From the sequence record PQ341120.1: a stretch of 64,000 nt of DNA; one strand, written 5' to 3'. How positions within the stretch are numbered: position 1 is the first letter of the stretch; the number at the start of each line of letters is the position of its first letter. The stretch is from Escherichia phage EAWsc9. Below, in pieces: positions 1 to 64,000 of the stretch. The translations under genes were made by a program, and so were the position numbers. The notes under the pieces were generated by a model. The model made no database searches. It saw only the letters and a list, made by a program, of their open reading frames with translations, and had not been told where the DNA came from.

Positions 1-849
1 CTCGTACAGACCAACAACCTTTCGGTAATCGTCAATCTTCGATTTAATCAGGAATGATTCCTGCTTTAACTTTGTGAGTTCGTGCTCGGGGTCTTCTCCC
101 AAAATTATCTCGGTCAGTCTTGTTGTTGCTTCTTCGATAGTTGCCTTGATTCCACGTGCTTCTGTAGCAAGTTCATCATACATCGTTTGCAGTCGCAACA
201 GATTATCACCTGACAATTTTCTTTGACGGTCTTCGTTGTCCTGATAGATTTTAATCTGTTGAACGATACCATCATGCTGCACATCCATTACCTGGATTTG
301 GCTATTGACTTCGCGGATAAGAGATTTGTTCAGCTTATCCATATCGGCCAGTACAGAAACCTCTAAAAGGTCTTCGACAAGCTTTCTTCTGGCAGGAGTG
401 GATAGGCCCATAAAAGGGGTATATCCAGCTGTGCCGAGTACGACAATTTGTTTGAAACTGGCGTATGACATTCCGATAAGCTGTTCAAATTCCGCTTGGA
501 AGTCTTTACTGCTGGCAGATTCATCAAGACGTTTACCGCCACAAGAGATTTCAAAAACATTGGGTTTTTGCCCGCGTTTGATATAGTATTCTTTTCCATC
601 ATATTCCATCCACAATTCAACGAGCATATCTTTTTTGTTGCTCGAGTTAATCAACTGGCCTTTCTTTACATCACGGAAAGGCTTACCGAACATAGCAAAG
701 GTAACCGCTTCAAGGAACGTAGATTTACCCGCGCCATTCTTGCCGGTGACCAGAGTTTTCTGGACTTTATCCAGTTCAACAGTAATCGGTTTAGCACCAA
801 CCGACATAATATTTTTATAGATAACTTTCTTAAGCTTAAACGTTTTCAT
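1..849 (-). CDS. 46: gp46 recombination endonuclease subunit (Rad50/SbcC-like ATPase), N-terminal part; runs off window start
   Basis: ATG at 849 (revcomp of cat 847-849); translation begins MKTFKLKKVIYKNIMSVG and contains Walker A GKNGAGKST, matching T4 gp46 N-terminus from memory; lies directly downstream of gp47 as in T4. Confidence 0.85.
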   Translation of the reverse strand, partial: MKTFKLKKVIYKNIMSVGAKPITVELDKVQKTLVTGKNGAGKSTFLEAVTFAMFGKPFRDVKKGQLINSSNKKDMLVELWMEYDGKEYYIKRGQKPNVFEISCGGKRLDESASSKDFQAEFEQLIGMSYASFKQIVVLGTAGYTPFMGLSTPARRKLVEDLLEVSVLADMDKLNKSLIREVNSQIQVMDVQHDGIVQQIKIYQDNEDRQRKLSGDNLLRLQTMYDELATEARGIKATIEEATTRLTEIILGEDPEHELTKLKQESFLIKSKIDDYRKVVGLYE

Positions 850-1058
850 GTATTGTTCTCACGAATTGTTTGTTCAGCATATTCTAGCATTTCTTCGGAA
901 GAAGCAAACACGTCGTCAAGTTCCATGGCCCATGAAACACCTTCAGAATATTCAGAAGTGACATACATAGTTCCGGTATACCAAGAACCATCCACGTCCC
1001 ATTCTACATTACCGAACCAGCCATCGCCAATATGAAAATCATGTTTATACATTTTCAT
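846..1058 (-). CDS. hypothetical small protein between genes 47 and 46
   Basis: minus-strand ORF (track 846..1070, 74 aa); start uncertain (MKMYKH at 1058 preferred); W-rich, no recognisable motif. Confidence 0.3.
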   Translation of the reverse strand: MKMYKHDFHIGDGWFGNVEWDVDGSWYTGTMYVTSEYSEGVSWAMELDDVFASSEEMLEYAEQTIRENNT

Positions 1059-1308
1059 CATTATAAGCATCCTTGATGCATGATTCAGCCATATGAATTA
1101 ATGTTTCTGGAGTATCATCTACCATTACATTAAAGCTAAATTCCACAGCCCAATCGGTGACTACATAGACTTTGATAAGTTGACCGGTTTCCCGGTCAGT
1201 GATAGCTTCAAACCAATACTTAATAGTATTCGGTTGATTATCGTCGTCAACAACATCACATTCGCGGATATGCTCAAGTCCCGCTTCATTAAAATCATAA
1301 AGTCTCAC
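1045..1308 (-). CDS. hypothetical acidic protein
   Basis: 87-aa minus ORF; stop overlaps next ORF, start overlaps gp47 stop (coupled); no recognisable motif. Confidence 0.35.
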   Translation of the reverse strand: MRLYDFNEAGLEHIRECDVVDDDNQPNTIKYWFEAITDRETGQLIKVYVVTDWAVEFSFNVMVDDTPETLIHMAESCIKDAYNDENV

Positions 1309-2324
1309 GGTTGCACCTCAAGATATAATTTGTTGGCCAATGCTTTAAGAGCTTTTGATTCTTTCTCATTGGTGTCAGGTAATGCATCAATATATTCTGC
1401 CATCATATCAGTTAAGCGTTTTATGTCTAACTCTTCTTCGGAGTCAGTCGTATCAACACTGTTATCAACCTTATTGACAACACGCAATTCATGTACACGC
1501 TTTTCTAATTCAGATTCGAACTTGGTCAGGTCTTTATCGACTTTTTCTACAATAACACGGACTGATAAGTCTTTGAAGTCGTCGTAGTTAATAGTTTCGT
1601 TTGGATAAAAAATCTTCCGATGCCAGGTGGTTTCATTCGGAATAAATTTCATCTCTTCGGTTTCTGTATCAAATTCCCAGAATCCGCGCGGGTCATTCTC
1701 ATCACCTGCTGTTAATGTCCATGGTGTCCCTATGTACTTAACGTTCGCAGCTTCCGAAATGGTATGGAAGTGCCCAGACCAAACTTGCTTGTACTTCTTA
1801 AGGAAATCGGGCTCAAGTCCGTGGGATTTCAATCCTTTATAGAAATAAAACCCGGTTAATTCCCAGTGACCGATGCAATATTCGGCACCAGAAGTTTTGA
1901 TGTGTTGATGAATGTCAGTCGCGTTCTCGTCACACATCCATGGAATCATATCAATCTGACAACCGTCAAAATCAACAGTCGTTGGCTTGTCGTAGATTTT
2001 AACATGGTCATACTTATTCAGGAGTTCAGTGATAGCATTAGGATGAATCTTATTCTTCAGATTCATGTCATGGTTCCCGACTATCGTGTGCATAGTAATT
2101 CCTGCTTCACGAAGGAGTTCCATAATCTCGCGGCTGAATTCCATTGTCTTATGCGTTACGGCCTTACGGACGTCAAAAATATCACCATATTGAATCCAGA
2201 CTTTAATTCCATTCGCTTTGGAATATGCAATCGCCTGTAAAATACCATCACGTTGAATGTTTTGAGCCCATGGGTCGTCAGCTTTGACACCTAAGTGCCA
2301 ATCACCTAAATTTAAAATTTTCAT
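1305..2324 (-). CDS. 47: gp47 recombination endonuclease subunit (Mre11/SbcD-like phosphoesterase)
   Basis: internal ATG at 2324 gives 339 aa starting MKILNLGDWHLGVK; metallophosphoesterase motifs GDWHLG, GDIFD, GNHD; length and N-terminus match T4 gp47 from memory. Confidence 0.9.
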   Translation of the reverse strand: MKILNLGDWHLGVKADDPWAQNIQRDGILQAIAYSKANGIKVWIQYGDIFDVRKAVTHKTMEFSREIMELLREAGITMHTIVGNHDMNLKNKIHPNAITELLNKYDHVKIYDKPTTVDFDGCQIDMIPWMCDENATDIHQHIKTSGAEYCIGHWELTGFYFYKGLKSHGLEPDFLKKYKQVWSGHFHTISEAANVKYIGTPWTLTAGDENDPRGFWEFDTETEEMKFIPNETTWHRKIFYPNETINYDDFKDLSVRVIVEKVDKDLTKFESELEKRVHELRVVNKVDNSVDTTDSEEELDIKRLTDMMAEYIDALPDTNEKESKALKALANKLYLEVQP

Positions 2325-2850
2325 AAGCCAAGCGCCGTTATCGCAATGCAAAATAAAATTATTGAAATGAACCCGTCAGGAGTAGAAAAGAATCCTATCC
2401 AACAAGCTCGTGTGAATGTGTAGAATGCCATGAATAACACGACATATCCTAAAAATAATACCATATACTCTCCTCAGTTGGTTCATTTTATCATCCCGAA
2501 TATAAAGCAAAAAAGGAAGCACTAGGCTTCCTTTCCAATTAATACACCATACAGAGGTTCATGAGAAGACCTGAACTTGATAGGCTTATAGGTAATAGTA
2601 CCTTCATTTTCTGCTTTAATACGAGCGGCTTCAAATTGAAGTATCATCTCGTTTTTGTCAGATTTAATCTTATCAAAATCCGTCGAATTCGTCATTCATA
2701 TGACCTCTTAAAAATCAGGATGTTCGTCTTGAAATATATTACCCAATCGTTTTAATTCGTCGGAAGTAAGAATATCTACATCATCAATAGTCATAATACA
2801 CCTCTTAAACTTTTTCGTATTCGTCTTTCATTAGCCACCTGTCCATGTTA

Positions 2851-3051
2851 TCATCGCTGCCACCACTTCTTAAGTTGATGTGAATCTACCCAAACCTTGG
2901 CTACAGGCTCAATCCGAAAAATTTCATCGGAATACTGCCCAACCATTTTATATTCGGTTTCAGTCTGCTTGATACAGATATTACCATATGAGCGAAGTCT
3001 GAAAGCGGCTCCGACAAGAAGCCGTTTAAAAGGTTTATTTACTAATGCCAT
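2851..3051 (-). CDS. hypothetical protein
   Basis: 66-aa minus ORF with ATG at 3051. Confidence 0.3.
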   Translation of the reverse strand: MALVNKPFKRLLVGAAFRLRSYGNICIKQTETEYKMVGQYSDEIFRIEPVAKVWVDSHQLKKWWQR

Positions 3052-3346
3052 TTACGATTTCCCAAATTTGTTTGCGAGTAGTTTCCCACATCAACTTAAT
3101 CAGGTCTTCCGTAACTGGTTGGCGGTAAATTCCACGCAGTTTAACTAAAGCATATTTGTATGCTTCAAAATTGTTTTCCAGCACTGCCCCTTGAGCATGC
3201 TTATTCAGTCGTGCAATTTCACGAGCATTCTTTTTCAGAATCTTTGCCGCTTGACTCTGTGCTTCGAGTGCGTTCGCTTCTTCGAGACGTTCCTGTGCTT
3301 CTTCAATCTGCTTATCGGTCAGTTGAGAAATATCTGGAGCTTGCAT
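3035..3346 (-). CDS. hypothetical coiled-coil protein
   Basis: 103-aa minus ORF, charged helical composition. Confidence 0.35.
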   Translation of the reverse strand: MQAPDISQLTDKQIEEAQERLEEANALEAQSQAAKILKKNAREIARLNKHAQGAVLENNFEAYKYALVKLRGIYRQPVTEDLIKLMWETTRKQIWEIVNGISK

Positions 3347-3347
3347 A

Positions 3348-3581
3348 TTAATCCTTGGGAGTTAACTCAATTGTAAAATATAGATTAGCATTATCCACAT
3401 GATAACGGTAATCAACGTTATTATCCGGCGAAGTAAATTCCAGATTCCGGACGTTTAAAGGGTCGATATCAATTGGAAGACCTTTTATGTCTCGCAGATA
3501 AAGTTTAATGAAATATGGGAGCGCAGTAAAGTCTTCCTCGATTTTATCTAAAAAATCGGTAATATCAAATTGATGTTCCAT
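3348..3581 (-). CDS. hypothetical protein
   Basis: minus ORF (track 3348..3599); internal start [11 protein letters not shown] at 3581 reduces overlap with gene 55. Confidence 0.3.
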
Positions 3582-4122
3582 ATAAAAAATCCAAATCACC
3601 TTCTTTATCTTTGGCGCTCTTATCAGACCCTGGCGCTTTAACTAAAGAGGATTCGTACTGTGTCATTTTGTCATAGATGTCCTGGATAAATGTTTCATCA
3701 GCCAGAGCCACCATATCGTCGTCTCGTGAATCATACACGTTATGAACGAAGTAGCTATATTTCTTTGCCATTTCTTTACGTTCTTTTTTGATACGCTGAA
3801 CGAAAGCATTGAAGCAAGCCATTGTTATGTAAGCATGTGGATTATCGTATTTTGTTTCGTCGAAGTTATGAAGACCTTTTATTGCGGCCTCAATTCCGTC
3901 TGCAATCATTTCTTGCTTCCAGGATTGGGTATATCCGGAGAAGTTGAAACGTTTGCTAAGACCTTCGGCTATAAGCATAATTGCCAGACCAATAACATCG
4001 TTCTGGCGAATAATTTTATTCGGGTCGGTGTTCGCATTCAGCTTCTGTTTCCACTCCGAAATAGCTTTCAGAAGCTCTTTATTATTTACATAGTTATTCT
4101 TGGTTAATTTAATTTCGTTCAT
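3565..4122 (-). CDS. 55: gp55 late-transcription sigma factor
   Basis: 185 aa; motif block [39 protein letters not shown] matches T4 gp55 from memory; same length as T4 gp55. Confidence 0.9.
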
Positions 4123-4170
4123 ATCGCCTCGCTTAGTATATGAATATTATATCATCCTTAATACAAAGCA

Positions 4171-4437
4171 TTAGCGAAGTAAACAGTAAGCCTGAAAGAC
4201 CTTCTCCATAATTGCCTTAAATTCATGAATGTCAATATAAGGAATAACCTCGGCATCACTAATGAATTCCATCAGGCGGTCATGTTCGTTGCGGTATTGC
4301 CCTTCATTCAGCATACTGATATGGGACTCCCAAGAGCCATACCCTTCTGCGTGCGGGAAGAATGTTATTTTCATAAATTCATCCACCCAAAACGTTCCCA
4401 GGTCCTGGACGGATATCATTGTATGATTGATGTGCAT
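4171..4437 (-). CDS. hypothetical protein
   Basis: 88-aa minus ORF in the 55-nrdH small-gene block. Confidence 0.35.
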   Translation of the reverse strand: MHINHTMISVQDLGTFWVDEFMKITFFPHAEGYGSWESHISMLNEGQYRNEHDRLMEFISDAEVIPYIDIHEFKAIMEKVFQAYCLLR

Positions 4438-4703
4438 CAGTACACCATCTGAGCAGCTTCTAAAACATCGTCAAGCTTATCAAACTGGTCAACATAATCA
4501 ATCCCACCTACTTCATCTTTGGCATACAACCAATACTGATGGAATTCATATTCAATAATAAAGTGGTCACCTTCAATCTGGAGAACACCAACATCATTAA
4601 ATTGAACTGCATAACCCGCCAGACGTACATCATTCAGGAGTTCTTCTTTCATAGTAATCATTTCCAGGTTTTTCTCATAATGAGAGAGTTTAATTTTAAT
4701 CAT
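4437..4703 (-). CDS. hypothetical protein
   Basis: 88-aa minus ORF, translationally coupled to neighbours. Confidence 0.35.
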   Translation of the reverse strand: MIKIKLSHYEKNLEMITMKEELLNDVRLAGYAVQFNDVGVLQIEGDHFIIEYEFHQYWLYAKDEVGGIDYVDQFDKLDDVLEAAQMVY

Positions 4704-4944
4704 TTAAGTAGTCCAGGAATTCGTCTAATGTCATGCCTTCCGCCCAAGCTATTTTAGGGTCAGGCATTTTCATATAAGTGGTCTTAGAGCTTATAGGAAG
4801 TATCCTGAAATCATAATGACTTCCACGTAGCCTCTTAGCCTCTTTTATAATAGTTTCACTATTAACCATCATAGATGTACGTTGGAAACCAGATAAAGCT
4901 TTAAGGACGATTATGACTGATACACCTTCTGGTAAATTATTCAT
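4696..4944 (-). CDS. hypothetical protein
   Basis: 82-aa minus ORF. Confidence 0.35.
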   Translation of the reverse strand: MNNLPEGVSVIIVLKALSGFQRTSMMVNSETIIKEAKRLRGSHYDFRILPISSKTTYMKMPDPKIAWAEGMTLDEFLDYLND

Positions 4945-5267
4945 TTCGCACCCTTAACAATTTTCAGGTCAACAAAACCTTTCTTGCGCTGGGACTTCAT
5001 ACGCTTGATAGCTTTATCAGAAACTTCTTTGTTTTCGCGCAGAAGCGGCAGACCAAACGCTACTACATCAAATTCGTTCAGGATATACTGGACAAGGCTT
5101 TCACGAATACGCGCTTTACCCATTGTCTGACCTTCTGCAATAATCAGTTTCTGTACATCGCCTTCCCACTGGTCCAGAATCTCAGGGGTAACAAAACCAG
5201 ATTTCATCAGAGTGTTAACTTTAGCAAATGCGAAATTAGCGATGATGTTAGTGATAGATGCAGTCAT
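4941..5267 (-). CDS. hypothetical protein
   Basis: 108-aa minus ORF. Confidence 0.35.
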   Translation of the reverse strand: MTASITNIIANFAFAKVNTLMKSGFVTPEILDQWEGDVQKLIIAEGQTMGKARIRESLVQYILNEFDVVAFGLPLLRENKEVSDKAIKRMKSQRKKGFVDLKIVKGAK

Positions 5268-5339
5268 GATATATTCCTCAGTCTCATTAAATTAAAATTT
5301 TATTATCCTGGGGCCATTATACCATGACCCCGTTGATTT

Positions 5340-5537
5340 TTATTGCGCTTTAGCCGCTTTCCAGCCTTCATACATCATTGCGGCTGATATCAATATTGCT
5401 CCTGAGCAACTTGAATATTTGTGATTCCAAAACCAGTTCAGAAAAACTTCGTCATCAATACCTTGAGCTATCATATTTTCAAAGAACTGACGACGAGATT
5501 CAGCAATTCGCTGTGATAATTTAGATTCAGGATTCAT
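5340..5537 (-). CDS. hypothetical protein
   Basis: 65-aa minus ORF. Confidence 0.3.
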   Translation of the reverse strand: MNPESKLSQRIAESRRQFFENMIAQGIDDEVFLNWFWNHKYSSCSGAILISAAMMYEGWKAAKAQ

Positions 5538-5676
5538 TTAAATTTTCCAGTTACCGTTTTCATCAATAAATTTAATCCAGTCATTTACTGACCACTTAGT
5601 TGTATCGCCTTTTGGAGCAGAATTTAAAGCGTATAATCCTTGTTTAAAAAGCATTCGTTTGATATTCATGTTTTCC

Positions 5677-5970
5677 TCAGCTGTAACGATAGCACTCGTT
5701 TGATTTACGTTTTGCAACAAGATGAGAAGTATTATAATCCAAATCATCCTCAACGTATACATCTTTTTTCAACTGACGAACTTCTTTACGAAGCTGGCGA
5801 TTCATTTCATTCTTAACTTCAGAATCAACACCACGCATACGCTTCCATTTGTCTGAACGGAAGATATTTTCTTCAACTTGTTCCTGACTTACACCATCAG
5901 GTGCCTGACGGCGTCCTGAATAATAAAAATCTTTTACAGACAATTCTTTGCGACGAATAGTTTTACCCAT
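5677..5970 (-). CDS. hypothetical basic protein
   Basis: 97-aa minus ORF, Arg/Lys-rich. Confidence 0.35.
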   Translation of the reverse strand: MGKTIRRKELSVKDFYYSGRRQAPDGVSQEQVEENIFRSDKWKRMRGVDSEVKNEMNRQLRKEVRQLKKDVYVEDDLDYNTSHLVAKRKSNECYRYS

Positions 5971-5972
5971 AG

Positions 5973-6227
5973 TTACCTCAGCAGTTTGTATCCAATAAGA
6001 TTTTTAATGTACTGGATATCTTTGACATCCAAATCCAACTTAAGGTCTTTCAGACGGTCACCCAGGGTCAAAAAGGTTACATGTTTCCAATTCTTCACTG
6101 GGCAACAATAAGTCTTAGAACCATTTGCAATTTCAATATTCTTATCAGTGACGGTGATAAAAATCAGGCGCTCATCATCAAGATTAAGGGTGGCGACATT
6201 TTTCATTGAATGTAATTTCAGGCTCAT
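5973..6227 (-). CDS. hypothetical protein
   Basis: 84-aa minus ORF; ATG overlaps stop of upstream small ORF. Confidence 0.35.
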   Translation of the reverse strand: MSLKLHSMKNVATLNLDDERLIFITVTDKNIEIANGSKTYCCPVKNWKHVTFLTLGDRLKDLKLDLDVKDIQYIKNLIGYKLLR

Positions 6228-6400
6228 AATTTAATTTCCTTAGCTACTGAACAAAATACACCACGGTCACAAATCATTTTAATATTAAGGTCAATTATGG
6301 TATACCACACATCCAGACTAGATATTTCAGTTACTAGAACAGCTTTGCCGTTGATTGAATAATACTGGTTGACTTTAATTTCTTTATCTTGGATAGTCAT
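6224..6400 (-). CDS. hypothetical small protein (below the 60-aa ORF-track cutoff)
   Basis: hand-translated 58-aa ORF MTIQDKEIKVNQYY...; ATG at 6400 preceded by GAGGAAAACATA and an early promoter at 6432-6461. Confidence 0.3.
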   Translation of the reverse strand: MTIQDKEIKVNQYYSINGKAVLVTEISSLDVWYTIIDLNIKMICDRGVFCSVAKEIKL

Positions 6401-6431
6401 TATGTTTTCCTCATCATTAGTTGATGGGATA

Positions 6432-6461
6432 ATGATACACCGTTCAAAGGGGCTTGTACAC
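6432..6461 (-). promoter_or_regulatory. early sigma70-type promoter (-35 GTGTACA, 17-bp spacer, -10 TATCAT)
   Basis: revcomp of plus tgtacac (6455-6461) and atgata (6432-6437); -35 lies in the loop of a GGGG/CCCC hairpin downstream of nrdH. Confidence 0.45.
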
Positions 6462-6466
6462 CCCTT

Positions 6467-6784
6467 TTAATCTTCAATTAAGTCCTGGTCATACCCCAGG
6501 GATATCAGTTTTGTTTTAAAGGCAGGAATATTGGTCATTTTTTCATCATTGACAAAAATCACCGGGTAACGAATGTTAAGGGTAGGATATCCAGCACGCT
6601 TAGCCAGAGACACGATTAAAGGCCTGTCATAAGCGATTTCAGAGCCTTGTTTGTTAAGGACTGAATAGAATGTATAAGGAAGGTTTAAGGAGCCCAGAAG
6701 GCTCCTGACGTGCATACAACCAGGGCATCGACCGACTTCTTCGGGGATACCATAGATTTCAATCTTAGTCGAGTTTTGGCCCAC
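6467..6784 (-). CDS. nrdH: NrdH-like glutaredoxin
   Basis: 105 aa; CPGC redox motif near N-terminus; position between gene 55 and nrdG as in T4. Confidence 0.7.
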   Translation of the reverse strand: MGQNSTKIEIYGIPEEVGRCPGCMHVRSLLGSLNLPYTFYSVLNKQGSEIAYDRPLIVSLAKRAGYPTLNIRYPVIFVNDEKMTNIPAFKTKLISLGYDQDLIED

Positions 6785-7064
6785 AGGAAATCACTCCTTG
6801 GTAGTTCCAGGTTTTAATAACTTCTTCATCGCTGGTGGTTGCATACGGGACATAAACCTGAATAAGGAAACCTGTGTCATCGAAAGAGAAATAAACCGTC
6901 GGTTTGATTCCATGAATCTCAGATAGAGCATAGATATCTTTAAGGTCTTCTTCTTTATCAGCAAAGAATTTCGGGTCCAGGTCACAGTCGTGGAAGTACC
7001 ATTCATCACCGAACTTGTCCCACGCGGTCCAATTAGTAGCTACATATTCTTCAAAACGTTTCAT
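6765..7064 (-). CDS. hypothetical protein
   Basis: 99-aa minus ORF, acidic. Confidence 0.35.
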   Translation of the reverse strand: MKRFEEYVATNWTAWDKFGDEWYFHDCDLDPKFFADKEEDLKDIYALSEIHGIKPTVYFSFDDTGFLIQVYVPYATTSDEEVIKTWNYQGVISCGPKLD

Positions 7065-7300
7065 TCTTTCACCTTCATCATTTTAGTAATAACACTATGG
7101 ACAGCCTGGATTCGTTTGTCGAACTCAGACCCTTCGAGGCCCTTTTCAGTACTCAGGGCACCAATCATCACAAACAGCAATCCAAATGGGATAACCAGGA
7201 TTAAAAGGCACACAATAAACAGGACAAATGTAATATTGGCCAGGATATCAGAAACAGCATTACGAAATTTATTCATATTTACCCTTAATTGATTAACCAA
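7061..7300 (-). CDS. hypothetical small membrane protein
   Basis: 79 aa with a long hydrophobic stretch ITFVLFIVCLLILVIPFGLLFVMIGAL. Confidence 0.35.
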   Translation of the reverse strand: MVNQLRVNMNKFRNAVSDILANITFVLFIVCLLILVIPFGLLFVMIGALSTEKGLEGSEFDKRIQAVHSVITKMMKVKE

Positions 7301-7390
7301 GCATTGATAAGCACTAAACTATACTGCGAATAAAATTCTGGACCAAAATGAAAAATCATATCATTTATAGTATCCATAATATAATTAAAT

Positions 7391-7861
7391 TTAATCATGT
7401 TTCCACACCCCATCGGTATTTGACCAAAGTCGCTGATTATCTGACCCTCGCCACAGTTTTTTGGTCGGAAGATTTTTCTCATACTTCCCATCAATAATAA
7501 CATCAACATATTTAAGCATTTCTAGTTGTTTAATATCTTCAAACTTATATCCTGTCCACATCCAAATGCTTTTATTTGGATAAAGATTTTTAACAGTTTG
7601 AACCACAGAGTGAATAACATCTCGGTTATCAGGATAGAGAGGGTCTCCTCCAGTTATAGTTAATCCTTCTATATAATCATTATTCAAACATTCAATTAAT
7701 TGTTCTAGTGTTTCACCAGTGAATGGAACCCCATTTCTAGCATTCCATGTTGATTTATTATAACACCCTTCGCATTTATGCAAACAACCTGTGACGAAAA
7801 GAACGACCCTGCATCCAGGGCCATTAATAAAATCACAAGGATAAATTCTATCATAATTCAT
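7391..7861 (-). CDS. nrdG: NrdG anaerobic ribonucleotide reductase activating protein (radical SAM)
   Basis: 156 aa; Cys-rich N-terminal segment GCRVVLFVTGCLHKCEGCYN; immediately downstream of and coupled to nrdD. Confidence 0.9.
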   Translation of the reverse strand: MNYDRIYPCDFINGPGCRVVLFVTGCLHKCEGCYNKSTWNARNGVPFTGETLEQLIECLNNDYIEGLTITGGDPLYPDNRDVIHSVVQTVKNLYPNKSIWMWTGYKFEDIKQLEMLKYVDVIIDGKYEKNLPTKKLWRGSDNQRLWSNTDGVWKHD

Positions 7862-9675
7862 TGGTGTTTAACCCTATGCATGATTTCTTTATTTTTGCCG
7901 AGATTAAATCCGCGCTCGTTCGGATTTCCCAAATAACCACAAGTTCTTCTTATTGTGTTCATCTTTTTAGGGTCAGTTTCTCCACAAATAGAACAAACAA
8001 ATCCGTTTTCAGTAGGAGTCATTTCATGGGTACTTCCACACGTAAAACATTTATCTACTGGCATGTTAACACCAAAATAATCTAAATGTTGCGCAGCATA
8101 ATCCCATACAGCCTCAAGACCTTTTAAGTTATTTTTCATATCAGGAAGTTCAACATAAGAAATGTGACCACCTGTCGCAATGAAATGATATGGAGCTTCG
8201 CGGGAAATCTTTTCAAACGGGGTGATATTTTCTTCTACTGAAACATGGAAACTATTAGTGTACCAGCCTTTATCAGTAACATCCTTTACACTTCCATATT
8301 TTTCAGTATCAAGTTTACAGAAGCGATAACAAAGGTTTTCAGCAGGTGTAGAATACAAGCTAAAAGCAAAACCGGTTCTTTCAGTCCACTGCTTAAGACG
8401 AGCATTCATTTTAGTCAAAATTTCCTGTCCAATATCACGACCGACAAGAATATTCAATTCGTGAATACCAATGTATCCCAAAGACACTGAACTTCTACCG
8501 TTTTTAAATAACTCAATTATATCATCATCAGGTTTAAGACGAACCCCGAATGCACCTTCTTGGTAAAGAATAGGAGCAACAGTCGCTTTAACTCCTTTTA
8601 AGGAATTAATTCTACACATCAAAGCTTCAAAACACAAATCCATTCGCTCATTGAACAATTCGATAAATTTCTGTTCATTGAACTGTGTTCCAATATAAGA
8701 ATCTAACGCAATGCGAGGAAGATTCAGTGTTACAACGCCAAGATTATTACGTCCATCAAGAATTTCATTGCCAGTCGAATCTTTCCATAAGCTCAAGAAA
8801 CTACGGCAACCCATTGGAGAAACAGGAATAGATGAACCAGTGATAGCTTTATTATTCTTAACTGAAATAATATCAGGATACATCCTTTTGCTTGCACACT
8901 CTAGAGCAAGCTGCTTAATATCATAGTTCGGGTCGTCTTTATAAAGATTAACACCTTCTTCAACGAACATAACAAGTTTAGGGAAAATAGGAGTTATCCC
9001 ATCACGGCCAAGACCTTTGATACGATTTTTCAGAATTGCTTTCTGAATCATTCGTTCAGTCCAGTCAGTTCCCGTACCAAATGTAATGGTTACAAAAGGC
9101 GTTTGTCCGTTTGAACTAAAGAGAGTATTTACTTCATATTCATAAGCTTGGAATGCATCGTATACGTCTTTTTCTGTTTTAGATTGGGCGTAATTCAATG
9201 CATCAGTGATTTGCCATTTTTCTGCATCTTCAATATGTTTTGCGTATGTACGTTTAACATAAGGAGAAAATACTTTGTCTACATTAGCAAAAGTCGTTCC
9301 ACCATATTGGTGAGAAGCAACCTGTGCAGTAATTTGTGCCATAATTGCAGTAGCAACACCAATTGATTTAGGAGTTTCAATCTGTGCGTTACCAAGCTTA
9401 AATCCGTTCTCAAGCATTCCTTTTAAATCTACTAAACAGCAATTAGTAAATGGAAGAGCAGGGGAATAATCAATATCATGGAAATGAATAATTCCACTTT
9501 CATGTGCTTTCATAATAAAAGACGCAACCATATTTTTGGCAATGTGTTTAGATACAATACCAGCCATAAGGTCCCGTTGAGTTGGAAAAACACGAGAATC
9601 TTTATTAGCATTCTCGTTTAAAAGGTCTTTATTAGTTTTATGAATCAATCCTTCAATTTCGTTTTCAATTGTCAT
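7858..9675 (-). CDS. nrdD: NrdD anaerobic ribonucleoside-triphosphate reductase (class III)
   Basis: 605 aa; C-terminal glycyl-radical motif RTCGYLG and Zn-site cysteines CFTCG...CSICG; uninterrupted reading frame. Confidence 0.92.
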   Translation of the reverse strand: MTIENEIEGLIHKTNKDLLNENANKDSRVFPTQRDLMAGIVSKHIAKNMVASFIMKAHESGIIHFHDIDYSPALPFTNCCLVDLKGMLENGFKLGNAQIETPKSIGVATAIMAQITAQVASHQYGGTTFANVDKVFSPYVKRTYAKHIEDAEKWQITDALNYAQSKTEKDVYDAFQAYEYEVNTLFSSNGQTPFVTITFGTGTDWTERMIQKAILKNRIKGLGRDGITPIFPKLVMFVEEGVNLYKDDPNYDIKQLALECASKRMYPDIISVKNNKAITGSSIPVSPMGCRSFLSLWKDSTGNEILDGRNNLGVVTLNLPRIALDSYIGTQFNEQKFIELFNERMDLCFEALMCRINSLKGVKATVAPILYQEGAFGVRLKPDDDIIELFKNGRSSVSLGYIGIHELNILVGRDIGQEILTKMNARLKQWTERTGFAFSLYSTPAENLCYRFCKLDTEKYGSVKDVTDKGWYTNSFHVSVEENITPFEKISREAPYHFIATGGHISYVELPDMKNNLKGLEAVWDYAAQHLDYFGVNMPVDKCFTCGSTHEMTPTENGFVCSICGETDPKKMNTIRRTCGYLGNPNERGFNLGKNKEIMHRVKHQ

Positions 9676-10145
9676 TTTAAACTCTTTCTAAGCTGCTTCT
9701 TAAATGAAGCCATTAATTGTGTTTTGGTGTCAGATTCATTATAAGTCATACCATTCAAAAGCATTTCCCGAATCATTTCTTCTTTCCCCAGACGACCGAA
9801 CTCTTTGGCTTTGTCTGTTACAAAATTGGGGTGAATATTGTTTTCGGTATAATCAGATTTCAGATAGACAAGCAAACTCTCTAACCATTCCAGGTAGTCA
9901 ACATCGCGACTTTTCAGACCCGAACGGCTGAACTTATGCTTCATTTGTCCTTCTGTCCCATTGCACAGATTGCATAGTAACCCGCGAACCTTACCAGCTT
10001 TTGGCCCGTTCAATTCGTGGTCATGGTCAAGATGGTTGGCCTGAACATCGGAGTCCAAATCACGGTGGCAAATTGGACACTTACCAGCTTGTGCATCATA
10101 AAGTTTTTGTTTTTCTTCTTTGTATAATTTGCCAGTCAACAACAT
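9672..10145 (-). CDS. 49: gp49 endonuclease VII (Holliday-junction resolvase)
   Basis: 157 aa; MLLTGKLYKEEKQK...HLDHDHELNGPKAGKVRGLLCNLCN matches T4 endo VII from memory, same length. Confidence 0.9.
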   Translation of the reverse strand: MLLTGKLYKEEKQKLYDAQAGKCPICHRDLDSDVQANHLDHDHELNGPKAGKVRGLLCNLCNGTEGQMKHKFSRSGLKSRDVDYLEWLESLLVYLKSDYTENNIHPNFVTDKAKEFGRLGKEEMIREMLLNGMTYNESDTKTQLMASFKKQLRKSLK

Positions 10146-10183
10146 AATAAACCCTTACCATTATTAGATAAGGGTATTTATTA
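10146..10183 (-). promoter_or_regulatory. 5' leader hairpin covering the gene 49 ribosome-binding site, with a late-promoter-like AATAAATA box
   Basis: inverted repeat accctta(10151-10157)/taagggt(10169-10175) on the plus strand; on the mRNA the AAGGG Shine-Dalgarno lies in the 3' arm; AATAAATACCC overlaps the 5' arm. Confidence 0.45.
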
Positions 10184-10356
10184 AATCTTATAAAACGCGC
10201 GGTGTAACCGTTTAAATTGACGAATCATCTTTTTAGTAGGACGAGTATACAATCCCACACAGGTGGCCATAAACTGGTCGGTAGGACTTCCTTTAATAAG
10301 AAGTTTCCAGACCTTGTCACCATTTAACTTTTCAGTATAGACTAATGCAGTTTTCA

Positions 10357-10629
10357 TTAAACAATCCTAAAACAAGGATAATGACATTCAACGTTACCAT
10401 TATCAATTATCATATACTCAGTGATACAGGTCCATGACCCTTCAATTTCTATGGTATCAAAAAGGTATTCATCTGTTTCAACAACGTCCCAAACATTACA
10501 TTCAACATCAGGGTCAAAACGTTGTCTTAACGCATGGATAACATCACCATTTTTAAATCCTGCGTCTTGAAGCTCTTTCATAAAACCTGATTGAGCAGCC
10601 GCATGAATATTAACAATTTCTAAAAACAT
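10357..10629 (-). CDS. hypothetical protein
   Basis: 90-aa minus ORF. Confidence 0.35.
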   Translation of the reverse strand: MFLEIVNIHAAAQSGFMKELQDAGFKNGDVIHALRQRFDPDVECNVWDVVETDEYLFDTIEIEGSWTCITEYMIIDNGNVECHYPCFRIV

Positions 10630-10802
10630 TAAAAGGCCTCATCAGCAAAGCGAAGTTGAGCTTCAAGCCAATGGATATAATCCGCCGCGGCAAAAATTAA
10701 AGCAGATTCTTCATCAGGTAACTTACGGGAATCCGACAGTTCATAAAGTGATTTTTCAATCAGGCGGCCTTTATGACGGCCAATTTCAATTTTGGTACTC
10801 AT
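10629..10802 (-). CDS. hypothetical small protein (below ORF-track cutoff)
   Basis: hand-translated 57-aa ORF MSTKIEIGRHKGRLIEK...; RBS TGGAG; TAATG overlap with downstream ORF; early promoter at 10843-10872. Confidence 0.3.
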   Translation of the reverse strand: MSTKIEIGRHKGRLIEKSLYELSDSRKLPDEESALIFAAADYIHWLEAQLRFADEAF

Positions 10803-10842
10803 ATCCAAACTCCATATCGATTAAATCATTGTTTGAAGGTTC

Positions 10843-10872
10843 ATTATAATCTATTTCGGAATCGTTGTAAAC
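10843..10872 (-). promoter_or_regulatory. early sigma70-type promoter (-35 GTTTACA, 17 bp, -10 TATAAT)
   Basis: plus tgtaaac 10866-10872 and attata 10843-10848; exact consensus hexamers with 17-bp spacer. Confidence 0.55.
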
Positions 10873-10919
10873 AGGTTCCTCTGGCTCGACGGTTTCCCAT
10901 CGAGCGGTATACCATGGTT

Positions 10920-11240
10920 TTATAGCGTAATCCATTCTCTGATAGTTTGGGTTACGACACGTTCTTGGAGCTTAACCAGTTCAACAGTCGGGACCATATG
11001 GTCCCAGTCGGTATGATAAGAACCGGTACGAGTTTCGTTTACAGCCACATGCACATTATGTTTTTTGCTGAAATAAATTGCCTGGCGATATTGGTATTTG
11101 CCGGTTTGTGTCCATTCGCCTAATTCAACCGGAACCAGGTAGTCCGAAAATTCAAACTCGTATGATTCAGTAAACGCATCATGGTCTTCAATGATTTCGC
11201 TTAAAACAGCATCAACATCTAATTCATTTTCAATAGTCAT
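10920..11240 (-). CDS. hypothetical acidic protein
   Basis: 106-aa minus ORF. Confidence 0.35.
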   Translation of the reverse strand: MTIENELDVDAVLSEIIEDHDAFTESYEFEFSDYLVPVELGEWTQTGKYQYRQAIYFSKKHNVHVAVNETRTGSYHTDWDHMVPTVELVKLQERVVTQTIREWITL

Positions 11241-11545
11241 TGGTCACTCCAATAGCTTGATACTTCAAAATCAGGCTCGCCGTCGTCCCAGTACCAGGGA
11301 CCCACCGGATGCCAATCGCCATGCTTATCTTCTTCATATTCTATAGATTCAAGCCCAACGTATTGCCATTGGACTTCATAAGCAGTGCCGCCGATTACAA
11401 CAGTGTTCTCACCATACGGGTTAGCCACAGCAAAGTCAATACCTTCTTCCTTTGCCAGGGCGACCATGTATTCGTATAGTTTATATTCCAGGTCGTCTTC
11501 GTTGCCATCACCCAGATAAATTGTTTGTCCGTCTAATTCACTCAT
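11237..11545 (-). CDS. hypothetical acidic protein
   Basis: 102-aa minus ORF, W/Y- and D/E-rich. Confidence 0.35.
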   Translation of the reverse strand: MSELDGQTIYLGDGNEDDLEYKLYEYMVALAKEEGIDFAVANPYGENTVVIGGTAYEVQWQYVGLESIEYEEDKHGDWHPVGPWYWDDGEPDFEVSSYWSDQ

Positions 11546-11730
11546 AATTCCACCATAAATTCAAATAACTGGTCGCGTACACAAGTATCAGTCCAACCCC
11601 ATTCGTTGGCTTCTTCTTTTAACCAATCCGGGAGATTTGCCAATACGGTTTCTTTACTAGGCGCAGGAGTATCAAACTCTCTTGCAAACTCTCTTGCGCA
11701 GGTTTTATAGGCCATATCAAATTCGGTCAT
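11542..11730 (-). CDS. hypothetical protein
   Basis: 62-aa minus ORF. Confidence 0.3.
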   Translation of the reverse strand: MTEFDMAYKTCAREFAREFDTPAPSKETVLANLPDWLKEEANEWGWTDTCVRDQLFEFMVEL

Positions 11731-11890
11731 TTAAAGTTCCAGAATGAAGCACCAACCAGAAATAAAGGCCAACAAATCATAGACGTCAGCCACCAACAAA
11801 AGTCACCTGCACCGAAATCATCTAATTTAGCTAGGGTCTTAGCATAACCAATACCGATGATAAGATACAAAATACCCAACAATAATTCAA

Positions 11891-12154
11891 TCATTTAAAA
11901 TATTCTCGCAGTTCAGTGAATCCGCCAATATGACTTCCGTCAGGAGCAAATACTTGCGGCATGGTCAAACCAATTTGAGATTCGCGACCAAGTGCAGCCA
12001 GGAGTTGGGCAATCTTCTCATCATCAAACACACCTTTTTCTGGCATAACGTTGATGAACTCGTAAGGTTGTTTTTTAACATCCAAAAAACGTTTTGCATT
12101 ATCGCAGAATACACAGCGATGAATAGATGAATCATAACCATATACTTTAAACAT
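11891..12154 (-). CDS. nrdC: NrdC thioredoxin/glutaredoxin
   Basis: 87 aa; MFKVYGYD...CVFCDNAKR with CxxC active site; matches T4 NrdC from memory. Confidence 0.8.
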   Translation of the reverse strand: MFKVYGYDSSIHRCVFCDNAKRFLDVKKQPYEFINVMPEKGVFDDEKIAQLLAALGRESQIGLTMPQVFAPDGSHIGGFTELREYFK

Positions 12155-12155
12155 A

Positions 12156-12413
12156 TTATTCCTTAATTCCTAATACTTGTTTGAAGGTCTCAGTATAATC
12201 GGGGTATTGACCGGTTTGTTCTTTATGTTTGACCATAATACCATAAACTTCTGAACGCATATTATTATATGAACGAGTTAAAGCAGATTTCAATACTGAA
12301 TAACTATCCGGAAGTTTACCGTGTTCTTTATAATAGGCCAGAGTTAATTCACGGACCGCCTTATCAGCAGTCTCAAGATATTCTTTACGCTTTGCCATTT
12401 TCGTCTCGCTCAA
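12156..12413 (-). CDS. hypothetical protein
   Basis: 85-aa minus ORF. Confidence 0.35.
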
Positions 12414-12729
12414 ATTTGTGTTTACAATGTCTGCATTTGTAACGAAGAGTACTAGTCTGCCAATGGACTAACTGGACCTGTTCAGTTCCGCATTCTGGAC
12501 AGTTTGGAACACGTTTAGAAGCACGTTCACGCCGACGAACCATAGCCATTACCATATCCCAATCAGGAACCTGACTATAATCATCACAGCCATGAATCTT
12601 TCCTAACTGCACAAGGTCAGCACCCTCAGCGTTTTCAATAAATTTTAAAAGACCTTTATTAACCCCCGCAGCGGGGGTCCATTCTGGAAATGCAGTTTCT
12701 GCAATATCTTCAGCTAAACGTTGTTTCAT
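12385..12729 (-). CDS. hypothetical protein with C-terminal zinc ribbon
   Basis: 114 aa; CPECG...CRHCKHKF four-Cys arrangement. Confidence 0.4.
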
Positions 12730-13715
12730 TTCAGCAGCTCCAGAGCCTGTTCCAGTTTATCCAGACGATTAGTTGATTCTTCCCAAAGTCGCTTGGCTTT
12801 GGTATAGTCTTCAGTTGCCTTTTTATTAACAGCAAGAGCTTTATTATACGCCATTTCCAGAGCAACAATTTCAGGCGCTTTTTGTTCCACTGGCTCATTA
12901 TTCAGATTATCAATCAGGTCTTCAAGGGTGGTTTCTTGCGGAGCATTCATAATTTCCTCACTTTTCTTTTTATAAATTTCTGCATCAGTTGGTTGTTTTG
13001 CGCATTTAACTTCGCGTAATGTCACCACAATTTTCCAACCTTTCCAACCATGAGTACTGGTGATAGGGTCTACTTTAATTTTTTCAACAGTACGCATATA
13101 ATTAAGGGCACACTGCATCTGTGAAGTAAGCGTACTCGCAGCATCAAAATACTTTTTGACATTTTCTGGAGTAGCCACTGGCGTAAAGAATCCATACTTA
13201 GCTGTAATAATTACCTGGTTTTCACCAGACTCTTTAACCTTGACCATGTGCTCAGCCAAATGGGAGATAGTGCGATAATCGCCACCCATCAGCTTTGTTG
13301 CTGATTTGATGATAGACATTTTGTTATCTCTGAATTCACGAGCCCAGCAATTTGCGAATTCAGAAACAGTATAGCCTTGATTATCAAGGTAGTATTTTTC
13401 AACATCACCAAACCAATGATATCCAATTGTACCTTTACCACGTCTGGATTCAACACCAAACTTATTAAGAAGGTCTTTATTAACTAGGTATGCCAGGACT
13501 CGGGAACCTTTAAAAGTTTTCTTGATATCATCTTTACCGGCACGACTCGCAATAGTCGCAATGTCTTTCTTGAAGCGACCGGATGCAACAATCGTCGAGT
13601 CAATCTGATTTAACCAGTAATTGATAATTAAAAGGATAGCCGATTCACCTATTAATGGTTTTACTTTTGCATCGATAGTGGTGTTAAAGGCCTGGATATA
13701 TTCGTTACGCGTCAT
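12726..13715 (-). CDS. hypothetical protein with C-terminal coiled coil
   Basis: 329 aa; no catalytic motif recognised; leucine-rich heptads at C-terminus. Confidence 0.45.
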   Translation of the reverse strand: MTRNEYIQAFNTTIDAKVKPLIGESAILLIINYWLNQIDSTIVASGRFKKDIATIASRAGKDDIKKTFKGSRVLAYLVNKDLLNKFGVESRRGKGTIGYHWFGDVEKYYLDNQGYTVSEFANCWAREFRDNKMSIIKSATKLMGGDYRTISHLAEHMVKVKESGENQVIITAKYGFFTPVATPENVKKYFDAASTLTSQMQCALNYMRTVEKIKVDPITSTHGWKGWKIVVTLREVKCAKQPTDAEIYKKKSEEIMNAPQETTLEDLIDNLNNEPVEQKAPEIVALEMAYNKALAVNKKATEDYTKAKRLWEESTNRLDKLEQALELLK

Positions 13716-13773
13716 AGTGTTCTCCTCATAAAGTAGGAATTCATTATACTCCCTCCATCCTTGGAAGTAAACA

Positions 13774-14685
13774 TTATTTTAATGCTAAAATCGCCGCCTG
13801 CAATTTATTGCGTTGTTTTTCCATGTTCTTGATGCGATTCAGAACATCCTGGATACCCTTTTTCTCATCTTCAATCAGACCGTTTAAGCGGTTGACTGAT
13901 TCCTGGATAGCATCAGCATGATAGCTCTCAATAGGCTTCATTGGTGGGTTAAAGATTTCAAGAGAGCTGTTTGGCTGGATTTTCCATTGATACATATTTT
14001 TAACTTCCAGTGGTGAAATTTTAGCCTGGTCGTAAGATTTAAACTGACCTGTAACTGCTGGGTTATATGCTGCAGTAGGGGTTTCCATTTCTGGTTCCTT
14101 TTTCTCTTGATAAGGAGCATAAGACAAAAGATATTCTTTAGTTAATTTAATATCAATGACTATAGTTTTAAGGAATTTTTCTGTTTGATGGATATAATTT
14201 GTATCTTCTTCAAACGTGTATGCTTCAACGGCATGACGCATATAAAACAGAGCAATACCCATAACCTCTTTAAAGGTATCACAAAGAGCAACATCACCCT
14301 TAGTAGTTGGCTTGAACTTAATCTGCACGCCATCGTTCTTGATATTAATAATCAAGTTATCGGAGTTAAAATTATAGTTCTTGATGTTAACCGGAGCCTT
14401 GCGAATACGAAGCCCTGCAGCCAGGATTTCCTTAATGCTCTTACGAACTGTGGCACCAAACAAAAACGCAGGGCGGCGGCAGTAATCATTCAGAGAGTTA
14501 ATTCTTACAATACGTTGTCCATACCCCTGGGTGGCAGAACCTGATTTGATTTTACCAAAGTTAACCAGAGAATTCATCGCGATAAGACGGGTTGCACGAC
14601 CTTCACGCTGTTCAAATCGAGAATATTCTTTACGTGTTTTAATTTTCATATCATAATCCAAATAATTTTTCATAGAGTTTAGCAA
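13774..14685 (-). CDS. hypothetical protein with C-terminal coiled coil
   Basis: 303 aa by ORF track; true start may be MKIKTRK at 14649; C-terminal heptad repeats. Confidence 0.45.
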   Translation of the reverse strand: MLNSMKNYLDYDMKIKTRKEYSRFEQREGRATRLIAMNSLVNFGKIKSGSATQGYGQRIVRINSLNDYCRRPAFLFGATVRKSIKEILAAGLRIRKAPVNIKNYNFNSDNLIINIKNDGVQIKFKPTTKGDVALCDTFKEVMGIALFYMRHAVEAYTFEEDTNYIHQTEKFLKTIVIDIKLTKEYLLSYAPYQEKKEPEMETPTAAYNPAVTGQFKSYDQAKISPLEVKNMYQWKIQPNSSLEIFNPPMKPIESYHADAIQESVNRLNGLIEDEKKGIQDVLNRIKNMEKQRNKLQAAILALK

Positions 14686-14866
14686 AAGGCCAGGTCACAC
14701 ACATTATAACAGCGACTACCCAGAATATAGGCCAGCAAAATGTTGTGAACGCCGCATCATACTCGTCCCCACTTTCGTAGGGACTATCAAACTTGTGGAG
14801 CAACAGGGTAGTAATAAAACCTATCACAAGATAACCAAAAATAATACTGATAATCAAAATGGTCAT
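14651..14866 (-). CDS. hypothetical small membrane protein
   Basis: track ORF 14651..14887; ATG at 14866 overlaps upstream stop (TAATATG) and has AAGGA RBS; two hydrophobic helices. Confidence 0.3.
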   Translation of the reverse strand: MTILIISIIFGYLVIGFITTLLLHKFDSPYESGDEYDAAFTTFCWPIFWVVAVIMCVTWPFAKLYEKLFGL

Positions 14867-14867
14867 A

Positions 14868-15713
14868 TTAATCCTTAAGCAATTCAATAACGTTCATCAG
14901 TTTCTGACGTTCGGCTTTCGCTGCATTGTTCAGTCCTGACAGACGGAAAATTTCATCATCTTGTTGCTGGATGGTGATGTTAAGCTCTTCAATCTGTTTA
15001 GTGAAAAGCTCAATTTGCTCTGAATATTTTTCATTGCTTCGCACTGGTACGGGTTCCATTTTAGGAGCTTGTTCTGAATGTTCTTCAGCCAGGTCTTTAA
15101 TTTTATAAAGTTTAATACGTTGACCTACTCCAGTTTCAGCATCACCAAAACTAAGAACGCCGTGTTGTTCTAATTCAGACAGGGCCAAGCGCAGATGGAA
15201 CTTCCAGTTGTCATATTGACAACCACTAAAAGTTGAAATGGTATACTCATTTTCATTTCCGGGGTGGTTAACAATATTAAAGATAATCCAATCACCTGAA
15301 CCGTTAGTCTTAAATGTCATTTGTTTATCAAGACCTTTTGCAAGACGAGCACCAAGGGCCAGTAGACGACGTTGATTAGTATTAAGGTCTTTAACAACTT
15401 CGCCAAATGACATCGCCGGGATTAAACGACCATAAAGGTCGTAGCCTTTGTTATAATTTTTAAGAATAATTTTGGCATTAGCACGAGACAACATACCTGT
15501 TTTACGAAGAGTTTTCATGACTCGGTCTTCTAAGGTAAACGAACCTTTAGTCTTGTCAAAGATTTTAGTGAAGTCATCTTTAACAGTACAAACATTGAAC
15601 TTGTCCCACATCATATATAGGACCTTTTCAACCACTTCTTTAGTGCTTGGAATACGACCGAATTTAACAACTTTTTTAACTTCAGAACGAATTTCATTAA
15701 TTGCTTGCGACAT
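14868..15713 (-). CDS. hypothetical protein with C-terminal coiled coil
   Basis: 281 aa; C-terminal heptad-like tail IEELNITIQQQDDEIFRL... Confidence 0.45.
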   Translation of the reverse strand: MSQAINEIRSEVKKVVKFGRIPSTKEVVEKVLYMMWDKFNVCTVKDDFTKIFDKTKGSFTLEDRVMKTLRKTGMLSRANAKIILKNYNKGYDLYGRLIPAMSFGEVVKDLNTNQRRLLALGARLAKGLDKQMTFKTNGSGDWIIFNIVNHPGNENEYTISTFSGCQYDNWKFHLRLALSELEQHGVLSFGDAETGVGQRIKLYKIKDLAEEHSEQAPKMEPVPVRSNEKYSEQIELFTKQIEELNITIQQQDDEIFRLSGLNNAAKAERQKLMNVIELLKD

Positions 15714-15776
15714 AATAATTTCCTCAATAGATTAATCAAAGGTCAGAACCATTATACCATCCTTGGTATAAAGCGT

Positions 15777-16301
15777 TTATGCGAGAACCGTCTTTAAACG
15801 CTCTTCAAACTTCTGAAGGAGTACCTGGCGCTCTGCTCTTTGTTTGGTATAGGTTTCAATACGCTCTGAAGTGAGATTGTATTGTTCATTAACTGATTCC
15901 CTCATGAATTCAGGAATCTCTTTACATGCTTTGATTTCATTGAACTTATCAAGCACCGCTTGTTGTTCAGCAATCAGACCATCATAATATTGGATATCTG
16001 ATTTGATGTTTTGTACATCAGATTCAGTAGGCATATTTTTCTTCGCTCTTGTCGCCTGATACTCTGCATTAGTCTCTCTTGACCAGAACAAAGAGCGATT
16101 TTTGTTGGTGTTTTTATACACATCAACAATACCTACTGAATCAACAGTCACAATCCAGTTCCAGGCGTTTTTATAAGTTTGACCACCTGATACTGTAATC
16201 TCACCCGCACAAGCAACATCATTAAAGAACTTGCTTTGTGCTTCTGATTTAAAATTACCATTATTGTAATTAATCAGATTAAAGATTGATTTGGCTTCCA
16301 T
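15777..16301 (-). CDS. hypothetical protein
   Basis: internal ATG at 16301 (MEAKSIFNL...) preceded by CTGGAGAATAAA RBS and early promoter cassette. Confidence 0.4.
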   Translation of the reverse strand: MEAKSIFNLINYNNGNFKSEAQSKFFNDVACAGEITVSGGQTYKNAWNWIVTVDSVGIVDVYKNTNKNRSLFWSRETNAEYQATRAKKNMPTESDVQNIKSDIQYYDGLIAEQQAVLDKFNEIKACKEIPEFMRESVNEQYNLTSERIETYTKQRAERQVLLQKFEERLKTVLA

Positions 16302-16337
16302 TTTATTCTCCAGTATTTGGTAACTCAGTATGGGAAC

Positions 16338-16367
16338 ATTATACGCCCATCCCCATACCATGTACAC
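16338..16367 (-). promoter_or_regulatory. early sigma70-type promoter (-35 GTGTACA, 17 bp, -10 TATAAT) with conserved leader
   Basis: plus attata 16338-16343, tgtacac 16361-16367; followed on mRNA by CCCATACTGAGTTACCAAATA...GGAGAATAAAATG. Confidence 0.5.
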
Positions 16368-16369
16368 AT

Positions 16370-16672
16370 TTAATTAAAAGTTCTTTCAGTATTTTCACCA
16401 CTGAACCAGACGCTCTTAACGGCTTGCTGGGCGCGATGTAGCTGCTCTGCCATATAAACACCAAGGGCCTCAGCCTTACGTGTCCTGTGGGCTTCTGCGG
16501 CGACTATTTGCAACTTATCCATCATGATAAGAGCTTTACATTTCTCCTTCAGAGCATATCGCTTCTTCTCTTCTGGAGTTTTGACCATTCCTCTTAACTT
16601 GTGCATTTTCAACTTAAAATGGTCAGCAGATTTCAGACATGCCTCAATCATGTCAAGTTCATACTTTTTCAT
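16370..16672 (-). CDS. hypothetical protein
   Basis: 100-aa minus ORF. Confidence 0.4.
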   Translation of the reverse strand: MKKYELDMIEACLKSADHFKLKMHKLRGMVKTPEEKKRYALKEKCKALIMMDKLQIVAAEAHRTRKAEALGVYMAEQLHRAQQAVKSVWFSGENTERTFN

Positions 16673-16678
16673 AATTCC

Positions 16679-16885
16679 TCACTTGCGACGACGTTTTGGT
16701 AATGGTTTAGGGAAGAACATTGCTTTACCTGCAGGGGTCAAAGTCACACGCAAAGCATTACCAATACCAAGGGATGCTTTAACCAGACCTTTGGCTTTTA
16801 ACTCACCAAATGCTTGACGTTGTTCAGGGTCACGAGTGTTAACCATCAGACCTTTTTCACCAGCAGCTTTGATTAATTCTAACAT
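16679..16885 (-). CDS. hypothetical basic protein
   Basis: 68 aa; ATG at 16885 behind GGAGAATAAA RBS and promoter cassette. Confidence 0.4.
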   Translation of the reverse strand: MLELIKAAGEKGLMVNTRDPEQRQAFGELKAKGLVKASLGIGNALRVTLTPAGKAMFFPKPLPKRRRK

Positions 16886-16926
16886 TTTATTCTCCGTTTG
16901 TTTATTTGGTAACTCAGTATGAAATC

Positions 16927-16956
16927 ATTATGCATCATGACCATCTGGTTGTACAC
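16927..16956 (-). promoter_or_regulatory. early sigma70-type promoter (-35 GTGTACA, 17 bp, -10 CATAAT) with conserved leader
   Basis: plus attatg 16927-16932, tgtacac 16950-16956. Confidence 0.45.
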
Positions 16957-17002
16957 ATATACTAAATAAAAATACTTAATAAAACCATAAAGGAGAAAGT
17001 TT

Positions 17003-17749
17003 ATGATTTTATCCGGAAGAACTGTTGATGAACTCAATGAAAAAGTCCAGGCTGCCTTGGCTAATAATTGGTATTTGTTTGGTTCTACTATGGTGTTGCC
17101 GAATACCCCTACAGATAGCAAAGAGCGTTTTTTCCAAACTATGTCCAGCTCGGAAACTCAGATACCGGGCCCGCCTGGGCCAAAAGGAGACCCGGGTGTA
17201 CCAGGACCAAAAGGAGACCCAGGCGGGGATGGAAAGTCTTCTTATCAGATATGGCTTGACTTGGGAAATACAGGAACTGTTGATGATTTTTTAACTGATA
17301 CAGCAGGAAAGAGGGAAAAATCCGAGGTGTTTTGGAGTGGTATAAACGTTCTATTAACTAATGGTACGACTTCAAACATAATTAGTGTTTTAAAGGGGAT
17401 TCCACCGACTGCAGGGACTCTATCTCCGTTTTTTAGAACCACTGATGATAAGTTGTGGCCATATAACCAAGACAGAAGCCTAATGTTTAAACTCAACCTT
17501 ATTGGTAATTTTGCAGGAGCCTCGCAAGCTCGAAGTATAACATTAAATTTCGTTGGAACCAACGGAAACACTTATATACAGAATCGTCCGGAAAATGCTA
17601 CAGATATTTTGTCTTTTACAACGTTCTTTAGCATTGATAAAGATGGGGCAATGGCAACCAATGGTACAGCTATAACTGTTATGCCAAATGGCGGCAACTT
17701 TACAATAACCTCTGCATTGTTAGTAGCCGAACAAACAGTGACTTCATAA
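17003..17749 (+). CDS. collagen-like repeat protein with tail-fibre-type motif and C-terminal globular domain
   Basis: 248 aa; AAAGGAG RBS 8 nt upstream of ATG; GPPGPKGDPGVPGPKGDPGGDG Gly-X-Y repeats followed by GKSSYQIWLDLGNTGTVDDFL; only convincing plus-strand gene in the early block. Confidence 0.6.
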   Translation: MILSGRTVDELNEKVQAALANNWYLFGSTMVLPNTPTDSKERFFQTMSSSETQIPGPPGPKGDPGVPGPKGDPGGDGKSSYQIWLDLGNTGTVDDFLTDTAGKREKSEVFWSGINVLLTNGTTSNIISVLKGIPPTAGTLSPFFRTTDDKLWPYNQDRSLMFKLNLIGNFAGASQARSITLNFVGTNGNTYIQNRPENATDILSFTTFFSIDKDGAMATNGTAITVMPNGGNFTITSALLVAEQTVTS

Positions 17750-17755
17750 ACAAAA

Positions 17756-17773
17756 AAGGGCCATCCGGCCCTT
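17756..17773 (-). terminator. intrinsic terminator for minus-strand transcripts
   Basis: AAGGGCC-GGAT-GGCCCTT stem-loop followed by TTTTTTG on the minus strand. Confidence 0.5.
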
Positions 17774-17967
17774 AGATTGCACTCCAAAAATTATGGAATC
17801 TTATAGTATTGATAGCCCAGTTAACAAACCCGCGAGTTTGTTTGGGAGTTGGTTTGCATATGTACTTATTGTTGATTCGTCTGCCAGTTTCCCGACAGAC
17901 TGCTTCGAGATACCAGCGCCGACCTTTATTAGGTCTTCCGTATGATAAGAAGACCTTCATTTCTTCA

Positions 17968-18978
17968 TTAACGATAATAGGAATTGTGGTTGTCAAGATA
18001 TACCTCTTCAACAAACTTGTCCCAGAACTTCATGTCTACCTTATCAGGCATACCATTCTTAGCAGCCTGGATGGCCAGAACTTCAACTAAATCGACAGTA
18101 TCTTCAAGAAGTTCTTGAACTTCTTTAAATGGCAATTCACCAGCTTTAATCAGCTTAATGATAGAGGCTTCACGCAATGGGAATACCAAGTCACCCGTTT
18201 GGTAGATTTCCATCAATTGATACCCTGCACGATAAGCATGGCTCAGTGCTTTCCAATCAATACCTTCGTTAGCTTCTGCTTTACGAGCACGTTCACCATA
18301 TTCGGCGTCGAGTTTATTCAGAGATTGCTTGAGCTCGATTAATGACAGAGTAGTTTGGTATTTACGACCGAGGACAGTATAGAACGTTTGAGGACCTGTT
18401 TTCTCATGGTTATGAAATACCCATTCGCAGAACTCGTTTTCAGGGAGTCTGTGTTTGATATCTTCTACCTTAGTACGTCGTTGCTTAGCGGAACCATCTT
18501 CTTGATAGTCAACCCATTGTTCAGGAATCTGGTTAACAATTTCCAATACACCACGCAGTGCAGCCAATCGAGAACCTTTAACACCATATTTGGAAGCTTG
18601 CTTACGGACGTACCCCAAATAGGCTTTCATGTTAGTTGTATAGAACCGTGAACGGTTGTCCTGAATAAACTTCCATACATCTGGTAAATCGGATTTGACT
18701 ATCAGGTCAGCCGGGGTGTGAATCATATCCAGAGCAACGGTTTCGCCATCAGCCGCCAGTTTAAAGAAATATTTCAGACTATAAAGTTCATGGTCAACAT
18801 CATCTTTTGTATTTTTGGTAGCCGTGTTATTCGTGTTCAGGTTGGTATGGTTCATCGCGGTTCCGAGCAGGATATCTCGCGGATGAGGAACAAAGATTTC
18901 TTTAAAATCGACATCAGATTCCGGGGTACTTGTTCCATAAAGATGGCTACCGAAGTAGCCTTTCATAATAGCTTTCAT
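17968..18978 (-). CDS. Pol-beta-superfamily nucleotidyltransferase-fold protein
   Basis: start at 18978 (ATGA overlap with upstream stop) gives 336 aa; N-terminal GS-x10-SDVDF matches the hG[GS]x9-13Dh[DE]h signature. Confidence 0.5.
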   Translation of the reverse strand: MKAIMKGYFGSHLYGTSTPESDVDFKEIFVPHPRDILLGTAMNHTNLNTNNTATKNTKDDVDHELYSLKYFFKLAADGETVALDMIHTPADLIVKSDLPDVWKFIQDNRSRFYTTNMKAYLGYVRKQASKYGVKGSRLAALRGVLEIVNQIPEQWVDYQEDGSAKQRRTKVEDIKHRLPENEFCEWVFHNHEKTGPQTFYTVLGRKYQTTLSLIELKQSLNKLDAEYGERARKAEANEGIDWKALSHAYRAGYQLMEIYQTGDLVFPLREASIIKLIKAGELPFKEVQELLEDTVDLVEVLAIQAAKNGMPDKVDMKFWDKFVEEVYLDNHNSYYR

Positions 18979-19427
18979 TCTTTGTCCTCGAAGTGGATTA
19001 CTGGGCACATCTTAGATTTACGAGCTTTGATATATTGAATGAAAACATTTTCTTTAATTTCCTTTCCTTCACGTTTAGCTTTAATGCGTTCCCATTCTTT
19101 TTCTTCTTTACGTAAATCGTACCAGGCCCATAAATTCATTAGACCATACATTAGACCAAATGCTACCGTCAGAATAAGAGCCAGTGTAGCTAGTCCTAAA
19201 ATAAACCCTAAGCCTAAACCGACCGGGGTGCTTAATACAAAGAAATGCTCTAATACACCTGCACCCGCGACAGTTAATCCAAAAACCATACTACCGATAA
19301 AAACGGCACAAACAAAACAAGCCCAAACCATTTTCCAGAAATAAGCACACAAAGAGTGTGGACGAGAATGACGGTCATAAAAACGGTCGTGGAAACGAGC
19401 GTGCCATGAGTTTGTATTGATAATCAT
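18975..19427 (-). CDS. hypothetical membrane protein
   Basis: 150 aa; two to three hydrophobic helices followed by a charged tail. Confidence 0.4.
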   Translation of the reverse strand: MIINTNSWHARFHDRFYDRHSRPHSLCAYFWKMVWACFVCAVFIGSMVFGLTVAGAGVLEHFFVLSTPVGLGLGFILGLATLALILTVAFGLMYGLMNLWAWYDLRKEEKEWERIKAKREGKEIKENVFIQYIKARKSKMCPVIHFEDKE

Positions 19428-19438
19428 AATAATTTTCC

Positions 19439-19999
19439 TTAAGAGTTCATAGTTGGGATAACAGAGTTCAGATAAGAGACTAAAACTTTTAGCTCGTCCT
19501 TAGTAAATACCACTTCACTTTCGCCGTCATGTCTTTGGACAATAGATAACAGGTCACGGCCGTTATGTTGATGCACAGTTAATTCAGTATTATAATCTAG
19601 TTCCTCTTCATCGCCTTCAAACGTTTCACTAGAGCGAATCAGTGCATCTTGTCCCGGAACTTTCCATTCAACTTCCGGTTTACATTCTTCCTGGAAGAGT
19701 TTGAAAATACAATCAAAGAATTTATCAGAATCGCTAATGCTCAGGCATTCTATACCATTTTCCAGATTAAACCCATTTTCATTTTTATAGATATAAGCGT
19801 ATAGCTCATCGTTAATATCGACAGGAGCACTATTACGTCCATTGAGATAGTCAGCTCTATCCAAAACCATTAAATCATAAAGTGGTTTAATATCTTGGAT
19901 AGTCAGTACGATTTTATCGTCTTCTTGGCAAAGCTCGATTGCGTTATTAACCACTTCAGCAGTCAGTTCGCCAAACAATTCAGTTGTTTCAATAATCAT
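19439..19999 (-). CDS. hypothetical acidic protein
   Basis: 186-aa minus ORF. Confidence 0.4.
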   Translation of the reverse strand: MIIETTELFGELTAEVVNNAIELCQEDDKIVLTIQDIKPLYDLMVLDRADYLNGRNSAPVDINDELYAYIYKNENGFNLENGIECLSISDSDKFFDCIFKLFQEECKPEVEWKVPGQDALIRSSETFEGDEEELDYNTELTVHQHNGRDLLSIVQRHDGESEVVFTKDELKVLVSYLNSVIPTMNS

Positions 20000-20009
20000 T
20001 TTCTGTTCC

Positions 20010-20294
20010 TCAACGGTTATGTTTTAAAATACTATAAAGCGCTTCTACTTGGCTTGCATCCAGGTAAATAACATCATCATCTTGCTCAATGGAAATCCCA
20101 CCGGTATTACCTTTAACAAAATTACATTCGCATACTTCAACTGGGCGGTATACGTCACCAACTGGATGCTCAGGCTCCAGAACAATCACACCATTTTCAG
20201 AATTACCGCTTGGGTCATATAACATTACATTTTCCTCACTAACCACGAAAAGAATAAACCGATTAAAATAGGACCTATAATCATTGTTGACCAA
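20010..20294 (-). CDS. hypothetical protein
   Basis: 94-aa minus ORF. Confidence 0.35.
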   Translation of the reverse strand: MVNNDYRSYFNRFILFVVSEENVMLYDPSGNSENGVIVLEPEHPVGDVYRPVEVCECNFVKGNTGGISIEQDDDVIYLDASQVEALYSILKHNR

Positions 20295-20316
20295 GCCCAG
20301 GGTTCTAAGTAATAAA

Positions 20317-20574
20317 TCATCTCATGCTCCTGTGCCAACAATTTCTTGGTTCACGTTTAAAAATTTCATCATGCATTGATTGACAACCAACACAATATAT
20401 CACACCTTTAATCGCTTGTCTCCGCGCTTCAGGAATTTTTTCGTCGCAGTCAAAACAGAATTCAGCAGACTCCCTTTCAACTGCAACTTGTGCTCGTGCG
20501 TGAACGATAGCGGCTTGGACAACCGCTTCCATCTCTAACTGTTCAGCACCATCTTTTGCAAATCCAACAGCCAT
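20317..20574 (-). CDS. TraR/DksA-family C4 zinc-finger protein
   Basis: 85 aa; CFDCDEKIPEARRQAIKGVIYCVGCQ = CxxC-x17-CxxC; TAATG coupling with upstream ORF. Confidence 0.55.
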   Translation of the reverse strand: MAVGFAKDGAEQLEMEAVVQAAIVHARAQVAVERESAEFCFDCDEKIPEARRQAIKGVIYCVGCQSMHDEIFKREPRNCWHRSMR

Positions 20575-20756
20575 TATTCTTTCAACTCATTCAGATAAGC
20601 AATTAATTCTTCTTTAGAACTATTCAAATCACGCTTGCACTGTTCTATTCCAGAATATGAATAACCTTCACAATATTCAACAGCCAGGTCATTGGATGCA
20701 TTTTCAATGTGCCAGGCGAGTTTGATAATTTTTTCAATCTGTTCAGTAGTTAACAT
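20574..20756 (-). CDS. hypothetical protein
   Basis: 60-aa minus ORF. Confidence 0.3.
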   Translation of the reverse strand: MLTTEQIEKIIKLAWHIENASNDLAVEYCEGYSYSGIEQCKRDLNSSKEELIAYLNELKE

Positions 20757-20994
20757 AATATCACCAGTATTTTTTGATGGTAGAAATTAATTCTTGGACT
20801 TGAGTAGTCTTCAGCTTACACCCACAACCCTTTAAGGTATCTTTAAGGAGCCATGGTTCCTTGAGCTCATCCTTTTCCAGGCGAATTCTATATCCGCGGT
20901 AATCAGCAAATATGCTTCCGTCATCAAATATCTTAATTTCAAGAATATGATTATTGGTTTCATATTCTTGAAACCATGGTATTTGTAAGTTTCA

Positions 20995-21201
20995 TTATTC
21001 CACCACATATGATAATGAGAAAATTGCTGATGAAAGATGGGTAGCATCTTCTTCACACAGTTCAAATGGAGCTTTCTGTAAGAGTTCAACCACTTCTTCA
21101 TCAGTGGCACTGTCCATAAAGATTGCATAATCATTAAGATAGATAACAACCTCATCACCAGTATTAACTGCATCAATCTTGATATTTTTAATTCTCATCA
21201 T
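20995..21201 (-). CDS. hypothetical acidic protein
   Basis: 68 aa; ATG at 21201 behind GAGGAGAAC RBS and promoter 21227-21256. Confidence 0.35.
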   Translation of the reverse strand: MMRIKNIKIDAVNTGDEVVIYLNDYAIFMDSATDEEVVELLQKAPFELCEEDATHLSSAIFSLSYVVE

Positions 21202-21226
21202 GTTCTCCTCAGTAGTTGATGGGATA

Positions 21227-21256
21227 ATAGTACACCCTTTTTATGAGGATGTAAAC
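21227..21256 (-). promoter_or_regulatory. early sigma70-type promoter (-35 GTTTACA, 17 bp, -10 TACTAT)
   Basis: plus tgtaaac 21250-21256 and atagta 21227-21232. Confidence 0.45.
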
Positions 21257-21266
21257 CCCCTAAATG

Positions 21267-21296
21267 AAAAAAGGTCCACCCGAAGGCAGACCTTTT
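21267..21296 (-). terminator. intrinsic terminator
   Basis: minus strand AAAGGTC...GACCTTT stem followed by TTTTCATTT, just downstream of ORF 21300..21683. Confidence 0.5.
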
Positions 21297-21299
21297 GAA

Positions 21300-21683
21300 T
21301 TACTCTAGTGTTAACAGATACTTAGTCTGAAAGAAAACTCCAACGATATCGTCCAGAGTCGATTGAATAGCCTTAGGTACAACTTTATAGACTCTTTCCG
21401 AGCTTTTAATCATTTCATCTAAAAACAAAATTGTATCTTTCGGCAAGTCCGAGGCGGACGGTAATGCAGCTTTGTATTGTTTCCCGCTGTAACCTAACCA
21501 TTGCTCACTGAACTGGTCGAGTGGACCTTGGATTTCTGTGAAGTAGAAATCATAAGCTTTATGGCGGGCGTAACTTTTGGTTTCAAGATGGGCAGATTTA
21601 AAATAAGCCAAAGAGACTAACAACCACCCAATATATGAATCCACCTCAGACCCACGACCCGTTACGAAATCATCAAATTTCAT
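21300..21683 (-). CDS. hypothetical protein
   Basis: 127-aa minus ORF downstream of rI. Confidence 0.4.
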   Translation of the reverse strand: MKFDDFVTGRGSEVDSYIGWLLVSLAYFKSAHLETKSYARHKAYDFYFTEIQGPLDQFSEQWLGYSGKQYKAALPSASDLPKDTILFLDEMIKSSERVYKVVPKAIQSTLDDIVGVFFQTKYLLTLE

Positions 21684-21966
21684 CTTCCAATTTTACCTTC
21701 ATTAATTTAGCGTATTCGACTGCAGCAGCACGGCCATCAATTTGACATGTGATTTCATTTACACATTGGCTCTTATTGTTCCATTCAGTTTTAATAAAAG
21801 CCCAAAATTGTTCGGACTGCTCGACGCTTGGTTCTTTGAATTGCGAATAGATTTGCATCGCACTATCTGCATACTGGGTAAATTTACCATCTGTCGCAGA
21901 GGACATATTTGGGCCTAAACAGCCCATTAGTAATAGACTTAGAGAAAGTCCTCGAATAAGGTCCAT
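21673..21966 (-). CDS. rI: rI lysis-inhibition regulator (membrane/periplasmic)
   Basis: internal ATG at 21966 behind AAGGAG gives 97 aa; signal-anchor LSLSLLLMGCLG; SVEQSEQFWAFIKTEW...GRAAAVEYAKLMKVKLE resembles T4 RI from memory; same length as T4 RI. Confidence 0.65.
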   Translation of the reverse strand: MDLIRGLSLSLLLMGCLGPNMSSATDGKFTQYADSAMQIYSQFKEPSVEQSEQFWAFIKTEWNNKSQCVNEITCQIDGRAAAVEYAKLMKVKLEDEI

Positions 21967-22040
21967 AAAGGACTCCTTATTGTTGGTCATGATTACGCTT
22001 TGCAGCCTTAACATAGCGGAATACTAGTTAGTAACTGTAT

Positions 22041-22316
22041 TTATAATCTTTTAAATTTGAAGCAATACATTGCAAATAAATCAGAAAAATGTCTATCAAC
22101 CCATATTCTTTGCACTGGACTAGTAACAGTCAGCATATAATGTGATTTTTGTAAATTTATTCCATTTTTATTCGGGCATTCTTTATTAACAGAATGGTAC
22201 GTGCTTGCTACTATTTCAATTTCCCTTTCATATCTCTCGCTATCTGTTTGTGTGGGAATAAATGCAATTCCAGCAATAACAAAAATAGAGATATACGTCC
22301 AAACCTTGTATACCAT
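22041..22316 (-). CDS. hypothetical membrane-anchored protein
   Basis: 91 aa; N-terminal hydrophobic helix YISIFVIAGIAFI. Confidence 0.35.
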   Translation of the reverse strand: MVYKVWTYISIFVIAGIAFIPTQTDSERYEREIEIVASTYHSVNKECPNKNGINLQKSHYMLTVTSPVQRIWVDRHFSDLFAMYCFKFKRL

Positions 22317-22323
22317 GCGAACC

Positions 22324-22896
22324 TCAGCTTGTTAATTCGAGCCAATGTTTTCTGCATAAAGATACGTACGATTCATTCCCACCGACTAACACTTGCTCGC
22401 CGTCCTTTACAGCAGCACCGTCGATTACTCTCGCGGTCATGGTTGCTTTCCGGCCGCAATGACAGACGCCCTTTAATTCAACCAGTTTATCCGAAATAGC
22501 CAGAAGTCTGGCTGAACCGGGAAATAATTGACCCCGAAAATCTGTTCTTAACCCGTAACACATAACGGGGATATTGTAATTATCAACCACTTGAGCTAAC
22601 TGGTCAATTTGCTCTGGTAACAAAAATTGAGCTTCATCGACCAGGACACAGTGGATATCCTTTTGAGACTCGGCCCATTTATAGAATTCAAACAGGTTCA
22701 TGTCGGCCGTTACCAGGTTTGCTTCCTGGCTAATACCAATACGTGATTTAATTTCAGATTCCGAGTCCCGATTATCAATAACAGGTTTTAGCAAAAGCAC
22801 GCTCATTCCACGCTCTTTATAGGAATAAGCTGCAGTCAGCAATGAAGCTGTTTTGCCTGCATTCATTGCTGCGTAATGATAAATTAAACTCGCCAT
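22324..22896 (-). CDS. tk: thymidine kinase
   Basis: 190 aa; P-loop NAGKTASLL, VDEAQF, and C-terminal CHCG...C zinc site typical of TK1-family kinases. Confidence 0.9.
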   Translation of the reverse strand: MASLIYHYAAMNAGKTASLLTAAYSYKERGMSVLLLKPVIDNRDSESEIKSRIGISQEANLVTADMNLFEFYKWAESQKDIHCVLVDEAQFLLPEQIDQLAQVVDNYNIPVMCYGLRTDFRGQLFPGSARLLAISDKLVELKGVCHCGRKATMTARVIDGAAVKDGEQVLVGGNESYVSLCRKHWLELTS

Positions 22897-22905
22897 ATCA
22901 CCTTC

Positions 22906-23091
22906 TTAAAGCGTATTCACATAAGCTATTAATTCGTTTTCTTTCGCATCAAATCGATTAGCAAATTCTTCTTGCTGTTCGGGAGATAGCGGGCCATATT
23001 CATCGTAAAAAGCGTTTGCTTCTGCATGCTCTTCTAAAAGCTCATGGATAAGCTCAAACAATCTACTTTTCTGACTAATACTTAAACTCAT
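22906..23091 (-). CDS. hypothetical protein
   Basis: 61-aa minus ORF. Confidence 0.3.
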   Translation of the reverse strand: MSLSISQKSRLFELIHELLEEHAEANAFYDEYGPLSPEQQEEFANRFDAKENELIAYVNTL

Positions 23092-23294
23092 TTCGGTTCA
23101 CCATATCGCACAAATTTAGGATGTTCGCAATAACCAGAATGAAAACCTTCGCCTTTATGGTTAATGCACCCTTTATTGGAACAGTACCACCAGTAATCGA
23201 ATTCGCAATTCATTTCATCATTGCATAAAGCTGCGATTACTGGCCATTCGCATTTTTCACATTTGGCCGTTTTAAGAATTCGGGCTTGGCTCAT
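23088..23294 (-). CDS. hypothetical Cys-rich protein
   Basis: 68 aa with CEKCEW...CNDEMNC...CSNKGC...CEH pattern. Confidence 0.3.
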   Translation of the reverse strand: MSQARILKTAKCEKCEWPVIAALCNDEMNCEFDYWWYCSNKGCINHKGEGFHSGYCEHPKFVRYGEPK

Positions 23295-23453
23295 AATTCA
23301 ATTCCGTCCATAGCCAAAATTCTTTTTCGTTGGGCCTTGAGAGCTTCATTAGCCCGGTCATAATCTTCTTGACTACCGCTAGGCTGTAAAGCCGCTACTT
23401 TTTTGGCCAAGTGAATAAGCTTATCCAAGTTTTCAACAATACGTTCTTGTTCT

Positions 23454-23918
23454 TCATTCAGTCTCATAATCCACCACTATTAAATCAATATCAGGAGTAA
23501 ACATGTCGATTAATTTAGAAACCTTTTCCCAATCTCCACCTGCAATACCACAACCAATGCGAGGAATGTAAATTACCGGTTTAAACAAAAGGGTTTCTGC
23601 TTGTAGATTTAATTCTATCATACAATTTACTAAAGCACCATAATCAAGATTAGGGCCCGGTTCATATTGGGTGTACAAATTATAACACATACCAAACCCA
23701 GTAGGTTTATGTTTAAAAACAATAGACATATCGCCTAATTTATCACGAGAACCATATTCAGTAGTGGTTTTATCTATTTCTAAAACTTTTGGATAAGCCT
23801 TCGCCAACTGTCCAGCTACACCAGAACCCATTGTGTGGAAGCAGTTGCAACCATGAGCAATAATATTGCCTTGAAGAAAGAGGGCGACGATATCGCCCTT
23901 AATATACTGGGTAATCAT
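23454..23918 (-). CDS. macrodomain (ADP-ribose-binding/processing) protein
   Basis: 154 aa; IAHGCNCFHTMGSGVAGQ and IPRIGCGIAGGDW align to the two glycine-rich macrodomain motifs of YmdB/MacroD-type proteins. Confidence 0.55.
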   Translation of the reverse strand: MITQYIKGDIVALFLQGNIIAHGCNCFHTMGSGVAGQLAKAYPKVLEIDKTTTEYGSRDKLGDMSIVFKHKPTGFGMCYNLYTQYEPGPNLDYGALVNCMIELNLQAETLLFKPVIYIPRIGCGIAGGDWEKVSKLIDMFTPDIDLIVVDYETE

Positions 23919-24274
23919 TTAGAGTTCAATCCTCTATTATATGAATCCACTAACCTGTCAACCATACTGGTGCAGGCCGCCTTATATTTTGCACTTGAAA
24001 GAATGCAATCCATTTCAAATAATTTCTTTTCATATTTGTTGGATAATACATTCTTTTTCAAAAGTGTATGTTCAACATCATTTTGACCATCTTTATATGC
24101 CGCGGTGAGCTTGGCGCTGAACTGGATTACACAATCCACATTGCTTGGTGCGCAATAATCTTTAGCCGTCCTCGTTGCATATTCTATGATGCTGTTGTTG
24201 TCATCGCTCTGTACTGAAGCTATTCCTCCCATGCTGAATACTAACCCTATGGCTAAAGTGATAACTCTTACCAT
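23915..24274 (-). CDS. hypothetical secreted/periplasmic protein
   Basis: 119 aa; N-terminal signal-peptide-like segment MVRVITLAIGLVFSMGGIASV; four Cys. Confidence 0.4.
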   Translation of the reverse strand: MVRVITLAIGLVFSMGGIASVQSDDNNSIIEYATRTAKDYCAPSNVDCVIQFSAKLTAAYKDGQNDVEHTLLKKNVLSNKYEKKLFEMDCILSSAKYKAACTSMVDRLVDSYNRGLNSK

Positions 24275-24276
24275 TT

Positions 24277-24819
24277 TTAATCCACCGTTTTTAATAGGCC
24301 TCGTGATTTTAAGTAGTTAGCTTTTTCTAGGACCTGTGAAGCATACGTATTACCAGCTTTCACATTCCATCCTGCGTTATATGATGATAGTGTTTTCCTT
24401 ATATCCCCCTTATGAATATTCAACCAGTATGAAAGCTCAATGTAAGCCCAGCGTGCACTGTTCTCTCTCTTGCTTATCATTTTGATTATTTCTTTATCTG
24501 TCATTGTCCACCCAACCTGTTTCACGCGTTCGCGCACGGTTGGAAGATAATTTTGGAATATACCATATGCATGATGCTTATCTTTATTTAATCCAGTATT
24601 AATCCCAGCAGAACTCTCCTGCCAGGTTAAACCAGCCATGATATATCCCAAACCATTATGTTGGTGCGGATTTTCTTTGTACTTACCATTTTTCTGGAAC
24701 TGTTCTCCAAACGCATAAGCATATTGGAGGTTTTCCATTTGTTCATTACTGAAAGTAGGCTCTACGCTATGGGCAGACATACTAACTGTCAATAGTAAGG
24801 TGGCGATTACTTTTTTCAT
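24277..24819 (-). CDS. secreted lytic transglycosylase (SLT-domain) protein
   Basis: 180 aa; signal peptide MKKVIATLLLTVSMSAHS; SLT motifs WQESS, YGIFQ, SYNAGW. Confidence 0.55.
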   Translation of the reverse strand: MKKVIATLLLTVSMSAHSVEPTFSNEQMENLQYAYAFGEQFQKNGKYKENPHQHNGLGYIMAGLTWQESSAGINTGLNKDKHHAYGIFQNYLPTVRERVKQVGWTMTDKEIIKMISKRENSARWAYIELSYWLNIHKGDIRKTLSSYNAGWNVKAGNTYASQVLEKANYLKSRGLLKTVD

Positions 24820-24829
24820 GAATTCCCCA

Positions 24830-25288
24830 TTAGATATAAATCACTTTTGTGCTAATTTTTCCTTCCAGACGATTAGAGTTAACAAACGCCATACGACAAC
24901 ACATGGTCGGAGACTTCCCAGGAATAGCGGGGTTAACTGTCATTCCTAACCATAGGTTCTTGTCCGTGATTTCCAGACGAAGTGGACGGTAGTTCACATT
25001 CGGGTCAATTTGTGCTTCAACTTCCGGGAGTGGTTTCATCTCCAAGAATTCAACGATTTCTTTTACATGTGGTGTGATTTTTCCAAACAAGTCAAAAACA
25101 TATTGTTCATCAATTTCACGTTGGATTGCACGGTCCAACAGGTGCGGACTGTACTTAATGAAGAATGCTTCAAGGCCTGCTTCTTTACAAGCCTTGTTGA
25201 TAGCATTATTAATTTTGAGGAACTCCGTTTCAAAAATGCGACGAAGTTTATTGCGGCGAATGTAAACACTTGAATCGATAGTAGTCAT
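24830..25288 (-). CDS. regB: RegB site-specific endoribonuclease
   Basis: internal ATG at 25288 behind AAGGAG gives 152 aa; VYIRRNKLRRIFETEF...KYSPHLLDRAIQREIDEQYVF matches T4 RegB from memory. Confidence 0.85.
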   Translation of the reverse strand: MTTIDSSVYIRRNKLRRIFETEFLKINNAINKACKEAGLEAFFIKYSPHLLDRAIQREIDEQYVFDLFGKITPHVKEIVEFLEMKPLPEVEAQIDPNVNYRPLRLEITDKNLWLGMTVNPAIPGKSPTMCCRMAFVNSNRLEGKISTKVIYI

Positions 25289-25344
25289 GATTATCTCCTT
25301 TTGTTTGATGGGATAATCATAACTCATTTCAATCTGCTTGTACA

Positions 25345-25924
<580 letters not shown>

Positions 25925-25928
<4 letters not shown>

Positions 25929-26143
25929 TTCACTTCCTCATCAGATGCAGTATCATATTCTACCAAACGAAGGCCATCATATCCGCCACGAACAGAGATA
26001 TACGTACTCGGATAAACAATTTCTTTACCATTCCATTGGCCACCGTCCCAACATTCCATAAAGCCTTGTTCGCCCTGTTCGTGGAACCAGTCAACAAACA
26101 GCTTCAGAGCTTCTTCAGAACCTTCAATTGTCAATTTAGACAT
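25925..26143 (-). CDS. hypothetical protein
   Basis: 72-aa minus ORF. Confidence 0.3.
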
Positions 26144-26432
26144 ATTTTTTCCAATCAGAAATCATATGAATCTCTTGGTCATAAGTCAAGAGACTACGAG
26201 TAATAATACCCTTACAAGGCCCAGAGATGAACTCGAGAGTAAAGTAAGGAACCTGTTTCATTAATCGGATACTTGGAGCATGACATCTAAAACGAGAGCC
26301 CTTAAAGGGCCCCGACATGAATACATATTCTAATGGATAGAAATAAGCATATTCAAAATTTGTAGTAAGGTCCTCTCTTCGGACCTTACGTGAGAAATAG
26401 CAGAACTCAAAAAGTTCTTCATCAGTCATCAT
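26136..26432 (-). CDS. hypothetical protein
   Basis: 98-aa minus ORF. Confidence 0.35.
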   Translation of the reverse strand: MMTDEELFEFCYFSRKVRREDLTTNFEYAYFYPLEYVFMSGPFKGSRFRCHAPSIRLMKQVPYFTLEFISGPCKGIITRSLLTYDQEIHMISDWKKYV

Positions 26433-26956
26433 TGCATTCCTATCACAAAGAACAGTGGCAGAGGTTTAGAACCTTGGCACATAAATTTATTCATCATTGT
26501 CTGATAAGCTTCATAGAACTTATCCATCGCTGGTAGGCGAATAGGCTCTTCAATAATAATCAATAATCGGGTAACAGATAGTCCACGGTACTTGTGAAAA
26601 TTATCTTCGTCTAAAAATGAACGAACAGTATCATATACAACAAACCCCGGTCGTTCAACATTAAGATGTGGTTGAGCTTTAGAAACCCGTTTTATTATAT
26701 TACAGATTTCTCGTGAGCGATGCGAAGAACTCGACATAACAATCACATCATTACCCTTAGAAACCCAATCCACAGCAAACTGTGCAATGGCACTTGTTTT
26801 ACCTGTTTGTCTTCCGCCGTCAAGTCTAAGAGTACCAAACTCTTGCATTCTTGAAGCGGGTTCATACCAGGCGTATTGGTCTGAATCTAAGCGTTCAATG
26901 GCGCGTTCAGCGAAGGCGTGCATTAAGGTTAGATAAATTGGAGTTAAAAATTTCAT
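26429..26956 (-). CDS. P-loop NTPase-like protein
   Basis: 175 aa; Walker A-like GGRQTGKTS. Confidence 0.4.
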   Translation of the reverse strand: MKFLTPIYLTLMHAFAERAIERLDSDQYAWYEPASRMQEFGTLRLDGGRQTGKTSAIAQFAVDWVSKGNDVIVMSSSSHRSREICNIIKRVSKAQPHLNVERPGFVVYDTVRSFLDEDNFHKYRGLSVTRLLIIIEEPIRLPAMDKFYEAYQTMMNKFMCQGSKPLPLFFVIGMQ

Positions 26957-27105
26957 AGTTGTCTCTTAATTGTGGGGCCGTTCCTTGGCACATTAATTCA
27001 TCCCTTTCTGCATTTACCCATTACCGCACTTGGGCTCGACCTTATTACAGGTTGGTGGGAGTCCCTCACAGAATTGTGAGGTCCAGGTTGCTCCCCATTT
27101 AATTA

Positions 27106-27366
27106 TTACGCTTTACCGCCGGAAACAATACCAAAGGTCTCAAAGTCCCATTCAATATCATCAACATCAACTTTCTTACCAGCAACCACGAATGCGATTT
27201 CGCGACGTTTTGCATAGGTGACAATTTCTTTACCATCACCACCAAAGAAAGAATAACCATTGCGCTTCATGGTGCCAAAGTCTTCAGCATCGCCAGCAAA
27301 GGCGCGAACTTTAAAAGCACCAGTAGGAGCTTTGGCTTCTGTGATAAATTCTTGATAAGTTTTCAT
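27106..27366 (-). CDS. internal-protein-like protein with N-terminal capsid-targeting sequence
   Basis: ATG at 27366 gives 86 aa starting MKTYQEFITEAK; 5' DNA end nearly identical to those of the 40042 and 40353 genes. Confidence 0.55.
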   Translation of the reverse strand: MKTYQEFITEAKAPTGAFKVRAFAGDAEDFGTMKRNGYSFFGGDGKEIVTYAKRREIAFVVAGKKVDVDDIEWDFETFGIVSGGKA

Positions 27367-27414
27367 TTTATATTCCATTGTTTGGTTGATAAAATCATTA
27401 TACAACCTTTTTAG

Positions 27415-27831
27415 TTAAGCGTACACAGCTTTCCCATAGTATTTGTACCAGGTAGGCTTTTGAGAAATTTTCTCATTCAGTCTGGCTTGACTGATTTCAA
27501 TTGACCAGATTGATGGTTGATAATCATTCTTCCATTCATCAGGAATATCAGTTAAATCTTGGGTAGAAATATCTTTTATGTTAAACCCTCGCTTTAAACA
27601 TTCCGCAATAAGTTCTTGATGCCGGTTTTTAAGGAACAAAAGCTTATCATAAAAGAAGGTGACATGACCAGTCCCTAAAAGGAAAGATGATGGGATTTTA
27701 AAGTCAGACACCTTTTTACCATTTTGCACATGCTTACGAACAGCGCCAAAAACGCGAGGAAGTTCACGATATTCAGCCATAAGATGTTGGTCAGCGAGTT
27801 CAGATACCAGGGTTAAATTAATGCGAGTCAT
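27415..27831 (-). CDS. denV: DenV endonuclease V (pyrimidine-dimer DNA glycosylase)
   Basis: 138 aa; [35 protein letters not shown]...[11 protein letters not shown] near-identical to T4 DenV from memory. Confidence 0.92.
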
Positions 27832-27857
27832 GTTTGTTCTCCGTAGTTGATAGGGTC

Positions 27858-27887
27858 ATTATAACCCTATCATTTGGAGATGTACAC
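27858..27887 (-). promoter_or_regulatory. early sigma70-type promoter upstream of denV
   Basis: plus attata 27858-27863 and tgtacac 27881-27887, 17-bp spacer; overlaps palindrome gatagggt...accctatc. Confidence 0.45.
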
Positions 27888-28375
27888 TAATATGCGTCAA
27901 AAGTTCCGGTGCGGAAAGTTTCAATAACTCGTTTAGCCCGGTTCGGAGTCTGGACTTTATACCATCTTGAGTCTGCCAGTTCCTTGGCAGCCGCTTCCCA
28001 TGATTTAGCCTTCAGCAATCGCATACCCTTAGGAAAACCAGCAACACCAGCAACACCCATCTGGAATACCATATTAATGAGTGCACAACGACGAACTTCA
28101 TCAAGTACATCATAAACAGGTTTTAAGACAGGATGTCTCAAGATTCCGGCTTTAGCCTTTTCGACCGAACGGTTAAACAGTGTTTCGGCTTCGTGCTGGG
28201 TTATACGACCATTACAGACGCGACCCATGAGCTTATCGAGCTCGGCGCGAGCAACATCTTTTGATGGGTTCTTAGTTATCAGTTGCCCGATACCAATGGT
28301 CCAATAGCCTTCAGTATCTTTATACAAATCCAACTTACAACCTTCATCTATGCGTAACATTTCGAATATATTCAT
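27887..28375 (-). CDS. e: lysozyme (endolysin, T4 e-type)
   Basis: 162 aa; [12 protein letters not shown]...[13 protein letters not shown] with catalytic E11/D20/T26 context; matches T4 lysozyme from memory. Confidence 0.92.
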
Positions 28376-28403
28376 AATACCCCCTTATATAGGGGTATTT
28401 ATT
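28376..28403 (-). promoter_or_regulatory. 5' leader hairpin covering the e ribosome-binding site, with a late-promoter-like AATAAATA box
   Basis: plus aatacccc(28376-28383)/ggggtatt(28392-28399) inverted repeat directly upstream of the e ATG; AATAAATA on the mRNA strand at 28396-28403. Confidence 0.5.
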
Positions 28404-28860
28404 ATCCGAAAATTTGAGTCATTACCTTGTACATCGATTTGCCCATCACATACTGCCATTGACTCGGTTTAATCAGAGCAAATGCATCGAACTCTGGAAC
28501 CGAACTACCATCCGGAAAGGTATGATAGGCAGAGCATTTACTATGTCTGAACTGCTCATGCTCGACCGGAACCGTGTACAAAAACAGGTGAAGATTTTTG
28601 TTATCTGAATAACGGAACTCACCTAAGTCTTTTAAGAATGCTGGGTCGTATTGGGTAAACCCGGTTTCTTCTTCGGTTTCACGGATAGCCGCTTCAATCG
28701 GGGATTCACCAGCTTCAACATGACCCTTAGGGATGTCCCATTTGTGTGCAGGCATACCTGGTTTACGAGAACCAGTCACACGACCCATGAATAACTCTTT
28801 ATCTTCAGTCATGAAAATAATGCCGGCGGATAATTCTTTCACCTTGTTTTTCTTACTCAT
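28402..28860 (-). CDS. nudE: NudE Nudix hydrolase
   Basis: ATG at 28860 gives 152 aa; Nudix box GHVEAGESPIEAAIRETEEETG. Confidence 0.75.
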   Translation of the reverse strand: MSKKNKVKELSAGIIFMTEDKELFMGRVTGSRKPGMPAHKWDIPKGHVEAGESPIEAAIRETEEETGFTQYDPAFLKDLGEFRYSDNKNLHLFLYTVPVEHEQFRHSKCSAYHTFPDGSSVPEFDAFALIKPSQWQYVMGKSMYKVMTQIFG

Positions 28861-29089
28861 CGTCACGTTTCCATGATTGGTTAAAAATATCACTCATTAA
28901 AAATTCAAGTCTATTTTCCAATGAAGGGCTTTCACTACTAGAAACTTGAACCATATAGTCAGCAATAGGTCGGAACATATCCAAGTCAGTTTCTAAATCA
29001 TCTTTGATTTTCTCTTCTGATGTACCTGTATCATAGGAATACAGATAAGAATCGCATGACTCAGATTTAATATAAATTGCAATACTCAT
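28853..29089 (-). CDS. hypothetical acidic protein
   Basis: 78-aa minus ORF. Confidence 0.3.
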   Translation of the reverse strand: MSIAIYIKSESCDSYLYSYDTGTSEEKIKDDLETDLDMFRPIADYMVQVSSSESPSLENRLEFLMSDIFNQSWKRDDE

Positions 29090-29673
29090 TTACGACATTC
29101 CTCAATAAAGGAGTTCAATGTATTTTTCTTAGTGATATCGTCATATACCTTTTTAACTTTAGAAATACGAAAAGGTACTTCAATAACCATAGTCCATAAA
29201 AATGATGCAATAAGCCCAGCGAGAGCAGTAGAAAAGCACGCACCCATTACAGCTACTGGTGCTTCATTTTTGCCTGTCAAGAAAAACCACAGGAATGGTA
29301 AAAATAAGATTCCAGCCCAGGCATAAAACCTGGAACAAATTAACTTATCAAATTCATCACTCCAGGTACGAAATCCATATTTCTTGCTATAAGAAATTAA
29401 TGGGTCGGGTGTCTGTTCTTTGAGCGGTTCTGGTTGATGCCCATTAATGATGTATCCCATTTTATATTCCTTAATTAAAAGCTCTTTCACATGACGATTG
29501 CATCGCGACCAATCAACATTTTCCACCTTGATTCCTTCATCACCATCATCAAGGTTCGCCCAATATTTTTTGGTAATCATAAATTCGTCTCTTGATACAA
29601 TTATACCTGCATTTTCTGCCCGGCGGATGAAGTTTACATCAACACCCATGCAGCCGGGTTCATAAAGGGCCAT
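29086..29673 (-). CDS. hypothetical membrane protein with C-terminal FIEECRK motif
   Basis: 195 aa; hydrophobic helices in the C-terminal half; ends ...TLNSFIEECRK. Confidence 0.4.
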   Translation of the reverse strand: MALYEPGCMGVDVNFIRRAENAGIIVSRDEFMITKKYWANLDDGDEGIKVENVDWSRCNRHVKELLIKEYKMGYIINGHQPEPLKEQTPDPLISYSKKYGFRTWSDEFDKLICSRFYAWAGILFLPFLWFFLTGKNEAPVAVMGACFSTALAGLIASFLWTMVIEVPFRISKVKKVYDDITKKNTLNSFIEECRK

Positions 29674-30365
29674 TACCAGCCCTCCATGGGGAATTCCAGA
29701 TATACTTGAGCATTAACGCGGATTTCATTGGTAACTTTATTAACACGGTCAGTTTTACGAGATACGCGACCAAACCAACGCCAACCGTTACTAACTGTTT
29801 TTGTTCCAGTATGCCATGTCTGCCAGTTGAATTCACATAATGTGCGGTCAGGAGCTTCTTGAACTAAAAGTTCACCTGCCTTGATTTTTTCCAGAACTTC
29901 CTGGTGCCACTGGCGATAGATAAGTTCGCCATCAGGAATCTGACTGAATTCTGCAGTTCCAAGAGCAAAATTAGTAGGGCAAACAGAAGCGTTAACCAGA
30001 CCCAGGATGTGTTCAGAATGGTAACGAGGGTTATCATAATCAGGTTGTCCTGCTGTAATAAAATGTTGTCCTGCTGGAATATCTGGACGTGGTACATCAT
30101 CATGGTGATACCCAGGGATAGCGGGATACCAACCAGGCATCAACATATGGACGCGAGAATCAAACACCAAATTATCAGGACCATCAGTCCATTCTTTTGG
30201 TAGGTTATCAAGAAAACTGCGCGTGATTGGGCCACCATGCTTATGCGCAAATTCTGGATAGCAGTTAAAGAACATAGGCTCATTTTTGATTTGGTCATTA
30301 CTGATATCTTGAGCAAATTGACCAACTTCACGCATTTGACTATTAAAAGTTTTTGAACTATTCAT
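29673..30365 (-). CDS. hypothetical protein, His-rich
   Basis: 230 aa; several His/Asp clusters (YHHDD, HSEH) that could bind metal; fold not assigned. Confidence 0.4.
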   Translation of the reverse strand: MNSSKTFNSQMREVGQFAQDISNDQIKNEPMFFNCYPEFAHKHGGPITRSFLDNLPKEWTDGPDNLVFDSRVHMLMPGWYPAIPGYHHDDVPRPDIPAGQHFITAGQPDYDNPRYHSEHILGLVNASVCPTNFALGTAEFSQIPDGELIYRQWHQEVLEKIKAGELLVQEAPDRTLCEFNWQTWHTGTKTVSNGWRWFGRVSRKTDRVNKVTNEIRVNAQVYLEFPMEGW

Positions 30366-30424
30366 AATATTTTCCTCATTGATTGTGGGACCATTGTGTC
30401 ATAGTCCCACTTGGATGTACACAC

Positions 30425-31384
30425 TTATTTTTCGAAAGGACGAATTAAATGTTGGTTAGCTTTGAAACGTTTAACATAGTCTTCGTGCCCCAGGGTGTTG
30501 TACATATTAACCACTTCCTGATAATGTTCCCAAGCATACTCGCGGAACCATCCAGAAGTAATGGAGGTGCAGACTTTTTCCAGAGCAATATGGAAGCTCA
30601 CGGATGGAGAGATATTGAACTCATTGGGAACCTGCGAACGCTCCAGAGCGAGTACACATGCTTCTTCATAAACCCCTGCCAGTTTAATAATCTCAGGGAG
30701 TGCTTCAAATTTTTCACGCGAGGTCATAACTTCTGAATCATCCTTCATATAGAACTTATATGCAGGCTTATCAGCAAGCGCCACAGCCTCGTGGATGGAG
30801 TCATGGTCAAGGGTATAGATTGTATCATTAAAGAAAGTTTTCTTGCCCACGTCTAGTTTAGGGTGACTATATGACAATGTTTCTGCCTGGCGCTGCAGCA
30901 TGATTTTATGCAGTTCGTCATTAAGAACAACACCCTTATTGCGAAGGTAATTAATATGACTCATTGTCTTCAGGAAGAATGGATTGTTCTTCAGGTAACG
31001 ATGAGACAGTTTAATTGCCAGACAAATATCAGGAGTCGCCCAATAGAAACCTGTAAGACGGTCTTTCTTAATATGATTTTCAGCGTATTTCAAGAGACGA
31101 TAACTTGAGGTGAAATCTTCATCTTGAAGCTCACCAGTAATTTCTCGTACGTTAGTCAGGGCACGGACAATATAAGCTTCAAAATAGGTTTCTTTTCCAT
31201 TGTACATACATTTAAAAGCTTGGACATCAGGGTTATCCACAGGAACATGAGCACCGAACATACGTGCTTTAAAGTGGTTCCAGGAGCCCTGGTCAGCGAT
31301 AAAGTCCCAATCAGAGTTTTCAATTTTCTGACTTTCAATCAGACCAGCGTTATGTAATGCACGAGAACCAATAACTAACATCAT
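30425..31384 (-). CDS. hypothetical protein with possible nucleotidyltransferase-like N-terminus
   Basis: 319 aa; N-terminal IGSRAL...x17...SDWDF loosely resembles a GS...DxD nucleotidyltransferase signature; weak. Confidence 0.4.
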   Translation of the reverse strand: MMLVIGSRALHNAGLIESQKIENSDWDFIADQGSWNHFKARMFGAHVPVDNPDVQAFKCMYNGKETYFEAYIVRALTNVREITGELQDEDFTSSYRLLKYAENHIKKDRLTGFYWATPDICLAIKLSHRYLKNNPFFLKTMSHINYLRNKGVVLNDELHKIMLQRQAETLSYSHPKLDVGKKTFFNDTIYTLDHDSIHEAVALADKPAYKFYMKDDSEVMTSREKFEALPEIIKLAGVYEEACVLALERSQVPNEFNISPSVSFHIALEKVCTSITSGWFREYAWEHYQEVVNMYNTLGHEDYVKRFKANQHLIRPFEK

Positions 31385-31397
31385 AATATTTTCCTCA

Positions 31398-31565
31398 TTA
31401 GTAAAGACGAGTTACTTCATATTTTCCAATTGCCGATTTTTTCGCTTCAATTCGTGAGGCAGCAAGATTGGCGGCCTCTAGTGAAGAAAATTGAACCACT
31501 TGAGAAGTATTCTGTCTTACTCCACCTTGCGGGTGAGTGACAAAAACAATAAGAATATTATACAT
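31398..31565 (-). CDS. hypothetical small protein (below ORF-track cutoff)
   Basis: hand-translated 55 aa MYNILIVFVTHPQGG...; RBS GAGGAAAATATT identical to the two downstream genes. Confidence 0.3.
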   Translation of the reverse strand: MYNILIVFVTHPQGGVRQNTSQVVQFSSLEAANLAASRIEAKKSAIGKYEVTRLY

Positions 31566-31575
31566 AATATTTTCC

Positions 31576-31776
31576 TCAAATAATACCGTATGCGTAAATA
31601 TCTCTTTTAATGCAGGAAACTACTTCTTCCAAAGAATCACAAACACGTTCTGTGGCGCCTGCGTAATCACCACTGATGGTTACTTTAATGCCATCAGAAA
31701 CTTCCTGGAGATTAACCTCCAGTTGGTTGACTTTGGCTTCGTTCAGAACTTTGATTAATTCGTTTGCGATAGACAT
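31576..31776 (-). CDS. hypothetical protein
   Basis: 66 aa; AGGAGA RBS. Confidence 0.35.
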   Translation of the reverse strand: MSIANELIKVLNEAKVNQLEVNLQEVSDGIKVTISGDYAGATERVCDSLEEVVSCIKRDIYAYGII

Positions 31777-31840
31777 TTTTATTCTCCTGTTCTGATAACG
31801 TGATTGTCATCAGTTGATAGGAGTATAGTAACACAGTTTT

Positions 31841-32170
31841 TTAGACTTGTATACTGCTTCTACAATATTCTAAAAATAATTTATCGTTGTTTACCTTATC
31901 CCAACGACGCCAAGATGGATTCCAGACCAGAGCGTTGTCACCGCAATCATTGAGCTTAAAGTGGTCGTAGTACATAGCTATATGTCTGGTTTCGTCACCA
32001 GAGAACCCCAGTATATGCTCACCGTGGGTATGATACATATGATGATGCATTGAGAGGTCGCATTTGTAAAACATCTCACGTTTACCACGAACGAACAAGA
32101 AGGCTTGCTCATTCATATAGAATTCTTTATCTGTTTTCAAAAGATATTTGAATACCGAATCTTTATGCAT
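31841..32170 (-). CDS. hypothetical His-rich protein
   Basis: ATG at 32170 behind AGGAGG gives 109 aa; SMHHHMYHTHGEH cluster. Confidence 0.35.
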   Translation of the reverse strand: MHKDSVFKYLLKTDKEFYMNEQAFLFVRGKREMFYKCDLSMHHHMYHTHGEHILGFSGDETRHIAMYYDHFKLNDCGDNALVWNPSWRRWDKVNNDKLFLEYCRSSIQV

Positions 32171-32200
32171 AATTCCTCCTACCACATCCTTGTGATTAAA

Positions 32201-32428
32201 TTATTTTCCTAACGAAATACGAGTAGGTTTTTTACCGAAATATTCTTCATAGGAACCATCTAAACGACCCGCTTTAGACCGACAATACGAATCATACTTT
32301 TTGTAATAAGTCAACTCGTTATTATAACGTGGATGTCTATCAGCCATAATAATACTTAATGGCCAACCTTTGGCATAATCACGAAGACCATTTATTTTAC
32401 GAATATATCTTTTCTTTAATTTTAGCAT
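32201..32428 (-). CDS. hypothetical basic protein
   Basis: 75-aa minus ORF. Confidence 0.3.
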   Translation of the reverse strand: MLKLKKRYIRKINGLRDYAKGWPLSIIMADRHPRYNNELTYYKKYDSYCRSKAGRLDGSYEEYFGKKPTRISLGK

Positions 32429-32646
32429 GAGCTCGGGTACCAGATTTTACCGTCGGCGCGGGCAACGAAGGTACGACCAGCTTCTTCGCCGTAACAAGAG
32501 CTATTCAGCCAATCTTCAAGACGAACTTCACCGTCATAATCATCTAGCTCAACACCAAAATCCTGAGCAGAAGCCATATCTTTTACTTTCTTATACAGGG
32601 CAGCCAGTTCAAGAGCAGCTTTTTCTAATTCGTTAATATCAGTCAT
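32422..32646 (-). CDS. small protein, C-terminal W-Y-P-S-S-C tail family member D
   Basis: 74 aa; TAAGGAA RBS; ends ...GKIWYPSSC. Confidence 0.45.
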   Translation of the reverse strand: MTDINELEKAALELAALYKKVKDMASAQDFGVELDDYDGEVRLEDWLNSSCYGEEAGRTFVARADGKIWYPSSC

Positions 32647-32656
32647 TTTTTATTCC

Positions 32657-32854
32657 TTAGCATTCGTAAGAGGAGGACACCCAAGAGGTACCACTAATTG
32701 TAATACAACCATTATAAAGCGTGATATGTCGTTCTAAGTCACGAACACCATCAATGTAGATATCAGCTTCTTCGCGTTCTTCTTTACAAATCTGGATAAC
32801 ATTTTCAATAGCTGCCGCGGCAGTACGGATTGCACAATCTAATTCACGAGACAT
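32657..32854 (-). CDS. small protein, C-terminal W-V-S-S-S-x-x-C tail family member C
   Basis: ATG at 32854 behind AAGGAA gives 65 aa; ends ...SGTSWVSSSYEC. Confidence 0.45.
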   Translation of the reverse strand: MSRELDCAIRTAAAAIENVIQICKEEREEADIYIDGVRDLERHITLYNGCITISGTSWVSSSYEC

Positions 32855-32862
32855 AACATTCC

Positions 32863-33144
32863 TTAACATTCAGCAGAAGAGGACACCCAACCACCATTTT
32901 CCAGGTCAGTTGTATAGTCATGAGTATTAACAATAGCCCATTCAGGATGACCATGTTCTTCCCAATGAGCAAGGTCAGCTTTCAGGGCGCCAGGAGAATA
33001 ATAGTCACCGCCCATACCGCGAGCAGGGTATATATTAAAATGAGTCTCATATTTGTCTGCAATTTCCTCGGCACGACGAATAGCTTTATGGATGTCATTT
33101 ACTGCGTTAGCCAGTTCTTTATTTTTACGGTAATCATTCATCAT
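32863..33144 (-). CDS. small protein, C-terminal W-V-S-S-S-x-x-C tail family member B
   Basis: 93 aa; ends ...NGGWVSSSAEC; shares EEIADKY segment with member A. Confidence 0.45.
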   Translation of the reverse strand: MMNDYRKNKELANAVNDIHKAIRRAEEIADKYETHFNIYPARGMGGDYYSPGALKADLAHWEEHGHPEWAIVNTHDYTTDLENGGWVSSSAEC

Positions 33145-33153
33145 AACGTTTCC

Positions 33154-33444
33154 TTAGCACATTGCCGAAGAGGAGACCCAAGCACCAACTGTAACGACAC
33201 CGTTTTCAACTTCACCGCCGTTGTTTTCAATTTCATCTTTAAACCACTGGGAGCACTCATAACCGACAGGATAATATGTACGGCCTGAACCATAATCACC
33301 GGTACCGAATTGGATACCATATTCATCTGCGATTTCTTCACAGTGTTTTTCAATTTCAGAGGTCTTATTTAGAAGAGAATAGATGGCTTTTTCTGCAGAT
33401 TTCTCATCATAATACTTGGGGATAGCAATTTCAATTTTATTCAT
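33154..33444 (-). CDS. small protein, C-terminal W-V-S-S-S-x-x-C tail family member A
   Basis: 96 aa; ends ...VGAWVSSSAMC; AAGGAA RBS. Confidence 0.45.
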   Translation of the reverse strand: MNKIEIAIPKYYDEKSAEKAIYSLLNKTSEIEKHCEEIADEYGIQFGTGDYGSGRTYYPVGYECSQWFKDEIENNGGEVENGVVTVGAWVSSSAMC

Positions 33445-33794
33445 GATTTACATTCCTTAATAAAGGTTTCAAGGTCATTACGTTTTGTTTTGTCTAGGAA
33501 CTTATTATACTCAGCCATTGCTGAAGCATATCTCTTCCGACTAGGAGCATTCACGGCGTTTGTGTGACAAATATCATACACAACCGGGATAAAATAAGCC
33601 ACAACAGCCGGAGCGATTATCATAAAGAAACCCATCTCAATGGGCATGACTCCCTCGATTGCAGCCATAACCGTGGTCATTACCAGACCAACCAAACCAC
33701 CGAGCATACCGGTGACAATTCCCAATAATAAATTGCCGCCAATATCATATTCAGCCAATTGATAAACATGTGATGCAAGACTAGGCCGTTCCAT
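33441..33794 (-). CDS. hypothetical membrane protein with C-terminal FIKECKS motif
   Basis: ATG at 33794 behind AAGGAGG gives 117 aa; two hydrophobic helices; ends ...LETFIKECKS. Confidence 0.4.
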   Translation of the reverse strand: MERPSLASHVYQLAEYDIGGNLLLGIVTGMLGGLVGLVMTTVMAAIEGVMPIEMGFFMIIAPAVVAYFIPVVYDICHTNAVNAPSRKRYASAMAEYNKFLDKTKRNDLETFIKECKS

Positions 33795-34140
33795 TACGAA
33801 CCTCCTTAATAAATTCTTCGGCACATTTAATTTTGTGCTCTTCTTGTAGGGAAACACATTTTTGTTCCCACTCTTTAACTCGCCCACGATATCCTTTATT
33901 CATATGATTTTGATGCCACACATTTATCAATATCATACTCAGGACCGTAATAAAAGGAGCTGCGATTATTAGCGCCCAGGCAACTCCAACACTAATGATA
34001 TCCATATCCCCGCAAAGCACCATCATTATAACCCCAACGATGCACATGGACAAAGCTCCAAATGGAGGCATAAGGTCTTTATCAATCTTGTCTGCGTATA
34101 CAAATTTTTCTGGTTTACTTGGCAGATATAGCGTTCGCAT
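33781..34140 (-). CDS. hypothetical membrane protein with C-terminal FIKEV motif
   Basis: track ORF 33781..34176; start MRTLYLP at 34140 preferred; hydrophobic helices; ...CAEEFIKEVRNGTA. Confidence 0.35.
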   Translation of the reverse strand: MRTLYLPSKPEKFVYADKIDKDLMPPFGALSMCIVGVIMMVLCGDMDIISVGVAWALIIAAPFITVLSMILINVWHQNHMNKGYRGRVKEWEQKCVSLQEEHKIKCAEEFIKEVRNGTA

Positions 34141-34687
34141 TTTGAACCCCTTTAGCATATTCACGACATTCAGCAATAAAACGATTAAGCTTACGTTTCC
34201 GTTTACGACCCTCTAATGTGTACTCAGCCGCCAAATCAAGAAGCTCATCTTTATCATAATTTTTAATATCAGTATAAGTTGGGCGGCGGTCAACCATTCC
34301 AAAGTGGTCACCATTTTCCAACATCAAATAACACACCAAATGGTCATCATCGTCCGCATTAATAAGCTGCTTATAATCACTTGGTTCATTTAACGCATAC
34401 ACAGAATAACTCAGCCCAGCGAATTCCACTCGTTGAATACCCAGATTTACGTCAATAATTTCCAAGGCATCTGCAAAAGAAAGGTCTTCAGCTAAAGCAA
34501 AAATAAAAGGCAATTTGGTAGTATCGCCGCGACTTGTTGTTCTTCTTAAGAAATCATTGGAATAACCCAAGTCGCGGCGGATTCTATAAAGAACTGTGTT
34601 AGTTTCAGTGGCAAGACCACTACCGCCAAACCATTCCACATTTGATAAAAGATTATCATATAAAGTCATAATTTTCTCCTCTCCCAA
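34115..34687 (-). CDS. hypothetical protein with C-terminal FIAECREY motif
   Basis: 190 aa; ends ...KLNRFIAECREYAKGVQNANAISAK. Confidence 0.4.
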   Translation of the reverse strand: MGEEKIMTLYDNLLSNVEWFGGSGLATETNTVLYRIRRDLGYSNDFLRRTTSRGDTTKLPFIFALAEDLSFADALEIIDVNLGIQRVEFAGLSYSVYALNEPSDYKQLINADDDDHLVCYLMLENGDHFGMVDRRPTYTDIKNYDKDELLDLAAEYTLEGRKRKRKLNRFIAECREYAKGVQNANAISAK

Positions 34688-34711
34688 TTAGGGGGCTTTG
34701 CCCCCTTTATC

Positions 34712-35305
34712 TTACTTAAGTGAATTGATGTATTCTTCAATGTCAGCGGACGTGGTATCCACACCAACCTGTGGACCTTTGAAGGTTTCAACACGCATCA
34801 AGGTGTCTTCAATATCAATCTTAGTCAATGCAGCGATTTCAACAACATCATCTGCAGTCGCAATACCCAGGGCAGATACCTTACGGGTTTCGCGGATGTA
34901 TTCCAGTTTAACAGCTAGTTCCTGACGAGAATCATCCAGCTCTTTAACTTTCAATTTAATTTCATTACGCATTTCAACATAATCGTCTGCCTTCTTACGA
35001 AGTTGTTTAGCAGTGCGACGATACAGGAGACCCAGTTTAGCATGGACCTGGACATCCGCACCATCAGCAATCAGTTTGCGGATTTCACGCTCTTTTGAGG
35101 CGGCAAGTTGGTCTTTTTCATTCGCTAACTCGCGGATGCGTTTTTCTTCATTAACAGACTTAACGTGGGCGGTCTGGAGCTCAGTAATCTTGTCAATCAG
35201 GGTAGACGCCGCTTGAGTATATTGGTCTTCAATAGACAGGTTTTTTGCCATTGCAGTACCCAGTTTGGAGCGGATGAATTCAACAAGTTTCTTTAAAGTA
35301 TTCAT
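34712..35305 (-). CDS. coiled-coil protein, possibly PspA/IM30-like
   Basis: 197 aa, long charged heptad-rich helices; similarity to PspA judged by eye only. Confidence 0.35.
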
Positions 35306-35377
35306 GGTATTTCCTTCAGTTGGTTAATGTTTTATTATCCAGGGAACATACTATCATGTTCCCATTAAAGCACTAAT

Positions 35378-35683
35378 TTAGATTTTGTTTTCCTGCACAC
35401 CATAATAAAGTTCATCAGACACAATATCCAGGATGCGGCGAACATATTCATCATGGTATTGGCAGTCAAAATCAAATGCAACAGTAGTTTCCGCTTCACG
35501 AGTGAATTTAACTTGCACATTCAGGTGATTAACAACGTTAGTTAATTTATCAGTAAAGAACTCTTTTGCTACCGCCTGTTGGACTTGCACTTTAAACTTG
35601 GTGTTGCGAATCATATTTTCAGCAGATGCGAAATTACCAGTTTTATCAAAGTCAACAAGCGCCAGGTTGATGATGAATTTCAT
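35378..35683 (-). CDS. hypothetical protein
   Basis: 101 aa; ATG at 35683 behind CACTGGAGAATAAA leader cassette. Confidence 0.35.
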   Translation of the reverse strand: MKFIINLALVDFDKTGNFASAENMIRNTKFKVQVQQAVAKEFFTDKLTNVVNHLNVQVKFTREAETTVAFDFDCQYHDEYVRRILDIVSDELYYGVQENKI

Positions 35684-35724
35684 TTTATTCTCCAGTGTTT
35701 TATTTGGTAACTCAGTATGGAATC

Positions 35725-35754
35725 ATTATGCCTTAAAGCAGGGGGCTTGTATAC
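35725..35754 (-). promoter_or_regulatory. early sigma70-type promoter (-35 GTATACA, 17 bp, -10 CATAAT) with conserved leader
   Basis: plus attatg 35725-35730 and tgtatac 35748-35754; -35 in loop of GGGGG/CCCCC hairpin. Confidence 0.45.
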
Positions 35755-35766
35755 CCCCTTTTTGAA

Positions 35767-36234
35767 TTAAATTTCAAATTCTTTGCGGAAGTTGGAAGCA
35801 TAAGACTGAACTGATGCTTTGTTGAATCCAAACTCACGCACAATCATATCAATAACAGCTCTGCGAGCAGCACCATTAGACATATTAACAGTTTTGAACA
35901 TATCATAGCATAAATCTTTGTTGCTCATACCGGAGCGTTTAGGTGCCTTACGTTCAGCTTTTGGTTCAGCTTTTGGTTCAGCTTTTGGTTCAGCTTTAGG
36001 AGTAGGTTTAACTTCTGGTTTAACCTGTCCATCATTCAGACCTTTAAAAATTTTACCTGCCAGAGTTGCCAGTTTAGCAGCTTCGCCACGAGTGATACCA
36101 AATACTGCCGGGTTAAATGAAATACCTTCAGCTGCCAGACGTTTGAAGAACATACGTGCTGCGGATTGTGCTTCAGCTTCAGAAGAGTTGTTTAATGCCA
36201 GCTTAACGTACTTAACCAGTTTTGAAGTTTTCAT
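35767..36234 (-). CDS. hypothetical protein with (PKAE)4 tandem repeat and conserved C-terminal domain
   Basis: 155 aa; PKAEPKAEPKAEPKAE encoded by 12-nt direct repeats; C-terminal DGAARRAVID...VQSYASNFRK shared with ORF 36317..36742. Confidence 0.45.
   Translation of the reverse strand: MKTSKLVKYVKLALNNSSEAEAQSAARMFFKRLAAEGISFNPAVFGITRGEAAKLATLAGKIFKGLNDGQVKPEVKPTPKAEPKAEPKAEPKAERKAPKRSGMSNKDLCYDMFKTVNMSNGAARRAVIDMIVREFGFNKASVQSYASNFRKEFEI
35953..36000 (-). repeat. four tandem copies of a 12-nt coding repeat (plus-strand ttcagcttttgg)
   Basis: direct repeats read directly from sequence; encode P-K-A-E on the minus strand. Confidence 0.8.
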
Positions 36235-36316
36235 TTTATTCTCCAGTGTTTTATTTGGTAACTCAGTATGGGATAATTATACACTATCCCACCTGGAAGT
36301 AAAACACTTTTCTCAA

Positions 36317-36742
36317 TTATTTTTGAGCTTTGCGGAAGTTGGAAGCATATGACTGAACAACAGTCTTTTTGATATCATAGGTGTTAACCAGAACATCAAT
36401 CAGGGCGCGGCGAGCTGCACCATCTGCCATATCAATTTCTGCAAATGCCTGGAAGCAAATGTCACGAGCATTACCAGATTTGGACTGGATTTTTTCTTCT
36501 TTAACTTCTTCAATTGGGAATTCAATCATTTCAGCTTGGATTAATTCAATGATAGATTCTTTTGACTGTTTGGTGTTTACCTTCAGTTCAGAATTAAGGG
36601 ACTTAGCGATGGCAACAATCTGGGTTGAAGTCAGATGAATAAGTGCATCTTCACGAATGCAGATTTCACATACTTCGTCGGCAACCATTTTGTTAGTGAT
36701 GCGGGTAACAGAGAATGCAGAAGTCAGGGTCAGGAAGTTCAT
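36317..36742 (-). CDS. hypothetical protein, paralog of 35767..36234 C-terminal domain
   Basis: ATG at 36742 behind TTTGGAGAAATAAA gives 141 aa; C-terminus DGAARRALIDVLVNTYDIKKTVVQSYASNFRK. Confidence 0.45.
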   Translation of the reverse strand: MNFLTLTSAFSVTRITNKMVADEVCEICIREDALIHLTSTQIVAIAKSLNSELKVNTKQSKESIIELIQAEMIEFPIEEVKEEKIQSKSGNARDICFQAFAEIDMADGAARRALIDVLVNTYDIKKTVVQSYASNFRKAQK

Positions 36743-36793
36743 TTTATTTCTCCAAAGTTTTGTTTGATTCAGTGTGTAACTCAGTATGGAATC

Positions 36794-36823
36794 ATTATGC
36801 ATCCAGTCAATTCGGATGTACAC
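36794..36823 (-). promoter_or_regulatory. early sigma70-type promoter with conserved leader
   Basis: plus attatg 36794-36799 and tgtacac 36817-36823, 17-bp spacer. Confidence 0.45.
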
Positions 36824-36841
36824 TACTTTTTGAAGAAATAT

Positions 36842-36868
36842 TAAAAATAAACCCGCCGAAGCGGGTTT
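36842..36868 (-). terminator. intrinsic terminator
   Basis: minus strand AAACCCGC-TTCG-GCGGGTTT followed by ATTTTTA. Confidence 0.55.
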
Positions 36869-36870
36869 GA

Positions 36871-37425
36871 TTAGTTCTTATAAAAGCGGAACGGATTTAT
36901 ATGAAAGGCGAGCATAGCCTTAGGGATTGGTCGGGACAGAAGACTCTTGAGCTTCCAGCCACAATAAACACGCAGATAAAAGGTGATTCCACCGACCTTA
37001 AGATAAGGAACAGAAGCAAAAACACCCCAGGCATTATCCGTCCACATCCAGAGCCAGCCATGGTGAGCTTTGTCTGGGGAGCCGGATTCAACATCAGGAT
37101 TACCTTTATAATGGAATTCTGAATTGCAATCACGACCAAGCTTGTGGTAAGCAAAATTGTATGCTTTATTTCGCCAGAGCCAGGCTACTCGTTGGAAGTA
37201 AACACCTAACGGCCATTTTCGGATTTTTGACCAACGTTCGACATGACCCCGGTCACCATCAATCGGATTGTCATATGTCATCATCCAATCAAATCCGAAC
37301 GGAAGTTTACCAGTCTTTTTATTATGGAATGGAACTACAAATGGAGCCAGGATAACGGCCAGAATCATGGAGATAAAATCCAGCGGAACTAACAGAATCC
37401 AACTCAAATATTTTAACAGTTTCAT
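36871..37425 (-). CDS. hypothetical membrane-anchored protein, Trp-rich
   Basis: ATG at 37425 (AAAGAG RBS) gives 184 aa; N-terminal TM helix LSWILLVPLDFISMILAVILAPFVV; flanked by terminators on both sides. Confidence 0.45.
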   Translation of the reverse strand: MKLLKYLSWILLVPLDFISMILAVILAPFVVPFHNKKTGKLPFGFDWMMTYDNPIDGDRGHVERWSKIRKWPLGVYFQRVAWLWRNKAYNFAYHKLGRDCNSEFHYKGNPDVESGSPDKAHHGWLWMWTDNAWGVFASVPYLKVGGITFYLRVYCGWKLKSLLSRPIPKAMLAFHINPFRFYKN

Positions 37426-37447
37426 ACGTTTCTCTTTAGTTGATTTA

Positions 37448-37477
37448 TAAAAAAGCCCCAACCTTTCGGAAGGGGCT
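37448..37477 (-). terminator. intrinsic terminator followed by late-promoter-like TATAAATC
   Basis: minus strand AGCCCC...GGGGCT stem then TTTTTTATAAATC (plus gatttata 37442-37449). Confidence 0.5.
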
Positions 37478-37514
37478 ATACCTTGTCGGGGTTCCACCTG
37501 CAAGGCAAGTGTTC

Positions 37515-37898
37515 TTATCCGCGAGCGAATGCCATTGCAGCGCGTTCGTTGGCACGGTCGGTGATGTTCAAGAATTTATCACGAGCAATTTCGATTGGGG
37601 CGCCGACCCAGTCAGCAGCACCATTACCCGGAGACTGTTTAGGGCGAACCATATAAGTTGAAACTTTGGAACCAGCTAGTTTGGCACCTGGCGCCGCGGC
37701 ATTTTTAACGTCTTTAGCTTTGATGCCAAACCCAGTTACGATACCCCAAGAAACGCCATTAACTGGTTTCTTGAACATAACACGGTCACCAATTGAAACA
37801 CCGGCTTTTTCTGGAGCCACTAAAGAAAATTTACCAGCTTCAGTCAGTACGGATTCGGTGATGGTATTGCGATTTAAAAATTCTGCATATGTAAGCAT
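37515..37898 (-). CDS. internal-protein-like protein with degenerate capsid-targeting sequence
   Basis: 127 aa starting MLTYAEFLNRNTITE; exact late-promoter box TATAAATA upstream. Confidence 0.5.
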   Translation of the reverse strand: MLTYAEFLNRNTITESVLTEAGKFSLVAPEKAGVSIGDRVMFKKPVNGVSWGIVTGFGIKAKDVKNAAAPGAKLAGSKVSTYMVRPKQSPGNGAADWVGAPIEIARDKFLNITDRANERAAMAFARG

Positions 37899-37920
37899 TT
37901 TGTTTTTCCATTATTAGGGT

Positions 37921-37928
37921 TGTTGTTA
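37921..37928 (-). promoter_or_regulatory. late promoter box TATAAATA
   Basis: plus tatttata = minus TATAAATA, about 25 nt upstream of ATG at 37898. Confidence 0.5.
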
Positions 37929-38131
37929 ATATTTATATTCCATAGTACCGGATGCACCATCCGCTCGGATTTCTCATACTACCGGACGCACCGTCCGCTC
38001 TGGAAAAACTCCGTTAAAAGGGTGCGCCGTTTCAGCTGTGGTAGTAAAGAACCAGAACACAGTAAAACTGTGGGAGGAACTATACTTCAGGGAACTTCAG
38101 TCCGACGACTTACCGGTAGCGACCCGGTTTC

Positions 38132-38371
38132 TCATTCAATTGTAATAGCTAATTTGACTTTAACAACCTTATAATTGGAATCAAGGTCATTGAATTCCAT
38201 AAAATTTGTTGCTAATCTGCGAGTCGGGAAACTTAGATATTTATTATGCTCAGGTGGAGCAGTTAATGCAAACCATGGGACTTGTTTATCATTTTCATCA
38301 AACTCATCAAAGCTATAAACCAGCTCGTTGTTGGTTATATCCATAACTGCATATGATTCACTAATAACCAT
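38132..38371 (-). CDS. hypothetical protein downstream of tRNA genes
   Basis: ATG at 38371 behind GAGGA gives 79 aa; the longer track ORF would overlap tRNA-Arg. Confidence 0.3.
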   Translation of the reverse strand: MVISESYAVMDITNNELVYSFDEFDENDKQVPWFALTAPPEHNKYLSFPTRRLATNFMEFNDLDSNYKVVKVKLAITIE

Positions 38372-38386
38372 AATATCCTCGGTAAT

Positions 38387-38463
38387 TGGTCGGGGTGGTG
38401 GGATTCTAACCCACAACCTACGGTTTAGAAGACCGTTGCTCTATACAATTGAGCTACACCCCG
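38387..38463 (-). tRNA. tRNA-Arg (anticodon UCU)
   Basis: hand-folded cloverleaf: acceptor CGGGGTG/CACCCCG, D stem GCTC/GAGC, anticodon stem ACGGT/ACCGT with loop CTTCTAA, T stem GTGGG/CCCAC, encoded CCA; T loop TTAGAAT and D loop without GG are atypical. Confidence 0.75.
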
Positions 38464-38539
38464 GGTGGCCCCATCCGGACTTGAACCGGAAACCTGCCAG
38501 TTATGAGCCGGATGCTCTAACCAATTGAGCTACAGGGCC
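38464..38539 (-). tRNA. tRNA with anticodon CAU (Ile-lysidine or Met type)
   Basis: hand-folded: acceptor GGCCCTG/TGGGGCC, D arm GCTC-AATTGGTTA-GAGC, anticodon loop CTCATAA, T arm TCCGG-TTCAAGT-CCGGA; one mismatch in anticodon stem; abuts tRNA-Arg. Confidence 0.7.
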
Positions 38540-38544
38540 TAAAA

Positions 38545-38814
38545 TTAAATTACAAATCCAGCGGGAGCATTATCATCTTTAGCCATGTGCTGAATTGTAT
38601 GATAAGTCATTTCTTCTGGTGCAACCAGATAAGCCGCTGCGTTAACCAACGGGATTAATTTGACTTTATTAAATGTTGGACAACCAATTGACATAAAGGT
38701 TTCGCCTGTTGGATGCTGAATTTCGCCAAATTGACACTCATACGAAATAGAGCAACGTTTGGTAGTGGTTGTCTTTGTTTTAGGGTCGTAAAAAGCTAAT
38801 TTTAATACTAACAT
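38545..38814 (-). CDS. hypothetical protein
   Basis: 89-aa minus ORF ending 6 nt before the tRNA pair. Confidence 0.35.
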   Translation of the reverse strand: MLVLKLAFYDPKTKTTTTKRCSISYECQFGEIQHPTGETFMSIGCPTFNKVKLIPLVNAAAYLVAPEEMTYHTIQHMAKDDNAPAGFVI

Positions 38815-38934
38815 AACACCTCAAGTAAAATTAAGTAAAGTAAGTTTGATTAATAGCACATGCTATTATGAAAGGTTCTTTGAGGGAAGAACCTTTGGTA
38901 ATAGAGGGTACTTATTAATAATAACGCGTTTTTA

Positions 38935-39417
38935 TTAAAGCATATCAAGCGCTTTAACAGATGGGATTTGGATTTCTTCTTCGATTATATATAGCTTAAC
39001 ATAAGAAATTACACGCATGAAATCGCCATCATATTCGCAAGCCATACCAAGGAGCTCAGTAAGGGCTTCATTCAAATAGTATGCTTCTTCATCATTATTC
39101 AGCAAGGCTTCTAAGTCTTGGATACCAAGAACTTTATCCAAAAATTCATAAGTCAACTGGCCAGATTTTACGCCAGATGCAATGTGGGCGATAACCAAGT
39201 GTTTAACTACATCCCATTCTGAATTACCACATTTATTGCAGTTATTGCAATGCGAACCATGGAAAAGTTCCAGGATATATTTGTACTGTTGGATTTCTTG
39301 TTCTTCTACACCAAATACCGTTTGGGTTTTATAGTTGTCACCATCATTTTCCCAGGTTTCAATTTCAATCACATAACCTTTAGGGATGGTCTGACCAAAT
39401 TTGATATTCATTCGCAT
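38935..39417 (-). CDS. hypothetical protein
   Basis: 160 aa; CNNCNKCG cluster. Confidence 0.4.
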   Translation of the reverse strand: MRMNIKFGQTIPKGYVIEIETWENDGDNYKTQTVFGVEEQEIQQYKYILELFHGSHCNNCNKCGNSEWDVVKHLVIAHIASGVKSGQLTYEFLDKVLGIQDLEALLNNDEEAYYLNEALTELLGMACEYDGDFMRVISYVKLYIIEEEIQIPSVKALDML

Positions 39418-39797
39418 GTTCCTTCATCAACAATAGTATGCGTATTGGCATTAACAATCTGCCACCAGTCAAAACGGTTGGAACCATAACAAGGCTTCTT
39501 CTCGTTTTCTTTAATGATATCACGCAGTTCATCTTCAGTCGCAGCCTTTGCGATTAAGTCAGCATAACCGCCACGAGGATAATAGCTATCACCAGCAAAG
39601 AGCAAAAAGTTTGTTTTGATATTCTTGAATTCTTCAAGAGTAATAACTGTTCCACCCGGTTGAACAATATCTACATAACTATATCCTAATTTCTGTGCTT
39701 CATTTACCGCTTCGAGCAGGGTGTCGTGTGCCCACCCAATTTGACAATCTGGTTTTTCAGATGGGTTTGCCTGATAATCCGCATACACTTTATACAT
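39408..39797 (-). CDS. hypothetical protein
   Basis: ATG at 39797 behind AAAGGTGAG gives 129 aa. Confidence 0.4.
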   Translation of the reverse strand: MYKVYADYQANPSEKPDCQIGWAHDTLLEAVNEAQKLGYSYVDIVQPGGTVITLEEFKNIKTNFLLFAGDSYYPRGGYADLIAKAATEDELRDIIKENEKKPCYGSNRFDWWQIVNANTHTIVDEGTCE

Positions 39798-39798
39798 T

Positions 39799-39984
39799 TT
39801 ACTCACCTTTGGAGATTTTATCCATAACGAAAGAGATTGAACCAATTAAAAATGCAACTACTAAAGAGATTATATTCTCAGAAGTTGAAAGCATATTCAA
39901 CATAAAGCCAGCAAACATGCTAAAACCAAAAGCGGTAACAGCAACAAGGGCAGTAACATTTCTAATTAATTCGCAACGTTTCAT
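39799..39984 (-). CDS. hypothetical small membrane protein
   Basis: 61 aa, two hydrophobic helices. Confidence 0.3.
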   Translation of the reverse strand: MKRCELIRNVTALVAVTAFGFSMFAGFMLNMLSTSENIISLVVAFLIGSISFVMDKISKGE

Positions 39985-40041
39985 TTTATTCTCCTCAGTA
40001 GTTGATGGGATAATTATACGCTATCCCATTCAAAAGTACAC

Positions 40042-40296
40042 TTATTTTTTAGGGATACGATAGTAACGCATCTCAACATCTTTCTGCTTGTGCCACTTTT
40101 TGATAAGGTCTTCAGAACCTTTAATGGTAACGATGTCATAGCGACCATCATGCGATACTTCAGCACTTAACTGCATGAAGTTGTCTAGTGAACGGCGCAA
40201 TTCCTCATTAGAAAAACTACCACGCGGGGAACCAACATAAGCAAACTCAACTTTTGCATCTGCGGCTTCGTTAATAAATTCTTGATAAGTTTTCAT
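40042..40296 (-). CDS. internal-protein-like protein with capsid-targeting sequence
   Basis: 84 aa starting MKTYQEFINEAADAK. Confidence 0.55.
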   Translation of the reverse strand: MKTYQEFINEAADAKVEFAYVGSPRGSFSNEELRRSLDNFMQLSAEVSHDGRYDIVTIKGSEDLIKKWHKQKDVEMRYYRIPKK

Positions 40297-40352
40297 GTTG
40301 TCTCCAGTAGTTGATGGGATAATTATACTGCAGTTATCCCATCGCGTATACT

Positions 40353-40595
40353 TTATTTTAAGTCTTCCAGACGTTTTTTCATCTTGGTGCCATTCTTAGC
40401 AATTTCGCCAGCATCAGAACAAAGAGCGAGGAGAGCTTTAACTTTACCCTGGTCGCCTTTAAAAGATGATGCATCTACAGAATCAGCAAGTTCTTTGATA
40501 CGTGCAAACAGGCGCTCTGCTTCAGCAAGGGCTTGGCCAAGTTTAACTTCCATACCATGGGAAGATTCTGTTATAAATGTTTGATAAGTTTTCAT
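40353..40595 (-). CDS. internal-protein-like protein with capsid-targeting sequence
   Basis: ATG at 40595 behind GGAGA gives 80 aa starting MKTYQTFITESS. Confidence 0.55.
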   Translation of the reverse strand: MKTYQTFITESSHGMEVKLGQALAEAERLFARIKELADSVDASSFKGDQGKVKALLALCSDAGEIAKNGTKMKKRLEDLK

Positions 40596-40611
40596 GTTGT
40601 CTCCAAGCCAT

Positions 40612-40632
40612 AAAAAGGGGATAATTATCCCC
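40612..40632 (-). terminator. intrinsic terminator between two internal-protein genes
   Basis: palindrome GGGGATAATTATCCCC followed by TTTTTAT on the minus strand. Confidence 0.45.
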
Positions 40633-40640
40633 ATTTGTTA

Positions 40641-40940
40641 TTACATCTTACTACCACGAATTACGCCATAAGCGGCGAAGTCGTCAGTGATATTTTTAGG
40701 GGTGTTCTTACCAGTTTCAATGAAGGCAATGCTTGATTTCTGACTAAAAGAGGTAATTTTGTTATAGTTAGAGTCAAGGAAGGTATAACCATTTTTACGC
40801 AACTGGTCAAAGTCTTCAGCGTCGCCTTTACCTTTGAAGTCAACCCATTTGTAGGTGTTTTTCTTCTGAAGGCCCAGAGGCCAGGTTTTTGCTTCTGCTA
40901 GGTAATTGTTTTCTACCAAAAATTCATGAAAAGTTTGCAT
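40641..40940 (-). CDS. internal-protein-like protein with capsid-targeting sequence
   Basis: 99 aa starting MQTFHEFLVENN; shares GDAEDF...NGY[ST]F block with ORF 27106..27366. Confidence 0.5.
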   Translation of the reverse strand: MQTFHEFLVENNYLAEAKTWPLGLQKKNTYKWVDFKGKGDAEDFDQLRKNGYTFLDSNYNKITSFSQKSSIAFIETGKNTPKNITDDFAAYGVIRGSKM

Positions 40941-40948
40941 TTGAAATC

Positions 40949-41221
40949 CTATTTTAAATAAATTGCATATTTTTTATAACCAGCCGTCTCATGACGGAGA
41001 CCCTTGTCATTGGCAAAACGCTCAATGTTATTAATTTGGTTCTGGTCAAGTTCTGAAATGTCAAACGCGAAAAAGTTGCGTTTGTTGCCAATTGTTATAT
41101 GGTCAGTTAAGTCAATGCTATACAGGTGATTGATATTGTCAATCATAGCTTTGACCGCTTTACTAATTTTTACTTCTTCATTCAGTTGTGACTCGTTGAA
41201 AAATTCATTGAAAGTTTTCAT
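40949..41221 (-). CDS. internal-protein-like protein with capsid-targeting sequence
   Basis: 90 aa starting MKTFNEFFNESQ. Confidence 0.5.
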   Translation of the reverse strand: MKTFNEFFNESQLNEEVKISKAVKAMIDNINHLYSIDLTDHITIGNKRNFFAFDISELDQNQINNIERFANDKGLRHETAGYKKYAIYLK

Positions 41222-41229
41222 AAGAAACC

Positions 41230-41562
41230 TTATTTATAAAGTTTTGCCAGTTCTTTACGTCCGCGAGCAGACATAATAAATTGTTCATCGCCAATTTTAA
41301 AATAAGCCATACCGCCGTCAACAGCGATACCAATTTCTTTAGTACCTTCTTTGCCTTTCCACTTGCCACCAGATTTCAGGACAGCTTCAACTGCAGCTTT
41401 GGAATATTTGGACGTTTGAAAACGTTCATTACCAATCTGAAAGAAAACACCATCTGCATTTTTGGTTAAACCAAATTTCAGAGAGCCTTCACTATCATCA
41501 ATTGATTTGGTCTCATTGATGGCGGATTCGGCTAAAAACTCGTTGTAAGTTTTGATGTTCAT
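41230..41562 (-). CDS. internal-protein-like protein with capsid-targeting sequence
   Basis: 110 aa starting MNIKTYNEFLAESA. Confidence 0.5.
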   Translation of the reverse strand: MNIKTYNEFLAESAINETKSIDDSEGSLKFGLTKNADGVFFQIGNERFQTSKYSKAAVEAVLKSGGKWKGKEGTKEIGIAVDGGMAYFKIGDEQFIMSARGRKELAKLYK

Positions 41563-41597
41563 ATTAACTCCGTTTGTTCATTCGTTGGTGTAGGAAC

Positions 41598-41626
41598 ATA
41601 ATACTGTACCTACACTTATTTGTACA

Positions 41627-41627
<1 letters not shown>
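41598..41627 (-). promoter_or_regulatory. early sigma70-type promoter (-35 GTGTACA, 17 bp, -10 TATTAT) heading the internal-protein array
   Basis: plus ataata 41598-41603 and tgtacac 41621-41627. Confidence 0.45.
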
Positions 41628-42317
<690 letters not shown>

Positions 42318-42318
<1 letters not shown>

Positions 42319-42995
42319 TATATTACCTTATTAATTTTATCAAAAAGTTCTTCGAGTGTGCCATTGTTTTTAATAACAATGTCACTAGCTAGTGGTGGAA
42401 GTCCAGCTTCCGTAATGTGTGTATCGGTAGAATGATTTGCTTCATCGCGTTCTACAAAGATTATTGTAGCACCCATCGCCCGAAGCGAATCAAGTTCGTT
42501 CTTTTGACGAACATCTGGGACAACGTAATATTTATATCCAGAATAGAGGTTGTCAAGATAATCGCACGCAAAAGTTTTAATCCAAAACATGCTGTCGAAC
42601 TCTGTACAAACGATGTCAGTTCCAAGGGTCTGCATGAAACGTCTAACTGTCCAGGGCTCAACATTATTTAGTGTGTGAAATTCAATGATTTTACGAACCA
42701 TATCTGGATTCGGAAGGTCAAGATTGTATTGTTGTTTCAACCATTCAAGAGCATCAACCAGAAGAATATAAGCTTCGGTGTTGTTCATTATCAAGGTTTT
42801 TTCACGGTCATAACCTTGTCCATCAAAATTTTCCAGGGTCAAATTGTGTGGCAGGTCTTGACGAATCCACGCTTTATAAAGCGCTTCTTTAATCGGACCT
42901 GCAAGCTGCCACTTTGTTCCGTTTTGACTAATAACATAATCAGCAGTCGTATCTTTACCACTGCGTTTTTTGCCCACAATCGCAATTAATTTCAT
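42318..42995 (-). CDS. 1: gp1 deoxynucleoside monophosphate kinase
   Basis: 225 aa; P-loop GKKRSGKDT; position between 57A and gene 3. Confidence 0.8.
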
Positions 42996-43591
42996 ACGTT
43001 TCTCATAGATGGATGCATTGACTTAGACCTGATTTCCTGTTGCATTGCTGCATTACTATCAATCTGTGGTCTACCTTCTATTATTATACCATCAATTTCT
43101 ACAGCAAAAGACTTAAAGTTAAAAGTTGCTGTTGCATTGATAGCCGGGTCAGAATCTTCTTTATATGAGTACTGAATCTCTGACAGGTCGGACGGCCATG
43201 CTCCATAGTAATGGATTGACATGACAATTTTGTCCTTGTTGTTATCTAAGATATGAAGCGTGACCGCTTCGGGGCGACCCTTCGGATGCCATGCTTTTGA
43301 TTCGTGTGTGATGTAGTTGTTGAGCGAGAGCATCCATTTATAAATGTCAAGCCATGCTCTTAGGTCTTTGTCACACAGAAAGTTAACAATCAGCGGGTCG
43401 AATTCTATTGTACTACCAGGAAGGCTGGAGCGATTTATACCTTGTGTTCCGCCCGGAACATCCGTCACAGGAATGTGAACTCCAGGGAGGGTAACGTCTT
43501 GAACGTTGAGTTTAAAGGTCTGTGTGAGGTTTGAATCGCTTACCTCTAATATAAAGTTAGTCGTGTTAGTTTGATTATATAAACCTGACAT
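42992..43591 (-). CDS. 3: gp3 tail completion / sheath stabiliser
   Basis: internal ATG at 43591 gives 199 aa and avoids overlap with gp2; assignment by T4 gene order. Confidence 0.65.
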   Translation of the reverse strand: MSGLYNQTNTTNFILEVSDSNLTQTFKLNVQDVTLPGVHIPVTDVPGGTQGINRSSLPGSTIEFDPLIVNFLCDKDLRAWLDIYKWMLSLNNYITHESKAWHPKGRPEAVTLHILDNNKDKIVMSIHYYGAWPSDLSEIQYSYKEDSDPAINATATFNFKSFAVEIDGIIIEGRPQIDSNAAMQQEIRSKSMHPSMRNV

Positions 43592-43676
43592 AATGCACCT
43601 TGTTTGCTTTAAAACAATCAGTGTTATAATGGTTCTAGACCTTTTGTCCTTACCAATAACACTGACCGATAATAGA

Positions 43677-44501
43677 TTATGAATTTCTCCATACTTTCTG
43701 TGAAGAGAATCTTTTGCCTTTCGACATAAATTGTTGCAACGGAAGCATAACAACGTTTGCCCAGTCGCTGGGCTTGATTTCAGTGATAGTACCTTTTATA
43801 TTGCCAGGTATATATGCTTTAATCATCTGGTCAGCCCCTTTAAATCCCTTCACCTTTGACCAATCAATCTTCAGATGAGTCTTGTTCGTAATCGTAGGAG
43901 TATTGGCATATTGCTTAAGAAGTTCCTCAAGGAACTCTTGACGCGCCTTCGGTGGAATATAGTGCAAGTTCAAACCATACATCAAATTGTGCTTACCTAG
44001 CCCAAGATAAATGATTAACGGATATTTGTCCCAGTACGGAAGAGTATCCTTATGCTTTGCATCATAGATATAAGCATAAAGTTTACCTGGTTGAGGTTTA
44101 GCCGTTACGTGGCCACGAACTGATTTCTTAATTGTCTCTGCGAACCATCTGGCGGATTTGGTGTTGCTTGCAGCGCCTTCGTTAGCAATCTTATCTCTTA
44201 TGCTCTTCCTAAAGCTATTCACCATTATCAGCTGGCGTTCAGCCTTCGTAAGTTTACCAGCAGGTTTCTTTTTGAGCTTGGATACTTTATAAGCAGTCTG
44301 AATTCTTGAATGATACCTCGACATGCTTTTGGTAAAGGTCGAATAGTTGATTCCTTTCTCTTCAGCAAACTTCTTCGAGGTCATTCCTTTTTCTTTTGCT
44401 GTATAAAATTCAACCCCTATCTCAACCCATTGTTGTTCGGATTTACTGGGTTTCGGACCTGGTTTATCTGCAGATTCATTGATAAATGTAAAAATACTCA
44501 T
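43677..44501 (-). CDS. 2: gp2 DNA end-protector protein
   Basis: ATG at 44501 gives 274 aa (T4 gp2 length from memory) with ATGA overlap to gp4 stop. Confidence 0.75.
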
Positions 44502-44947
44502 CCTTTCCATCCTAATTTTTTCAGTGAGTTTTCAGTGATTATCCTGAACGTTATACCCATTTTATCTGCGGTAGCTTGCGCAGCTTTCCATTTGTCAGAG
44601 TTAACACTCCAGGTGTACATCTCGTTAATAAATCTCTTTTTACTCGCGGCTGTATTATTAACTGGCTTGGTTGGAGGTCTTGTTTCTTTTAATGGCTTAA
44701 CTTCGAAAAAGAACTGTTGTCCTGTATCAAACTTAACCCAGAAATCCATATAATATCTGCGCTTTTTCCCTTCAGCATTGCAGAAGTATGGAATAATCAC
44801 AGTCTCAGAGCCCCATTGAACAACGTTCGGATGGTTGTCGAGCCATCTCATCAACCAAGCCTCCCAGCTTGACCGGTATTGTATTTTCTTCCAGTCGCCC
44901 TTATATTTTTCTATATTAGTGGGCTTAAATTTCCCGGAGTATGCCAT
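44498..44947 (-). CDS. 4: gp4 head completion protein
   Basis: 149 aa; [18 protein letters not shown]...; position and size as T4 gp4. Confidence 0.8.
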
Positions 44948-44995
44948 ATAGCCTCCTAATAAATATTGATATACTTATTTATAAATGGAGGCTTT

Positions 44996-45598
44996 ATGCT
45001 TTTTTCATTTTTTAACCCAATTGATTATGATGCTAAAACAATCAGAAAAAACTCGGCATCATTAACGAAAGAAGATGTCTTAAGCATCCCAATGACTGAC
45101 ATCTTCAGAAACTATCGTGCGTATTTTGATAAGGTTGCGGTTAATTATACACCGAAAACATATTACATCGCCGGAGCTCCGAGACCTGAAGAACTTGCAT
45201 ATCAGCTCTATGGTAATACTCAACTCTATTGGGTTCTCCTTATGCTTAATAATATCTATGACCCGTATTATGGTTGGATATGTTCACAAGAATCATCATA
45301 TCAGGCATCAATTCAACGCTATTCGAATATAGGTGGTAATCAGGTCCTTTATCATGTAAATGAAGACGGTGAAAAATTCTGGAATCTTGTTTCTTATCCT
45401 GATAATCCATACATATGGTACGATAAAGGTGATAAGAACAAATTATACCCACAGTATGAAGGCCCATTAGCTGCAGTGGATATCTACGAAGATGCTATTC
45501 GCAAAAATGAATATAAACGAGAAATAAAGATAATCGACCCTAATGATATCGAATCATTTATTTCGGCATTAATCCGCGAGATGGAGAAGGCGCTATGA
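44996..45598 (+). CDS. 53: gp53 baseplate wedge protein
   Basis: ATG at 44996 behind TGGAGG gives 200 aa starting MLFSFFNPIDYD; MTDIFRNYRAYF and YPQYEG blocks match T4 gp53 from memory. Confidence 0.85.
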   Translation: MLFSFFNPIDYDAKTIRKNSASLTKEDVLSIPMTDIFRNYRAYFDKVAVNYTPKTYYIAGAPRPEELAYQLYGNTQLYWVLLMLNNIYDPYYGWICSQESSYQASIQRYSNIGGNQVLYHVNEDGEKFWNLVSYPDNPYIWYDKGDKNKLYPQYEGPLAAVDIYEDAIRKNEYKREIKIIDPNDIESFISALIREMEKAL

Positions 45599-47337
45599 TT
45601 AATATGTCAGATAGTGTAAGTTGGTTCGTCGGTGTTGTCGAAGACCGAATGGACCCACTTCAACAAGGTCGTGTTCGCGTCCGGGTATGGGGTATGCATC
45701 CATATGAGAAATCACAAGGGCCTGTAAAAGGTATCAGAACTGAAGACCTGCCATGGATGTCCGTACTGATGCCAACATCATCTGCATCGGTTTCCGGTAT
45801 TCAAACTGCCATGACTGGTATGGTACCAGGGACTCAGGTATATGGTCACTTTTTGGACAAGTGGAAGCTCAATGGATTAGTCCTTGGTACATATGGCTCA
45901 GCATCAAGACAGAAGGCAAACACAACAGAAGGTTTTAGTGACCCCACAGGGCAATATCCGCTTTATGTGGGCAATGATGCTGCTGCGCTTAACCGAGGCG
46001 GTGAGGTCGGTTATGATGACACTTCAAACGTAATACAAGATGCAAACACTGATGTAGGTATTAATCCAGACGGGTTAGATTTAAGCCAAGTTAAGCCTGA
46101 TGATAATCCTAATTTCACAATAGAAAACATGCTTCACCGCGATGAAGGTCTTCGTCTGAAAGTATATTGGGACACTGAAGGTTATCCTACTATAGGTATA
46201 GGACACTTAATTACACCACAACCTATTAGAGATATGAATCAGATAAACAAAATATTATCTAATCAAATAGGCCGTGAAGTTAAAGGTAACCCTGGTGCAA
46301 TATCAATGGACGAGGCTTCTAAGTTATTCCAAGAAGACCTTAAAAAAGTCCAAAATGATATAGGCAGGCATAGCGTTGTAGGTCCGGTTTACAATAAAGA
46401 AAACCGTTCAAGACAAATGGCTCTTGAAAACATGGCTTTCCAAATGGGATTAGGTGGACTTGCTAAATTCCGTGGAATGCTTAGTGCAATGTTAATAGGC
46501 GATTATAAAAAGGCATTTGAAGAAGCTCGTAATTCAGTATGGTTTAACCAAACTAAAGGGCGTGCATCAAGGGTATCAATGATTATCCTTACCGGTAATA
46601 TGGAATCATATGGTATTATGGCTCCCAAAGAAAGGGAATTTAATGGGCGTTCTTATAGGATGATTCAAACCTTTGCAGCCCCTACAAATTCCGACCCGGC
46701 CGACCCGTGGACTCCAGAAGATACGAGGATTCTATTTAAAGAGCCAGAATCAAGTTACAAGGGCGAATATCCTTATGTGCAGACAATGCAAACTGAAGGC
46801 GGGCATATTCAGGAATTCGATAACACTCCAGGACAAGAACGTTATCGATTGATTCATCCGACCGGTTCCTATGAGGAAGTTGCACCAGATGGTCGTAAGA
46901 CTTCGAAGACGGTAGCCGATGGCTATTATATGACCCAGGGTGATTCAAACACTTATGTTGGCGGGAATAATAAAGTCAACGTTGGTGGTGATGAAACCTA
47001 TTACAATATGGCTAACGTTCGTCGTCAGACCGATGGAAACGAAACCATCCATATTCGTGGTAACGAAGAGAAAACTGTAGAAGGTAATGGAACACTCAGA
47101 GTTAAAGGCAACGTTACTGTTATTGTTGAAGGAAATGCTGATGTTACTGTTAAGGGTGATGCGACTACCTTAGTAGAAGGTAATGAAACTCGCACGACTA
47201 ATGGTAATTTAAACTGGACTGTAAATGGTACCGTATCTTGGACTTGTGCAGGTGCTTGGTCCGAGACTATGGCTTCAATGAGTTCTATTGCATCTGGTCA
47301 ATATACTATTGATGGTTCGAGGATTGACATTGGCTAA
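45595..47337 (+). CDS. 5: gp5 baseplate hub/spike with lysozyme domain
   Basis: 580 aa; internal T4-lysozyme-like domain RDEGLRLKVYWDTEGYPTIGIGHLI; C-terminal VxGxxxVxV beta-helix repeats. Confidence 0.92.
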   Translation: MINMSDSVSWFVGVVEDRMDPLQQGRVRVRVWGMHPYEKSQGPVKGIRTEDLPWMSVLMPTSSASVSGIQTAMTGMVPGTQVYGHFLDKWKLNGLVLGTYGSASRQKANTTEGFSDPTGQYPLYVGNDAAALNRGGEVGYDDTSNVIQDANTDVGINPDGLDLSQVKPDDNPNFTIENMLHRDEGLRLKVYWDTEGYPTIGIGHLITPQPIRDMNQINKILSNQIGREVKGNPGAISMDEASKLFQEDLKKVQNDIGRHSVVGPVYNKENRSRQMALENMAFQMGLGGLAKFRGMLSAMLIGDYKKAFEEARNSVWFNQTKGRASRVSMIILTGNMESYGIMAPKEREFNGRSYRMIQTFAAPTNSDPADPWTPEDTRILFKEPESSYKGEYPYVQTMQTEGGHIQEFDNTPGQERYRLIHPTGSYEEVAPDGRKTSKTVADGYYMTQGDSNTYVGGNNKVNVGGDETYYNMANVRRQTDGNETIHIRGNEEKTVEGNGTLRVKGNVTVIVEGNADVTVKGDATTLVEGNETRTTNGNLNWTVNGTVSWTCAGAWSETMASMSSIASGQYTIDGSRIDIG

Positions 47338-47371
47338 TATACTTCCGATGAGCACTGACCTAGGAGACTCC

Positions 47372-47869
47372 ATGGAAGGAGCCTCAATCGATGTTACGTT
47401 TACAGCTCAATTAGAAACAAACGAAACATTAGTCGAAATAAATATAACTGAATATGAGGCCACCCCTGGCGTTAATGTTGAGGGAAATCATCTTTATGGT
47501 GTTTATGAATCCGTGTTCGGATTTGCAGATGATGCACTTAAATATCGGCTTAATGCTGAATTTAAAACTGCTGGTTCATGGGAAGACCTTCCTACCGATA
47601 AGAGTACTCAATTGTATCTCTGGAGGGCCCCATCGAGCCTCCAGAAGGTCTTTTCATACACGGTAACCCTAACCTATGATTTTCAAGAAGAGAGCTCTGG
47701 TGGAGACACAGGGAACTCTGGTGGCAGTAATAGCCGTACAGGTAATGAGACCGACCCACCTCCTGCTCCAGTAAGAAAGACAATGACAAAAGTTTACACA
47801 AAAACTATCGTTGGCAACTGGTCAAGATGGGCCGATAAATTGCGTTCATACGTATACGCGAGGGATTAA
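47372..47869 (+). CDS. 5.1: gp5.1-like protein
   Basis: ATG at 47372 behind AGGAG gives 165 aa; located between gp5 and the PAAR gene; function unknown. Confidence 0.5.
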
Positions 47870-48162
47870 TGGCTGGATTAAGTTTTAATCAATGTGTTAC
47901 AGCAGGCCACGAAGCATGGCCGCCGACTGTAATTAATGCAACTCAAAGTAAAGTATTCACCGGGGGAATTCCAGTATTAGTTGCTGGAGACCCTATTACC
48001 GAGCATACCGAAATTAAAAAACCATATGAAACCCATGGTGGAGTAACACAACCGCGTACATCAAAGGTATTTGTTACTGGTAAGAAAGCTGTTCAAATGG
48101 CAGACCCGATTTCATGTGGTGATACTGTGGCTCAAGCCTCATCAAAAGTCTTTATAAAATAG
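47869..48162 (+). CDS. 5.4: gp5.4 PAAR-repeat spike tip protein
   Basis: 97 aa, same length as T4 gp5.4; PAAR-like [11 protein letters not shown] and SCGDTVA segments. Confidence 0.7.
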
Positions 48163-48170
48163 GAAATAAA

Positions 48171-50117
48171 ATGGTTACTCCTACGAATTACCAATTAACA
48201 AGAACCGTTAACGCTATCCCAAAAGTATTTGTGGGAGCTACGTTTGAAGAAATTAAAAAGAATATCATCGACTGGTTATCAAGCCAGGATGAATTTAAGG
48301 ATTATGATTTCGTAGGTTCGCGAATGAATATCCTGATTGACATGCTTGCATATAATACATTGTATATGCAGCAGTTTGCTAACACGGCGGTTTACGAATC
48401 ATTTATCGGAACTGCAAACTTAAGGTCTTCAGTTGTTCAGGCTGCACAGGATAATGGTTATCTTCCATCTTCTCGCTCAGCTGCAAAGACTTCGGTTATG
48501 TTGACATGTTCTCATGCTCTGCAACCATCGAATATTGAAATCCCACGAGGAACTAAATTCCTGGCCTATGCTCGTGATACATCAGCTGACCCTTATGTTT
48601 TTGTTACCACGGAAAACGTTATCGCGGTTAAAGATATTAACAACCAATATCTTCCGATTGTATCTCTGGCGCAGGGTCGTATTATTCGTACAGAACTTTT
48701 ATATGACCCGAAACAACCTATTCTTATCCGCGACCCGGATATTGACCGCAAAGAAGTTAAGTTATATGTGAATGGTGTTGAGTGGGATGACTGGACGAAC
48801 AAATCAATGGTTCATGCTGGTTCGACTTCCACCATATTTTATATGCGTGAAACAATCGATGGCTATACCGAATTTTTCTTTGGTGAAGGTGAATCCACCA
48901 AATCTGTGGCCGGTGGCGTTATGGAAGCCAACTATATTGGCGGTCTTAAACCCGTGCAAGATTCAACAATTGTTATTGAGTATCTTCGTACTTCCGGGGC
49001 AGATGCAAACGGCGCTGTCGATTTCAGTTATGCTGATACGTTGTCTTATATCACAGTGGATAAGATTACTGAAAACTACAATAATGACCCTGATTATGTC
49101 GGTGCTGATGGTGGTGGTGACCCAGAAGATATCGAACGTATCCGTGAACTGGCTGTTGTTAAACGTGAAGCGCAGATGCGTGCTGTCACCGGAACAGATT
49201 ATGATACCTTCGTATCCGAAAGATTTGGCTCAATCGTGCAAGCTGTGCAGACGTTTACAGACGCTAATAAACCCGGGTATGCGTTTATATCAGTTAAGCC
49301 TAAATCGGGCTTGTATCTCACTGCAGTGCAGCGTGAGGACATCCAGAACTACCTTAGCGAGTTCAACGTATCAACAATTACACCATCGGTAATTTCTCCG
49401 GATTATTTGTTCCTTAAACATAATATCAAAGTGTCTTATGCGCTGAACAAATTGCAAGAATCTGAACAATGGTTGCAAGCACAAATCATTAATCAGATTG
49501 ACCGTTATTATATTGATGAAGTTGAAATCTTTAACAGAAGTTTTGCTAAGTCAAAAATGCTTACATACGTGGATAATACCGACCATAGTATTCTTGGTTC
49601 GTCTGCAACCATTTCGATGGTGCGTGAGGTCCTGAACTTCTTTAAGACTCCGGAATCCGGCATTAAATACTATAACCAGTATGGCAACCGTTCAGTCGAA
49701 TCAAGCGAATTTGAATTTGTTCCGACTACGGGTGAAGCCTATAACGTTCGCATTGTTGCAACTGATAAAGATTCTCGTGGTGATGGCAAAATGGTAATTG
49801 GTCCATTCCGTCCGGGTGATGTTATCGAAAACGTAAACATCCAGCCTTACCTACAAGATGACTTTAATAAAATGGAAGCTCCGGCTGACCAAACAGTTTA
49901 TTACGCAATTGGCGAAATTGACTATTACTCTGACTATATTTTTTGGGATATCGCCGCGATTGGATTGACCTCCGAGCGCTTTGAAGTTCAATCAATCGAA
50001 CTTTATGCAAGTCCCAACCAAGATAATATATACACGCAAGATGGTTCACTGATTGTATTTGAGAATGACCTTCGTCCGCAATATACAAAGATTGACCTTG
50101 AACCGATTACACTATAA
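48171..50117 (+). CDS. 6: gp6 baseplate wedge protein
   Basis: 648 aa; position and size as T4 gp6. Confidence 0.85.
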   Translation: MVTPTNYQLTRTVNAIPKVFVGATFEEIKKNIIDWLSSQDEFKDYDFVGSRMNILIDMLAYNTLYMQQFANTAVYESFIGTANLRSSVVQAAQDNGYLPSSRSAAKTSVMLTCSHALQPSNIEIPRGTKFLAYARDTSADPYVFVTTENVIAVKDINNQYLPIVSLAQGRIIRTELLYDPKQPILIRDPDIDRKEVKLYVNGVEWDDWTNKSMVHAGSTSTIFYMRETIDGYTEFFFGEGESTKSVAGGVMEANYIGGLKPVQDSTIVIEYLRTSGADANGAVDFSYADTLSYITVDKITENYNNDPDYVGADGGGDPEDIERIRELAVVKREAQMRAVTGTDYDTFVSERFGSIVQAVQTFTDANKPGYAFISVKPKSGLYLTAVQREDIQNYLSEFNVSTITPSVISPDYLFLKHNIKVSYALNKLQESEQWLQAQIINQIDRYYIDEVEIFNRSFAKSKMLTYVDNTDHSILGSSATISMVREVLNFFKTPESGIKYYNQYGNRSVESSEFEFVPTTGEAYNVRIVATDKDSRGDGKMVIGPFRPGDVIENVNIQPYLQDDFNKMEAPADQTVYYAIGEIDYYSDYIFWDIAAIGLTSERFEVQSIELYASPNQDNIYTQDGSLIVFENDLRPQYTKIDLEPITL

Positions 50118-50136
50118 GCCTCTTCGGAGGCTTTTT
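50118..50136 (+). terminator. stem-loop plus T-run between gp6 and gp7 (possible attenuator)
   Basis: GCCTC-TTCG-GAGGC followed by TTTTT immediately after gp6 stop. Confidence 0.4.
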
Positions 50137-50145
50137 AAGGAAACC

Positions 50146-53100
50146 ATGATGAGTGTTAAAGCCCCTTATGTAACCAGCTTACGGATTGATAAACTATCTG
50201 CTAACCAGGTTAGCATAAAATGGGATAATGTTGGCGCCAACTTTTATTATTTTGTTGAGATTGCTACGACAAAAGAAAATGGTGTTGCTATTCCAGAAGA
50301 AAATCTGTTATGGAGGAATTTAGGTTATACTCCAGACAATGAATGGTTCGAACAAGATTTTATTCGTCCAGTATCATTTTACAAAATGCGTGTTGCTGTT
50401 GCAGCAATGGGTTTTGAACAATCTGATTGGGTTTATACCGAAGAATTTGAAACCTTTGCAACTAACGCATACACATTTGAGCACATGCGTGAATTTACAT
50501 TAACAAATAAATTCATCGAAGAAAAATTTACAAACAATAACCAAGCTTATATCAACTTTAATAATGATGCAATTATGGCATCGCTGATGTCTGAAGATTT
50601 TAGCTTTACTCCTGCGTATTCTCATTTGTCTTCAATTTCAAACTATGTATTAAAAGAAGACCAATATCACGAAATTCAGGGTAGTATTCAGCCGGTGTGT
50701 AATGATGTTAATCGTACAATGATTGCTGAACTTGGTGGCGTACTGTATTTGTTTGAACGATTCCAGACAACTGTCAAAGTCTCCAATGATAAAGGGCAGA
50801 ACTGGTATTATGTAAAATTGTTTAATGACCGTATCGGTAACCCGGTATCGCGCACAATTTATTATCAATCAGATACGACAACTTACGTACTCGGGTATGA
50901 CCGAATTTTTTACGGCCGCAAATCAAGTGACATAAGATGGTCTGCTGATGATGTTCGATTCAGTTCCCAGGATATAACATTTGCAAAAATTGGTTCGGAT
51001 ATCAATCTTGGATTTGATATTGAAATATTTGGCACATACGCAAGACTTCCTGCTTATATCTCGACAATTGCTGAAGCAATCACTACGACCGATTCCATGA
51101 TTTACGTTGCCGGGCGCGACCGCGTGTACAAAGCTAAATCTTCTGATGCTCCAATTGATAATGACCCCAACTCCCCAACATTCGGTGAAAAATTATTTGA
51201 AGCTGGATATAGCACAATAAGTGGTAACCCAAAAGCTGTTTGTTATAAGATGGATTCAATTGACGGTGAAGTATTTGCATTAATCACGGGGGAAGTAAAA
51301 GAAGAGCGACAAGACCCGACTAAACCTGAAAACGTTGTCGATTCGTTATCTAAGGGCGTTTATAAATTAAATGCTGACACCGATACATGGACACGAGTTT
51401 TTGGTAACACAGAGGATGAACGTCGACGTATTGAACATGGTTACACAAGCATGTCAACCGACGGAATTGAACTTTTTATCAGTTCAAGCAACTTCCGTTA
51501 TTCCGTAGAGCCGGATACTGAACTCCCTGCTAAGTATCCTGAAGAAGTTAATGAAGCAGTCAAATATGTGTATGACGAACAATGGATACATGACAAGCAT
51601 TATTTGATGATGAGTTTTAGGTCGAATAAAGATTCAGGTTGGGAAGAGTTTAAACCTGGTCGTATGTCATATTACGCTGAACCGTTCTTTAACTGGTCTC
51701 GTCGTGATGATACTCGTTGTTGGATTACCACATCAGACAGAGCTCTGGTTGTATATAATGACATGCTATATCAAAAGATTATCGATACCTTTGGTGGTTC
51801 ATCGCCTGAACGTATTGTACACGAATACTGGAATAAAGGTCAAGTAAAAGTTACTTCTCCTAACATCGAATTCAATGGCTTTAAAAAATACGCCTCGGGT
51901 ATTATGTTACACAAAAATACTGGAGAGCTTATTGGTTATTTTGAATTTGACTATCGTAAACGTGATGAAGTTAGATTAATCTGGAAACCGAAAGAAGTTA
52001 TGTTCACTGCAGAATTACAGAACCAGGAACATGATATTCCATGGACCCCAGATAATGACGAACAAGAGAAAGACCCAGACTTGCGTCCTCTTTTAACAAA
52101 GATGGTTCCGGATAGTTATTTGCTCCAGGATAGCAACTTCGAAAAATTCTGTGAATATTATTTGCAGTTTATCAGTGATGGCTCTGGTACCTATTATAAC
52201 AACCTTTTGAACTTGATTCGCAACCAGTACCCGCGCGAGGAAGATGCATGGGAATACCTTTGGAGCGAAATGTACAAAAGAAATATATATTTGTCAAAGA
52301 CCAAGCGTGACGAAGTAGTTCGTTTCTTTGAAGCAAGACAGTCTGATTTTTGGGCCACTAAGGGTACTGAAGCATCCTATAAGTTTTTGTTCAAATTGTT
52401 ATATAATGAAGACGTTGAAATCGATATTGAATCCAAGAACGGAACCGAGTATGACATAATCGTCGAATCTGATAACATCAGCGAAGATATTGTTGGACAA
52501 ACAATTTACACACCAACTGGTCGCAGTAACGTTACTTATATGGAACGTGACTACAAACAGGGTAAATTGAGATGGCGTATCACGATTCATAACTTACTTG
52601 GTCGCTTTATTGTTGGGCAAGAAATTAAATCCGAAAGGACTTCCTTTGAAGGTATGATTGTTCAGGGTGTTCGTGGGAAAGAATTACTTAGCAACAACAT
52701 CGATTATATCAACCGAAATCGTTCTTACTATGTAATGACCATTAAATCAAGTCTCCCAACATCTCGTTATCGTAATGACGTATTGCGATTTGTTCATCCG
52801 GTTGGATTTGGATTCGTTGGAATTACATTATTGACAATGTTTGTTAATGCTGGTCTGTCATTAAAACATACAGAAACTATTATCAATAAACTGAACAACT
52901 ATCGTTGGTCGTCTGGTATTCCGTCAGAATGGTGCGACCGTATCGCAGTTATTGGGGCCGATGGAAACATTGAGCATAGTCCTGTTACAGGTGAAGCAGT
53001 ATATAATATTGCTCCTAATGCAGGTTTACCATTCCCATTACCAGCAGATTACGATGCCGAAAACGATTTTTCGGATTTTCATGGGACTCTCCCGTCTGAA

Positions 53101-53244
53101 CGTCGTAAAAAATACAGTCCATTGTTTGACCAGTCTGCCGTGACTTTTGCTAACTGGCGCAATTTGGTTAATCAACGTCTTAAGGATGATATTGGTAATC
53201 CACGCGACCCGAAAGACCCCACACAGGTAAAGGTAAATGAATAA
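50146..53244 (+). CDS. 7: gp7 baseplate wedge protein
   Basis: internal ATG at 50146 (AAGGAAACC upstream) gives 1032 aa, the T4 gp7 length from memory. Confidence 0.85.
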   Translation: MMSVKAPYVTSLRIDKLSANQVSIKWDNVGANFYYFVEIATTKENGVAIPEENLLWRNLGYTPDNEWFEQDFIRPVSFYKMRVAVAAMGFEQSDWVYTEEFETFATNAYTFEHMREFTLTNKFIEEKFTNNNQAYINFNNDAIMASLMSEDFSFTPAYSHLSSISNYVLKEDQYHEIQGSIQPVCNDVNRTMIAELGGVLYLFERFQTTVKVSNDKGQNWYYVKLFNDRIGNPVSRTIYYQSDTTTYVLGYDRIFYGRKSSDIRWSADDVRFSSQDITFAKIGSDINLGFDIEIFGTYARLPAYISTIAEAITTTDSMIYVAGRDRVYKAKSSDAPIDNDPNSPTFGEKLFEAGYSTISGNPKAVCYKMDSIDGEVFALITGEVKEERQDPTKPENVVDSLSKGVYKLNADTDTWTRVFGNTEDERRRIEHGYTSMSTDGIELFISSSNFRYSVEPDTELPAKYPEEVNEAVKYVYDEQWIHDKHYLMMSFRSNKDSGWEEFKPGRMSYYAEPFFNWSRRDDTRCWITTSDRALVVYNDMLYQKIIDTFGGSSPERIVHEYWNKGQVKVTSPNIEFNGFKKYASGIMLHKNTGELIGYFEFDYRKRDEVRLIWKPKEVMFTAELQNQEHDIPWTPDNDEQEKDPDLRPLLTKMVPDSYLLQDSNFEKFCEYYLQFISDGSGTYYNNLLNLIRNQYPREEDAWEYLWSEMYKRNIYLSKTKRDEVVRFFEARQSDFWATKGTEASYKFLFKLLYNEDVEIDIESKNGTEYDIIVESDNISEDIVGQTIYTPTGRSNVTYMERDYKQGKLRWRITIHNLLGRFIVGQEIKSERTSFEGMIVQGVRGKELLSNNIDYINRNRSYYVMTIKSSLPTSRYRNDVLRFVHPVGFGFVGITLLTMFVNAGLSLKHTETIINKLNNYRWSSGIPSEWCDRIAVIGADGNIEHSPVTGEAVYNIAPNAGLPFPLPADYDAENDFSDFHGTLPSERRKKYSPLFDQSAVTFANWRNLVNQRLKDDIGNPRDPKDPTQVKVNE

Positions 53245-54241
53245 TTCATCTGTAGTTTATCGTTCGATAATTACCTCGAAATTTCGAACTGAAAAAATGT
53301 ATAACTTTTATAAAATGATTGGTAATGAGCCCGACCAAAATACGATGTATGTAACATTCGGTCGTGCTGAACCCTGGGCTTCGAATGAGAATGACCCAGG
53401 GTTCGCCCCTCCTTATCCGGTTGATACAGCACAAGGTGTTGAAGATACTTGGACCAATATGATGGGGGCAGTCAAAGTTTATAAATCAATGCTTGATTGT
53501 GTTGTCCCACGTAAAGACTGGGGCGATATCAGATATCCTAATCCGCTTAACTTCCAGGTAGGGGAAATTGTTGTAGCTAACAGTGCTCCATATAACCGAA
53601 CTGATGTTGGTAAAGGTTGGATGGTTTATCGTTGTGTAGATGTTCCTGATGTTGGGACTTGCTCCATTTATTCCATTATCAATAAAGAAGAGTGCTTAAA
53701 ACTCGGTGGTAAATGGACGGCGGAATATAACTCGACGAGAGCTCCAGCAGGGACTGGCGACACTGAAGGACGAGTTGATATGGGCGATGGTTATCTCTGG
53801 GAATATTTGTATGAGATTCCGCCTGATGTATCCATCAACCGTTGTACTAACGAATATATTGTTGTTCCATGGCCTGAAGAAATCGAAGAAGACCCATCAC
53901 GTTGGGGTTACAAAGACAATATCAGCTGGCAACAAGATGATTTCGGTTTAATATATAGAATCAAAGGATATACAATCAGATTTAAAGCATTTATGGATTC
54001 CATTTACTTCCCAGAATTCAGTCTCCCGGGAAACAAAGGCTTCCGACAGCTGTCGATTATATCCAACCCACTTGAAGTTAAAGTGCATCCTAATGACCCA
54101 AATATCAAAGCAATCAAAGAATACTACGATGCAATTGATTTGGACCGTCATTCTGGGGAAATGATTTATATGGAAAACCGCCCACCAATTATTCGTGCAA
54201 TGGACCAGACAGAAGAAGTTAACATTATTTTTGAATTCTAA
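53237..54241 (+). CDS. 8: gp8 baseplate wedge protein
   Basis: 334 aa, same as T4 gp8; start overlaps gp7 stop. Confidence 0.85.
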   Translation: MNNSSVVYRSIITSKFRTEKMYNFYKMIGNEPDQNTMYVTFGRAEPWASNENDPGFAPPYPVDTAQGVEDTWTNMMGAVKVYKSMLDCVVPRKDWGDIRYPNPLNFQVGEIVVANSAPYNRTDVGKGWMVYRCVDVPDVGTCSIYSIINKEECLKLGGKWTAEYNSTRAPAGTGDTEGRVDMGDGYLWEYLYEIPPDVSINRCTNEYIVVPWPEEIEEDPSRWGYKDNISWQQDDFGLIYRIKGYTIRFKAFMDSIYFPEFSLPGNKGFRQLSIISNPLEVKVHPNDPNIKAIKEYYDAIDLDRHSGEMIYMENRPPIIRAMDQTEEVNIIFEF

Positions 54242-54243
54242 CT

Positions 54244-54267
54244 AGGGACCTTCGGGTCCCTTTTTTA
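54244..54267 (+). terminator. intrinsic terminator after gp8
   Basis: AGGGACC-TTCG-GGTCCCT followed by TTTTTTATT. Confidence 0.6.
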
Positions 54268-54270
54268 TTC

Positions 54271-54278
54271 TATAAATA
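54271..54278 (+). promoter_or_regulatory. late promoter box TATAAATA upstream of gp9
   Basis: exact TATAAATA about 28 nt upstream of gp9 ATG. Confidence 0.55.
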
Positions 54279-54305
54279 TAGCTATATCAATAACGAGGCT
54301 TACCT

Positions 54306-55175
54306 ATGATTAATCAAACCCCAAAATTATTAGTAGACATCGGCGAGATTGGTAACGCCAGCACCGGTGATATTCTATATGAAGGCGGTCGTAAACTGAA
54401 CGTGGATTTAGACAGTTTGTATAATACATTCGGCGACCAGCGTCTGTACTCTGTGAACAATGGAGAAAACTCCCAGGTACTTCATGCGACTGGCTACTAT
54501 CAAAAAGCCACAAATATCATCGAATGGAACTCGACTGTTGCTCTCGGTTCTATGCGAGACGTCAATACTTCCGAAGGTGTTATCACTGCAAGAATTGCAA
54601 AAGGTAAAGCAGGCGAAGGTGTTATCTTTATTAACTCCAATGGTTCATTATCCACCTCGATGCCTCTGGAAGTTGAACTACAAGGCACGGATTCATTCCT
54701 GACCGCTGCAACGAACAAAATGAAATTTACTCAGCCTTATACAAAAATTACATTGTGGTGTATTGACGATGCTAACGGCGTAGGGACCTGGGACTACAAA
54801 ATTGAAAGTATGTTTGGTAACCAATCTGTATTGCTCGACAAAACATACAATATGAGCTCGGTTGTTCGTGATATTCCAATCGCTTACCGCGCAGATTATA
54901 AAACTATCAAATTGATGCTCACGGCTATTTCAACAGACGAAACTAAATACAAAGCATCAGAAATGTTACTTTACATCGACCTTAAGGACCGCAAGGTATA
55001 TAGCACAGAATACGCTGTAATCAGACGTGGACAAGCTAACGACGATGATGAGATATATGCTATCGATTTTAGAATTGATAACCAGGACATCATACAGGCG
55101 GCTATAAGCTCACCCACTGCCATGAAGCTCGCTATTAAAGTAATTTCCGCCCAAACAATCGGAGTACCGGTATAA
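54306..55175 (+). CDS. 9: gp9 baseplate wedge / long-tail-fibre socket
   Basis: 289 aa; GEIGNASTGDILY and HATGYYQK blocks match T4 gp9 from memory. Confidence 0.88.
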   Translation: MINQTPKLLVDIGEIGNASTGDILYEGGRKLNVDLDSLYNTFGDQRLYSVNNGENSQVLHATGYYQKATNIIEWNSTVALGSMRDVNTSEGVITARIAKGKAGEGVIFINSNGSLSTSMPLEVELQGTDSFLTAATNKMKFTQPYTKITLWCIDDANGVGTWDYKIESMFGNQSVLLDKTYNMSSVVRDIPIAYRADYKTIKLMLTAISTDETKYKASEMLLYIDLKDRKVYSTEYAVIRRGQANDDDEIYAIDFRIDNQDIIQAAISSPTAMKLAIKVISAQTIGVPV

Positions 55176-56986
55176 TGAAACAGAATTTAAAAATTGGCAA
55201 TATGGTTGATGATGGTACGGGTGATTACCTTCGTCTCGGCGGTCAAAAAATAAATAATAACTTTGATGACCTTTATTATCAGCTAGGGGACGGTGAAAAT
55301 CCCCATGCAGCTGGTGCATGGAAAACTTGGACTACGCAAGAAGGCACCGAGTTGTCCGCTGTTATGGGCCGAAGCTATACCATCGATACATCAGCCGGTG
55401 CAGTTCGAGTCGTCCTCCCGAAAGGAACAACACAAGAATATAATTATGTAATTCGTTTGCGTGATGTGTTTGCTACCTGGCAAATCAACCCGGTGACAAT
55501 TGTTCCTGCAGTCGGGGATACGATTAAAGGCTCACCGAATCCAGTAGAAATTAAACGCAACTTAGCCGACCTTGAACTTGTATATTGTTCACCGGGTCGT
55601 TGGGAATATATCGATAATAAACAAGTCGATAAAATTTCAAATAACGACGTTGCCACAGTTGCATCCCAACAGTTTATTGCCACCGAAGGACAAACTGACT
55701 TTATCAATGTGTTTGGTGCTATTCCATATAGCATATCGAACTTAGAAGTCAAACATCGTGGTAACGACCTGTTTTATGGTAAAGATGATATTTTCGACCC
55801 GGTGAATGCTGAATTTGGTTCCCCTGGTGCAAACCCTGGTGAAATCGTTGCGCTTGATGGTAAAAGCATCCGTCTGAAAATGCCATGTGCTGAAGGTGAT
55901 ACTGTTATCATCCGAACATTTAATGATGGTATTGCTCAATGGCGTAGTTCGTATAATCGTCGTGATATACTTGTTCGTAGTCAAGACAGGACCAAAGAAA
56001 CAACAATTAATGGTTCTTTGATTGTTACAGATTTGACAACCAAACACACCTTTACAATTGAAGAACTTGGTATTTCTCCTGGTAGCCCAATTAACCCAAA
56101 CGCATGTCAGGTATTCATTAACAGTATTTTGCAACATCAAGCTGGTACTGCGGGAACTCCAGTATTTTATTGTGAAGGTGCACAAGGTTCTACTGCTGCA
56201 GAATGTAGTGCAAATGGTGGTAGCTGGTCTGAATCAAACCAGGATTATTTGCTGCAATTTGATGATGATAACCGTATCGAAGGCATTAGCATTTACCGTG
56301 AATTTGAAGATGGTGATATTCTGTCGGTCATTTGGTACAATAACGATATCGGTACAACTATGACCATGGATGAAATCCGTGATGAGACTGATACTCTTTA
56401 TGTTTCTCAGGGAAATACGTTGAGCCTAACCGGTCGTGTGCGTATTACAGATTTTGATAATCCGTTTGCACCAAACGTTGAGCCAGTCGGTCTTCAGGAA
56501 GTTGTTCCATCTTCTGTTGGCGCTATCTTTGAATTATTCTATCCGGTCGGTACAATTTACGAAAATACTGTTAACCCAAATAACCCGGTTACTTATATGG
56601 GATTTGGTTCATGGAAACGTTTGAAAGAACGTGTAATTGTTGCCTGGTCAGACGACCCTGCCTCAAACTTCCATACAAACAATAATGACCTGGATTCTGG
56701 TGGTAACCCACAAGCGACAGCAGGTGGTACAGGTGGTAGCGTTGAAGTTCATATTAAAGATATAAACGTACCTAAACTTGAAACTGATGAGAAGGTTTTA
56801 GTTGTTGATGATAATGGCCCGATTGTTGTCGGTGGTTGTCAGGTAGACCCGGATGCACAAGGTCCAGCCTATACCAAATACAGAGAAGACAAAGCCACCA
56901 TTAACCAGGCGCAAGACCCTCAAGCTCAACCGGTTTATACAATGCCTCCATATTTGATTGCTCATCGCTGGGTAAGGATTGCTTAA
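55175..56986 (+). CDS. 10: gp10 baseplate wedge protein
   Basis: 603 aa; TAATG coupling to gp9; size as T4 gp10. Confidence 0.85.
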   Translation: MKQNLKIGNMVDDGTGDYLRLGGQKINNNFDDLYYQLGDGENPHAAGAWKTWTTQEGTELSAVMGRSYTIDTSAGAVRVVLPKGTTQEYNYVIRLRDVFATWQINPVTIVPAVGDTIKGSPNPVEIKRNLADLELVYCSPGRWEYIDNKQVDKISNNDVATVASQQFIATEGQTDFINVFGAIPYSISNLEVKHRGNDLFYGKDDIFDPVNAEFGSPGANPGEIVALDGKSIRLKMPCAEGDTVIIRTFNDGIAQWRSSYNRRDILVRSQDRTKETTINGSLIVTDLTTKHTFTIEELGISPGSPINPNACQVFINSILQHQAGTAGTPVFYCEGAQGSTAAECSANGGSWSESNQDYLLQFDDDNRIEGISIYREFEDGDILSVIWYNNDIGTTMTMDEIRDETDTLYVSQGNTLSLTGRVRITDFDNPFAPNVEPVGLQEVVPSSVGAIFELFYPVGTIYENTVNPNNPVTYMGFGSWKRLKERVIVAWSDDPASNFHTNNNDLDSGGNPQATAGGTGGSVEVHIKDINVPKLETDEKVLVVDDNGPIVVGGCQVDPDAQGPAYTKYREDKATINQAQDPQAQPVYTMPPYLIAHRWVRIA

Positions 56987-57651
56987 TGAAAACATTAACG
57001 AATAAAAAGGCTGGAGTAATTTCCCGCCTTGCTAGTTGCTTAGAATTTCAAAATACATCAAAAAATATTACGGCTGTCATGGGTCAACGAGCAATCGGCG
57101 GCCCATCTGCAACACAAACAACCGAGGGTATTTTTTATCCAACAGTTCAGAGCGCAATAGATGATATTGCGTTTCGATATGAGCTTCCGGTTGGCAGTGT
57201 AATTACTAATACGAATAACCTTTCTCCTGCGGCAATCAGTCAGTCGGATAAAATTAAATTTACCGGGTCTATTTCTGGTGCTGGAGTTGGTGATACTGTT
57301 TTATTTTTCATTTTTGGTATTCCAGTTGAGGTTATTGTCGGGGATTCGGCTGTATTAGTTGCTTCCAAGGTTAACGATGCTTTGTTAGCGGCTGTTGCTG
57401 ATAGTTTAATTGTGTCAAGCTCTGCAATTGATAGTGTAGACCAGTCTATATTAAATATTACATATAACGATTATCAAAACCATAATTTTGCACCTTTTGC
57501 TCAATATGGTTGTACGCTTAGCCAGACTATTATACAACAACCGCGCGGTGGTTATGGTTCCTGGGAATATCTTGGAACTTCAACCCAGACATTATCAGGT
57601 GGCACAGCAGATGGCGCAATTTCACTTTACCATTATAAGCGAGTATCGTAA
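56986..57651 (+). CDS. 11: gp11 baseplate wedge / short-fibre attachment
   Basis: 221 aa; size and position as T4 gp11. Confidence 0.85.
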   Translation: MKTLTNKKAGVISRLASCLEFQNTSKNITAVMGQRAIGGPSATQTTEGIFYPTVQSAIDDIAFRYELPVGSVITNTNNLSPAAISQSDKIKFTGSISGAGVGDTVLFFIFGIPVEVIVGDSAVLVASKVNDALLAAVADSLIVSSSAIDSVDQSILNITYNDYQNHNFAPFAQYGCTLSQTIIQQPRGGYGSWEYLGTSTQTLSGGTADGAISLYHYKRVS

Positions 57652-59201
57652 TGACAACGACTAACACGCTAAAACACATTAGCGATAAATCCGAATATAA
57701 AACATTCGACCCGACGGGAACAGCTTTCCCGTCGACTGTTACCAACGTGCAAGAGGCTTTAGGGTCTCTTAATAAAATTGCGTTAGATGGATATATCCCA
57801 GCCTCATCCGAAACGACCGCAGGACTCATCAGGCTAGCCACCACACAAGAAGTTATTGATGGTATTAGTCCAGACTCTGCTGTCACCCCAGCGACCTTAA
57901 AAGCTCGTTTAGACATTCCTACGCAAGCTACAGAAACTTATGTAGGTATTACCCGTTATGCAACCAATGCCGAAGCAATTGCCGGGACAGTAACCGATGC
58001 AGCTATTGTTCCATCTTCATTAAAAGCAACAATTGATAATGTTTTTACTGTTCGTGTTGGTACTGAAAATAACCTGGGTGTTCTTCGTATTAGTACCGAG
58101 GATGCAGCTTTAGCTGGCACAGATGACACAACCGCTATGTCTCCGTTGAAAGTTGCTCTGGCAATTGGCAAAGCAACAGCGGCGCTTCCAACTTATTCAA
58201 CTGCCACACAAACTGTTTCTGGTTTAGTACGAATTGCTACAAATGCTGAAGTGCAAGCAGGAACCCTGGGTGACGGTGTAGCAATTTCTCCAGCAGGTTT
58301 AAATGCTCGTACAGCAACACAAGACCGCGCTGGGATTATTCGTCTTGGTAATCAGTCAGAGATTAATAACAGTGCTGATGGTGTTGCGGTAACTGGCGCA
58401 ACTCTTAATGGTCGTGGAGCCACAACCGATAATCGCGGCGTCGTTAGATTAACTACTCAGGCTGGGGTTGCTCCTGGTGGTGATGGTGCCGGTGCACTGG
58501 CTTGGAATGCTGATGTAATCAACACTCGCGGTGGTCAACGAATTAATGGAAGTCTTTCTTTAGATTATATTTCCACCGGCAATTTTGATTCCAATACAGC
58601 TCATATGGGCGGTCAATTACTTTCTACACAGCGTTATGCTTCTGAACGGGTTCCGGTTGGAACGGTGATGATGTTCGCAGGTGATAGTGCTCCTCCTGGC
58701 TGGATTATGTGTCACGGCGGCACCGTTAATGGTGACCAATTCCCTGACTATCGAAATACTGTTGGAACTCGTTTCGGTGGCGATTGGACCAACGTCGGTA
58801 TTCCTGATATGCGTGGTTTGTTTGTTCGTGGTGCTGGTACCGGTGGACATATTCTGAATAACCGCGGTCAAGATGGTTATGGCAAAGACCGTTTGGGTGT
58901 TGGTTGTGATGGTTCATGGGTCGGTGGTGTACAAGCTCAGCAAATGTCATATCATAAACACGCGGGTGGTTGGGGTGAATACCAACGTAACGAAGCTCCA
59001 TTTGGTGCATCAGTTTATCAAGGTTATCTGGGTACAAGAAAATATGCAGACTGGGATAACGCTTCATATTTTACTAACGATGGATTTGAACTCGGTGGCG
59101 GCAGAGATGCTTTAGGTACGTTAAACCGTGAAGGTCTTATTGGTTATGAAACTCGCCCATGGAATATGTCTTTAAACTATATTATCAAAATTCATTACTA
59201 A
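57651..59201 (+). CDS. 12: gp12 short tail fibre
   Basis: 516 aa; repeat-rich N-terminal region and C-terminal receptor-binding region with WIMCHGG and HKHAGG segments. Confidence 0.9.
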   Translation: MTTTNTLKHISDKSEYKTFDPTGTAFPSTVTNVQEALGSLNKIALDGYIPASSETTAGLIRLATTQEVIDGISPDSAVTPATLKARLDIPTQATETYVGITRYATNAEAIAGTVTDAAIVPSSLKATIDNVFTVRVGTENNLGVLRISTEDAALAGTDDTTAMSPLKVALAIGKATAALPTYSTATQTVSGLVRIATNAEVQAGTLGDGVAISPAGLNARTATQDRAGIIRLGNQSEINNSADGVAVTGATLNGRGATTDNRGVVRLTTQAGVAPGGDGAGALAWNADVINTRGGQRINGSLSLDYISTGNFDSNTAHMGGQLLSTQRYASERVPVGTVMMFAGDSAPPGWIMCHGGTVNGDQFPDYRNTVGTRFGGDWTNVGIPDMRGLFVRGAGTGGHILNNRGQDGYGKDRLGVGCDGSWVGGVQAQQMSYHKHAGGWGEYQRNEAPFGASVYQGYLGTRKYADWDNASYFTNDGFELGGGRDALGTLNREGLIGYETRPWNMSLNYIIKIHY

Positions 59202-59209
59202 GGACCAAA

Positions 59210-60835
59210 ATGATTAATAAACTCAGTCTCAAAGAACTGCCGTATAGCATCGGTATTCCAGACGAAGGTCAACAGAGAATTCGTTGGATACAAAACGGCG
59301 ATTGTATGACTGCGGCCAGTACCAAATATGGTCATGATGGTAATTTGAACGCCGCTGCAGTTGGCGTTCAAACAAACGTAGATACACTCGACGACAACTC
59401 AAATGCATCTAAAGAAAAAATAAACGAAATTATTGATAACGTCAATAATATTCAGGAAGCTTTGAATATAACAACTAACACGGAAGTTGTTAAACAAATT
59501 GAAAAAAACCGTACGGATATTCTTGACCTTGATGAACGTCAATTTAATACCGAATTGTTATCAAGCGAAACATCTGAAGACCTTAAAAAGTTAAAAGAAG
59601 ATGTTGGTGTTTATGACCCGTTAACCGATTCATATTATCGCACAGTTCGTAATGACCTCGTATGGATTAAAAATGAATTAGGCCAGTATGTCGACCAAGA
59701 TATAAATGGTCTCCAGGTTATCGGCAATCCGTCAAAAGGCATGAAACGCCGCATCATCGATAACAGTTCGGCTATTGTTGCCCATGGAGTTCGTATTAAG
59801 ACTCTTGAAGATAACTATCATGATTCTGATGTTGGTTCTCTTAACGTAAAAGTAATTAAAATTCGTGAAGAATTAGGTGAGTCTACTTTAGCAACAGGTA
59901 AACCGGCTGTATTTGTTCGACTGAATACTCTTGATGGTAAAGCAGTTGAAATTGACGAAGATATTGCCAACATTCAAGAAGCTATTGGTTTTGGTACCGG
60001 ACTTGCAATTACAACTCGCGTTGAAAATCTTGGTGGACGTGTTTCGGTCAATGAAACAGATATTGCGAATATCAAACCAAGACTTGCTAAGGTTGAAGCT
60101 GATATCGGCACCGCTCTGGAACCGTTAACAATTAATGGTCGAATCAGTGCTTTGCGCTCGGATGTTAATGGCTTACAGGTTGTTGTTGGTCAGGATTCAA
60201 GCTCTGGTTTACGCGGAACCACTGCATGGCTTTCTCAGAGAATCGGTACAGAGCAATCTCCGGAGCCAAACACTATCACGTATAAGTTGAATGCGACCAC
60301 TACACTGGCTAACGAAACTGCATCAGGCCTTCAGGATGTACAGGCCGAAATCGGTACAAATAACACTGGTATGAAAGGCTCTATTTTGACTTTAACTAGC
60401 CAGATGAATGGTACAAACCCTAACGGTGCTACCGTGGCTGAACGTGGTGTTCTTCCGGTTGTAATTAACTTGGATATGCTGATGGCGTCCAAGCTGAACG
60501 ACGCACCATTGGACAATAAGTTATATGGTCGCAAGCAAGGAAACTGGACTGAAATTATCGATACCAAAACCGAGATTGATGCAATTAAACTCGATACTGC
60601 AAAAATTGCACCATTAACCACTCGCGTGACAACCCTTGAAGGTACAGTAACTCCGCTCCCTGGTCGCCTGGATGCGGCTGAGGCGAAGATAACTACTTTA
60701 GAAGGTAAAGTATCAGCCTTAGAAACAGAGCTCGCCAAAAGGCCTCCTGTCGCTCCTGCAGCTGATGGTCTCCCTTATGTGCTCGTTGATAACGCATGGG
60801 TTCTTTTGTCTACATTTGTGACTGTTGGACCATAA
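59210..60835 (+). CDS. wac: fibritin (whisker) Wac
   Basis: ATG at 59210 behind AAGGA gives 541 aa; N-terminal LPYSIGIPDEGQQRIRWIQNGD and foldon-like C-terminus ...VLVDNAWVLLSTFV match T4 fibritin from memory. Confidence 0.88.
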   Translation: MINKLSLKELPYSIGIPDEGQQRIRWIQNGDCMTAASTKYGHDGNLNAAAVGVQTNVDTLDDNSNASKEKINEIIDNVNNIQEALNITTNTEVVKQIEKNRTDILDLDERQFNTELLSSETSEDLKKLKEDVGVYDPLTDSYYRTVRNDLVWIKNELGQYVDQDINGLQVIGNPSKGMKRRIIDNSSAIVAHGVRIKTLEDNYHDSDVGSLNVKVIKIREELGESTLATGKPAVFVRLNTLDGKAVEIDEDIANIQEAIGFGTGLAITTRVENLGGRVSVNETDIANIKPRLAKVEADIGTALEPLTINGRISALRSDVNGLQVVVGQDSSSGLRGTTAWLSQRIGTEQSPEPNTITYKLNATTTLANETASGLQDVQAEIGTNNTGMKGSILTLTSQMNGTNPNGATVAERGVLPVVINLDMLMASKLNDAPLDNKLYGRKQGNWTEIIDTKTEIDAIKLDTAKIAPLTTRVTTLEGTVTPLPGRLDAAEAKITTLEGKVSALETELAKRPPVAPAADGLPYVLVDNAWVLLSTFVTVGP

Positions 60836-60836
60836 C

Positions 60837-60858
60837 AAAAGGGCTTCGGCCCTTTTTT
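60837..60858 (+). terminator. intrinsic terminator after wac
   Basis: GGGC-TTCG-GCCC followed by TTTTTT. Confidence 0.6.
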
Positions 60859-60860
60859 CG

Positions 60861-60868
60861 TATAAATA
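60861..60868 (+). promoter_or_regulatory. late promoter box TATAAATA upstream of gp13
   Basis: exact TATAAATA 19 nt upstream of gp13 ATG. Confidence 0.55.
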
Positions 60869-60886
60869 CAGTAAAGAGGAAAACAT

Positions 60887-61825
60887 ATGGCAACTGAATC
60901 ATACAACCCGAAACAATTAAAAGATGCAATCCTTCGACGTCTTGGTGCTCCAATTACGAATATCGAAGTTACGACCGAACAGGTCTATGATTGCATCCAA
61001 CGTGCATTAGAATTATATGGCGAATATCATTATAATGGTTATAACAAAGGTTATCAGGCTTTTTATATCGGTCATGATGACGTTTCACAACAGAAATTTC
61101 GCGATGGTGTTTTCGATTTAAAAGGCCGTAATATTTTTGCAGTAACGCAGATTATTCGTACTAACGTCGGTTCATTAACTTCGATGGATGGTCAAGCTAC
61201 ATATCCATGGTTCACAGATTTTGTTCTGGGACTGGCCGGGATTAACGGTGGAATGGGTAGCTCATGTAACAGCTTTGGTCCAAATGCTTTTGGTGCAGAC
61301 CTTGGTTATTTTACACAGCTTATGCAATACCGTTCAATGATGCAAGACCTGATGGTTCCGCTGCCAGATTACTGGTATAATGACGATACCGAACAACTTA
61401 AAATTATGGGCAACTTCCGCCAGGGAGATGTGATTGTAATTGAAGTTTATACCAAATCGTATAACGGTGTGGATTCAATGGTAGGCAATACAGCTGGCTA
61501 TGGTTTTGCTTCGGCTGATTGTGATAATCCGTGGAATGCAGGCGCACAGTGGGATAACCCGGCGCGCAGAATAAGCGGTATGAGAGCCGGTGAGGACCTT
61601 GGACTTCAAGATGGTGCATACAACAACCGTTGGGTGAAAGACTATGCCACAGCGCTCGTTAAGGAAGTTAACGGCAACGTATTGGCTAAACACCAGGGGA
61701 TGATGATGCCAGGTGGTACCACGGTTGATGGTGTTCGTTTAATTGAAGAAGCTCGTATGGAAAAAGAACGTCTCCGCGAAGAACTTGACCTGCTGGATGC
61801 ACCGACTCCTATATTGGTGGGCTAA
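60887..61825 (+). CDS. 13: gp13 neck protein
   Basis: 312 aa; AAGAGGA RBS; position and size as T4 gp13. Confidence 0.85.
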
Positions 61826-62610
61826 TGGCTACTTATGACGCAAGATTATTCGCCCGGCTCGAAGACGGGACCGGGTATGACAATACCAATGCTACAGAGA
61901 TATTGAACCCTTATGTAAACTTTATGCATCATGAAAATACCCAGACTTTAGCCGATGCTATTGTTGCTGAAAGTATTCAGATGCGCGGAATGTCTCTCTA
62001 TTATATCCCAAGACAATTCGTTAAACCGGATTTATTATTCGGTGAAGACCTCCAGAGTAAATTTGATAAAGCATGGAAATTTGCTGGATATCTGGATACG
62101 TTCGATGCATATCAGGGTGATGGTTCTATCTTTAGTAAATTCGGTATGACTGTGAACGATGAAATTACAATATCGATTAACCCTAATCTGTTTAAACACC
62201 AATGCAACGGAACTGAACCTATCGCCGGGGATTTGATTTATTTCCCTCTCGATAACAGTCTGTTCGAAATTACGTGGGTGCAGCCTTATGACCCATTCTA
62301 TCAGGTAGGTCAAAATGCTATCCGTAAAATCACCGCGAGCAAATACATTTACTCCGGAGAAGAGCTTAAACCCGAATTGCAACGGAATGAAGGTATTAAT
62401 ATTTCAGAATTCAGCGAGCTCGATTTACAACCAATCCACAATATTGATGGCCTTACAGATATCAGCGATATCCCTTATGCTGAATCCAATGAGATTAACG
62501 CAGAAGCATCTGAATATGTTAAACCATATTTTGTGCAGAATGGTCGTGGACTTGAGGCTCCTCCGAAGGCAAAACAGGATAGCTTTGACGATAGTTTCTT
62601 TGATGAATAA
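61825..62610 (+). CDS. 14: gp14 neck protein
   Basis: 261 aa; TAATG coupling to gp13. Confidence 0.85.
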
Positions 62611-62653
62611 ATACATTTATTAATGCGCCCGAACTGGGCGCCTGGAGGTTACT

Positions 62654-63529
62654 TTGTTTGGGCATTTTTATAATTCGTCTCTGCGTCGCTATATCGTTTT
62701 AATGGGCGATTTATTTTCCCATGTACAAGTGGCCAGAACCAGAGAAGACACTGGACTTAAATATATTAAGGTCCCTATTTCTTATGCTTCAAAAGAAAAA
62801 TTCATGATGCAGCTTGGAAAATGGACCGCTATTCAGAATACACCGACTCCTGACATGTCACCACAAGAACGTGCTGCTCAGAAGGCTAAAATCGAGACCG
62901 TATTGCCCCGTATGAACCTACATATGGTTGACTTGATGTATAATGGGCAATATAAAACGGCTCTCCAGAATCACACACAAGCGCGATTTGCTAATAACGA
63001 CCCTCGCAAGCAGATATCTCAATATTCTCCTGTGCCGGTCAAAATGATTTTCGAGCTTGGAATATATACAAGGCATCAAGATGATATGTTCCAGATTATC
63101 GAACAAATCATGCCTTACTTCCAGCCACATTTTAATACAACCATCACTGAACTTTACACGAATGAAATTACGTTCGAACGTGATATAAGAATCGTATTAC
63201 AGTCCATAGCAATGGATGAGCAAATTGAAGGTGATGCAATGACTCGTCGTAGACTCGAATGGTCCATTATGTTCGAAGTTAACGGTTGGTTATATCCACC
63301 GGTCAAGGAAGTAGCCGGGGAAATCCGTACTATCTATCTTGACTTCTTTGCAAATTCCAGAGAGCTTGCACCGGAGGGCAATTTCGAATCTGTTGACTCG
63401 GAAGCTGTTCCACGAGACGTCGACCAAGAAGACTGGCAAGGTGAATCTGTTCAAACATATTCGCAGGATATTCCTGTACCGGTTGACCCAGCGCCGCCAG
63501 CCCCAAGAAAAAATAGGGTACCACTATGA
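62654..63529 (+). CDS. 15: gp15 tail sheath stabiliser / tail terminator
   Basis: 291 aa; [22 protein letters not shown] matches T4 gp15 N-terminus from memory; apparent TTG start 5 nt after GGAGG. Confidence 0.85.
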
Positions 63530-64000
63530 GTGAACTTGATATTAACAAATTGATGGATATAACAGACCTCCCCGGAATTGCCGGGGAGGAAGTTACTGCA
63601 TACGAACCTCTCGTATTAAAAGAAGTCGAAAGCAATCCAAATAACCGTACGCCAGACCTTGAGGATGACTATTCTGTTGTTCGTAAAAACTTGCACTTCC
63701 AACAGCAGATGTTGATGGATGCAGGTAAGATATTCCTTGAAGCAGCTAAGAACGCCGAATCGCCGCGGCATATGGAAGTCTTTGCAACTCTTATGGGGCA
63801 AATGACTACCACGAACAAAGAGCTGTTAAAACTTCATAAAGAAATGAAAGAAATCACCGCTGAACAAATCGGCACAAAAGGTGGTACACCATCACAGACA
63901 AATATTGAAAATGCAACTATTTTCATGGGGTCTCCTGCTGATTTGATGGATGAGGTTGGTGACTCATACGAAGCTCAGGAAAGACAAGAGAAAATAATTA
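63526..64000 (+). CDS. 16: gp16 terminase small subunit, N-terminal part; runs off window end
   Basis: ATG at 63526 overlapping gp15 stop (ATGA); [22 protein letters not shown]...RTPDLEDDY matches T4 gp16 from memory. Confidence 0.85.

What the first reader, a model, noticed from the sequence alone, without database searches (positions are those of the whole stretch)
27106..27426. Seventh targeting-sequence gene placed between denV and regB, paralogous to one member of the main array
The ORF starts MKTYQEFITEAK and shares a GDAEDF...NGY[ST]F block with the 40641-40940 product, so the two are paralogs despite lying about 13 kb apart. It has its own promoter-like element (TATAAT at 27397-27402 revcomp, -35-like GTGTACG inside the 3' end of denV). 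This suggests internal-protein cassettes move between loci.
Basis: seen in the sequence. Interest (0 to 1): 0.45.

Follow-up and report, generated by a model that had tools for sequence, protein, structure and literature searches.

The report
Known T-even internal head protein gene
The ORF is a real but ordinary internal head protein gene of a T4-like phage, sitting in the well-known second internal-protein locus beside denV; the more unusual thing is an unannotated, widely conserved structured RNA just downstream of it.

Summary
The sequence observation holds. Window 27106-27366 (minus strand) encodes an 86-aa protein, MKTYQEFITE|AKAP..., with the T4 capsid targeting sequence and a prohead-protease site. 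It is a true paralog of the 40641-40940 product: 36% identity over 61 aa with the targeting sequence removed, E 1e-14, and both match PHROG 2667.

The placement is not unusual. The gene is the ortholog of RB69ORF125c, VR7ORF127c and SP18_gp123 ("internal head protein"). About 200 phage records carry it directly after denV. T4 itself keeps ipII and ipIII beside denV, so a second internal-protein locus is standard. The copy in the main array is the rarer one (about 39 records), and both copies co-occur in two genera, so the duplication is old.

Relatives carry 0-3 internal-protein genes at this locus. The window's denV junction equals the denV-ip10 junction of relatives, which points to loss of ip10 by recombination between targeting-sequence repeats.

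The likely role is an injected anti-restriction protein, by analogy only.

Seen in passing: window 26974-27095 holds a covarying structured RNA motif present in more than 1000 phage records across several families. It is absent from Rfam and is annotated in T4 as the N-terminus of Vs.8.

The parts
27106..27366 (-). Internal head protein gene (86 aa precursor; ortholog of RB69ORF125c / VR7ORF127c / SP18_gp123)
   Evidence: ORF and translation. PHROG 2667 'internal head protein', E 8.9e-22 over residues 1-84. tblastn finds it in 208 phage records, 95-99% identical in Gaprivervirus and 60-80% in 181 others.
27337..27366 (-). Capsid targeting sequence MKTYQEFITE. The predicted prohead-protease (gp21) cut falls after Glu10 (I-T-E|A) and leaves a 76-aa mature protein of 8.2 kDa, pI 6.5.
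   Evidence: 9 of 10 residues match the T4 IpII and IpIII leader MKTYQEFIAE. The role of the targeting sequence and of the cleavage is from the literature (PMC3012670). The cleavage itself is inferred, not shown.
27397..27426 (-). T4-type early-promoter-like element: GTGTAC (27426-27421), 18 nt, TATAAT (27402-27397). The -35-like hexamer lies inside the end of denV.
   Evidence: Sequence. It is one of 7 minus-strand and 0 plus-strand matches to GT[TG]TAC-N16-19-TAnA[AT]T; shuffles give a mean of 0.72. It is identical to the denV-ip10 junction of VR7, SP18 and UPEC01. It does not meet the generic sigma-70 scan.
27415..27831 (-). denV (endonuclease V), upstream neighbour
   Evidence: ORF. Annotated as denV under the match in SP18, VR7 and ECML-359.
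40641..40940 (-). Paralog in the main (ipI-locus) array. Precursor of 99 aa with a divergent leader MQTFHEFLVE and a second possible cleavage site at LAE|A.
   Evidence: BLASTP E 7e-16. PHROG 2667, E 5.9e-21. Orthologs at 60% identity or more occur in only about 39 phage records, listed rows being Gaprivervirus and Salmonella/Proteus phages such as STP4-a.
26974..27095 (-). Conserved structured RNA motif between the internal-protein stop codon and the vs.8 start. It has a P1 hairpin (27095-27057), a core (27056-27016) and a 3' module (26993-26974). It is not part of the gene but forms the downstream boundary of the internal-protein slot.
   Evidence: blastn finds it in 1059 phage records. P3 pairs are kept in 35 of 35 distinct sequences with 5, 5 and 3 pair types. 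The covariance model scores 70.4 bits at 27014-27057, the only copy in the window. No Rfam match.
26429..26956 (-). vs.8 (terminase-ATPase-like protein), downstream neighbour
   Evidence: PHROG 1488, E 1.6e-68, covering 1-175 of a 177-position profile. 38% identical to residues 39-219 of T4 Vs.8. Literature on Vs.8: PMC13601566.

Best explanation
This is a conventional T-even internal head protein gene at the second internal-protein locus, the denV-side locus. The proposed mechanism has five steps.

1. The gene is transcribed from the early-type promoter at the end of denV, and probably also by read-through from e and denV.
2. The 10-residue N-terminal capsid targeting sequence takes the precursor into the scaffolding core of the prohead.
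3. The prohead protease cuts after Glu10 (ITE|A).
4. The 76-residue, 8.2-kDa, compact alpha/beta mature protein stays in the head with the DNA and is injected with it.
5. In the cell it most likely blocks a host nuclease that attacks modified T-even DNA, as T4 Ip1, Ip2 and Ip3 each block one GmrSD-type restriction enzyme.

What is shown here: the gene, its leader, its family, its orthologs and its synteny. What is inferred from T4: packaging, cleavage and injection. What rests on analogy only: the anti-restriction role.

In evolutionary terms the gene is the ancestral, widely kept member of its family, and the main-array paralog is an old duplicate. The single-gene state of the locus in this phage arose from a two- or three-gene state. 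ip10 was lost by homologous recombination between the near-identical targeting-sequence coding repeats.
For: Leader and family:
- MKTYQEFITE matches the T4 IpII and IpIII leader at 9 of 10 positions.
- PHROG 2667 'internal head protein', E 8.9e-22.
- Orthologs are annotated as internal head protein in RefSeq records of SP18 and VR7.

Synteny:
- The order is denV - internal-protein genes - conserved RNA - vs.8, with 0 genes in dhaeg, 1 in the window and fPSFA, 2 in UPEC01, and 3 in VR7, SP18 and RB69.
- T4 has ipIII and ipII on the other side of denV.

Loss of ip10:
- The window's denV junction is identical to the denV-ip10 junction of VR7, SP18 and UPEC01 up to and into the leader-coding sequence.
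- The end of the window's leader-coding sequence resembles that of ip7.

Fold and family isolation:
- AlphaFold2 gives a confident compact fold: pLDDT 84, order beta-alpha-beta-beta-alpha-beta-alpha-beta.
- The only structural neighbours are members of the same family.

Literature:
- T4 Ip1, Ip2 and Ip3 each inhibit a different GmrSD variant. They are encoded at two loci, and at least 10 internal proteins have been reported (PMC12373910).
- Internal proteins are a diverse set of defence proteins that share only the targeting sequence (PMC3012670).
Against: - No virion proteomics or injection data exist for this family in what I could search.
- No exact late promoter (TATAAATA) lies on the minus strand between 25000 and 30000. 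Expression at the time of head assembly would need read-through or a degenerate late promoter.
- The mature protein is net neutral (pI 6.5), unlike the basic T4 IpI* and IpII.
- It has no sequence similarity to Ip1, Ip2, Ip3, ip7 or ip10 and no informative fold match, so the target is unknown.
Confidence: 0.8

Rival explanations
1. Recent inter-locus hop: the gene is a copy of the main-array member that moved lately to the denV side.
For: The two proteins are paralogs. The same internal-protein family can sit at either locus in different phages: array member 40353-40595 versus RB69ORF127c, E 4e-22.
Against: The copies are only 30-36% identical. The denV-side copy is in about 204 records at 60% identity or more, including RB69-like phages that show only one place, while the array copy is in about 39. 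Both copies are conserved side by side in 37 records.
Confidence: 0.05
2. A generic DNA-associated head filler: a packaged protein whose role is structural or charge-related, with no specific host target.
For: Internal proteins are abundant and embedded in the packaged DNA, about 1000 molecules per T4 head (PMC3012670). No target is known for this family.
Against: The mature protein is net neutral, with 12 K+R against 12 D+E. It has a conserved, well-ordered fold and is kept at 72-99% identity across the listed lineages. All three T4 internal proteins turned out to have specific targets (PMC12373910).
Confidence: 0.1
3. An early cytoplasmic protein that is not packaged: the leader is a relic and the protein acts only inside the infected cell.
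For: Only an early-type promoter is recognisable directly upstream, and no exact late promoter lies nearby.
Against: The leader is conserved to the residue, cleavage site included, in all orthologs. T4 ipII and ipIII also have GTTTAC-type early promoters directly upstream and are packaged.
Confidence: 0.05

Closest known systems
RB69ORF125c / VR7ORF127c / SP18_gp123 'internal head protein' (PHROG 2667)
   Same: Ortholog: 72-99% amino-acid identity, same length, same leader, and the same denV-vs.8 slot (directly after denV in RB69).
   Different: In this phage, and in fPSFA, it is the only internal-protein gene at the locus. It has inherited the upstream region that belongs to ip10 in VR7, SP18 and UPEC01. 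Its leader is one residue shorter (ITEAKAP against ITESAKAP).
T4 internal proteins IpI*, IpII and IpIII (injected inhibitors of GmrSD-type type IV restriction enzymes)
   Same: Same N-terminal targeting sequence and cleavage motif. Small size: the mature form is 76 aa, the same length as IpI*. Located in one of the two polymorphic internal-protein loci beside denV and e.
   Different: No sequence similarity outside the leader. IpI* does not appear among the fold matches. The protein is net neutral rather than basic. The target is unknown. T4's genes lie between e and denV, whereas this one lies between denV and vs.8.
Internal-protein locus shuffling and PeSL-mediated modular exchange in T4-like phages (Repoila 1994; Arbiol 2010; Comeau 2014)
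   Same: Presence/absence and order polymorphism of small cassettes flanked by conserved sequence, with early promoters in the junctions.
   Different: The repeat that best explains the ip10 loss here is the leader-coding sequence itself, not a promoter/stem-loop element. The downstream boundary is a conserved structured RNA, not a PeSL.

Membership tests
T4-type internal head proteins (proteins bearing the capsid targeting sequence) | N-terminal capsid targeting sequence close to MKTYQEFIAE | tested here: met
   MKTYQEFITE, 9 of 10 identical to T4 IpII and IpIII.
T4-type internal head proteins (proteins bearing the capsid targeting sequence) | Prohead-protease cleavage motif (I/L-x-E followed by a small residue) at the end of the leader | tested here: met
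   I-T-E|A at residues 8-11. The motif is known from T4. The cleavage itself was not observed.
T4-type internal head proteins (proteins bearing the capsid targeting sequence) | Encoded in one of the two polymorphic internal-protein loci (next to 57B, or next to denV and e) | tested here: met
   The order is e - denV - this gene - vs.8. T4 has ipIII and ipII between e and denV.
T4-type internal head proteins (proteins bearing the capsid targeting sequence) | Physically present in the virion and injected with the DNA | not testable with these tools
   No proteomic report for this family was found.
PHROG 2667 / RB69ORF125c family | Full-length profile match and orthologous position | tested here: met
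   E 8.9e-22 over residues 1-84. 204 records at 60% identity or more. Same denV-vs.8 slot in RB69, VR7, SP18, UPEC01 and fPSFA.
GmrSD (type IV restriction) inhibitors Ip1, Ip2 and Ip3 | Sequence or fold homology to a characterised inhibitor | tested here: not met
   No BLASTP hit outside the leader. No PDB fold match below E 0.3.
GmrSD (type IV restriction) inhibitors Ip1, Ip2 and Ip3 | Inhibits a type IV restriction enzyme on injection | not testable with these tools
   This needs plating and complementation assays as in PMC12373910.
PeSL (promoter-early stem-loop) cassette junction | Early promoter TTTACW-N17-TAYWAT preceded by a stem-loop, in the intergenic junction | tested here: inconclusive
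   The -10 TATAAT fits. The -35 GTGTAC/TGTACG with an 18/17-nt spacer deviates at two positions. I did not look for a stem-loop, and the -35-like hexamer lies inside denV coding sequence.
Rfam families (for the adjacent RNA motif) | Covariance-model match | tested here: not met
   No hit at E up to 1 in window 26300-27900. No hit at the motif in naswa, Ivi or KIL5 at E up to 5.

The most novel reading that the evidence does not exclude
The internal-protein slot is bounded downstream by an undescribed class of phage structured RNA (window 26974-27095).

Its 44-nt core is nearly invariant. The closing helix covaries in 35 of 35 distinct sequences. The motif occurs in more than 1000 phage records: T4-like phages, where it lies upstream of vs.8 in every locus examined; a Vequintavirus and a Flaumdravirus, where it lies in or beside tRNA clusters; and 45-70-kb phages.

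It could be a stable trans-acting small RNA or decoy, or in T4-like phages a riboswitch-like leader of vs.8. Its invariant core could also serve as the downstream homology arm for exchange of internal-protein cassettes.

The gene in the finding remains ordinary under this reading.
Probability: 0.5. Interest if true: 0.6.

Novelty: already known. Interest (0 to 1): 0.2.

Why it matters
The gene itself adds little. It is one more member of an annotated internal-protein family, in a locus known to be polymorphic since 1994. Its practical value is as a candidate injected anti-restriction protein with an orphan fold and no known target. It could be screened against the diverse type IV restriction enzymes of wild E. 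coli, Shigella and Salmonella, as was done for T4 Ip2 and Ip3.

Two by-products may matter more.

- There is a sequence-level trace showing that the leader-coding repeats themselves act as recombination sites that add or delete internal-protein cassettes.
- The adjacent conserved structured RNA is unannotated, is mis-assigned in T4 to the N-terminus of Vs.8, and is shared by unrelated phage families. Vs.8 has just been reported to activate the Avs2 immune sensor, so its true start codon and any RNA control of its expression are of current interest.

Tried and rejected
- **Word-indexed protein search.** It gave only 3 close homologs.
- **Exhaustive profile search.** It added four small family members and two truncated fragments (P0009, P0011, P0013, P0004; P0014, P0017). 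The long multi-repeat proteins inspected (P0005, P0010: repeated 'TGTGFG...GNVWLGS' units) are repeat and composition artefacts, and I disregarded them.
- **Pfam.** No family for either paralog.
- **Fold searches.** Against PDB only weak matches, best E 0.34, TM 0.47 or lower. Against BFVD only the protein's own family. No mechanistic lead came from these.
- **Solved-structure sequence search.** Nothing.
- **Repoila 1994.** Not held. I cite it only through papers that describe it.
- **Literature searches.** Searches for ORF125c, ip7 and ip10, and for virion proteomics, returned noise.
- **Single-sequence fold of the RNA.** Not better than shuffles, z = -0.33.
- **RNAalifold on a plain MAFFT alignment.** It misaligned the two P1 classes and was uninformative.
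- **Scan of bacterial genomes.** The pattern GGTCGAGCNNNNGYGCGGTAA returned 120 hits or more. All lack the upstream hairpin and score 30 bits or less with the model, about as many as chance predicts for 596 Gb.
- **tRNA/tmRNA idea.** ARAGORN finds nothing at the motif.
- **T4 rnaC and rnaD.** The species 1 and 2 stable RNAs share no sequence with it.
- **Small conserved peptide reading of the motif.** Rejected. The frame is closed by stop codons in the window and in close T4 relatives, and the core shows no synonymous-type variation.
- **Catalogue of 8,495 IMG/VR candidate RNAs (PMC10690425).** Its supplements are not held, so I could not check whether the motif is listed.

Full report
**What is at the coordinates.**

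The window is from a T4-like phage closest to Gaprivervirus. ECML-359, SP18 and VR7 match the 26400-28400 region at 93-96% nucleotide identity, and no record matches it end to end at 99%. On the minus strand the gene order is:

- nudE (28402-28893)
- e, lysozyme (27887-28375)
- denV (27415-27831)
- the ORF of the finding
- a 149-nt spacer
- vs.8 (26429-26956)
- vs.7 and further vs genes
- regB, within the ORF 24830-25345

The mechanical ORF starts at a TTG at 27405. The start that fits every homolog is the ATG at 27366. It gives an 86-aa protein:

MKTYQEFITEAKAPTGAFKVRAFAGDAEDFGTMKRNGYSFFGGDGKEIVTYAKRREIAFVVAGKKVDVDDIEWDFETFGIVSGGKA

TATAAT is at 27402-27397. GTGTAC is at 27426-27421, in the last codons of denV, 18 nt upstream.

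**Is the paralogy real?**

Yes. BLASTP against the 40641-40940 product aligns both proteins end to end at 30% identity, E 7e-16. After removing the first 12 residues the match remains 36% over 61 aa, E 1.3e-14. It is the only significant pair among the six targeting-sequence proteins of the window. Both proteins hit the same profile over nearly their whole length: PHROG 2667 'internal head protein', E 8.9e-22 and 5.9e-21.

A pattern scan of all six frames finds five targeting-sequence ORFs in the main array (40042-41562) plus this one. That makes six in the window, not seven.

**What the gene is.**

It is the ortholog of RB69ORF125c, VR7ORF127c and SP18_gp123, which RefSeq annotates as 'internal head protein'.

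- tblastn finds it in 208 phage records.
- 21 records are 95-99% identical (the listed ones are Gaprivervirus), and 181 are 60-80% identical. The listed rows include RB69 and many RB69-like coliphages, and Salmonella phages such as S16 and STP4-a.
- In RB69, VR7, SP18, UPEC01 and fPSFA it lies in the same denV-vs.8 slot.

The leader MKTYQEFITE matches the T4 IpII and IpIII leader MKTYQEFIAE at 9 of 10 positions. It ends in I-T-E|A, the type of site cut by the T4 prohead protease. The predicted mature protein is 76 aa, 8.2 kDa, pI 6.5, with 12 basic and 12 acidic residues.

AlphaFold2 on a small family alignment gives a confident compact alpha/beta domain (mean pLDDT 84, pTM 0.73). Foldseek finds no significant neighbour in the PDB (best E 0.34). 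In BFVD it finds only members of the same family. The protein has no similarity outside the leader to T4 IpI, IpII or IpIII, or to ip7, ip10, RB69ORF123c or RB69ORF124c. An exhaustive profile search of 1.8 billion representatives adds only a handful of small phage proteins with the same leader. The long repeat proteins inspected in that list are artefacts.

**Why the position is ordinary.**

T4 encodes ipIII and ipII between e and denV, and ipI next to 57B. The literature describes two polymorphic internal-protein loci in T-even phages, with at least ten internal-protein types (PMC12373910; PMC4122927).

In the lineage of this window the internal-protein genes lie on the other side of denV. 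Their number varies among close relatives:

| Phage | Internal-protein genes between denV and vs.8 |
|---|---|
| Dhakavirus dhaeg | none |
| window, Shigella phage fPSFA | one |
| UPEC01 | two (ip10 + ORF125c-like) |
| VR7, SP18 | three (ip10, ORF125c-like, ip7) |
| RB69 | three (ORF125c, 124c, 123c) |

The gene of the finding is the member shared by all the non-empty versions.

The main-array paralog has orthologs at 60% identity or more in only about 39 records. The listed ones are Gaprivervirus phages and Salmonella/Proteus phages such as STP4-a. Exactly 37 records show two places in both searches, meaning they keep both copies. With 30-36% identity between the copies, this is an old duplication kept in two groups of phages, not a recent move. 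If a direction must be named, the denV-side copy looks ancestral.

**What does support mobility of internal-protein cassettes.**

Two observations bear on this.

First, array member 40353-40595 is 48% identical (E 4e-22) to RB69ORF127c, which in RB69 lies between e and denV. So one family occupies different loci in different phages.

Second, the window's sequence from the end of denV through the promoter-like element into the leader-coding sequence is letter for letter the denV-ip10 junction of VR7, SP18 and UPEC01:

...GCTTAACTAAAAAGGTTGTATAATGATTTTATCAACCAAACAATGGAATATAAAATGAAAACTTATCAAGAATTTAT

In those phages the ORF125c-like gene starts 13 nt after ip10, behind a different junction. The simplest history is loss of ip10 by homologous recombination between the near-identical leader-coding repeats of ip10 and the next gene.

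The end of the window's leader-coding sequence (ATCACAGAAGCCAAAG, giving ITEAKAP) resembles that of VR7 ip7 more than that of VR7ORF127c (ITESAKAP). This suggests further exchange among the repeats.

The overall picture is in line with the shuffling idea attributed to Repoila et al. 1994 and with the PeSL work. The leader-coding repeat as the crossover site is my inference from the junction sequences.

**Expression.**

It does resemble the T4-type early promoter, whose published consensus is TTTACW-N17-TAYWAT (PMC4122927).

The motif GT[TG]TAC-N16-19-TAnA[AT]T occurs 7 times on the minus strand of the window and never on the plus strand. Mononucleotide shuffles give a mean of 0.72 and a maximum of 4. 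Another copy lies just upstream of denV. T4 ipII and ipIII carry comparable GTTTAC promoters.

No exact late promoter (TATAAATA) lies on the minus strand between 25000 and 30000. The main array has one at 41238-41231. Promoter activity and timing are therefore plausible but unproven.

**Likely function.**

By homology of the leader and by position, the protein should be carried into the prohead core, trimmed after Glu10, retained with the DNA and injected. These steps are shown for T4 internal proteins, not for this one.

All three T4 internal proteins are now known to inhibit distinct GmrSD-type type IV restriction enzymes with no cross-protection (PMC12373910). An injected, target-specific anti-restriction role is therefore the best guess here.

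My estimates are:

- about 0.85 that it is a packaged internal protein
- about 0.5 that it inhibits a defence nuclease
- about 0.3 that the nuclease is a GmrSD-family enzyme

**Followed outside the coordinates: a conserved structured RNA.**

The 149-nt spacer between the internal-protein stop codon and the vs.8 start is far better conserved than its flanking genes. blastn finds it in 1059 phage records, whereas Vs.8 itself is only 38% identical between the window and T4.

*Coding status.* In T4 the element sits directly after denV and is annotated as the first 41 codons of a 219-aa Vs.8. Several facts argue that it is non-coding:

- The Vs.8 family profile (177 positions) starts at the window's MKFLT.
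- The frame is different and closed by a stop in the window.
- A TAG closes it in close T4 relatives.

The true T4 Vs.8 start is therefore probably Met42.

*Distribution.* The near-invariant core, ACCUGUAAUAAGGUCGAGCCCAAGUGCGGUAAUGG, also occurs in:

- Vequintavirus naswa, beside its tRNA cluster
- Flaumdravirus KIL5, inside a tRNA cluster
- the 45-kb phage Ivi
- several 46-96-kb viral contigs, one of which has an intrinsic terminator about 45 nt downstream

It is always co-oriented with the neighbouring genes.

*Covariation.* I built an alignment of 35 distinct cores whose columns are fixed only by their offset from invariant letters. The helix that closes the core keeps three pairs in 35 of 35 sequences, with 5, 5 and 3 different pair types. 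An invariant G is bulged after the first pair. Overall, 94.6% of cells are paired, against 77% in shuffles and 54% or less in slid controls. The register without the bulge is worse. A 5' hairpin (P1) also changes by compensatory substitutions between phage groups, although I chose those strands by eye.

*Model search.* A covariance model scores 70.4 bits at window 27014-27057, the only copy in the window. It scores 68 bits in T4. It scores 30 bits or less on 43 bacterial sequences that contain the 21-nt pattern by chance.

*Comparison with known RNAs.* The motif has no Rfam match. It is not a tRNA or tmRNA by ARAGORN. It is unrelated to T4 rnaC and rnaD.

*Possible alternative fold.* In T4-like phages a conserved 3' module (AUGYGCCANGGAAYGGCC), just before the vs.8 ribosome-binding site, can pair with parts of the core instead. 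This hints at a switch, but the evidence is only one-sided base changes.

*Function and novelty.* The function is unknown. I cannot exclude that the motif is among the 8,495 unnamed candidate RNAs of PMC10690425. Vs.8 was recently reported as a terminase-ATPase-like activator of the Avs2 sensor (PMC13601566), so its start codon and leader are of current interest.

**Verdict.**

The paralogy and a plausible promoter hold. The gene, however, is a known, annotated internal head protein in its conserved place, and the two-locus, cassette-shuffling picture is established. Interest in the finding as given is low. The adjacent RNA motif deserves its own follow-up.

Noticed in passing
window 26974-27095 (minus strand); core 27016-27056: An unannotated, highly conserved structured RNA motif lies between the internal-protein gene and vs.8. 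It is present in 1059 phage records across T4-like phages, a Vequintavirus, a Flaumdravirus and 45-96-kb phages, often in or beside tRNA clusters. Its closing helix covaries in 35 of 35 distinct sequences. It has no Rfam match, and its function is unknown.
   Followed up: partly
L004 (T4 NC_000866) 64,790-64,912, corresponding to window 26957-27105: The annotated T4 Vs.8 (219 aa) appears over-extended by 41 codons that are really the RNA motif. The family profile starts at the equivalent of Met42. The extension is out of frame or closed by stop codons in the window and in close T4 relatives.
   Followed up: partly
window 27337-27414, compared with L003 (VR7), L001 (SP18) and L160 (UPEC01): The window's denV-to-gene junction is identical to the denV-ip10 junction of relatives. 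This indicates that ip10 was deleted by recombination between the near-identical leader-coding repeats. The end of the leader-coding sequence looks like that of ip7.
   Followed up: yes
window 40353-40595 (minus strand), compared with L005 (RB69) 1741-2022: This main-array internal protein is 48% identical (E 4e-22) to RB69ORF127c, which in RB69 lies between e and denV. The same internal-protein family therefore sits at different loci in different phages.
   Followed up: yes
window minus strand: 40041-40013, 27887-27858, 27426-27397, 16367-16338, 13772-13743, 10872-10843, 4445-4418: The T4-type early-promoter-like motif GT[TG]TAC-N16-19-TAnA[AT]T occurs 7 times on the minus strand and never on the plus strand (shuffles: mean 0.72). 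In this phage the -35-like hexamer is mostly GTGTAC rather than T4's GTTTAC.
   Followed up: partly
window 41231-41238 (minus strand): This is the only exact T4 late-promoter box (TATAAATA) found in the two regions scanned (25000-30000 and 39500-42500). It lies just upstream of the 40949-41221 internal-protein gene. The denV-side gene has none.
   Followed up: no
L168 5094-5135 and L170 9137-9178 (large T4-like viral contigs; L168 comes from a 177,643-bp contig): These phages carry a second, degenerate copy of the RNA motif in tandem about 70 nt downstream of the first (41 and 26 bits with the model). Its P2 stem changes from ACCU/AGGU to GCCU/AGGC in one of them.
   Followed up: no
window 40641-40940 (minus strand): The main-array paralog has a divergent leader (MQTFHEFLVE) followed by a second possible protease site (NNYLAE|A). 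It is basic (pI 9.5), unlike the neutral denV-side copy.
   Followed up: no

Follow-up and report, generated by a model that had tools for sequence, protein, structure and literature searches.

The window analysed here is a 64,000-nucleotide stretch of DNA from Escherichia phage EAWsc9 (PQ341120.1), and the coordinates of its relevant features are collected in Table 1. Its lysozyme region shares 98.4% identity with Escherichia phage vB_EcoM_RZ and 93–98% with VR7, SP18 and ECML-359, and the window is that of a Gaprivervirus (Straboviridae, Tevenvirinae), a relative of T4. By its Pfam match, synteny and DNA identity the lysozyme gene is the orthologue of T4 gene e; the orthologous region (98% DNA identity) is annotated as 'e lysozyme murein hydrolase' in related phage records, and the gene order is nudE-e-denV, with denV next downstream of e. 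A mere 26 nt separate nudE from e, and this gap is wholly filled by a T4-type late promoter box and a hairpin. The minus-strand genes upstream of e overlap or abut one another over approximately 3 kb (in a crude ORF-based gene call), and a consensus terminator scan finds no minus-strand terminator-like site between nudE and e. Because the gap is only 26 nt long and consists entirely of box and hairpin, transcripts of nudE must enter the e leader. From the packing of the genes and the absence of a terminator we infer that early transcripts from promoters further upstream read through into e; in T4, long early transcripts do reach into e (PMC3014915).

Table 1. Features of the e leader and related loci in the 64,000-nt window.
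Feature	Position	Strand	Basis
Gene 55 homologue, late sigma factor	3565..4122	-	PHROG 234 'late sigma transcription factor', E = 3.7e-68
Gene 49 orthologue leader	10143..10182	-	Pfam PF02945 + PF09124
Gene e, T4-type lysozyme, 162 aa	27887..28375	-	Pfam PF00959 Phage_lysozyme, E = 6.5e-13
e start codon AUG	28375..28373	-	Sequence
Hairpin 3′ arm GGGGGUAUU, Shine-Dalgarno core and spacer up to AUG	28384..28376	-	Fold
Shine-Dalgarno core GGGGG	28384..28380	-	Sequence
Hairpin loop AUAUAA	28390..28385	-	Fold
Hairpin 5′ arm (anti-Shine-Dalgarno strand) AAUACCCCU	28399..28391	-	ViennaRNA fold
T4-type late promoter box AATAAATA, -13..-6	28403..28396	-	Sequence
nudE stop codon TAA	28404..28402	-	Sequence
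nudE, NUDIX hydrolase, upstream same-strand gene	28402..28860	-	Pfam PF00293; ECML-359 annotation

The minus strand from 28410 to 28370 reads UUCGGAUAAUAAAUACCCCUAUAUAAGGGGGUAUUAUGAAU, with the element itself at 28403..28373. Written 5′ to 3′ the leader is GGAUAAUAAAUACCCCUAUAUAAGGGGGUAUUAUGAAU, and its parts follow one another in the order AATAAATA-CCCCU-AUAUAA-GGGGGUAUU-AUG. An earlier note, made from the sequence alone, had placed a hairpin over the lysozyme ribosome-binding site here, and both its coordinates and its sequence layout prove exact on the minus strand. Folded with ViennaRNA, the 31-nt leader forms a hairpin of 9 bp at -13.1 kcal/mol, essentially the 8-bp stem that had been described, with eight Watson-Crick pairs and a closing U-G pair. 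All five G's of the Shine-Dalgarno (SD) sequence are paired, one of them – a G specific to this clade – with the C at 28393 in the 5′ arm. The earlier placement of the whole AAGGGGG sequence in the 3′ arm thus holds for the five G's, while the two A's lie in the loop. The nudE stop codon is 3 nt upstream of the 5′ arm. Rfam has no family at the e leader, and the sole match within 900 nt is a chance one to a microRNA (E = 0.68).

The late promoter box is embedded in this arrangement at both of its ends. AATAAATA shares its first two bases with the end of the nudE stop codon, and its final AATA doubles as the outermost four bases of the hairpin 5′ arm, in agreement with the near-consensus late box that the earlier note saw overlapping this arm. 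The T4 late promoter consensus is TATAAATA at -13..-6, in which T(-13) is poorly conserved among T4 relatives (PMC1524935), and A(-13) is the commonest natural deviation among T4 late promoters (9 of 50 sites; PMC2988020). As a sequence AATAAATA is not a poor box, A(-13) being an accepted variant, and the same octamer is present 29–30 nt before the ATG codons of late gene 53 and of gene 49 in the same window. The core ATAAATA is under-represented in the 64-kb window, with 14 copies (seven as TATAAATA and seven as AATAAATA) against 24 ± 4.8 expected, and 98 of 100 shuffles contain at least 14; given this depletion, a single occurrence is informative. The depletion also fits selection against stray late promoters.

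Application of the -13..-6 rule predicts a late transcription start at A28390, which is the first base of the loop and lies 3′ of the entire 5′ arm. With the box so placed, a late RNA would begin AUAUAAGGGGGUAUUAUG and contain no part of the 5′ arm. The proposal that late transcripts initiate within the stem therefore needs adjusting, as the predicted start is just past the 5′ arm, and its consequence, the loss of that arm, is the same. The trans-acting factor required by such a switch is gp55, which recognizes TATAAATA-type promoters, and a homologue of its gene is present in the window.

We propose that the e leader is orthologous to that of T4 gene e and constitutes a translational lock whose state depends on transcript length; on the combined grounds of orthology, energetics and conservation we put the probability of this reading at about 0.85. 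Prior to late transcription, RNA from promoters upstream of nudE and its neighbors would cross the 26-nt gap into e. In such a long RNA AAUACCCCU would pair with GGGGGUAUU, burying the SD sequence right up to the AUG codon, such that 30S binding would be blocked and lysozyme would not be made. Once gp55 becomes active together with gp33 and the gp45 clamp, polymerase would start at the AATAAATA box with A28390 as its first base, and the resulting short RNA (AUAUAAGGGGGUAUUAUG...), in which the 5′ arm is missing, would have an open ribosome-binding site and be translated. By orthology and from the T4 experiments, we expect early transcripts of this phage to read through into e, late ones to start at the predicted point, and the two to differ in translation. 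The lock would prevent premature lysis, the lysozyme message being present early and the protein coming from late transcripts only.

The T4 precedent is well established. Long early e transcripts of T4 form an inhibitory structure according to McPheeters et al. (1986, NAR 14:5813), as their work is represented in PMC3014915, and the same source describes comparable leaders in close T4 relatives, where the 5′ strand again contains the late promoter; the mechanism has been shown experimentally for T4 e, and its conservation in these relatives is predicted (PMC3014915). The element is thus already known in kind, and conservation among close T4 relatives was noted by a 2010 review. This is textbook T4 biology to which the Gaprivervirus case, an ordinary one for a T4 relative, adds no new principle. 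Its practical use is modest, one gain being confirmation that annotation of late promoters and leaders carries over to Gaprivervirus. A literature search on the e leader of VR7, SP18 or Gaprivervirus found nothing relevant.

The energetics of the leader are those expected of a switch. We expressed accessibility as the opening energy, the ensemble free-energy cost of making positions -11..+3 single-stranded; an SD accessibility measure over -14..-5, a range mis-set for e, had ranked e 42nd and was superseded by it. A calculation of folding energy had been suggested in the earlier note as a check on the hairpin, and beyond the -13.1 kcal/mol given above it yields an opening cost of 14.7 kcal/mol for long leaders of 45, 100 or 200 nt, compared with 0.95–3.2 kcal/mol for RNAs starting at 28388..28391. 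The T4 leader (AF158101) behaves alike, at 15.4 kcal/mol for the long form and 4.1 and 2.1 kcal/mol for its two late starts, and the isolated hairpins are of nearly equal stability (-12.1 kcal/mol in the window and -12.3 in T4). By these computed measures the leader in the window matches the experimentally characterized T4 e leader in both structure and energetics. The match to T4 gene e control that the earlier note proposed is therefore supported by orthology and by the hairpin and opening energies, as well as by the leader conservation described below.

Comparison of the two leaders reveals both shared and divergent features. The gene is orthologous and stands in the same nudE-e context, and in both phages the 5′ strand contains the late box and the 3′ strand the SD, with a UAUU spacer before the AUG. 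There are several differences. First, T4 has two TATAAATA boxes, the second of them in the loop, whereas the window has one intact box, with A at -13; the loop and its flanks (UAUAUAAG, 28391..28384) contain TATATAAG, in which the second TATAAATA box of T4 survives in degenerate form. Second, the SD is GGGGG in the window and GGAGG in T4, a change compensated by a C in the 5′ arm of the window. Third, the loop is 6 nt as opposed to 8 in T4, and the stem 9 bp as opposed to 11. Fourth, the nudE stop codon overlaps the box in the window, and the nudE-e gap is 26 nt compared to 37 in T4. Finally, the lock of T4 is known from experiment, and that of the window is predicted from sequence and computation.

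A purine-rich SD beside an AT-rich promoter box could in principle give rise to a palindrome by chance, with no function at all. Shuffling of the 31-nt leader lends this some substance, as 8 of 200 shuffles fold equally well (z = -1.85); this is a weak control, however, because runs of C and G survive the shuffling. When a 61-nt context is shuffled only 1 of 200 is as good (z = -3.24). Moreover, folding of the segment from -35 to +6 at 113 crude gene starts across the window placed e first, at -13.1 kcal/mol where the average was -3.75 (sd 2.5). Gene 49 ranked second, and e and 49 are both among the T4 genes with documented inhibitory structure at their start regions (PMC3014915). A simple scan for unusually structured starts thus recovers two genes that are documented cases in T4.

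The conservation of the leader effectively refutes a chance origin, to which we assign next to no probability. Within Gaprivervirus, 30 of 32 records share the 50-nt leader at 100% identity, despite surrounding sequences (1 kb) that are approximately 89–98% identical. Of the two exceptions, the one that was read, TH54 (locus L075), has a single extra A in the loop (at the equivalent of 28385..28390) with stem, box and SD unchanged; TH57 likewise shows 98% identity. When IMG/VR was searched with the lysozyme protein, 71 loci were identified, of which 31 are T4-like and contain 17 distinct leaders. In all 17 – folded as single sequences – NATAAATA is followed at once by a hairpin in which the SD is the 3′ arm and SD positions 1–4 are paired. 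ATAAATA is invariant in the 17 leaders, and the base preceding it varies between T, A and G.

The stems also differ among relatives in ways that preserve pairing. Leaders ending in GGAGGUAUU-AUG, which include those of T4 and the window, have outer AAUA/UAUU pairs, whereas in those ending in GGAGGUCCU-AUG these outer pairs are lost and inner UAUC/GAUA pairs are gained. In a structural alignment of 16 leaders, fitted to the structure by hand, 82% of cells are paired, compared to 35–56% when the partners are slid by 1–3 columns, and three stem pairs are changed on both sides. One of the three lies at the middle SD position, where 15 leaders have U-A and the clade of the window has C-G, a natural compensatory change that supports the T4 structure model. 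The support from covariation is modest, supportive rather than decisive, as most stem positions are already constrained by the box and the SD. A MAFFT alignment of the 17 leaders analysed with RNAalifold gave only five pairs and no covariation; it is uninformative because the 5′ sides of ACUCC and ACCUCC leaders are shifted in register by one base.

The hairpin could alternatively be a transcription terminator, either of the early nudE RNA on the minus strand or of antisense transcription on the plus strand, and the consensus scan does score plus-strand positions 28381..28405, CCCCTTATATAGGGG followed by TATTTATTAT, as terminator-like. Several considerations make this very unlikely. First, what follows the stem on the minus strand is AUGAAUAUAUUC and no U run, and the scan makes no call there. 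Second, the plus-strand tail TATTTATTAT is interrupted by A's and is probably the complement of the late box. Third, the only plus-strand ORF for several kilobases around the site, of 122 aa at 32920..33288 (a crude ORF call), lies downstream, and there is thus no plus-strand unit that ends at the hairpin. Fourth, the 3′ arm is the SD in every relative, and a terminator would not need one. The GC-rich stem with a directly following U run that characterizes Rho-independent terminators is not found here.

A second alternative is that the hairpin serves RNA stability or processing, for example as a shield from RegB or RNase E, and plays no part in timing. The phage RegB nuclease targets and cuts the motif GGAG, which is located within the stem in most relatives, and the closest annotated relative has regB in the syntenic region downstream of e. 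In the clade of the window the sequence is GGGGG instead, the only such SD among the 113 start regions; the e leaders of every other T4-like clade examined contain GGAG. The stem is nonetheless kept in this clade, which has no GGAG, so RegB protection cannot explain its retention; the constant late box in the 5′ arm, furthermore, is explained by a lock and not by stabilization. We regard a role restricted to stability as no more credible than a terminator.

On long transcripts a further structure is predicted. A candidate outer helix of 9 bp pairs UUUCGGAUA (28403..28411, at the end and stop of nudE) with UAUUCGAAA (28368..28360, e codons 3–6), and would enclose the SD hairpin. It appears in both the minimum-free-energy and the centroid folds as a prediction, and is possible on long transcripts only. 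The T4 e leader has no counterpart of it, and covariation is uninformative for it, as the clade is invariant at 28403..28411 and 28360..28368.

This outer helix bears on the possibility that the lock is leaky through translational coupling, with ribosomes that finish nudE at its TAA unwinding the hairpin and allowing 30S loading or re-initiation at the e AUG. There would then be low e output whenever nudE is translated, and the hairpin would tune the amount of lysozyme without blocking it fully. The geometry is suggestive, in that the nudE stop codon overlaps the box and adjoins the stem with the e AUG 26 nt downstream, and the last nudE codons form part of the predicted outer helix, which nudE translation would open too. 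The T4 layout is similar, however: there the nudE stop precedes the first box by 4 nt and the stem by about 8 nt, and T4 early transcripts still give approximately 100-fold less lysozyme (PMC3014915). The strictly conserved stable stem also argues for a real block. We consider such a leak improbable; if present, it would modify the lock without replacing it.

It is similarly doubtful, although conceivable, that the Gaprivervirus lock differs in kind from that of T4, through an SD that as GGGGG would be exempt from RegB and an outer helix that would make opening dependent on nudE ribosomes. Were this the case, the GGGGG sequence, paired via its compensating C, would still wobble-pair with 16S rRNA, and the GGAG site for RegB would be gone. 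Our preferred reading remains a lock of the T4 type.

The window contains a second leader of similar design. In T4, inhibitory structures at the start region are described for e, 49 (endonuclease VII), soc and I-TevI (PMC3014915). The leader of the gene 49 orthologue has a AATAAATA box at 10182..10175 and its ATG at 10145, and a stem in which ACCCUUAUC (10175..10167) pairs with GGUAAGGGU (10159..10151) over the SD. Its fold is -12.1 kcal/mol in the ranking of start regions, and a 56-nt segment folds at -14.9 kcal/mol (z = -3.5). The T4 gene 49 leader, of which this is the copy, follows the same logic as that of e, although the gene is different and the stem sequence unrelated. Barth et al. are said to have described in 1988 a long T4 gene 49 transcript that gives a shorter protein from an internal start. 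In T4 I-TevI the late promoter adjoins the 5′ part of an RBS-sequestering hairpin, which keeps read-through RNAs of the early and middle periods untranslated (PMC3014915). I-TevI, the homing endonuclease of the td intron, differs in that the purpose is the protection of splicing, and it has no sequence homology to the e leader.

Leaders of more distant e-type lysozymes (30–66% protein identity) were seen in IMG/VR loci L051/L052, L054, L070 and L028 and in phages Av-05 (L074) and S16 (L076). These have a box of the form xATAAATA, or an Aeh1-type CTAAATA, in or adjoining the 5′ arm of a hairpin that has the SD as its 3′ arm. Av-05, a member of the Vequintavirinae, has both a nudix-lysozyme gene pair and a near-T4 leader, AATAAATACCTCCTATAAACGTAGGAGGTATTATG. 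Judging by these sequences, the device seems to reach further than the close T4 relatives named in the 2010 review.

Late boxes are also seen within an inverted repeat elsewhere in the window. Between gene 53 and gene 4, at 44940..45010, two divergent boxes, AATAAATA at 44958 on the plus strand for gene 53 and TATAAATA at 44983 on the minus strand for gene 4, lie inside the repeat AGCCTCC...GGAGGCT formed by the facing SDs of the two genes. Folding gives about -18 kcal/mol for each strand (z = -3.6 and -2.9), and the repeat may be a by-product of two identical, opposed SDs.

Follow-up and report, generated by a model that had tools for sequence, protein, structure and literature searches.

Four adjoining genes with a common C-terminal motif

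The window, by which we mean the whole 64,000-nt stretch of DNA analyzed here, comes from a Gaprivervirus, a VR7/SP18-like relative of T4. Its minus strand carries four short genes, A to D, followed by lineage-specific small genes and by the gene for a predicted nucleotidyltransferase.

33154..33444, minus strand: member A, 96 aa, type A, ending ...GAWVSSSAMC
33157..33180, minus strand: tail of A, W89-C96
32863..33144, minus strand: member B, 93 aa, type B, ending ...GGWVSSSAEC
32866..32889, minus strand: tail of B, W86-C93
32657..32854, minus strand: member C, 65 aa, type C, ending ...TSWVSSSYEC
32660..32683, minus strand: tail of C, W58-C65
32422..32646, minus strand: member D, 74 aa, type D, ending ...KIWYPSSC, with two motif copies
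32494..32511, minus strand: internal motif of D, W46-L-N-S-S-C51, then YGE
32425..32442, minus strand: terminal motif of D, W69-Y-P-S-S-C74
31398..32428, minus strand: four lineage-specific small genes between D and the enzyme, 75, 114/109, 66, and 55 aa
30425..31384, minus strand: partner enzyme, 319 aa, DUF7277 (residues 2-101) and DUF7275 (residues 120-305), phrog_2141

Inspection of the ORFs and their tails agrees with the description in an earlier note of four coupled minus-strand genes with W...SS...C ends, and the TAAGGAA that it placed before every member is indeed found at all four starts, where for B, C, and D it contains the stop codon of the preceding gene. In addition, an ATGA overlap joins A to its upstream gene, and D is overlapped by the next gene. 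Member A combines a long N-terminal helix with a GDYGSGRTYYP loop and the tail G-A-W-V-S-S-S-A-M-C. Member B contains an EEIADKY helix, a GMGGDYYSPG loop, and the tail G-G-W-V-S-S-S-A-E-C; the EEIAD[EK]Y segment said to be common to A and B is present in both. The start given for C is the ATG used by its orthologs (65 aa), and an alternative 70-aa reading begins at 32869.

The tails of A–D follow the pattern W-x-x-S-S-x(0-2)-C, which occurs in 4 of the 522 window ORFs of at least 35 aa in six frames, these being A–D only; a Cys as last residue is found in 11 of the same 522. The occurrence of four such tails side by side is not due to chance. The small genes at 31398..32428 belong to the same operon as A–D and the enzyme and lie outside the conserved core, being missing or replaced in the Mosigvirus, Karamvirus, and Aeromonas loci. 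The array has four copies in the window phage and five in SP18, and the syntenic e.2/e.3 junction of T4 has no counterpart of it. A late-promoter scan of 30–37 kb found no TATAAATA, and a sigma-70 promoter scan gave nothing above background.

Conservation of the tail and relatedness of the bodies

Among 184 unique members, found with an HMM that itself includes the tail, the Trp and the Ser at W+3 are each present in 100%, the Ser at W+4 in 85%, and the terminal Cys in 97%. An internal W..S[SAD]C[YFV]G copy is present in 31 of the 184. Because the motif is carried by at least four body clusters with no BLAST links between them, in one to three copies per protein (for example, the D type and P0204), it behaves like a sequon or tag.

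The common 3′ ends could also be a feature of the DNA without significance for the protein, either a recombination repeat or the ribosome-binding site from which the next gene is translated. Indeed, the ends of A, B, and C lie within a 38-nt direct repeat of 74–79% identity, every stop codon overlaps with TAAGGAA, and the copy number varies among relatives. However, comparison of orthologs from 10 phage lineages reveals that the amino acids of the tail are kept while its codons change, with Ser codons alternating between TCN and AGY and Cys codons between TGC and TGT. The sequence downstream of the tails is not conserved, such that the stop codon is followed, depending on the lineage, by a ribosome-binding site, a terminator, or an overlapping start. 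Moreover, dN/dS is far below 1, and the internal motif of D lies far from any ribosome-binding site. The codon switches and the variable downstream DNA thus indicate that the tail is conserved as protein and is not a by-product of the downstream ribosome-binding site. The cross-lineage codon comparison refutes the DNA-level explanation, which we consider to have next to no chance of being correct.

In PHROGs profile searches A, B, and D match phrog_899 (E values of 3.7e-23, 2.3e-20, and 6.4e-10, respectively), and C matches a separate family, phrog_4882 (E value of 2.4e-36). The proposal that the four are true paralogs stands for A and B, the bodies of which match with the tail removed (E ~1e-7 to 1e-11). 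In a leave-one-type-out HMM test, the body of D is weakly similar to the other types and C shows no body similarity to them outside the tail, so that paralogy is weak for D and cannot be detected for C. By these comparisons, C has only its tail and its position in the array in common with A, B, and D, and the family is united by the C-terminal motif W-x-x-S-S-x(0-3)-C and not by a common body. The most widespread types are A and D. Orthologs of A are found in Mosigvirus, Karamvirus, Kanagawavirus, Marfavirus, Aeromonas phages, and Phapecoctavirus, and those of C at three of the loci collected (L003, L009, and L010). The suggestion that arms-race selection is diversifying the family was rejected, as types A–E have orthologs conserved in distant genera and pairwise dN/dS values of members against their orthologs are 0.01–0.57, close to those of neighboring genes.

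The small proteins are ~60–150 aa long and uniformly acidic, with a median pI of 4.36 and a net charge of −8. The AF2 model of A (pLDDT 83) consists of a helix, residues 14–42, and a small sheet, the last strand of which is formed by the Trp and first residues of the tail, with a pLDDT of ~90 to residue 90. This location of the Trp within the modeled sheet suggests that the motif is partly structural and not a free tag. The terminal Cys is the only Cys in B and in six other members of alignment A2. A zinc ribbon or other intramolecular Cys-metal site, which needs three or four conserved Cys/His ligands in a single chain, was rejected because B and several others carry a single Cys.

Scans of A–D against Pfam, NCBIfam, and PADLOC gave only noise, and a PDB sequence search with the small-family profile gave coiled-coil noise with no real match. 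No HEPN domain was matched in Pfam or PADLOC, and the AF2 model is not a HEPN bundle. An exhaustive profile search of 1.84 billion representatives gave only 16 matches; the long multi-repeat ones among these are MBG_2 or InlB-repeat surface proteins and were judged spurious, the match being to a low-complexity "YGE..F.V" stretch. T4 internal head proteins carry a capsid-targeting sequence at the N terminus together with a site for the prohead protease; judging by eye, we take the N termini of A–D to be dissimilar to those of T4 IPI–III, which are encoded in the same genome region.

Near-obligate linkage to a predicted nucleotidyltransferase gene

The partner enzyme gene, ~1 kb downstream of the array, went unmentioned in the earlier note. 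Its product scores 254 bits against DUF7275 and 91.8 bits against DUF7277 (Pfam gathering cut-off of 27 for both), and its residues G6-S7, D25-x-D27, and E69 are invariant. The presence of an hG[GS] ... [DE]h[DE]h motif together with a third carboxylate on the core sheet, the hallmark of the Pol-beta fold, predicts that it is a Pol-beta-fold nucleotidyltransferase. The DUF7275 domain contains many invariant polar residues. No DUF1814 match was obtained at E ≤ 1, and PDB sequence searches with family profiles, of the enzyme or of its N-terminal domain alone, returned nothing, MenT included. The closest structural relative is MenT1, with 10% identity in the structural alignment, and the resemblance to MenT is one of fold only. 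T4 nrdC.11, despite its annotation as a nucleotidyltransferase, has no relationship to the partner enzyme.

Both the small proteins and the enzyme are widespread. The enzyme family comprises 2664 cluster representatives at E ≤ 1e-3 and is found in 731 deposited phage genomes, including T4-like phages of Escherichia, Klebsiella, Enterobacter, Aeromonas, and Acinetobacter as well as Phapecoctavirus, Otagovirus, and jumbo phages. Both gene families are annotated as "hypothetical" or misannotated throughout. PHROG 899, 4882, and 2141 and Pfam DUF7277 and DUF7275 are known as entries of unknown function, with the shared tail and the gene linkage recorded in neither database, and a literature search on the family and ORF names yielded no paper mentioning them.

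In the window, D ends 1037 nt upstream of the enzyme start on the same strand. A DUF7277/DUF7275 gene likewise lies downstream on the same strand in 9 of the 10 loci found through protein A, and in the tenth it lies just past the fetched edge. As an independent test, four distant loci were picked solely by the enzyme (in Pseudomonas phiPsa374, Shewanella Thanatos-1, Acinetobacter Mokit, and the Salmonella jumbo phage Munch), and all four have one to four tailed ORFs directly upstream. A larger sample of 80 IMG/VR loci, selected on the enzyme alone and not phylogenetically independent, includes 73 that contain tailed ORFs; 205 such ORFs are on the enzyme strand (3462 ORFs) compared with none on the opposite strand (3593 ORFs), and 200 of the 205 end within 3 kb upstream of the enzyme. 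In the reverse test, starting from the small proteins, PF23940/PF23942 is encoded zero or one gene downstream in five of five contigs. The module is found in differing contexts, such as the e.2/e.3 and nrdD regions, the vicinity of Rnl1/Pnk, and sites ahead of tRNA genes, and also in Phapecoctavirus and Otagovirus. Overall, the linkage spans at least seven different neighborhoods and several phage families, with one to six different small partners per phage. Gene linkage is near-obligate in both directions across unrelated phage lineages and contexts.

The relationship is nonetheless asymmetric. The small proteins were never found without the enzyme, either at the protein-A loci or in the reverse look-ups, whereas the enzyme is also found without them, no tailed genes being nearby in phage CC31 (L041), in one metagenomic lineage (L061, L063, L073, and L093), or around the shorter enzyme homologs of actinophages and vibriophages. 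Because the enzyme occurs without tailed genes it must have another substrate or role, a finding that suits an adaptor or regulator function of the small proteins at least equally well. All full-length enzymes checked have residue C272, those of the partner-less L061 and L093 among them, and the short homologs, which also lack partners, do not have it; one partnered phage has no C243. A link between Cys243/Cys272 and the presence of partners is suggestive only.

The tail might instead be a structural or oligomerization element, in which the Trp would lie in the core, the two Ser would make a turn, and the terminal Cys would serve an intersubunit metal site or disulfide; the small proteins would then hit host targets alone, and the linkage would reflect a shared early-gene cassette. 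The strand formed by the tail Trp and the residues after it fits such a role, tandem A–E types could hetero-oligomerize and so group several terminal Cys residues, and the enzyme exists independently in other phages. However, synteny alone poorly explains a two-way linkage over so many neighborhoods and families, the tail is borne by bodies with no detectable mutual similarity, proteins with a single Cys have no intramolecular metal site, and cytoplasmic disulfides are unlikely. We regard this explanation as improbable, and a functional link of the small proteins to the enzyme as probable. Collectively, the data point to the tailed proteins and the nucleotidyltransferase forming an undescribed module of an enzyme and its tagged partners.

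Possible roles of the tail and comparison with known systems

We tentatively favor the view that the small proteins are dedicated partners of the enzyme, with the tail being recognized and its Ser being the likeliest acceptor. The enzyme would recognize the W-x-x-S-S-x(0-3)-C tail of A–D, NMP would be transferred to the hydroxyl of the invariant Ser at W+3 (O-nucleotidylylation), and the variable bodies would carry the individual activities that the modified proteins exert in the course of infection. Nucleotidylylation of the tail Ser is the single most likely reading, although its probability is modest. The modification or recognition tag suggested in the earlier note gains indirect support, from the nucleotidyltransferase neighbor and the invariant Ser, while the arms-race part of that interpretation does not. 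One can imagine, with rather less confidence, a protein-tagging system of large lytic phages in which the enzyme reads the sequon, carried in one to three copies by each small acidic effector, and covalently nucleotidylylates the Ser, or processes it further with the Cys, and so activates or targets a set of host-takeover or anti-defense proteins. If true, this would mark the first description of sequon-directed protein NMPylation in viruses.

Enzymes of the Pol-beta fold nucleotidylylate hydroxyls of aminoglycosides and lincosamides, the 3′-OH of tRNA, and, in the case of HepT/MntA, a protein side chain. The known protein acceptors for this fold are Tyr residues, and acceptance by the tail Ser is an assumption. 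MntA adenylylates HepT (PMC7641770) and is thus a nucleotidyltransferase that modifies its small neighbor. Two observations count against the small proteins being substrates: the protein targets cited are side-chain hydroxyls of a different partner family, HepT, and MenT1, the closest structural relative, acts on tRNA.

A further possibility is RiPP-like chemistry, in which the enzyme would nucleotidylylate the Ser, elimination would give dehydroalanine, and addition of the Cys thiol would create a C-terminal lanthionine-type ring. Tandem "precursor" genes immediately 5′ of a single enzyme gene are the classic layout. Lanthipeptide thioether rings accommodate Ser-Cys spacings of 2, 4, or 5 residues, the spacings seen here, and the invariant polar residues of DUF7275 have no assigned role. 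However, the operon has no recognizable dehydratase, cyclase, YcaO, or radical-SAM gene, conservation is inverted, with a constant "core" and a variable "leader", and the bodies are folded proteins in the AF2 model rather than leaders. We therefore consider this chemistry very unlikely.

Nearly as likely as the tail serving as a handle for modification is an antitoxin-like, regulator, or adaptor role, though it too is the less probable outcome when taken by itself. The tails would bind the enzyme and restrain it or direct it to substrates, one per paralog, and the real substrate would be RNA, such as tRNA 3′ ends. Indeed, the MenT1 gene follows a short antitoxin ORF of 68 aa (PMC7450476), and the MenA1 antitoxin spans two toxin protomers (PMC10435456), as the two-motif D type could do. 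The acidity of the small proteins is that expected of nucleic-acid mimics filling an RNA-binding groove, several loci adjoin Rnl1/Pnk or tRNA genes, and the dependence is one-way, the small proteins needing the presence of the enzyme and not vice versa. On the other hand, the numbers of partners (one to six different ones in each phage) and of motifs (as many as three in a protein) exceed the needs of a plug or antitoxin, a pseudosubstrate inhibitor does not require a strictly invariant Ser hydroxyl, an antitoxin has no obvious use to a lytic phage, and neither sequence similarity to MenA1, MazE, or AbiEi nor a DUF1814 match in the enzyme is seen.

Viewing these genes as one module turns ~5 orphan genes per genome into a single system, offers residue handles in Ser(W+3), the terminal Cys, and D25/D27, and concerns many phages that are therapy candidates. 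If the tails are modified by the enzyme, they would represent a new kind of viral posttranslational tagging. If instead the role of the small proteins is to control a MenT-like enzyme, lytic phages would have repurposed a toxin–antitoxin-type nucleotidyltransferase, possibly for tRNA manipulation or repair.

Comparison with known systems reveals partial likenesses. Like RiPP clusters, for example those of lanthipeptides, the module has tandem short genes upstream of one enzyme gene and key C-terminal Ser and Cys residues, but it lacks any RiPP enzyme family, its conserved and variable parts are inverted, and its proteins are folded and acidic. ANT(2″)-Ia (AadB) and LnuA, in contrast, use small molecules, have no partner proteins, and show no sequence similarity. 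In the MenAT1 locus of Mycobacterium tuberculosis, the DUF1814 nucleotidyltransferase MenT1 is encoded just downstream of MenA1, and tRNA is the target of MenT1, over which this small upstream partner exerts control rather than serving it (PMC10435456). However, MenAT1 is a chromosomal toxin–antitoxin locus and MenA1 has no W-x-x-S-S...C tail, whereas the module belongs to lytic phages, pairs one to six tailed partners with the enzyme, and includes a large conserved DUF7275 domain; in sequence the two enzymes are not similar, given the absent DUF1814 match and the 10% structural-alignment identity noted above. In the HepT/MntA (HEPN/MNT type VII) system the gene of a Pol-beta-fold enzyme also adjoins that of a small protein, although there the partner is a HEPN RNase and the enzyme a minimal MNT of ~130 aa. 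This nucleotidyltransferase covalently attaches AMP to its small neighbor (PMC7641770, PMC11586414), and it thus provides a precedent for reading the neighbor as the substrate.

Layout and surroundings of the array

The window is Gaprivervirus DNA, from the VR7/SP18/RZ group of T4 relatives; its array region shares 97–98% identity with Escherichia phages pEC-M719-6WT.2 and vB_EcoM_RZ, and protein A matches its vB_EcoM_VR7 copy at 100%. Among the 522 ORFs of the window (≥35 aa, six frames), 11 end in Cys and only four, A to D, carry the C-terminal motif W-x-x-S-S-x(0-3)-C (the tail), bearing out the four tailed minus-strand genes of the earlier note. What that note left out is a DUF7277+DUF7275 gene of the same operon, about 1 kb farther downstream, here called the partner enzyme.

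Genes of the array and its flanks
33781-34140, minus, e.4-like membrane-protein gene (phrog_2604)
33441-33794, minus, e.3-like membrane-protein gene (phrog_2330)
33154-33444, minus, A, 96 aa, tail WVSSSAMC
32863-33144, minus, B, 93 aa, tail WVSSSAEC
32657-32854, minus, C, 65 aa, tail WVSSSYEC
32422-32646, minus, D, 74 aa, tail WYPSSC and internal WLNSSC
30425-31384, minus, partner enzyme, 319 aa, Pfam DUF7277+DUF7275, phrog_2141, ~1 kb downstream in the operon of A-D

TAAGGAA precedes the start of all four tailed genes and, for B, C and D, contains the TAA of the preceding gene. There is an ATGA overlap between A and the upstream e.3-like gene, and D is overlapped by the next gene. Since e.2 adjoins e.3 in T4, the tailed genes and the enzyme together form an inserted block by comparison with that phage. 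Nothing occupies the syntenic e.2/e.3 junction of T4, and no family member is found in T4 50-100 kb.

The small e.3-like and e.4-like genes overlap, lie directly upstream of the array and weakly match each other's profile, and thus look like tandem paralogs. The e.6 homolog (34712-35305, minus, 197 aa, phrog_1203) gives weak coiled-coil-type Pfam matches and shows the strongest constraint in the neighborhood (dN/dS 0.03 at dS up to 1.3). Genes for tRNA-Arg(tct) and tRNA-Met(cat) (38387-38539, minus) lie ~5 kb upstream of the array; the same pair immediately follows the partner enzyme gene in Shewanella phage Thanatos-1 (L012:4959-5106).

Conservation of the tail and of the protein bodies

In 33 members, drawn from ten phage lineages, the last eleven codons and the next 25 nt were compared: W, S, S and C are retained at the amino-acid level while the codons drift, including TCN/AGY switches for Ser and TGC/TGT for Cys. 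After the stop, some members have a ribosome-binding site and others a terminator hairpin, an overlapping start or unrelated sequence, and the internal motif of D is distant from any ribosome-binding site. Together these features rule out conservation through the ribosome-binding site of the next gene only, the explanation that the earlier note had named as fatal to its claim; judged from sequence, the tail is a protein feature. In 184 unique members, whose detection partly depends on the tail itself, the Trp is present in 100%, the Ser three residues after it (W+3) in 100%, the following Ser (W+4) in 85% and the terminal Cys in 97%. The Cys lies 5, 7 or 8 residues past the Trp; a RiPP-like Ser/Cys crosslink in the tail is very improbable. 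The motif occurs twice in the D type (31 members) and three times (WVSSSC, WDDSSC, WDYSSC) in the last 35 residues of P0204, an 85-aa metagenomic protein (L106:1546-1803) encoded directly upstream of a DUF7277/DUF7275 gene. The bodies that bear the tail fall into four or more clusters with no BLAST link between them.

Paralogy was assessed with leave-one-type-out profiles from which the tail had been removed. The bodies of A, B and E, a fifth type found in relatives, recognize each other (E at 1e-5 to 1e-11), the D body matches marginally and the C body shows no similarity to the other types. The paralogy proposed earlier thus stands for A and B, is marginal for D and is undetectable for C outside the tail; A, B and D match phrog_899 and C matches phrog_4882. 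All five types recur as orthologs in Mosigvirus, Karamvirus, Kanagawavirus, Marfavirus, Aeromonas phages and Phapecoctavirus, with A plus D the commonest minimal set. Pairwise dN/dS values against orthologs are 0.06-0.22 for A, 0.17-0.57 for B, 0-0.15 for C and 0.01-0.09 for D, similar to neighboring genes. The diversifying arms-race array of the earlier note was rejected on these values, all below 1 and on par with the neighbors, and on the conservation of types across genera; the sequences indicate that the array is an old, conserved paralog set under purifying selection. All members are acidic (median pI 4.36, median net charge -8). A 38-nt direct repeat covers the 3' ends of A, B and C (33150-33187, 32859-32896 and 32653-32690), and because SP18 (L002:6466-6693) and JS98-type relatives (L020-L025) carry a type E gene (...GFWFNSSMSC) between C and D, missing from the window, this repeat may help the gain and loss of members.

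Scans of Pfam, NCBIfam and PADLOC gave no match for A-D. In the AF2 model of A (pLDDT 83), residues 14-42 form a long helix and the Trp sits in the last strand of a small sheet. Of 1.84 billion cluster representatives searched with the family profile, 16 matched, and the few long matches were discarded as spurious repeat proteins. Neither the tailed family nor that of the enzyme, nor their ORF names, are mentioned in the searchable literature library, and both are known so far only as catalog entries without an assigned function. Records of Klebsiella phage vB_KpnM-VAC36 (P0010, P0076) name a D-type protein "major capsid protein" and the enzyme "prohead assembly scaffold protein," and UPEC07 (MW250787.1) annotates the region as "tail completion protein" and "major capsid protein"; these names appear to stem from annotation that was shifted or passed on in error.

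Linkage to a predicted nucleotidyltransferase

Of ten loci retrieved via protein A, nine have the enzyme gene downstream of the array and on its strand; the tenth has it slightly beyond the stretch first covered. As an independent sample, four distant phages were chosen by enzyme homology alone, phiPsa374 (Pseudomonas), Thanatos-1 (Shewanella), Mokit (Acinetobacter) and the Salmonella jumbo phage Munch, and all four have tailed ORFs directly upstream, with one to four small ORFs each ending in W-x-x-S-S-x-x-C. Among 80 IMG/VR loci gathered by enzyme alignment, which are not phylogenetically independent, 73 contain tailed ORFs, with 205 (of 3462 ORFs) on the enzyme strand versus 0 (of 3593) on the opposite strand, and 200 of the 205 end ≤3 kb upstream of the enzyme. 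Conversely, contig look-ups starting from small proteins placed a PF23940/PF23942 gene (the Pfam accessions of the enzyme) 0 or 1 gene downstream in 5/5 cases. The flanking genes vary by lineage (e.2/e.3 region, nrdD region, Rnl1/Pnk, dexA/tRNA and, in Phapecoctavirus, metallophosphatase/SIR2), and inherited synteny therefore explains the linkage poorly. That the tail is purely structural and its linkage to the enzyme coincidental is improbable.

An RNA ligase is encoded close to the enzyme or tailed genes, a few genes away at most, in the jumbo phages Hallingskeid and Munch, Aeromonas AS-zj and Streptomyces Blueeyedbeauty (L006:1188-3974, L008:1-987, L014:1-1804 and L016:1872-2531), and the two jumbo phages also have a nearby Pnk-like kinase; such neighbors hint at RNA or tRNA end chemistry.

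The AF2 model of the partner enzyme (pLDDT 91) finds its best structural matches among nucleotidyltransferases: MenT1 (10.3), ANT(2'') (8.7), TglT/MenT3 (8.6), MenT4 (7.8), JHP933 (7.7), TM1012 (7.6) and LnuA (7.3). G6-S7, D25-x-D27 and E69, a Pol-beta signature, are invariant. By predicted fold and motif, the enzyme is thus a nucleotidyltransferase. Sequence and profile searches tied it neither to DUF1814 nor to a solved structure; it is not a member of the MenT family. T4 nrdC.11 (336 aa, annotated nucleotidyltransferase, L100:5435-6445) has no similarity to the enzyme and no tailed neighbor genes.

In the loci examined the dependence is one-sided: tailed genes were never seen without the enzyme, whereas the enzyme was seen alone. 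Phage CC31 (L041) and a metagenomic lineage (L061, L063, L073, L093) keep the enzyme gene but lack any tailed small gene up to 5 kb away; a frameshift splits the L073 enzyme (5004-5171 and 5301-5930). Streptomyces, Gordonia and Vibrio phages (L016-L019) encode shorter homologs of ~250 aa, without tailed partner genes, that keep GS...DxD and most DUF7275 invariants and lack the central sheet segment bearing E69 as well as the conserved C243 and C272.

Possible roles of the tail

The linkage, the presence of one tail on differing bodies, its invariant hydroxyl residue and the transfer of NMP to hydroxyls by relatives of the enzyme suggest that the enzyme most likely acts on the small proteins by way of the tail. 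The module would represent a "nucleotidyltransferase plus small partner" theme in lytic phages, with the sequon-like tail as its defining mark. A MenA1-like regulator or adaptor role for the small proteins is possible, and nearly as likely as the acceptor role that we favor. The regulator role is consistent with MenT1 being the best structural match, with the small proteins being acidic and with the ability of the enzyme to exist alone; the MenT1 gene follows that of a 68-aa antitoxin, which binds two protomers of MenT1 (PMC7450476, PMC10435456, PMC11375011). Our preferred reading, tentative and by analogy, is that the tail Ser would serve as acceptor for NMP transfer by the enzyme, for which MntA, which adenylylates its neighbor HepT (PMC7641770), provides a precedent.

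Follow-up and report, generated by a model that had tools for sequence, protein, structure and literature searches.

The closest described systems pair an ESCRT-III-like effector with adjacent small membrane anchors, as for PspA with PspB and PspC in E. coli and Yersinia and for LiaH with LiaI in Bacillus, and ESCRT-III itself has autoinhibitory or regulatory C-terminal helices. C-terminal peptides that dock on a hub provide a further comparison, among them the sliding-clamp-binding tails of T4 gp43, gp33, gp55 and RNase H, and the C-terminal tail of SSB. The PspA/IM30/Vipp1–ESCRT-III superfamily is defined in earlier work (PMC8281802). In phage T4, genes e.2 to e.6 were all scored 'Not Fit' in a CRISPRi-ART screen, that is, with no laboratory fitness effect, and their function is listed as unknown (PMC11879866). 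Here we analyze a window of 64,000 nt, the whole stretch of PQ341120.1 (Escherichia phage EAWsc9) under study, which belongs to a T4-like phage of Gaprivervirus, and find that its e-cluster proteins share a C-terminal tail; together with e.6, this cluster suggests a phage membrane module that has not been described before.

Tail genes and their carriers

We find that the tail-bearing ORFs of the window are the orthologues of T4 e.2, e.3, e.4 and e.5 and a fifth gene at 31841–32170, all on the minus strand. An earlier note on this DNA had described a family of four, with ORFs and endings that we reproduce on the minus strand, and had overlooked the fifth. Orthology of e.2 to e.6 is established by homology to the T4 genes and by a matching gene order between nudE and the tRNA region; the five proteins belong to PHROGs 2203, 2330, 2604, 8788 and 1203, respectively, whose relatives are annotated likewise, and BLAST connects them to T4 and RB69. 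The features are as follows.

34712–35305, minus strand: e.6 orthologue, 197 aa, a conserved helical protein ahead of the tail genes and candidate partner
34715–34747, minus strand: the C-terminal 11 residues of e.6 itself, with a tail-like pattern in which Y/L/K replace F/C/R
34115–34669, minus strand: e.5 orthologue, 184 aa, soluble; phrog_8788
34163–34189, minus strand: e.5 tail motif, LNRFIAECR, then EYAKGVQNANAISAK overlapping the e.4 start; the ORF holds ...NRFIAECREY...
33781–34140, minus strand: e.4 orthologue, 119 aa, two predicted transmembrane helices and both ends predicted cytoplasmic, ending in ...EEFIKEVRNGTA; phrog_2604
33796–33822, minus strand: e.4 tail motif, AEEFIKEVR, with Val instead of Cys; its K-E-V codons, AAGGAGGTT, double as the Shine-Dalgarno of e.3
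33441–33794, minus strand: e.3 orthologue, 117 aa, two predicted transmembrane helices and both ends predicted cytoplasmic; phrog_2330
33444–33473, minus strand: e.3 tail motif, LETFIKECKS; the stop overlaps the next start (ATGA), and AAGGAA is the next gene's ribosome-binding site
31841–32170, minus strand: fifth tail gene, 109 aa, soluble, His- and Cys-rich, ending in ...KLFLEYCRSSIQV; phrog_9796
31859–31885, minus strand: tail motif of the fifth member, DKLFLEYCR, with Leu at +1 and the hydrophobic residue at −1, not −3
29086–29673, minus strand: e.2 orthologue, 195 aa, consisting of a soluble N-domain, two predicted transmembrane helices and the tail; phrog_2203
29089–29118, minus strand: e.2 tail motif, LNSFIEECRK; the stop overlaps the next start (ATGA), and GAGGAA is the next gene's ribosome-binding site

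The e.5 reading frame as listed (34115–34687) opens at TTG 34687; ATG 34669 has the better ribosome-binding site, with GGAGAGGAG ahead of it, and is probably the true start. By BLAST, e.3 matches T4 e.3 (E 8e-8) and RB69 e.3 (E 2e-10), while e.4 is 31% identical to T4 e.4 and gives a weak cross-match to the e.3 family in the PHROG comparison. The N-domain of e.2 is 53% identical to T4 e.2, and its C-terminal end shares 43% identity with a T4 ORF at 67472–67627 that lacks annotation. Relatives of the fifth member keep the tail LFLEYCRS[SGD][IV]Q[VL].

The tail is carried by a soluble e.5 family, by a two-helix membrane family (the C-terminal half of e.2, e.3 and e.4) and by several small soluble proteins, and these three groups align with one another over the tail alone. 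The two-helix proteins, ORF 31841, the Klebsiella 10886 and Providencia 9991 proteins and those of phiAS4/CfP1 match e.5 profiles over 9–25 tail columns only, and the alignment of the fifth member (31841–32170) to these profiles is likewise confined to its tail. As judged by profile comparison, the tail occurs on non-homologous bodies, in the sense that no homology is detectable between them. Three of the proteins had been called membrane proteins, and e.2, e.3 and e.4 do contain two hydrophobic helices each, but they are not 'otherwise different' as was supposed: the C-terminal half of e.2, e.3 and e.4 are distant homologues, paralogues built of two helices and a tail. The notion of one tail on different bodies holds for e.5 versus the two-helix proteins versus the small soluble proteins, and fails among the membrane proteins. 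In BLAST, window e.5 and T4 e.5 had also seemed to share the tail only, a result overturned by profile–profile comparison of window e.5 with the T4, RB69, Klebsiella and Serratia e.5 proteins, which reveals full-length homology (probability 94.8%, E 5e-8, 165 columns).

The inter-helix loops of e.2, e.3 and e.4 are short and contain 0–1 K+R, and the C-terminal segments contain 8–9, so that the positive-inside rule predicts cytoplasmic tails, in keeping with the topology first proposed for them. An AF2 model of e.5 is too poor to search for related folds (pLDDT 45.6), and we use from it only the helicity of the tail; residues 152–183, predicted to be helical, are its best-scoring part. Hydrophobic residues of the tail at i, i+3, i+4 and i+7 fall on one helix face, beside a basic residue. 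The prediction for the tail is that it is both cytoplasmic and helical.

Definition, statistics and conservation of the tail

The motif first described, F-I-x-E-[CV], does mark a C-terminal family, but the conserved core is instead F-[IV]-x-x-C-R, preceded at −3 by a hydrophobic residue, and we refine the tail motif to [LIV]-E-x-[FWY]-[IV]-x-x-C-R-[KG], 0–25 residues from the C-terminus. In a greedy 121-gene set of the window, 0.036 occurrences of FIxE[CV] are expected in the last 25 residues and three are seen, or four counting e.4, which that set leaves out. The motif statistics as a whole give an expectation of 0.036–0.078, and none of 1000 residue shuffles reaches the observed tail count; chance is thus excluded, and the shuffle check suggested by the earlier note does not refute the observation. 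Across all six frames of the window FIxE[CV] occurs five times, and four of these are the tails described here. A six-frame scan of the complete T4 genome (1262 ORFs) finds the pattern [FYW][IV]xxC[RK] four times, each time within 11 residues of the C-terminus, in e.3, e.5, the e.2 remnant and thymidine kinase. We reject the last as a tail member, since YVSLCRKHW is part of the conserved zinc site of the kinase and the match is a coincidence; short pattern-bearing ORFs (35365–35520 of the window and one of 30 aa) were judged spurious and excluded. An exact scan of IMG/VR for FIKEC[RS]K-stop returns in-frame terminal matches in T4-like phages only. A relaxed motif is found in seven T4 genes versus 1.1 expected, and RIII, RI.1 and MobD.3 have a terminal helix that loosely resembles the tail; in a whole-genome ORF scan of T4, none of RI, RIII, holin T, Imm and Sp shows the strict motif.

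We count ~45 distinct loci with the tail, spread over more than 10 genera, and it is kept in orthologues from T4, RB69, Klebsiella, Serratia, Enterobacter, Aeromonas, Providencia and Citrobacter phages, which satisfies the call for conservation in orthologs made at the outset. Most genomes have two to six tail genes, and phiAS4, 44RR-like phages and CfP1 have a single one. A profile of e.3/e.4/e.2C run against the whole database yields eight representatives, all of them phage-like, and no non-phage member was found in this search of a family that is too divergent for HMMER. Codon use across the tails includes all six Arg, both Cys and both Phe codons, with W and Y as alternatives, and the tail motif is selected at the protein level, because all six Arg codons occur, and is confined to the e cluster. 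Two positions outside the search pattern are conserved as well: −3 is L/I/V/F in 36 of 38 tails, and 17 of the 38 have E at −2. In a comparison of 27 homologues within the genus, e.5 is most strongly conserved in its tail, with positions +2 and +3 variable. Cys is replaced by V, S, I or M in the e.4 group and in a Klebsiella/Serratia/Enterobacter group (e.g., e.4 tails FVKESRC in T4, FVKEIRC in RB69 and FIKEVRRK in Klebsiella), which reveals that the seemingly invariant Cys is dispensable in some members.

The e.6 neighbor and known membrane systems

Throughout the T4-like loci examined, ~45 distinct ones with e.6 identities from 100% to 30%, the first gene after e.6 bears a tail; in three apparent exceptions a frameshift has divided this gene in two, and the tail lies on the second part. 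Homologues of e.6 are found in about 1100–1200 phage records, and in Ackermannviridae as well; there, the genes that follow e.6 encode membrane proteins that have no tail, so that e.6 function does not in general require it. AF2 models e.6 as an N-terminal helix and a long hairpin (helices 2–22, 25–80 and 86–145; pLDDT >80 in the hairpin and ~40 in the N-terminal helix), matching the architecture of the PspA/IM30/Vipp1–ESCRT-III superfamily, and the best non-self Foldseek matches, all weak, are Vipp1, PspA and Snf7. No PspA_IM30 (PF04012) or Snf7 profile match was obtained for 30 e.6 homologues at E up to 10, and hhalign aligns only 26 residues of e.6 with E. coli PspA (probability 3.6%); with no sequence link from either, we do not claim e.6 as a PspA family member. 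A short C-terminal helix of e.6, confidently modeled after a disordered linker, has the residue pattern of the tails. Covariation of e.6 with the tail was looked for, and nothing usable emerged: CC2-like phages, whose tails have no Arg, have e.6 D124N, and this was set aside as a single lineage in which neighboring positions vary widely. Literature searches by gene names and accessions returned nothing that links T4 e.6 to PspA or describes the tail.

The locus resembles the Psp and Lia systems in that e.6, a predicted helical hairpin of ~200 residues with an N-terminal amphipathic helix, lies directly upstream of small inner-membrane proteins, which offer predicted cytoplasmic segments that could recruit it, and such membrane-protein neighbors of e.6 are kept even in Ackermannviridae. 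It differs in that e.6 has no profile match to PspA_IM30/Snf7, the membrane proteins have no Pfam family, soluble proteins bear the tail as well and the module sits in a lytic phage; moreover, we know of no counterpart of the F-[IV]-x-x-C-R tail in PspB, PspC or LiaI sequences. In common with hub-docking peptides, the tail is a short peptide found at or close to the C-terminus of unrelated proteins from one genome and preserved as protein sequence, an arrangement that implies a common binding site; in contrast to them, it has a distinct sequence, its carriers are mostly membrane proteins and its partner is a candidate. The tail pattern in the modeled C-terminal helix of e.6 recalls the regulatory helices of ESCRT-III, and competition for one groove is conceivable.

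Superinfection exclusion, lysis timing and anti-defense had been put forward as roles, and we find no support for them in similarity to T4 proteins or in Pfam and NCBIfam. BLASTP of e.2–e.5 and ORF 31841 against T4 Imm, Sp, RI, RI.1, RIII, T, Ac and the spanins gives nothing below E 0.1, and e.2, e.3, e.4 and their T4 and RB69 counterparts have no Pfam or NCBIfam match, with the PspB, PspC and LiaI-LiaF-TM families included in the comparison. RI, RIII, holin T, Imm and Sp are also small early proteins at or near the inner membrane, but they have no sequence similarity to the tail proteins and are encoded elsewhere in the genome.

A docking function shared by the carriers is the simplest reading of a tail found on bodies that appear non-homologous. 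We tentatively propose, at somewhat less than even confidence, that the tail is a docking helix tying its carriers to one partner, probably e.6. The tail would be a short, cytoplasmic, amphipathic helix that acts as a portable docking peptide, by which a changing set of early proteins (e.2, e.3, e.4 and their relatives, the e.5 family and a few small soluble proteins) would be tied to a common partner, most likely the e.6 product encoded immediately ahead of them. The membrane proteins might serve e.6 as anchors or nucleation points at the inner membrane, in the way that PspB/PspC or LiaI serve PspA/LiaH, and e.5 may engage e.6 by the same handle; from tail binding to the identity of the partner and a PspA-like action of e.6, these steps are what we infer. 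Weighing against this reading are the tail-less neighbors of e.6 in Ackermannviridae, the members with another residue for Cys and the absence of a laboratory fitness effect when e.2–e.6 are knocked down in T4.

Other readings and significance

Part of the tail also has a role in the nucleotide sequence. The +2/+3 codons of the window tails read AAGGAG, AAGGAA or GAGGAA and serve the next genes as Shine-Dalgarno sites, and purine-rich, Shine-Dalgarno-like triplets are present in 11/20 short tails versus 2/16 long ones (p = 0.014). The variable positions overlap the Shine-Dalgarno exactly, whereas F, I/V, C, R and −3 fall outside it. Because the same codons form the next gene's ribosome-binding site, the K-E/E-E middle is partly a nucleotide effect, one limited to this variable segment and partial even there, which makes the tail a worked example of dual coding. 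The codon overlap and triplet bias, along with the paralogy of the e.2 C-terminal half, e.3 and e.4, could be taken to mean that the whole motif is a functionless by-product of plain paralogy or of nucleotide constraints (the next gene's ribosome-binding site or start, or a recombination junction). For the core positions this is largely refuted, in that they lie off the Shine-Dalgarno and use all six Arg codons, while the e.5 family keeps the tail where no ribosome-binding site overlaps, and the tail is also retained on non-homologous bodies; we regard such a by-product as highly improbable. Scarcely more probable is a turnover or timing signal, i.e., a C-terminal degron or stabilizer read by a host or phage protease. 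An extreme C-terminal position is typical of degrons and the carriers are early and non-essential, but the e.5 motif is conserved 5–25 residues inside the C-terminus, a hydrophobic face with Cys-Arg looks more like a groove-fitting helix, and we recognize no known degron similar to the tail.

With two to six tail genes in most genomes, one amphipathic face and one Cys per tail and a look-alike terminal helix in e.6, the tails might bundle together, perhaps through metal or a disulfide at Cys, and so assemble e.2, e.3, e.4 and e.5 into a membrane complex; this we consider quite unlikely, since some phages possess only one tail gene, certain members carry V, I, M or S where the Cys would be, and the cytoplasm is reducing. 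Docking on a conserved gamma-proteobacterial protein (e.g., a protease, chaperone, division or secretion factor), with the link to e.6 arising from co-regulation or co-inheritance, is unlikely too, if less so. The motif statistics and specificity fit any single partner, hosts from Escherichia to Aeromonas and Providencia make a conserved target plausible, and e.6 of Ackermannviridae does without tail partners. A host target leaves unexplained, however, why a tail stays beside e.6 where the cluster is otherwise lost, as in phiAS4, 44RR-like phages and CfP1, with one tail gene each, and we know of no host-binding peptide that resembles it.

Docking on e.6, the reading we favor, can be extended to the speculative and rather unlikely proposal that T4-like phages own an ESCRT-III/PspA-like membrane system, in which e.6 would be the polymerizing effector and e.2–e.5 and their relatives its adaptors or cargo; the tail would mimic the e.6 C-terminal helix and displace an autoinhibitory contact, allowing e.6 to assemble at the inner membrane during infection. 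Such a system, if real, might for example keep the membrane energized in lysis inhibition or under abortive-infection attack. Genes e.2–e.6 are an unexplained part of the best-studied phage, and the motif joins at least five of them and the strongly conserved e.6 into a testable module with one handle, a peptide of nine residues of which four are key, and one candidate hub, e.6. If e.6 is PspA/Vipp1-like, this would represent virus-encoded membrane maintenance with its own adaptor code, and would bear on how large lytic phages preserve membrane function until lysis.

The tail motif and its locus

Across 28800-35400 the window shares 96% identity with Escherichia phage ECML-359 and 94% with Shigella phage SP18, and on sequence grounds the phage is T4-like, of the genus Gaprivervirus. 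Genes are named as in annotated relatives and in T4; for the e.5-position gene, ATG 34669 is the probable start rather than the listed 34687 end.

Genes named from the annotation of relatives and T4
29086-29673, minus strand, e.2
33441-33794, minus strand, e.3
33781-34140, minus strand, e.4
34115-34687, minus strand, gene in the e.5 position
34712-35305, e.6, strongly conserved, directly upstream of the e.5-position gene

Re-reading of the ORFs returns the four related C-terminal tails exactly as an earlier note had worded them. Among 121 genes taken from the window, FIxE[CV] occurs within the last 25 residues of 3 proteins, against 0.036 expected (4 if e.4, dropped by the greedy gene set, is counted), and none of 1000 shuffles reaches the observed count. 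The tails are real, but the proposed motif, F-I-x-E-[CV], is not quite the right one: the true motif is both wider and sharper, and the E of the proposed one partly reflects Shine-Dalgarno overlap. A fifth member that the note had missed lies at 31841-32170 and ends in ...KLFLEYCRSSIQV. We find the tails conserved in T4 orthologues (e.3, ...KEFVIDCRKIK; e.4, ...KFVKESRCKSQS; e.5, ...EKFVKECREYVKAITIPSK) and downstream of e.6 in phages of eight other genera (RB69, Klebsiella Roth34, Serratia X20, Aeromonas phiAS4 and CC2, Enterobacter UFV01, Providencia PSTRCR_127 and Citrobacter CfP1), where many different proteins end in [FWY]-[IV]-x-x-C-[RK].

In a non-redundant set of 38 tails, numbered from the aromatic residue, position 0 is F (33), W (3) or Y (2), +1 is I (26) or V (12), +4 is C, and +5 is R (32) or K (4). 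Outside the search pattern, -3 is L/I/V/F in 36 of 38, -2 is Glu in 17 of 38, and K/G/R is conserved at +6; the hydrophobic residues at -3, 0, +1 and +4 share one helix face.

When the entire T4 genome is scanned in six frames (1262 ORFs, ≥30 aa), the strict pattern turns up four times, each ≤11 residues from a C-terminus: e.3, e.5, thymidine kinase and an unannotated 51-aa ORF. The kinase match, which the window also has (22324-22896), is part of the conserved kinase fold and was rejected as coincidence. The 51-aa ORF (NC_000866, 67472-67627, minus strand) ends in FITECRKLK and is 43% identical to residues 159-195 of window e.2, and by sequence it is what is left of the C-terminal part of a split e.2; unsplit 162-aa versions occur in other T4-like contigs. 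The annotated T4 e.2 (102 aa) is the N-terminal half of the gene only. An exact IMG/VR scan for FIKEC[RS]K-stop finds in-frame terminal matches in T4-like phages only, and a profile of e.3, e.4 and e.2C, the C-terminal half of e.2, run with HMMER over all 1.84 billion representatives, returns just eight proteins, all phage-like, the new ones ending in FIKECKS, FIDDCKNWR and FIREVRNAKTR.

Several other features surround the cluster. Four tandem small soluble proteins of phrog_899, which has no known function (32422-32646, 32657-32869, 32863-33144 and 33154-33444, minus strand), form a second C-terminal-motif family, ending exactly in ...G-x-W-V-S-S-S-x-x-C or ...W-Y-P-S-S-C; 2-5 such genes occur in each of RB69, X20, phiAS4, UFV01, CC2 and several IMG/VR phages. 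T4, Roth34, Providencia and CfP1 have none. Between e.2 and this array lie two larger conserved minus-strand genes (29673-30365 and 30425-31384), whose products are a 230-aa protein matching no family and a 319-aa protein with DUF7277+DUF7275. The intergenic gaps that follow e.6 and the 35767-36234 gene hold G+C-rich hairpins (34690-34706 and 35740-35759; GGGGGC-AAA-GCCCCC and one like it), which the scan rates terminator-like for the plus strand alone, although the genes run on the minus strand. Adjacent genes 35767-36234 and 36317-36823 (minus) share a C-terminal domain, ...GAARRA-x-ID-...-VQSYASNFRK..., the former with an additional KAEPKAEPKAEPKAE repeat.

Carriers and topology

In line with the earlier note, which saw clear hydrophobic helices in three products, e.2, e.3 and e.4 have two apiece. 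Their inter-helix loop (5-9 residues) has 0-1 basic residues and the stretch past the second helix has 8-9 Lys+Arg, so by the positive-inside rule both ends and the tail are predicted to be cytoplasmic, in line with the location first suggested. PHROG cross-hits, BLAST and alignment reveal distant homology among e.2C, e.3 and e.4, covering two helices plus tail; the idea of one tail on otherwise different proteins thus fails for these three and holds for other bodies, which lack detectable homology.

The tail-only likeness of window e.5 to T4 e.5 seen by BLAST was overturned by a full-length profile-profile match (probability 94.8%, E 5e-8, 165 columns), and window e.5 is therefore a fast-evolving orthologue, with the tail as its best-conserved segment. 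Only 9-25 tail columns match e.5 profiles in the two-helix membrane proteins, ORF 31841, the tail-bearing proteins Klebsiella 10886 and Providencia 9991 of other phages, and the e.5-position proteins of phiAS4 and CfP1, so several bodies without detectable mutual homology carry the tail. None of the tail-bearing proteins matches a Pfam or NCBIfam family. The number of tail genes per genome runs from one (phiAS4, 44RR-like, CfP1) to six.

The conserved neighbour e.6

e.6 is found in 1110-1186 phage records, in various of which automatic annotation calls it 'host specificity protein' or 'tail completion protein'. Across ~45 distinct loci (e.6 identity 100%-30%) the gene directly after e.6 bears the motif 5-25 residues from its end; in the three exceptions this gene is split by a frameshift and the tail lies in the second ORF. 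Ackermannviridae also have e.6 homologues (25-29% identity); the next genes there encode a protein of 185-192 aa with a membrane helix at its N-terminus and a tiny membrane protein, both tail-less. Membrane-protein neighbours are thus conserved with e.6, the tail being an invention of the T4-like lineage, and these sequences limit the e.6 link.

In the AlphaFold2 model of e.6 (pLDDT 74.5), an N-terminal helix is followed by a long hairpin (25-80/86-145) and, past a disordered linker, by a terminal helix (186-196) modelled with confidence. In a Foldseek search of the PDB, six Vipp1 entries come out on top and archaeal CdvB2 next (E 5e-3 to 3e-2); among viral models, a Snf7-family protein and a PspA/IM30 protein are the first named matches past the homologues of e.6. 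Because of these matches we treat a PspA/ESCRT-III-like e.6, with the superfamily defined as in PMC8281802, as a model-based lead with about even chances, not as family membership.

The tail pattern recurs at the C-terminus of e.6 as [VIL]-x-[ED]-Y-[IL]-x-S-L-K, where Leu takes the place of Cys. A relaxed pattern, [LIVMF]xx[FYW][ILV]xx[CLIVM][RK] near the C-terminus, picks out seven T4 genes where 1.1 are expected: the e.2 remnant, e.3, e.5, e.6, MobD.3, RI.1 and the cytoplasmic antiholin RIII. The last three could be chance matches or a looser class of terminal helices.

Additional matches to the relaxed pattern
130785-131033, T4 rIII
59508-59720, T4 rI.1
58155-58349, T4 mobD.3
20574-20756, window

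Readings of the tail

That the tail is a nucleotide-level by-product is suggested by the gene chain, tightly packed for translational coupling. e.5/e.4 overlap by 26 nt and e.4/e.3 by 14 nt, e.3 and e.2 share ATGA overlaps with the next genes (33154-33444 and 28853-29089), and the Shine-Dalgarno site of the next gene lies in tail codons: the +2/+3 codons AAGGAG (e.4), AAGGAA (e.3) and GAGGAA (e.2) lie ~8-9 nt ahead of its overlapping start. Shine-Dalgarno-like purine triplets occur there in 11 of 20 tails ending within 3 residues versus 2 of 16 longer ones (p = 0.014), so dual coding is confined to the variable middle and spares the F, I/V, C, R frame. The conserved positions draw on all six codons for Arg, on both for Cys and both for Phe, and on Trp/Tyr alternatives; selection thus acts on the protein, and the by-product reading is largely excluded for the core positions.

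The best-supported reading is that the tail is a putative portable cytoplasmic docking helix, which would tie its carriers to one partner. The strongest candidate for that partner is e.6, given its invariant gene order, membrane-scaffold-like predicted fold and look-alike terminal helix; rival readings have a host protein as partner, tails bundling with one another, or the tail acting as a degron. Superinfection exclusion, lysis timing and anti-defence, raised earlier as roles, gain no support: the tail proteins resemble none of Imm, Sp, RI, RIII, T, Ac or the spanins. Knocking down e.2-e.6 in T4 has no fitness effect in the laboratory, all five being scored 'Not Fit', with function listed as unknown (PMC11879866 supplement).

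A literature search found no description of the tail motif or of e.6 as PspA-like. Bacterial PspA works with PspB/PspC, and LiaH with LiaI; any likeness of e.6 and the tail proteins to these would be functional only. The principle of a shared C-terminal docking peptide, and possibly that of a Psp-like effector with membrane adaptors, is already known; what is new is the F-[IV]-x-x-C-R tail motif, its carriers and its phage setting.
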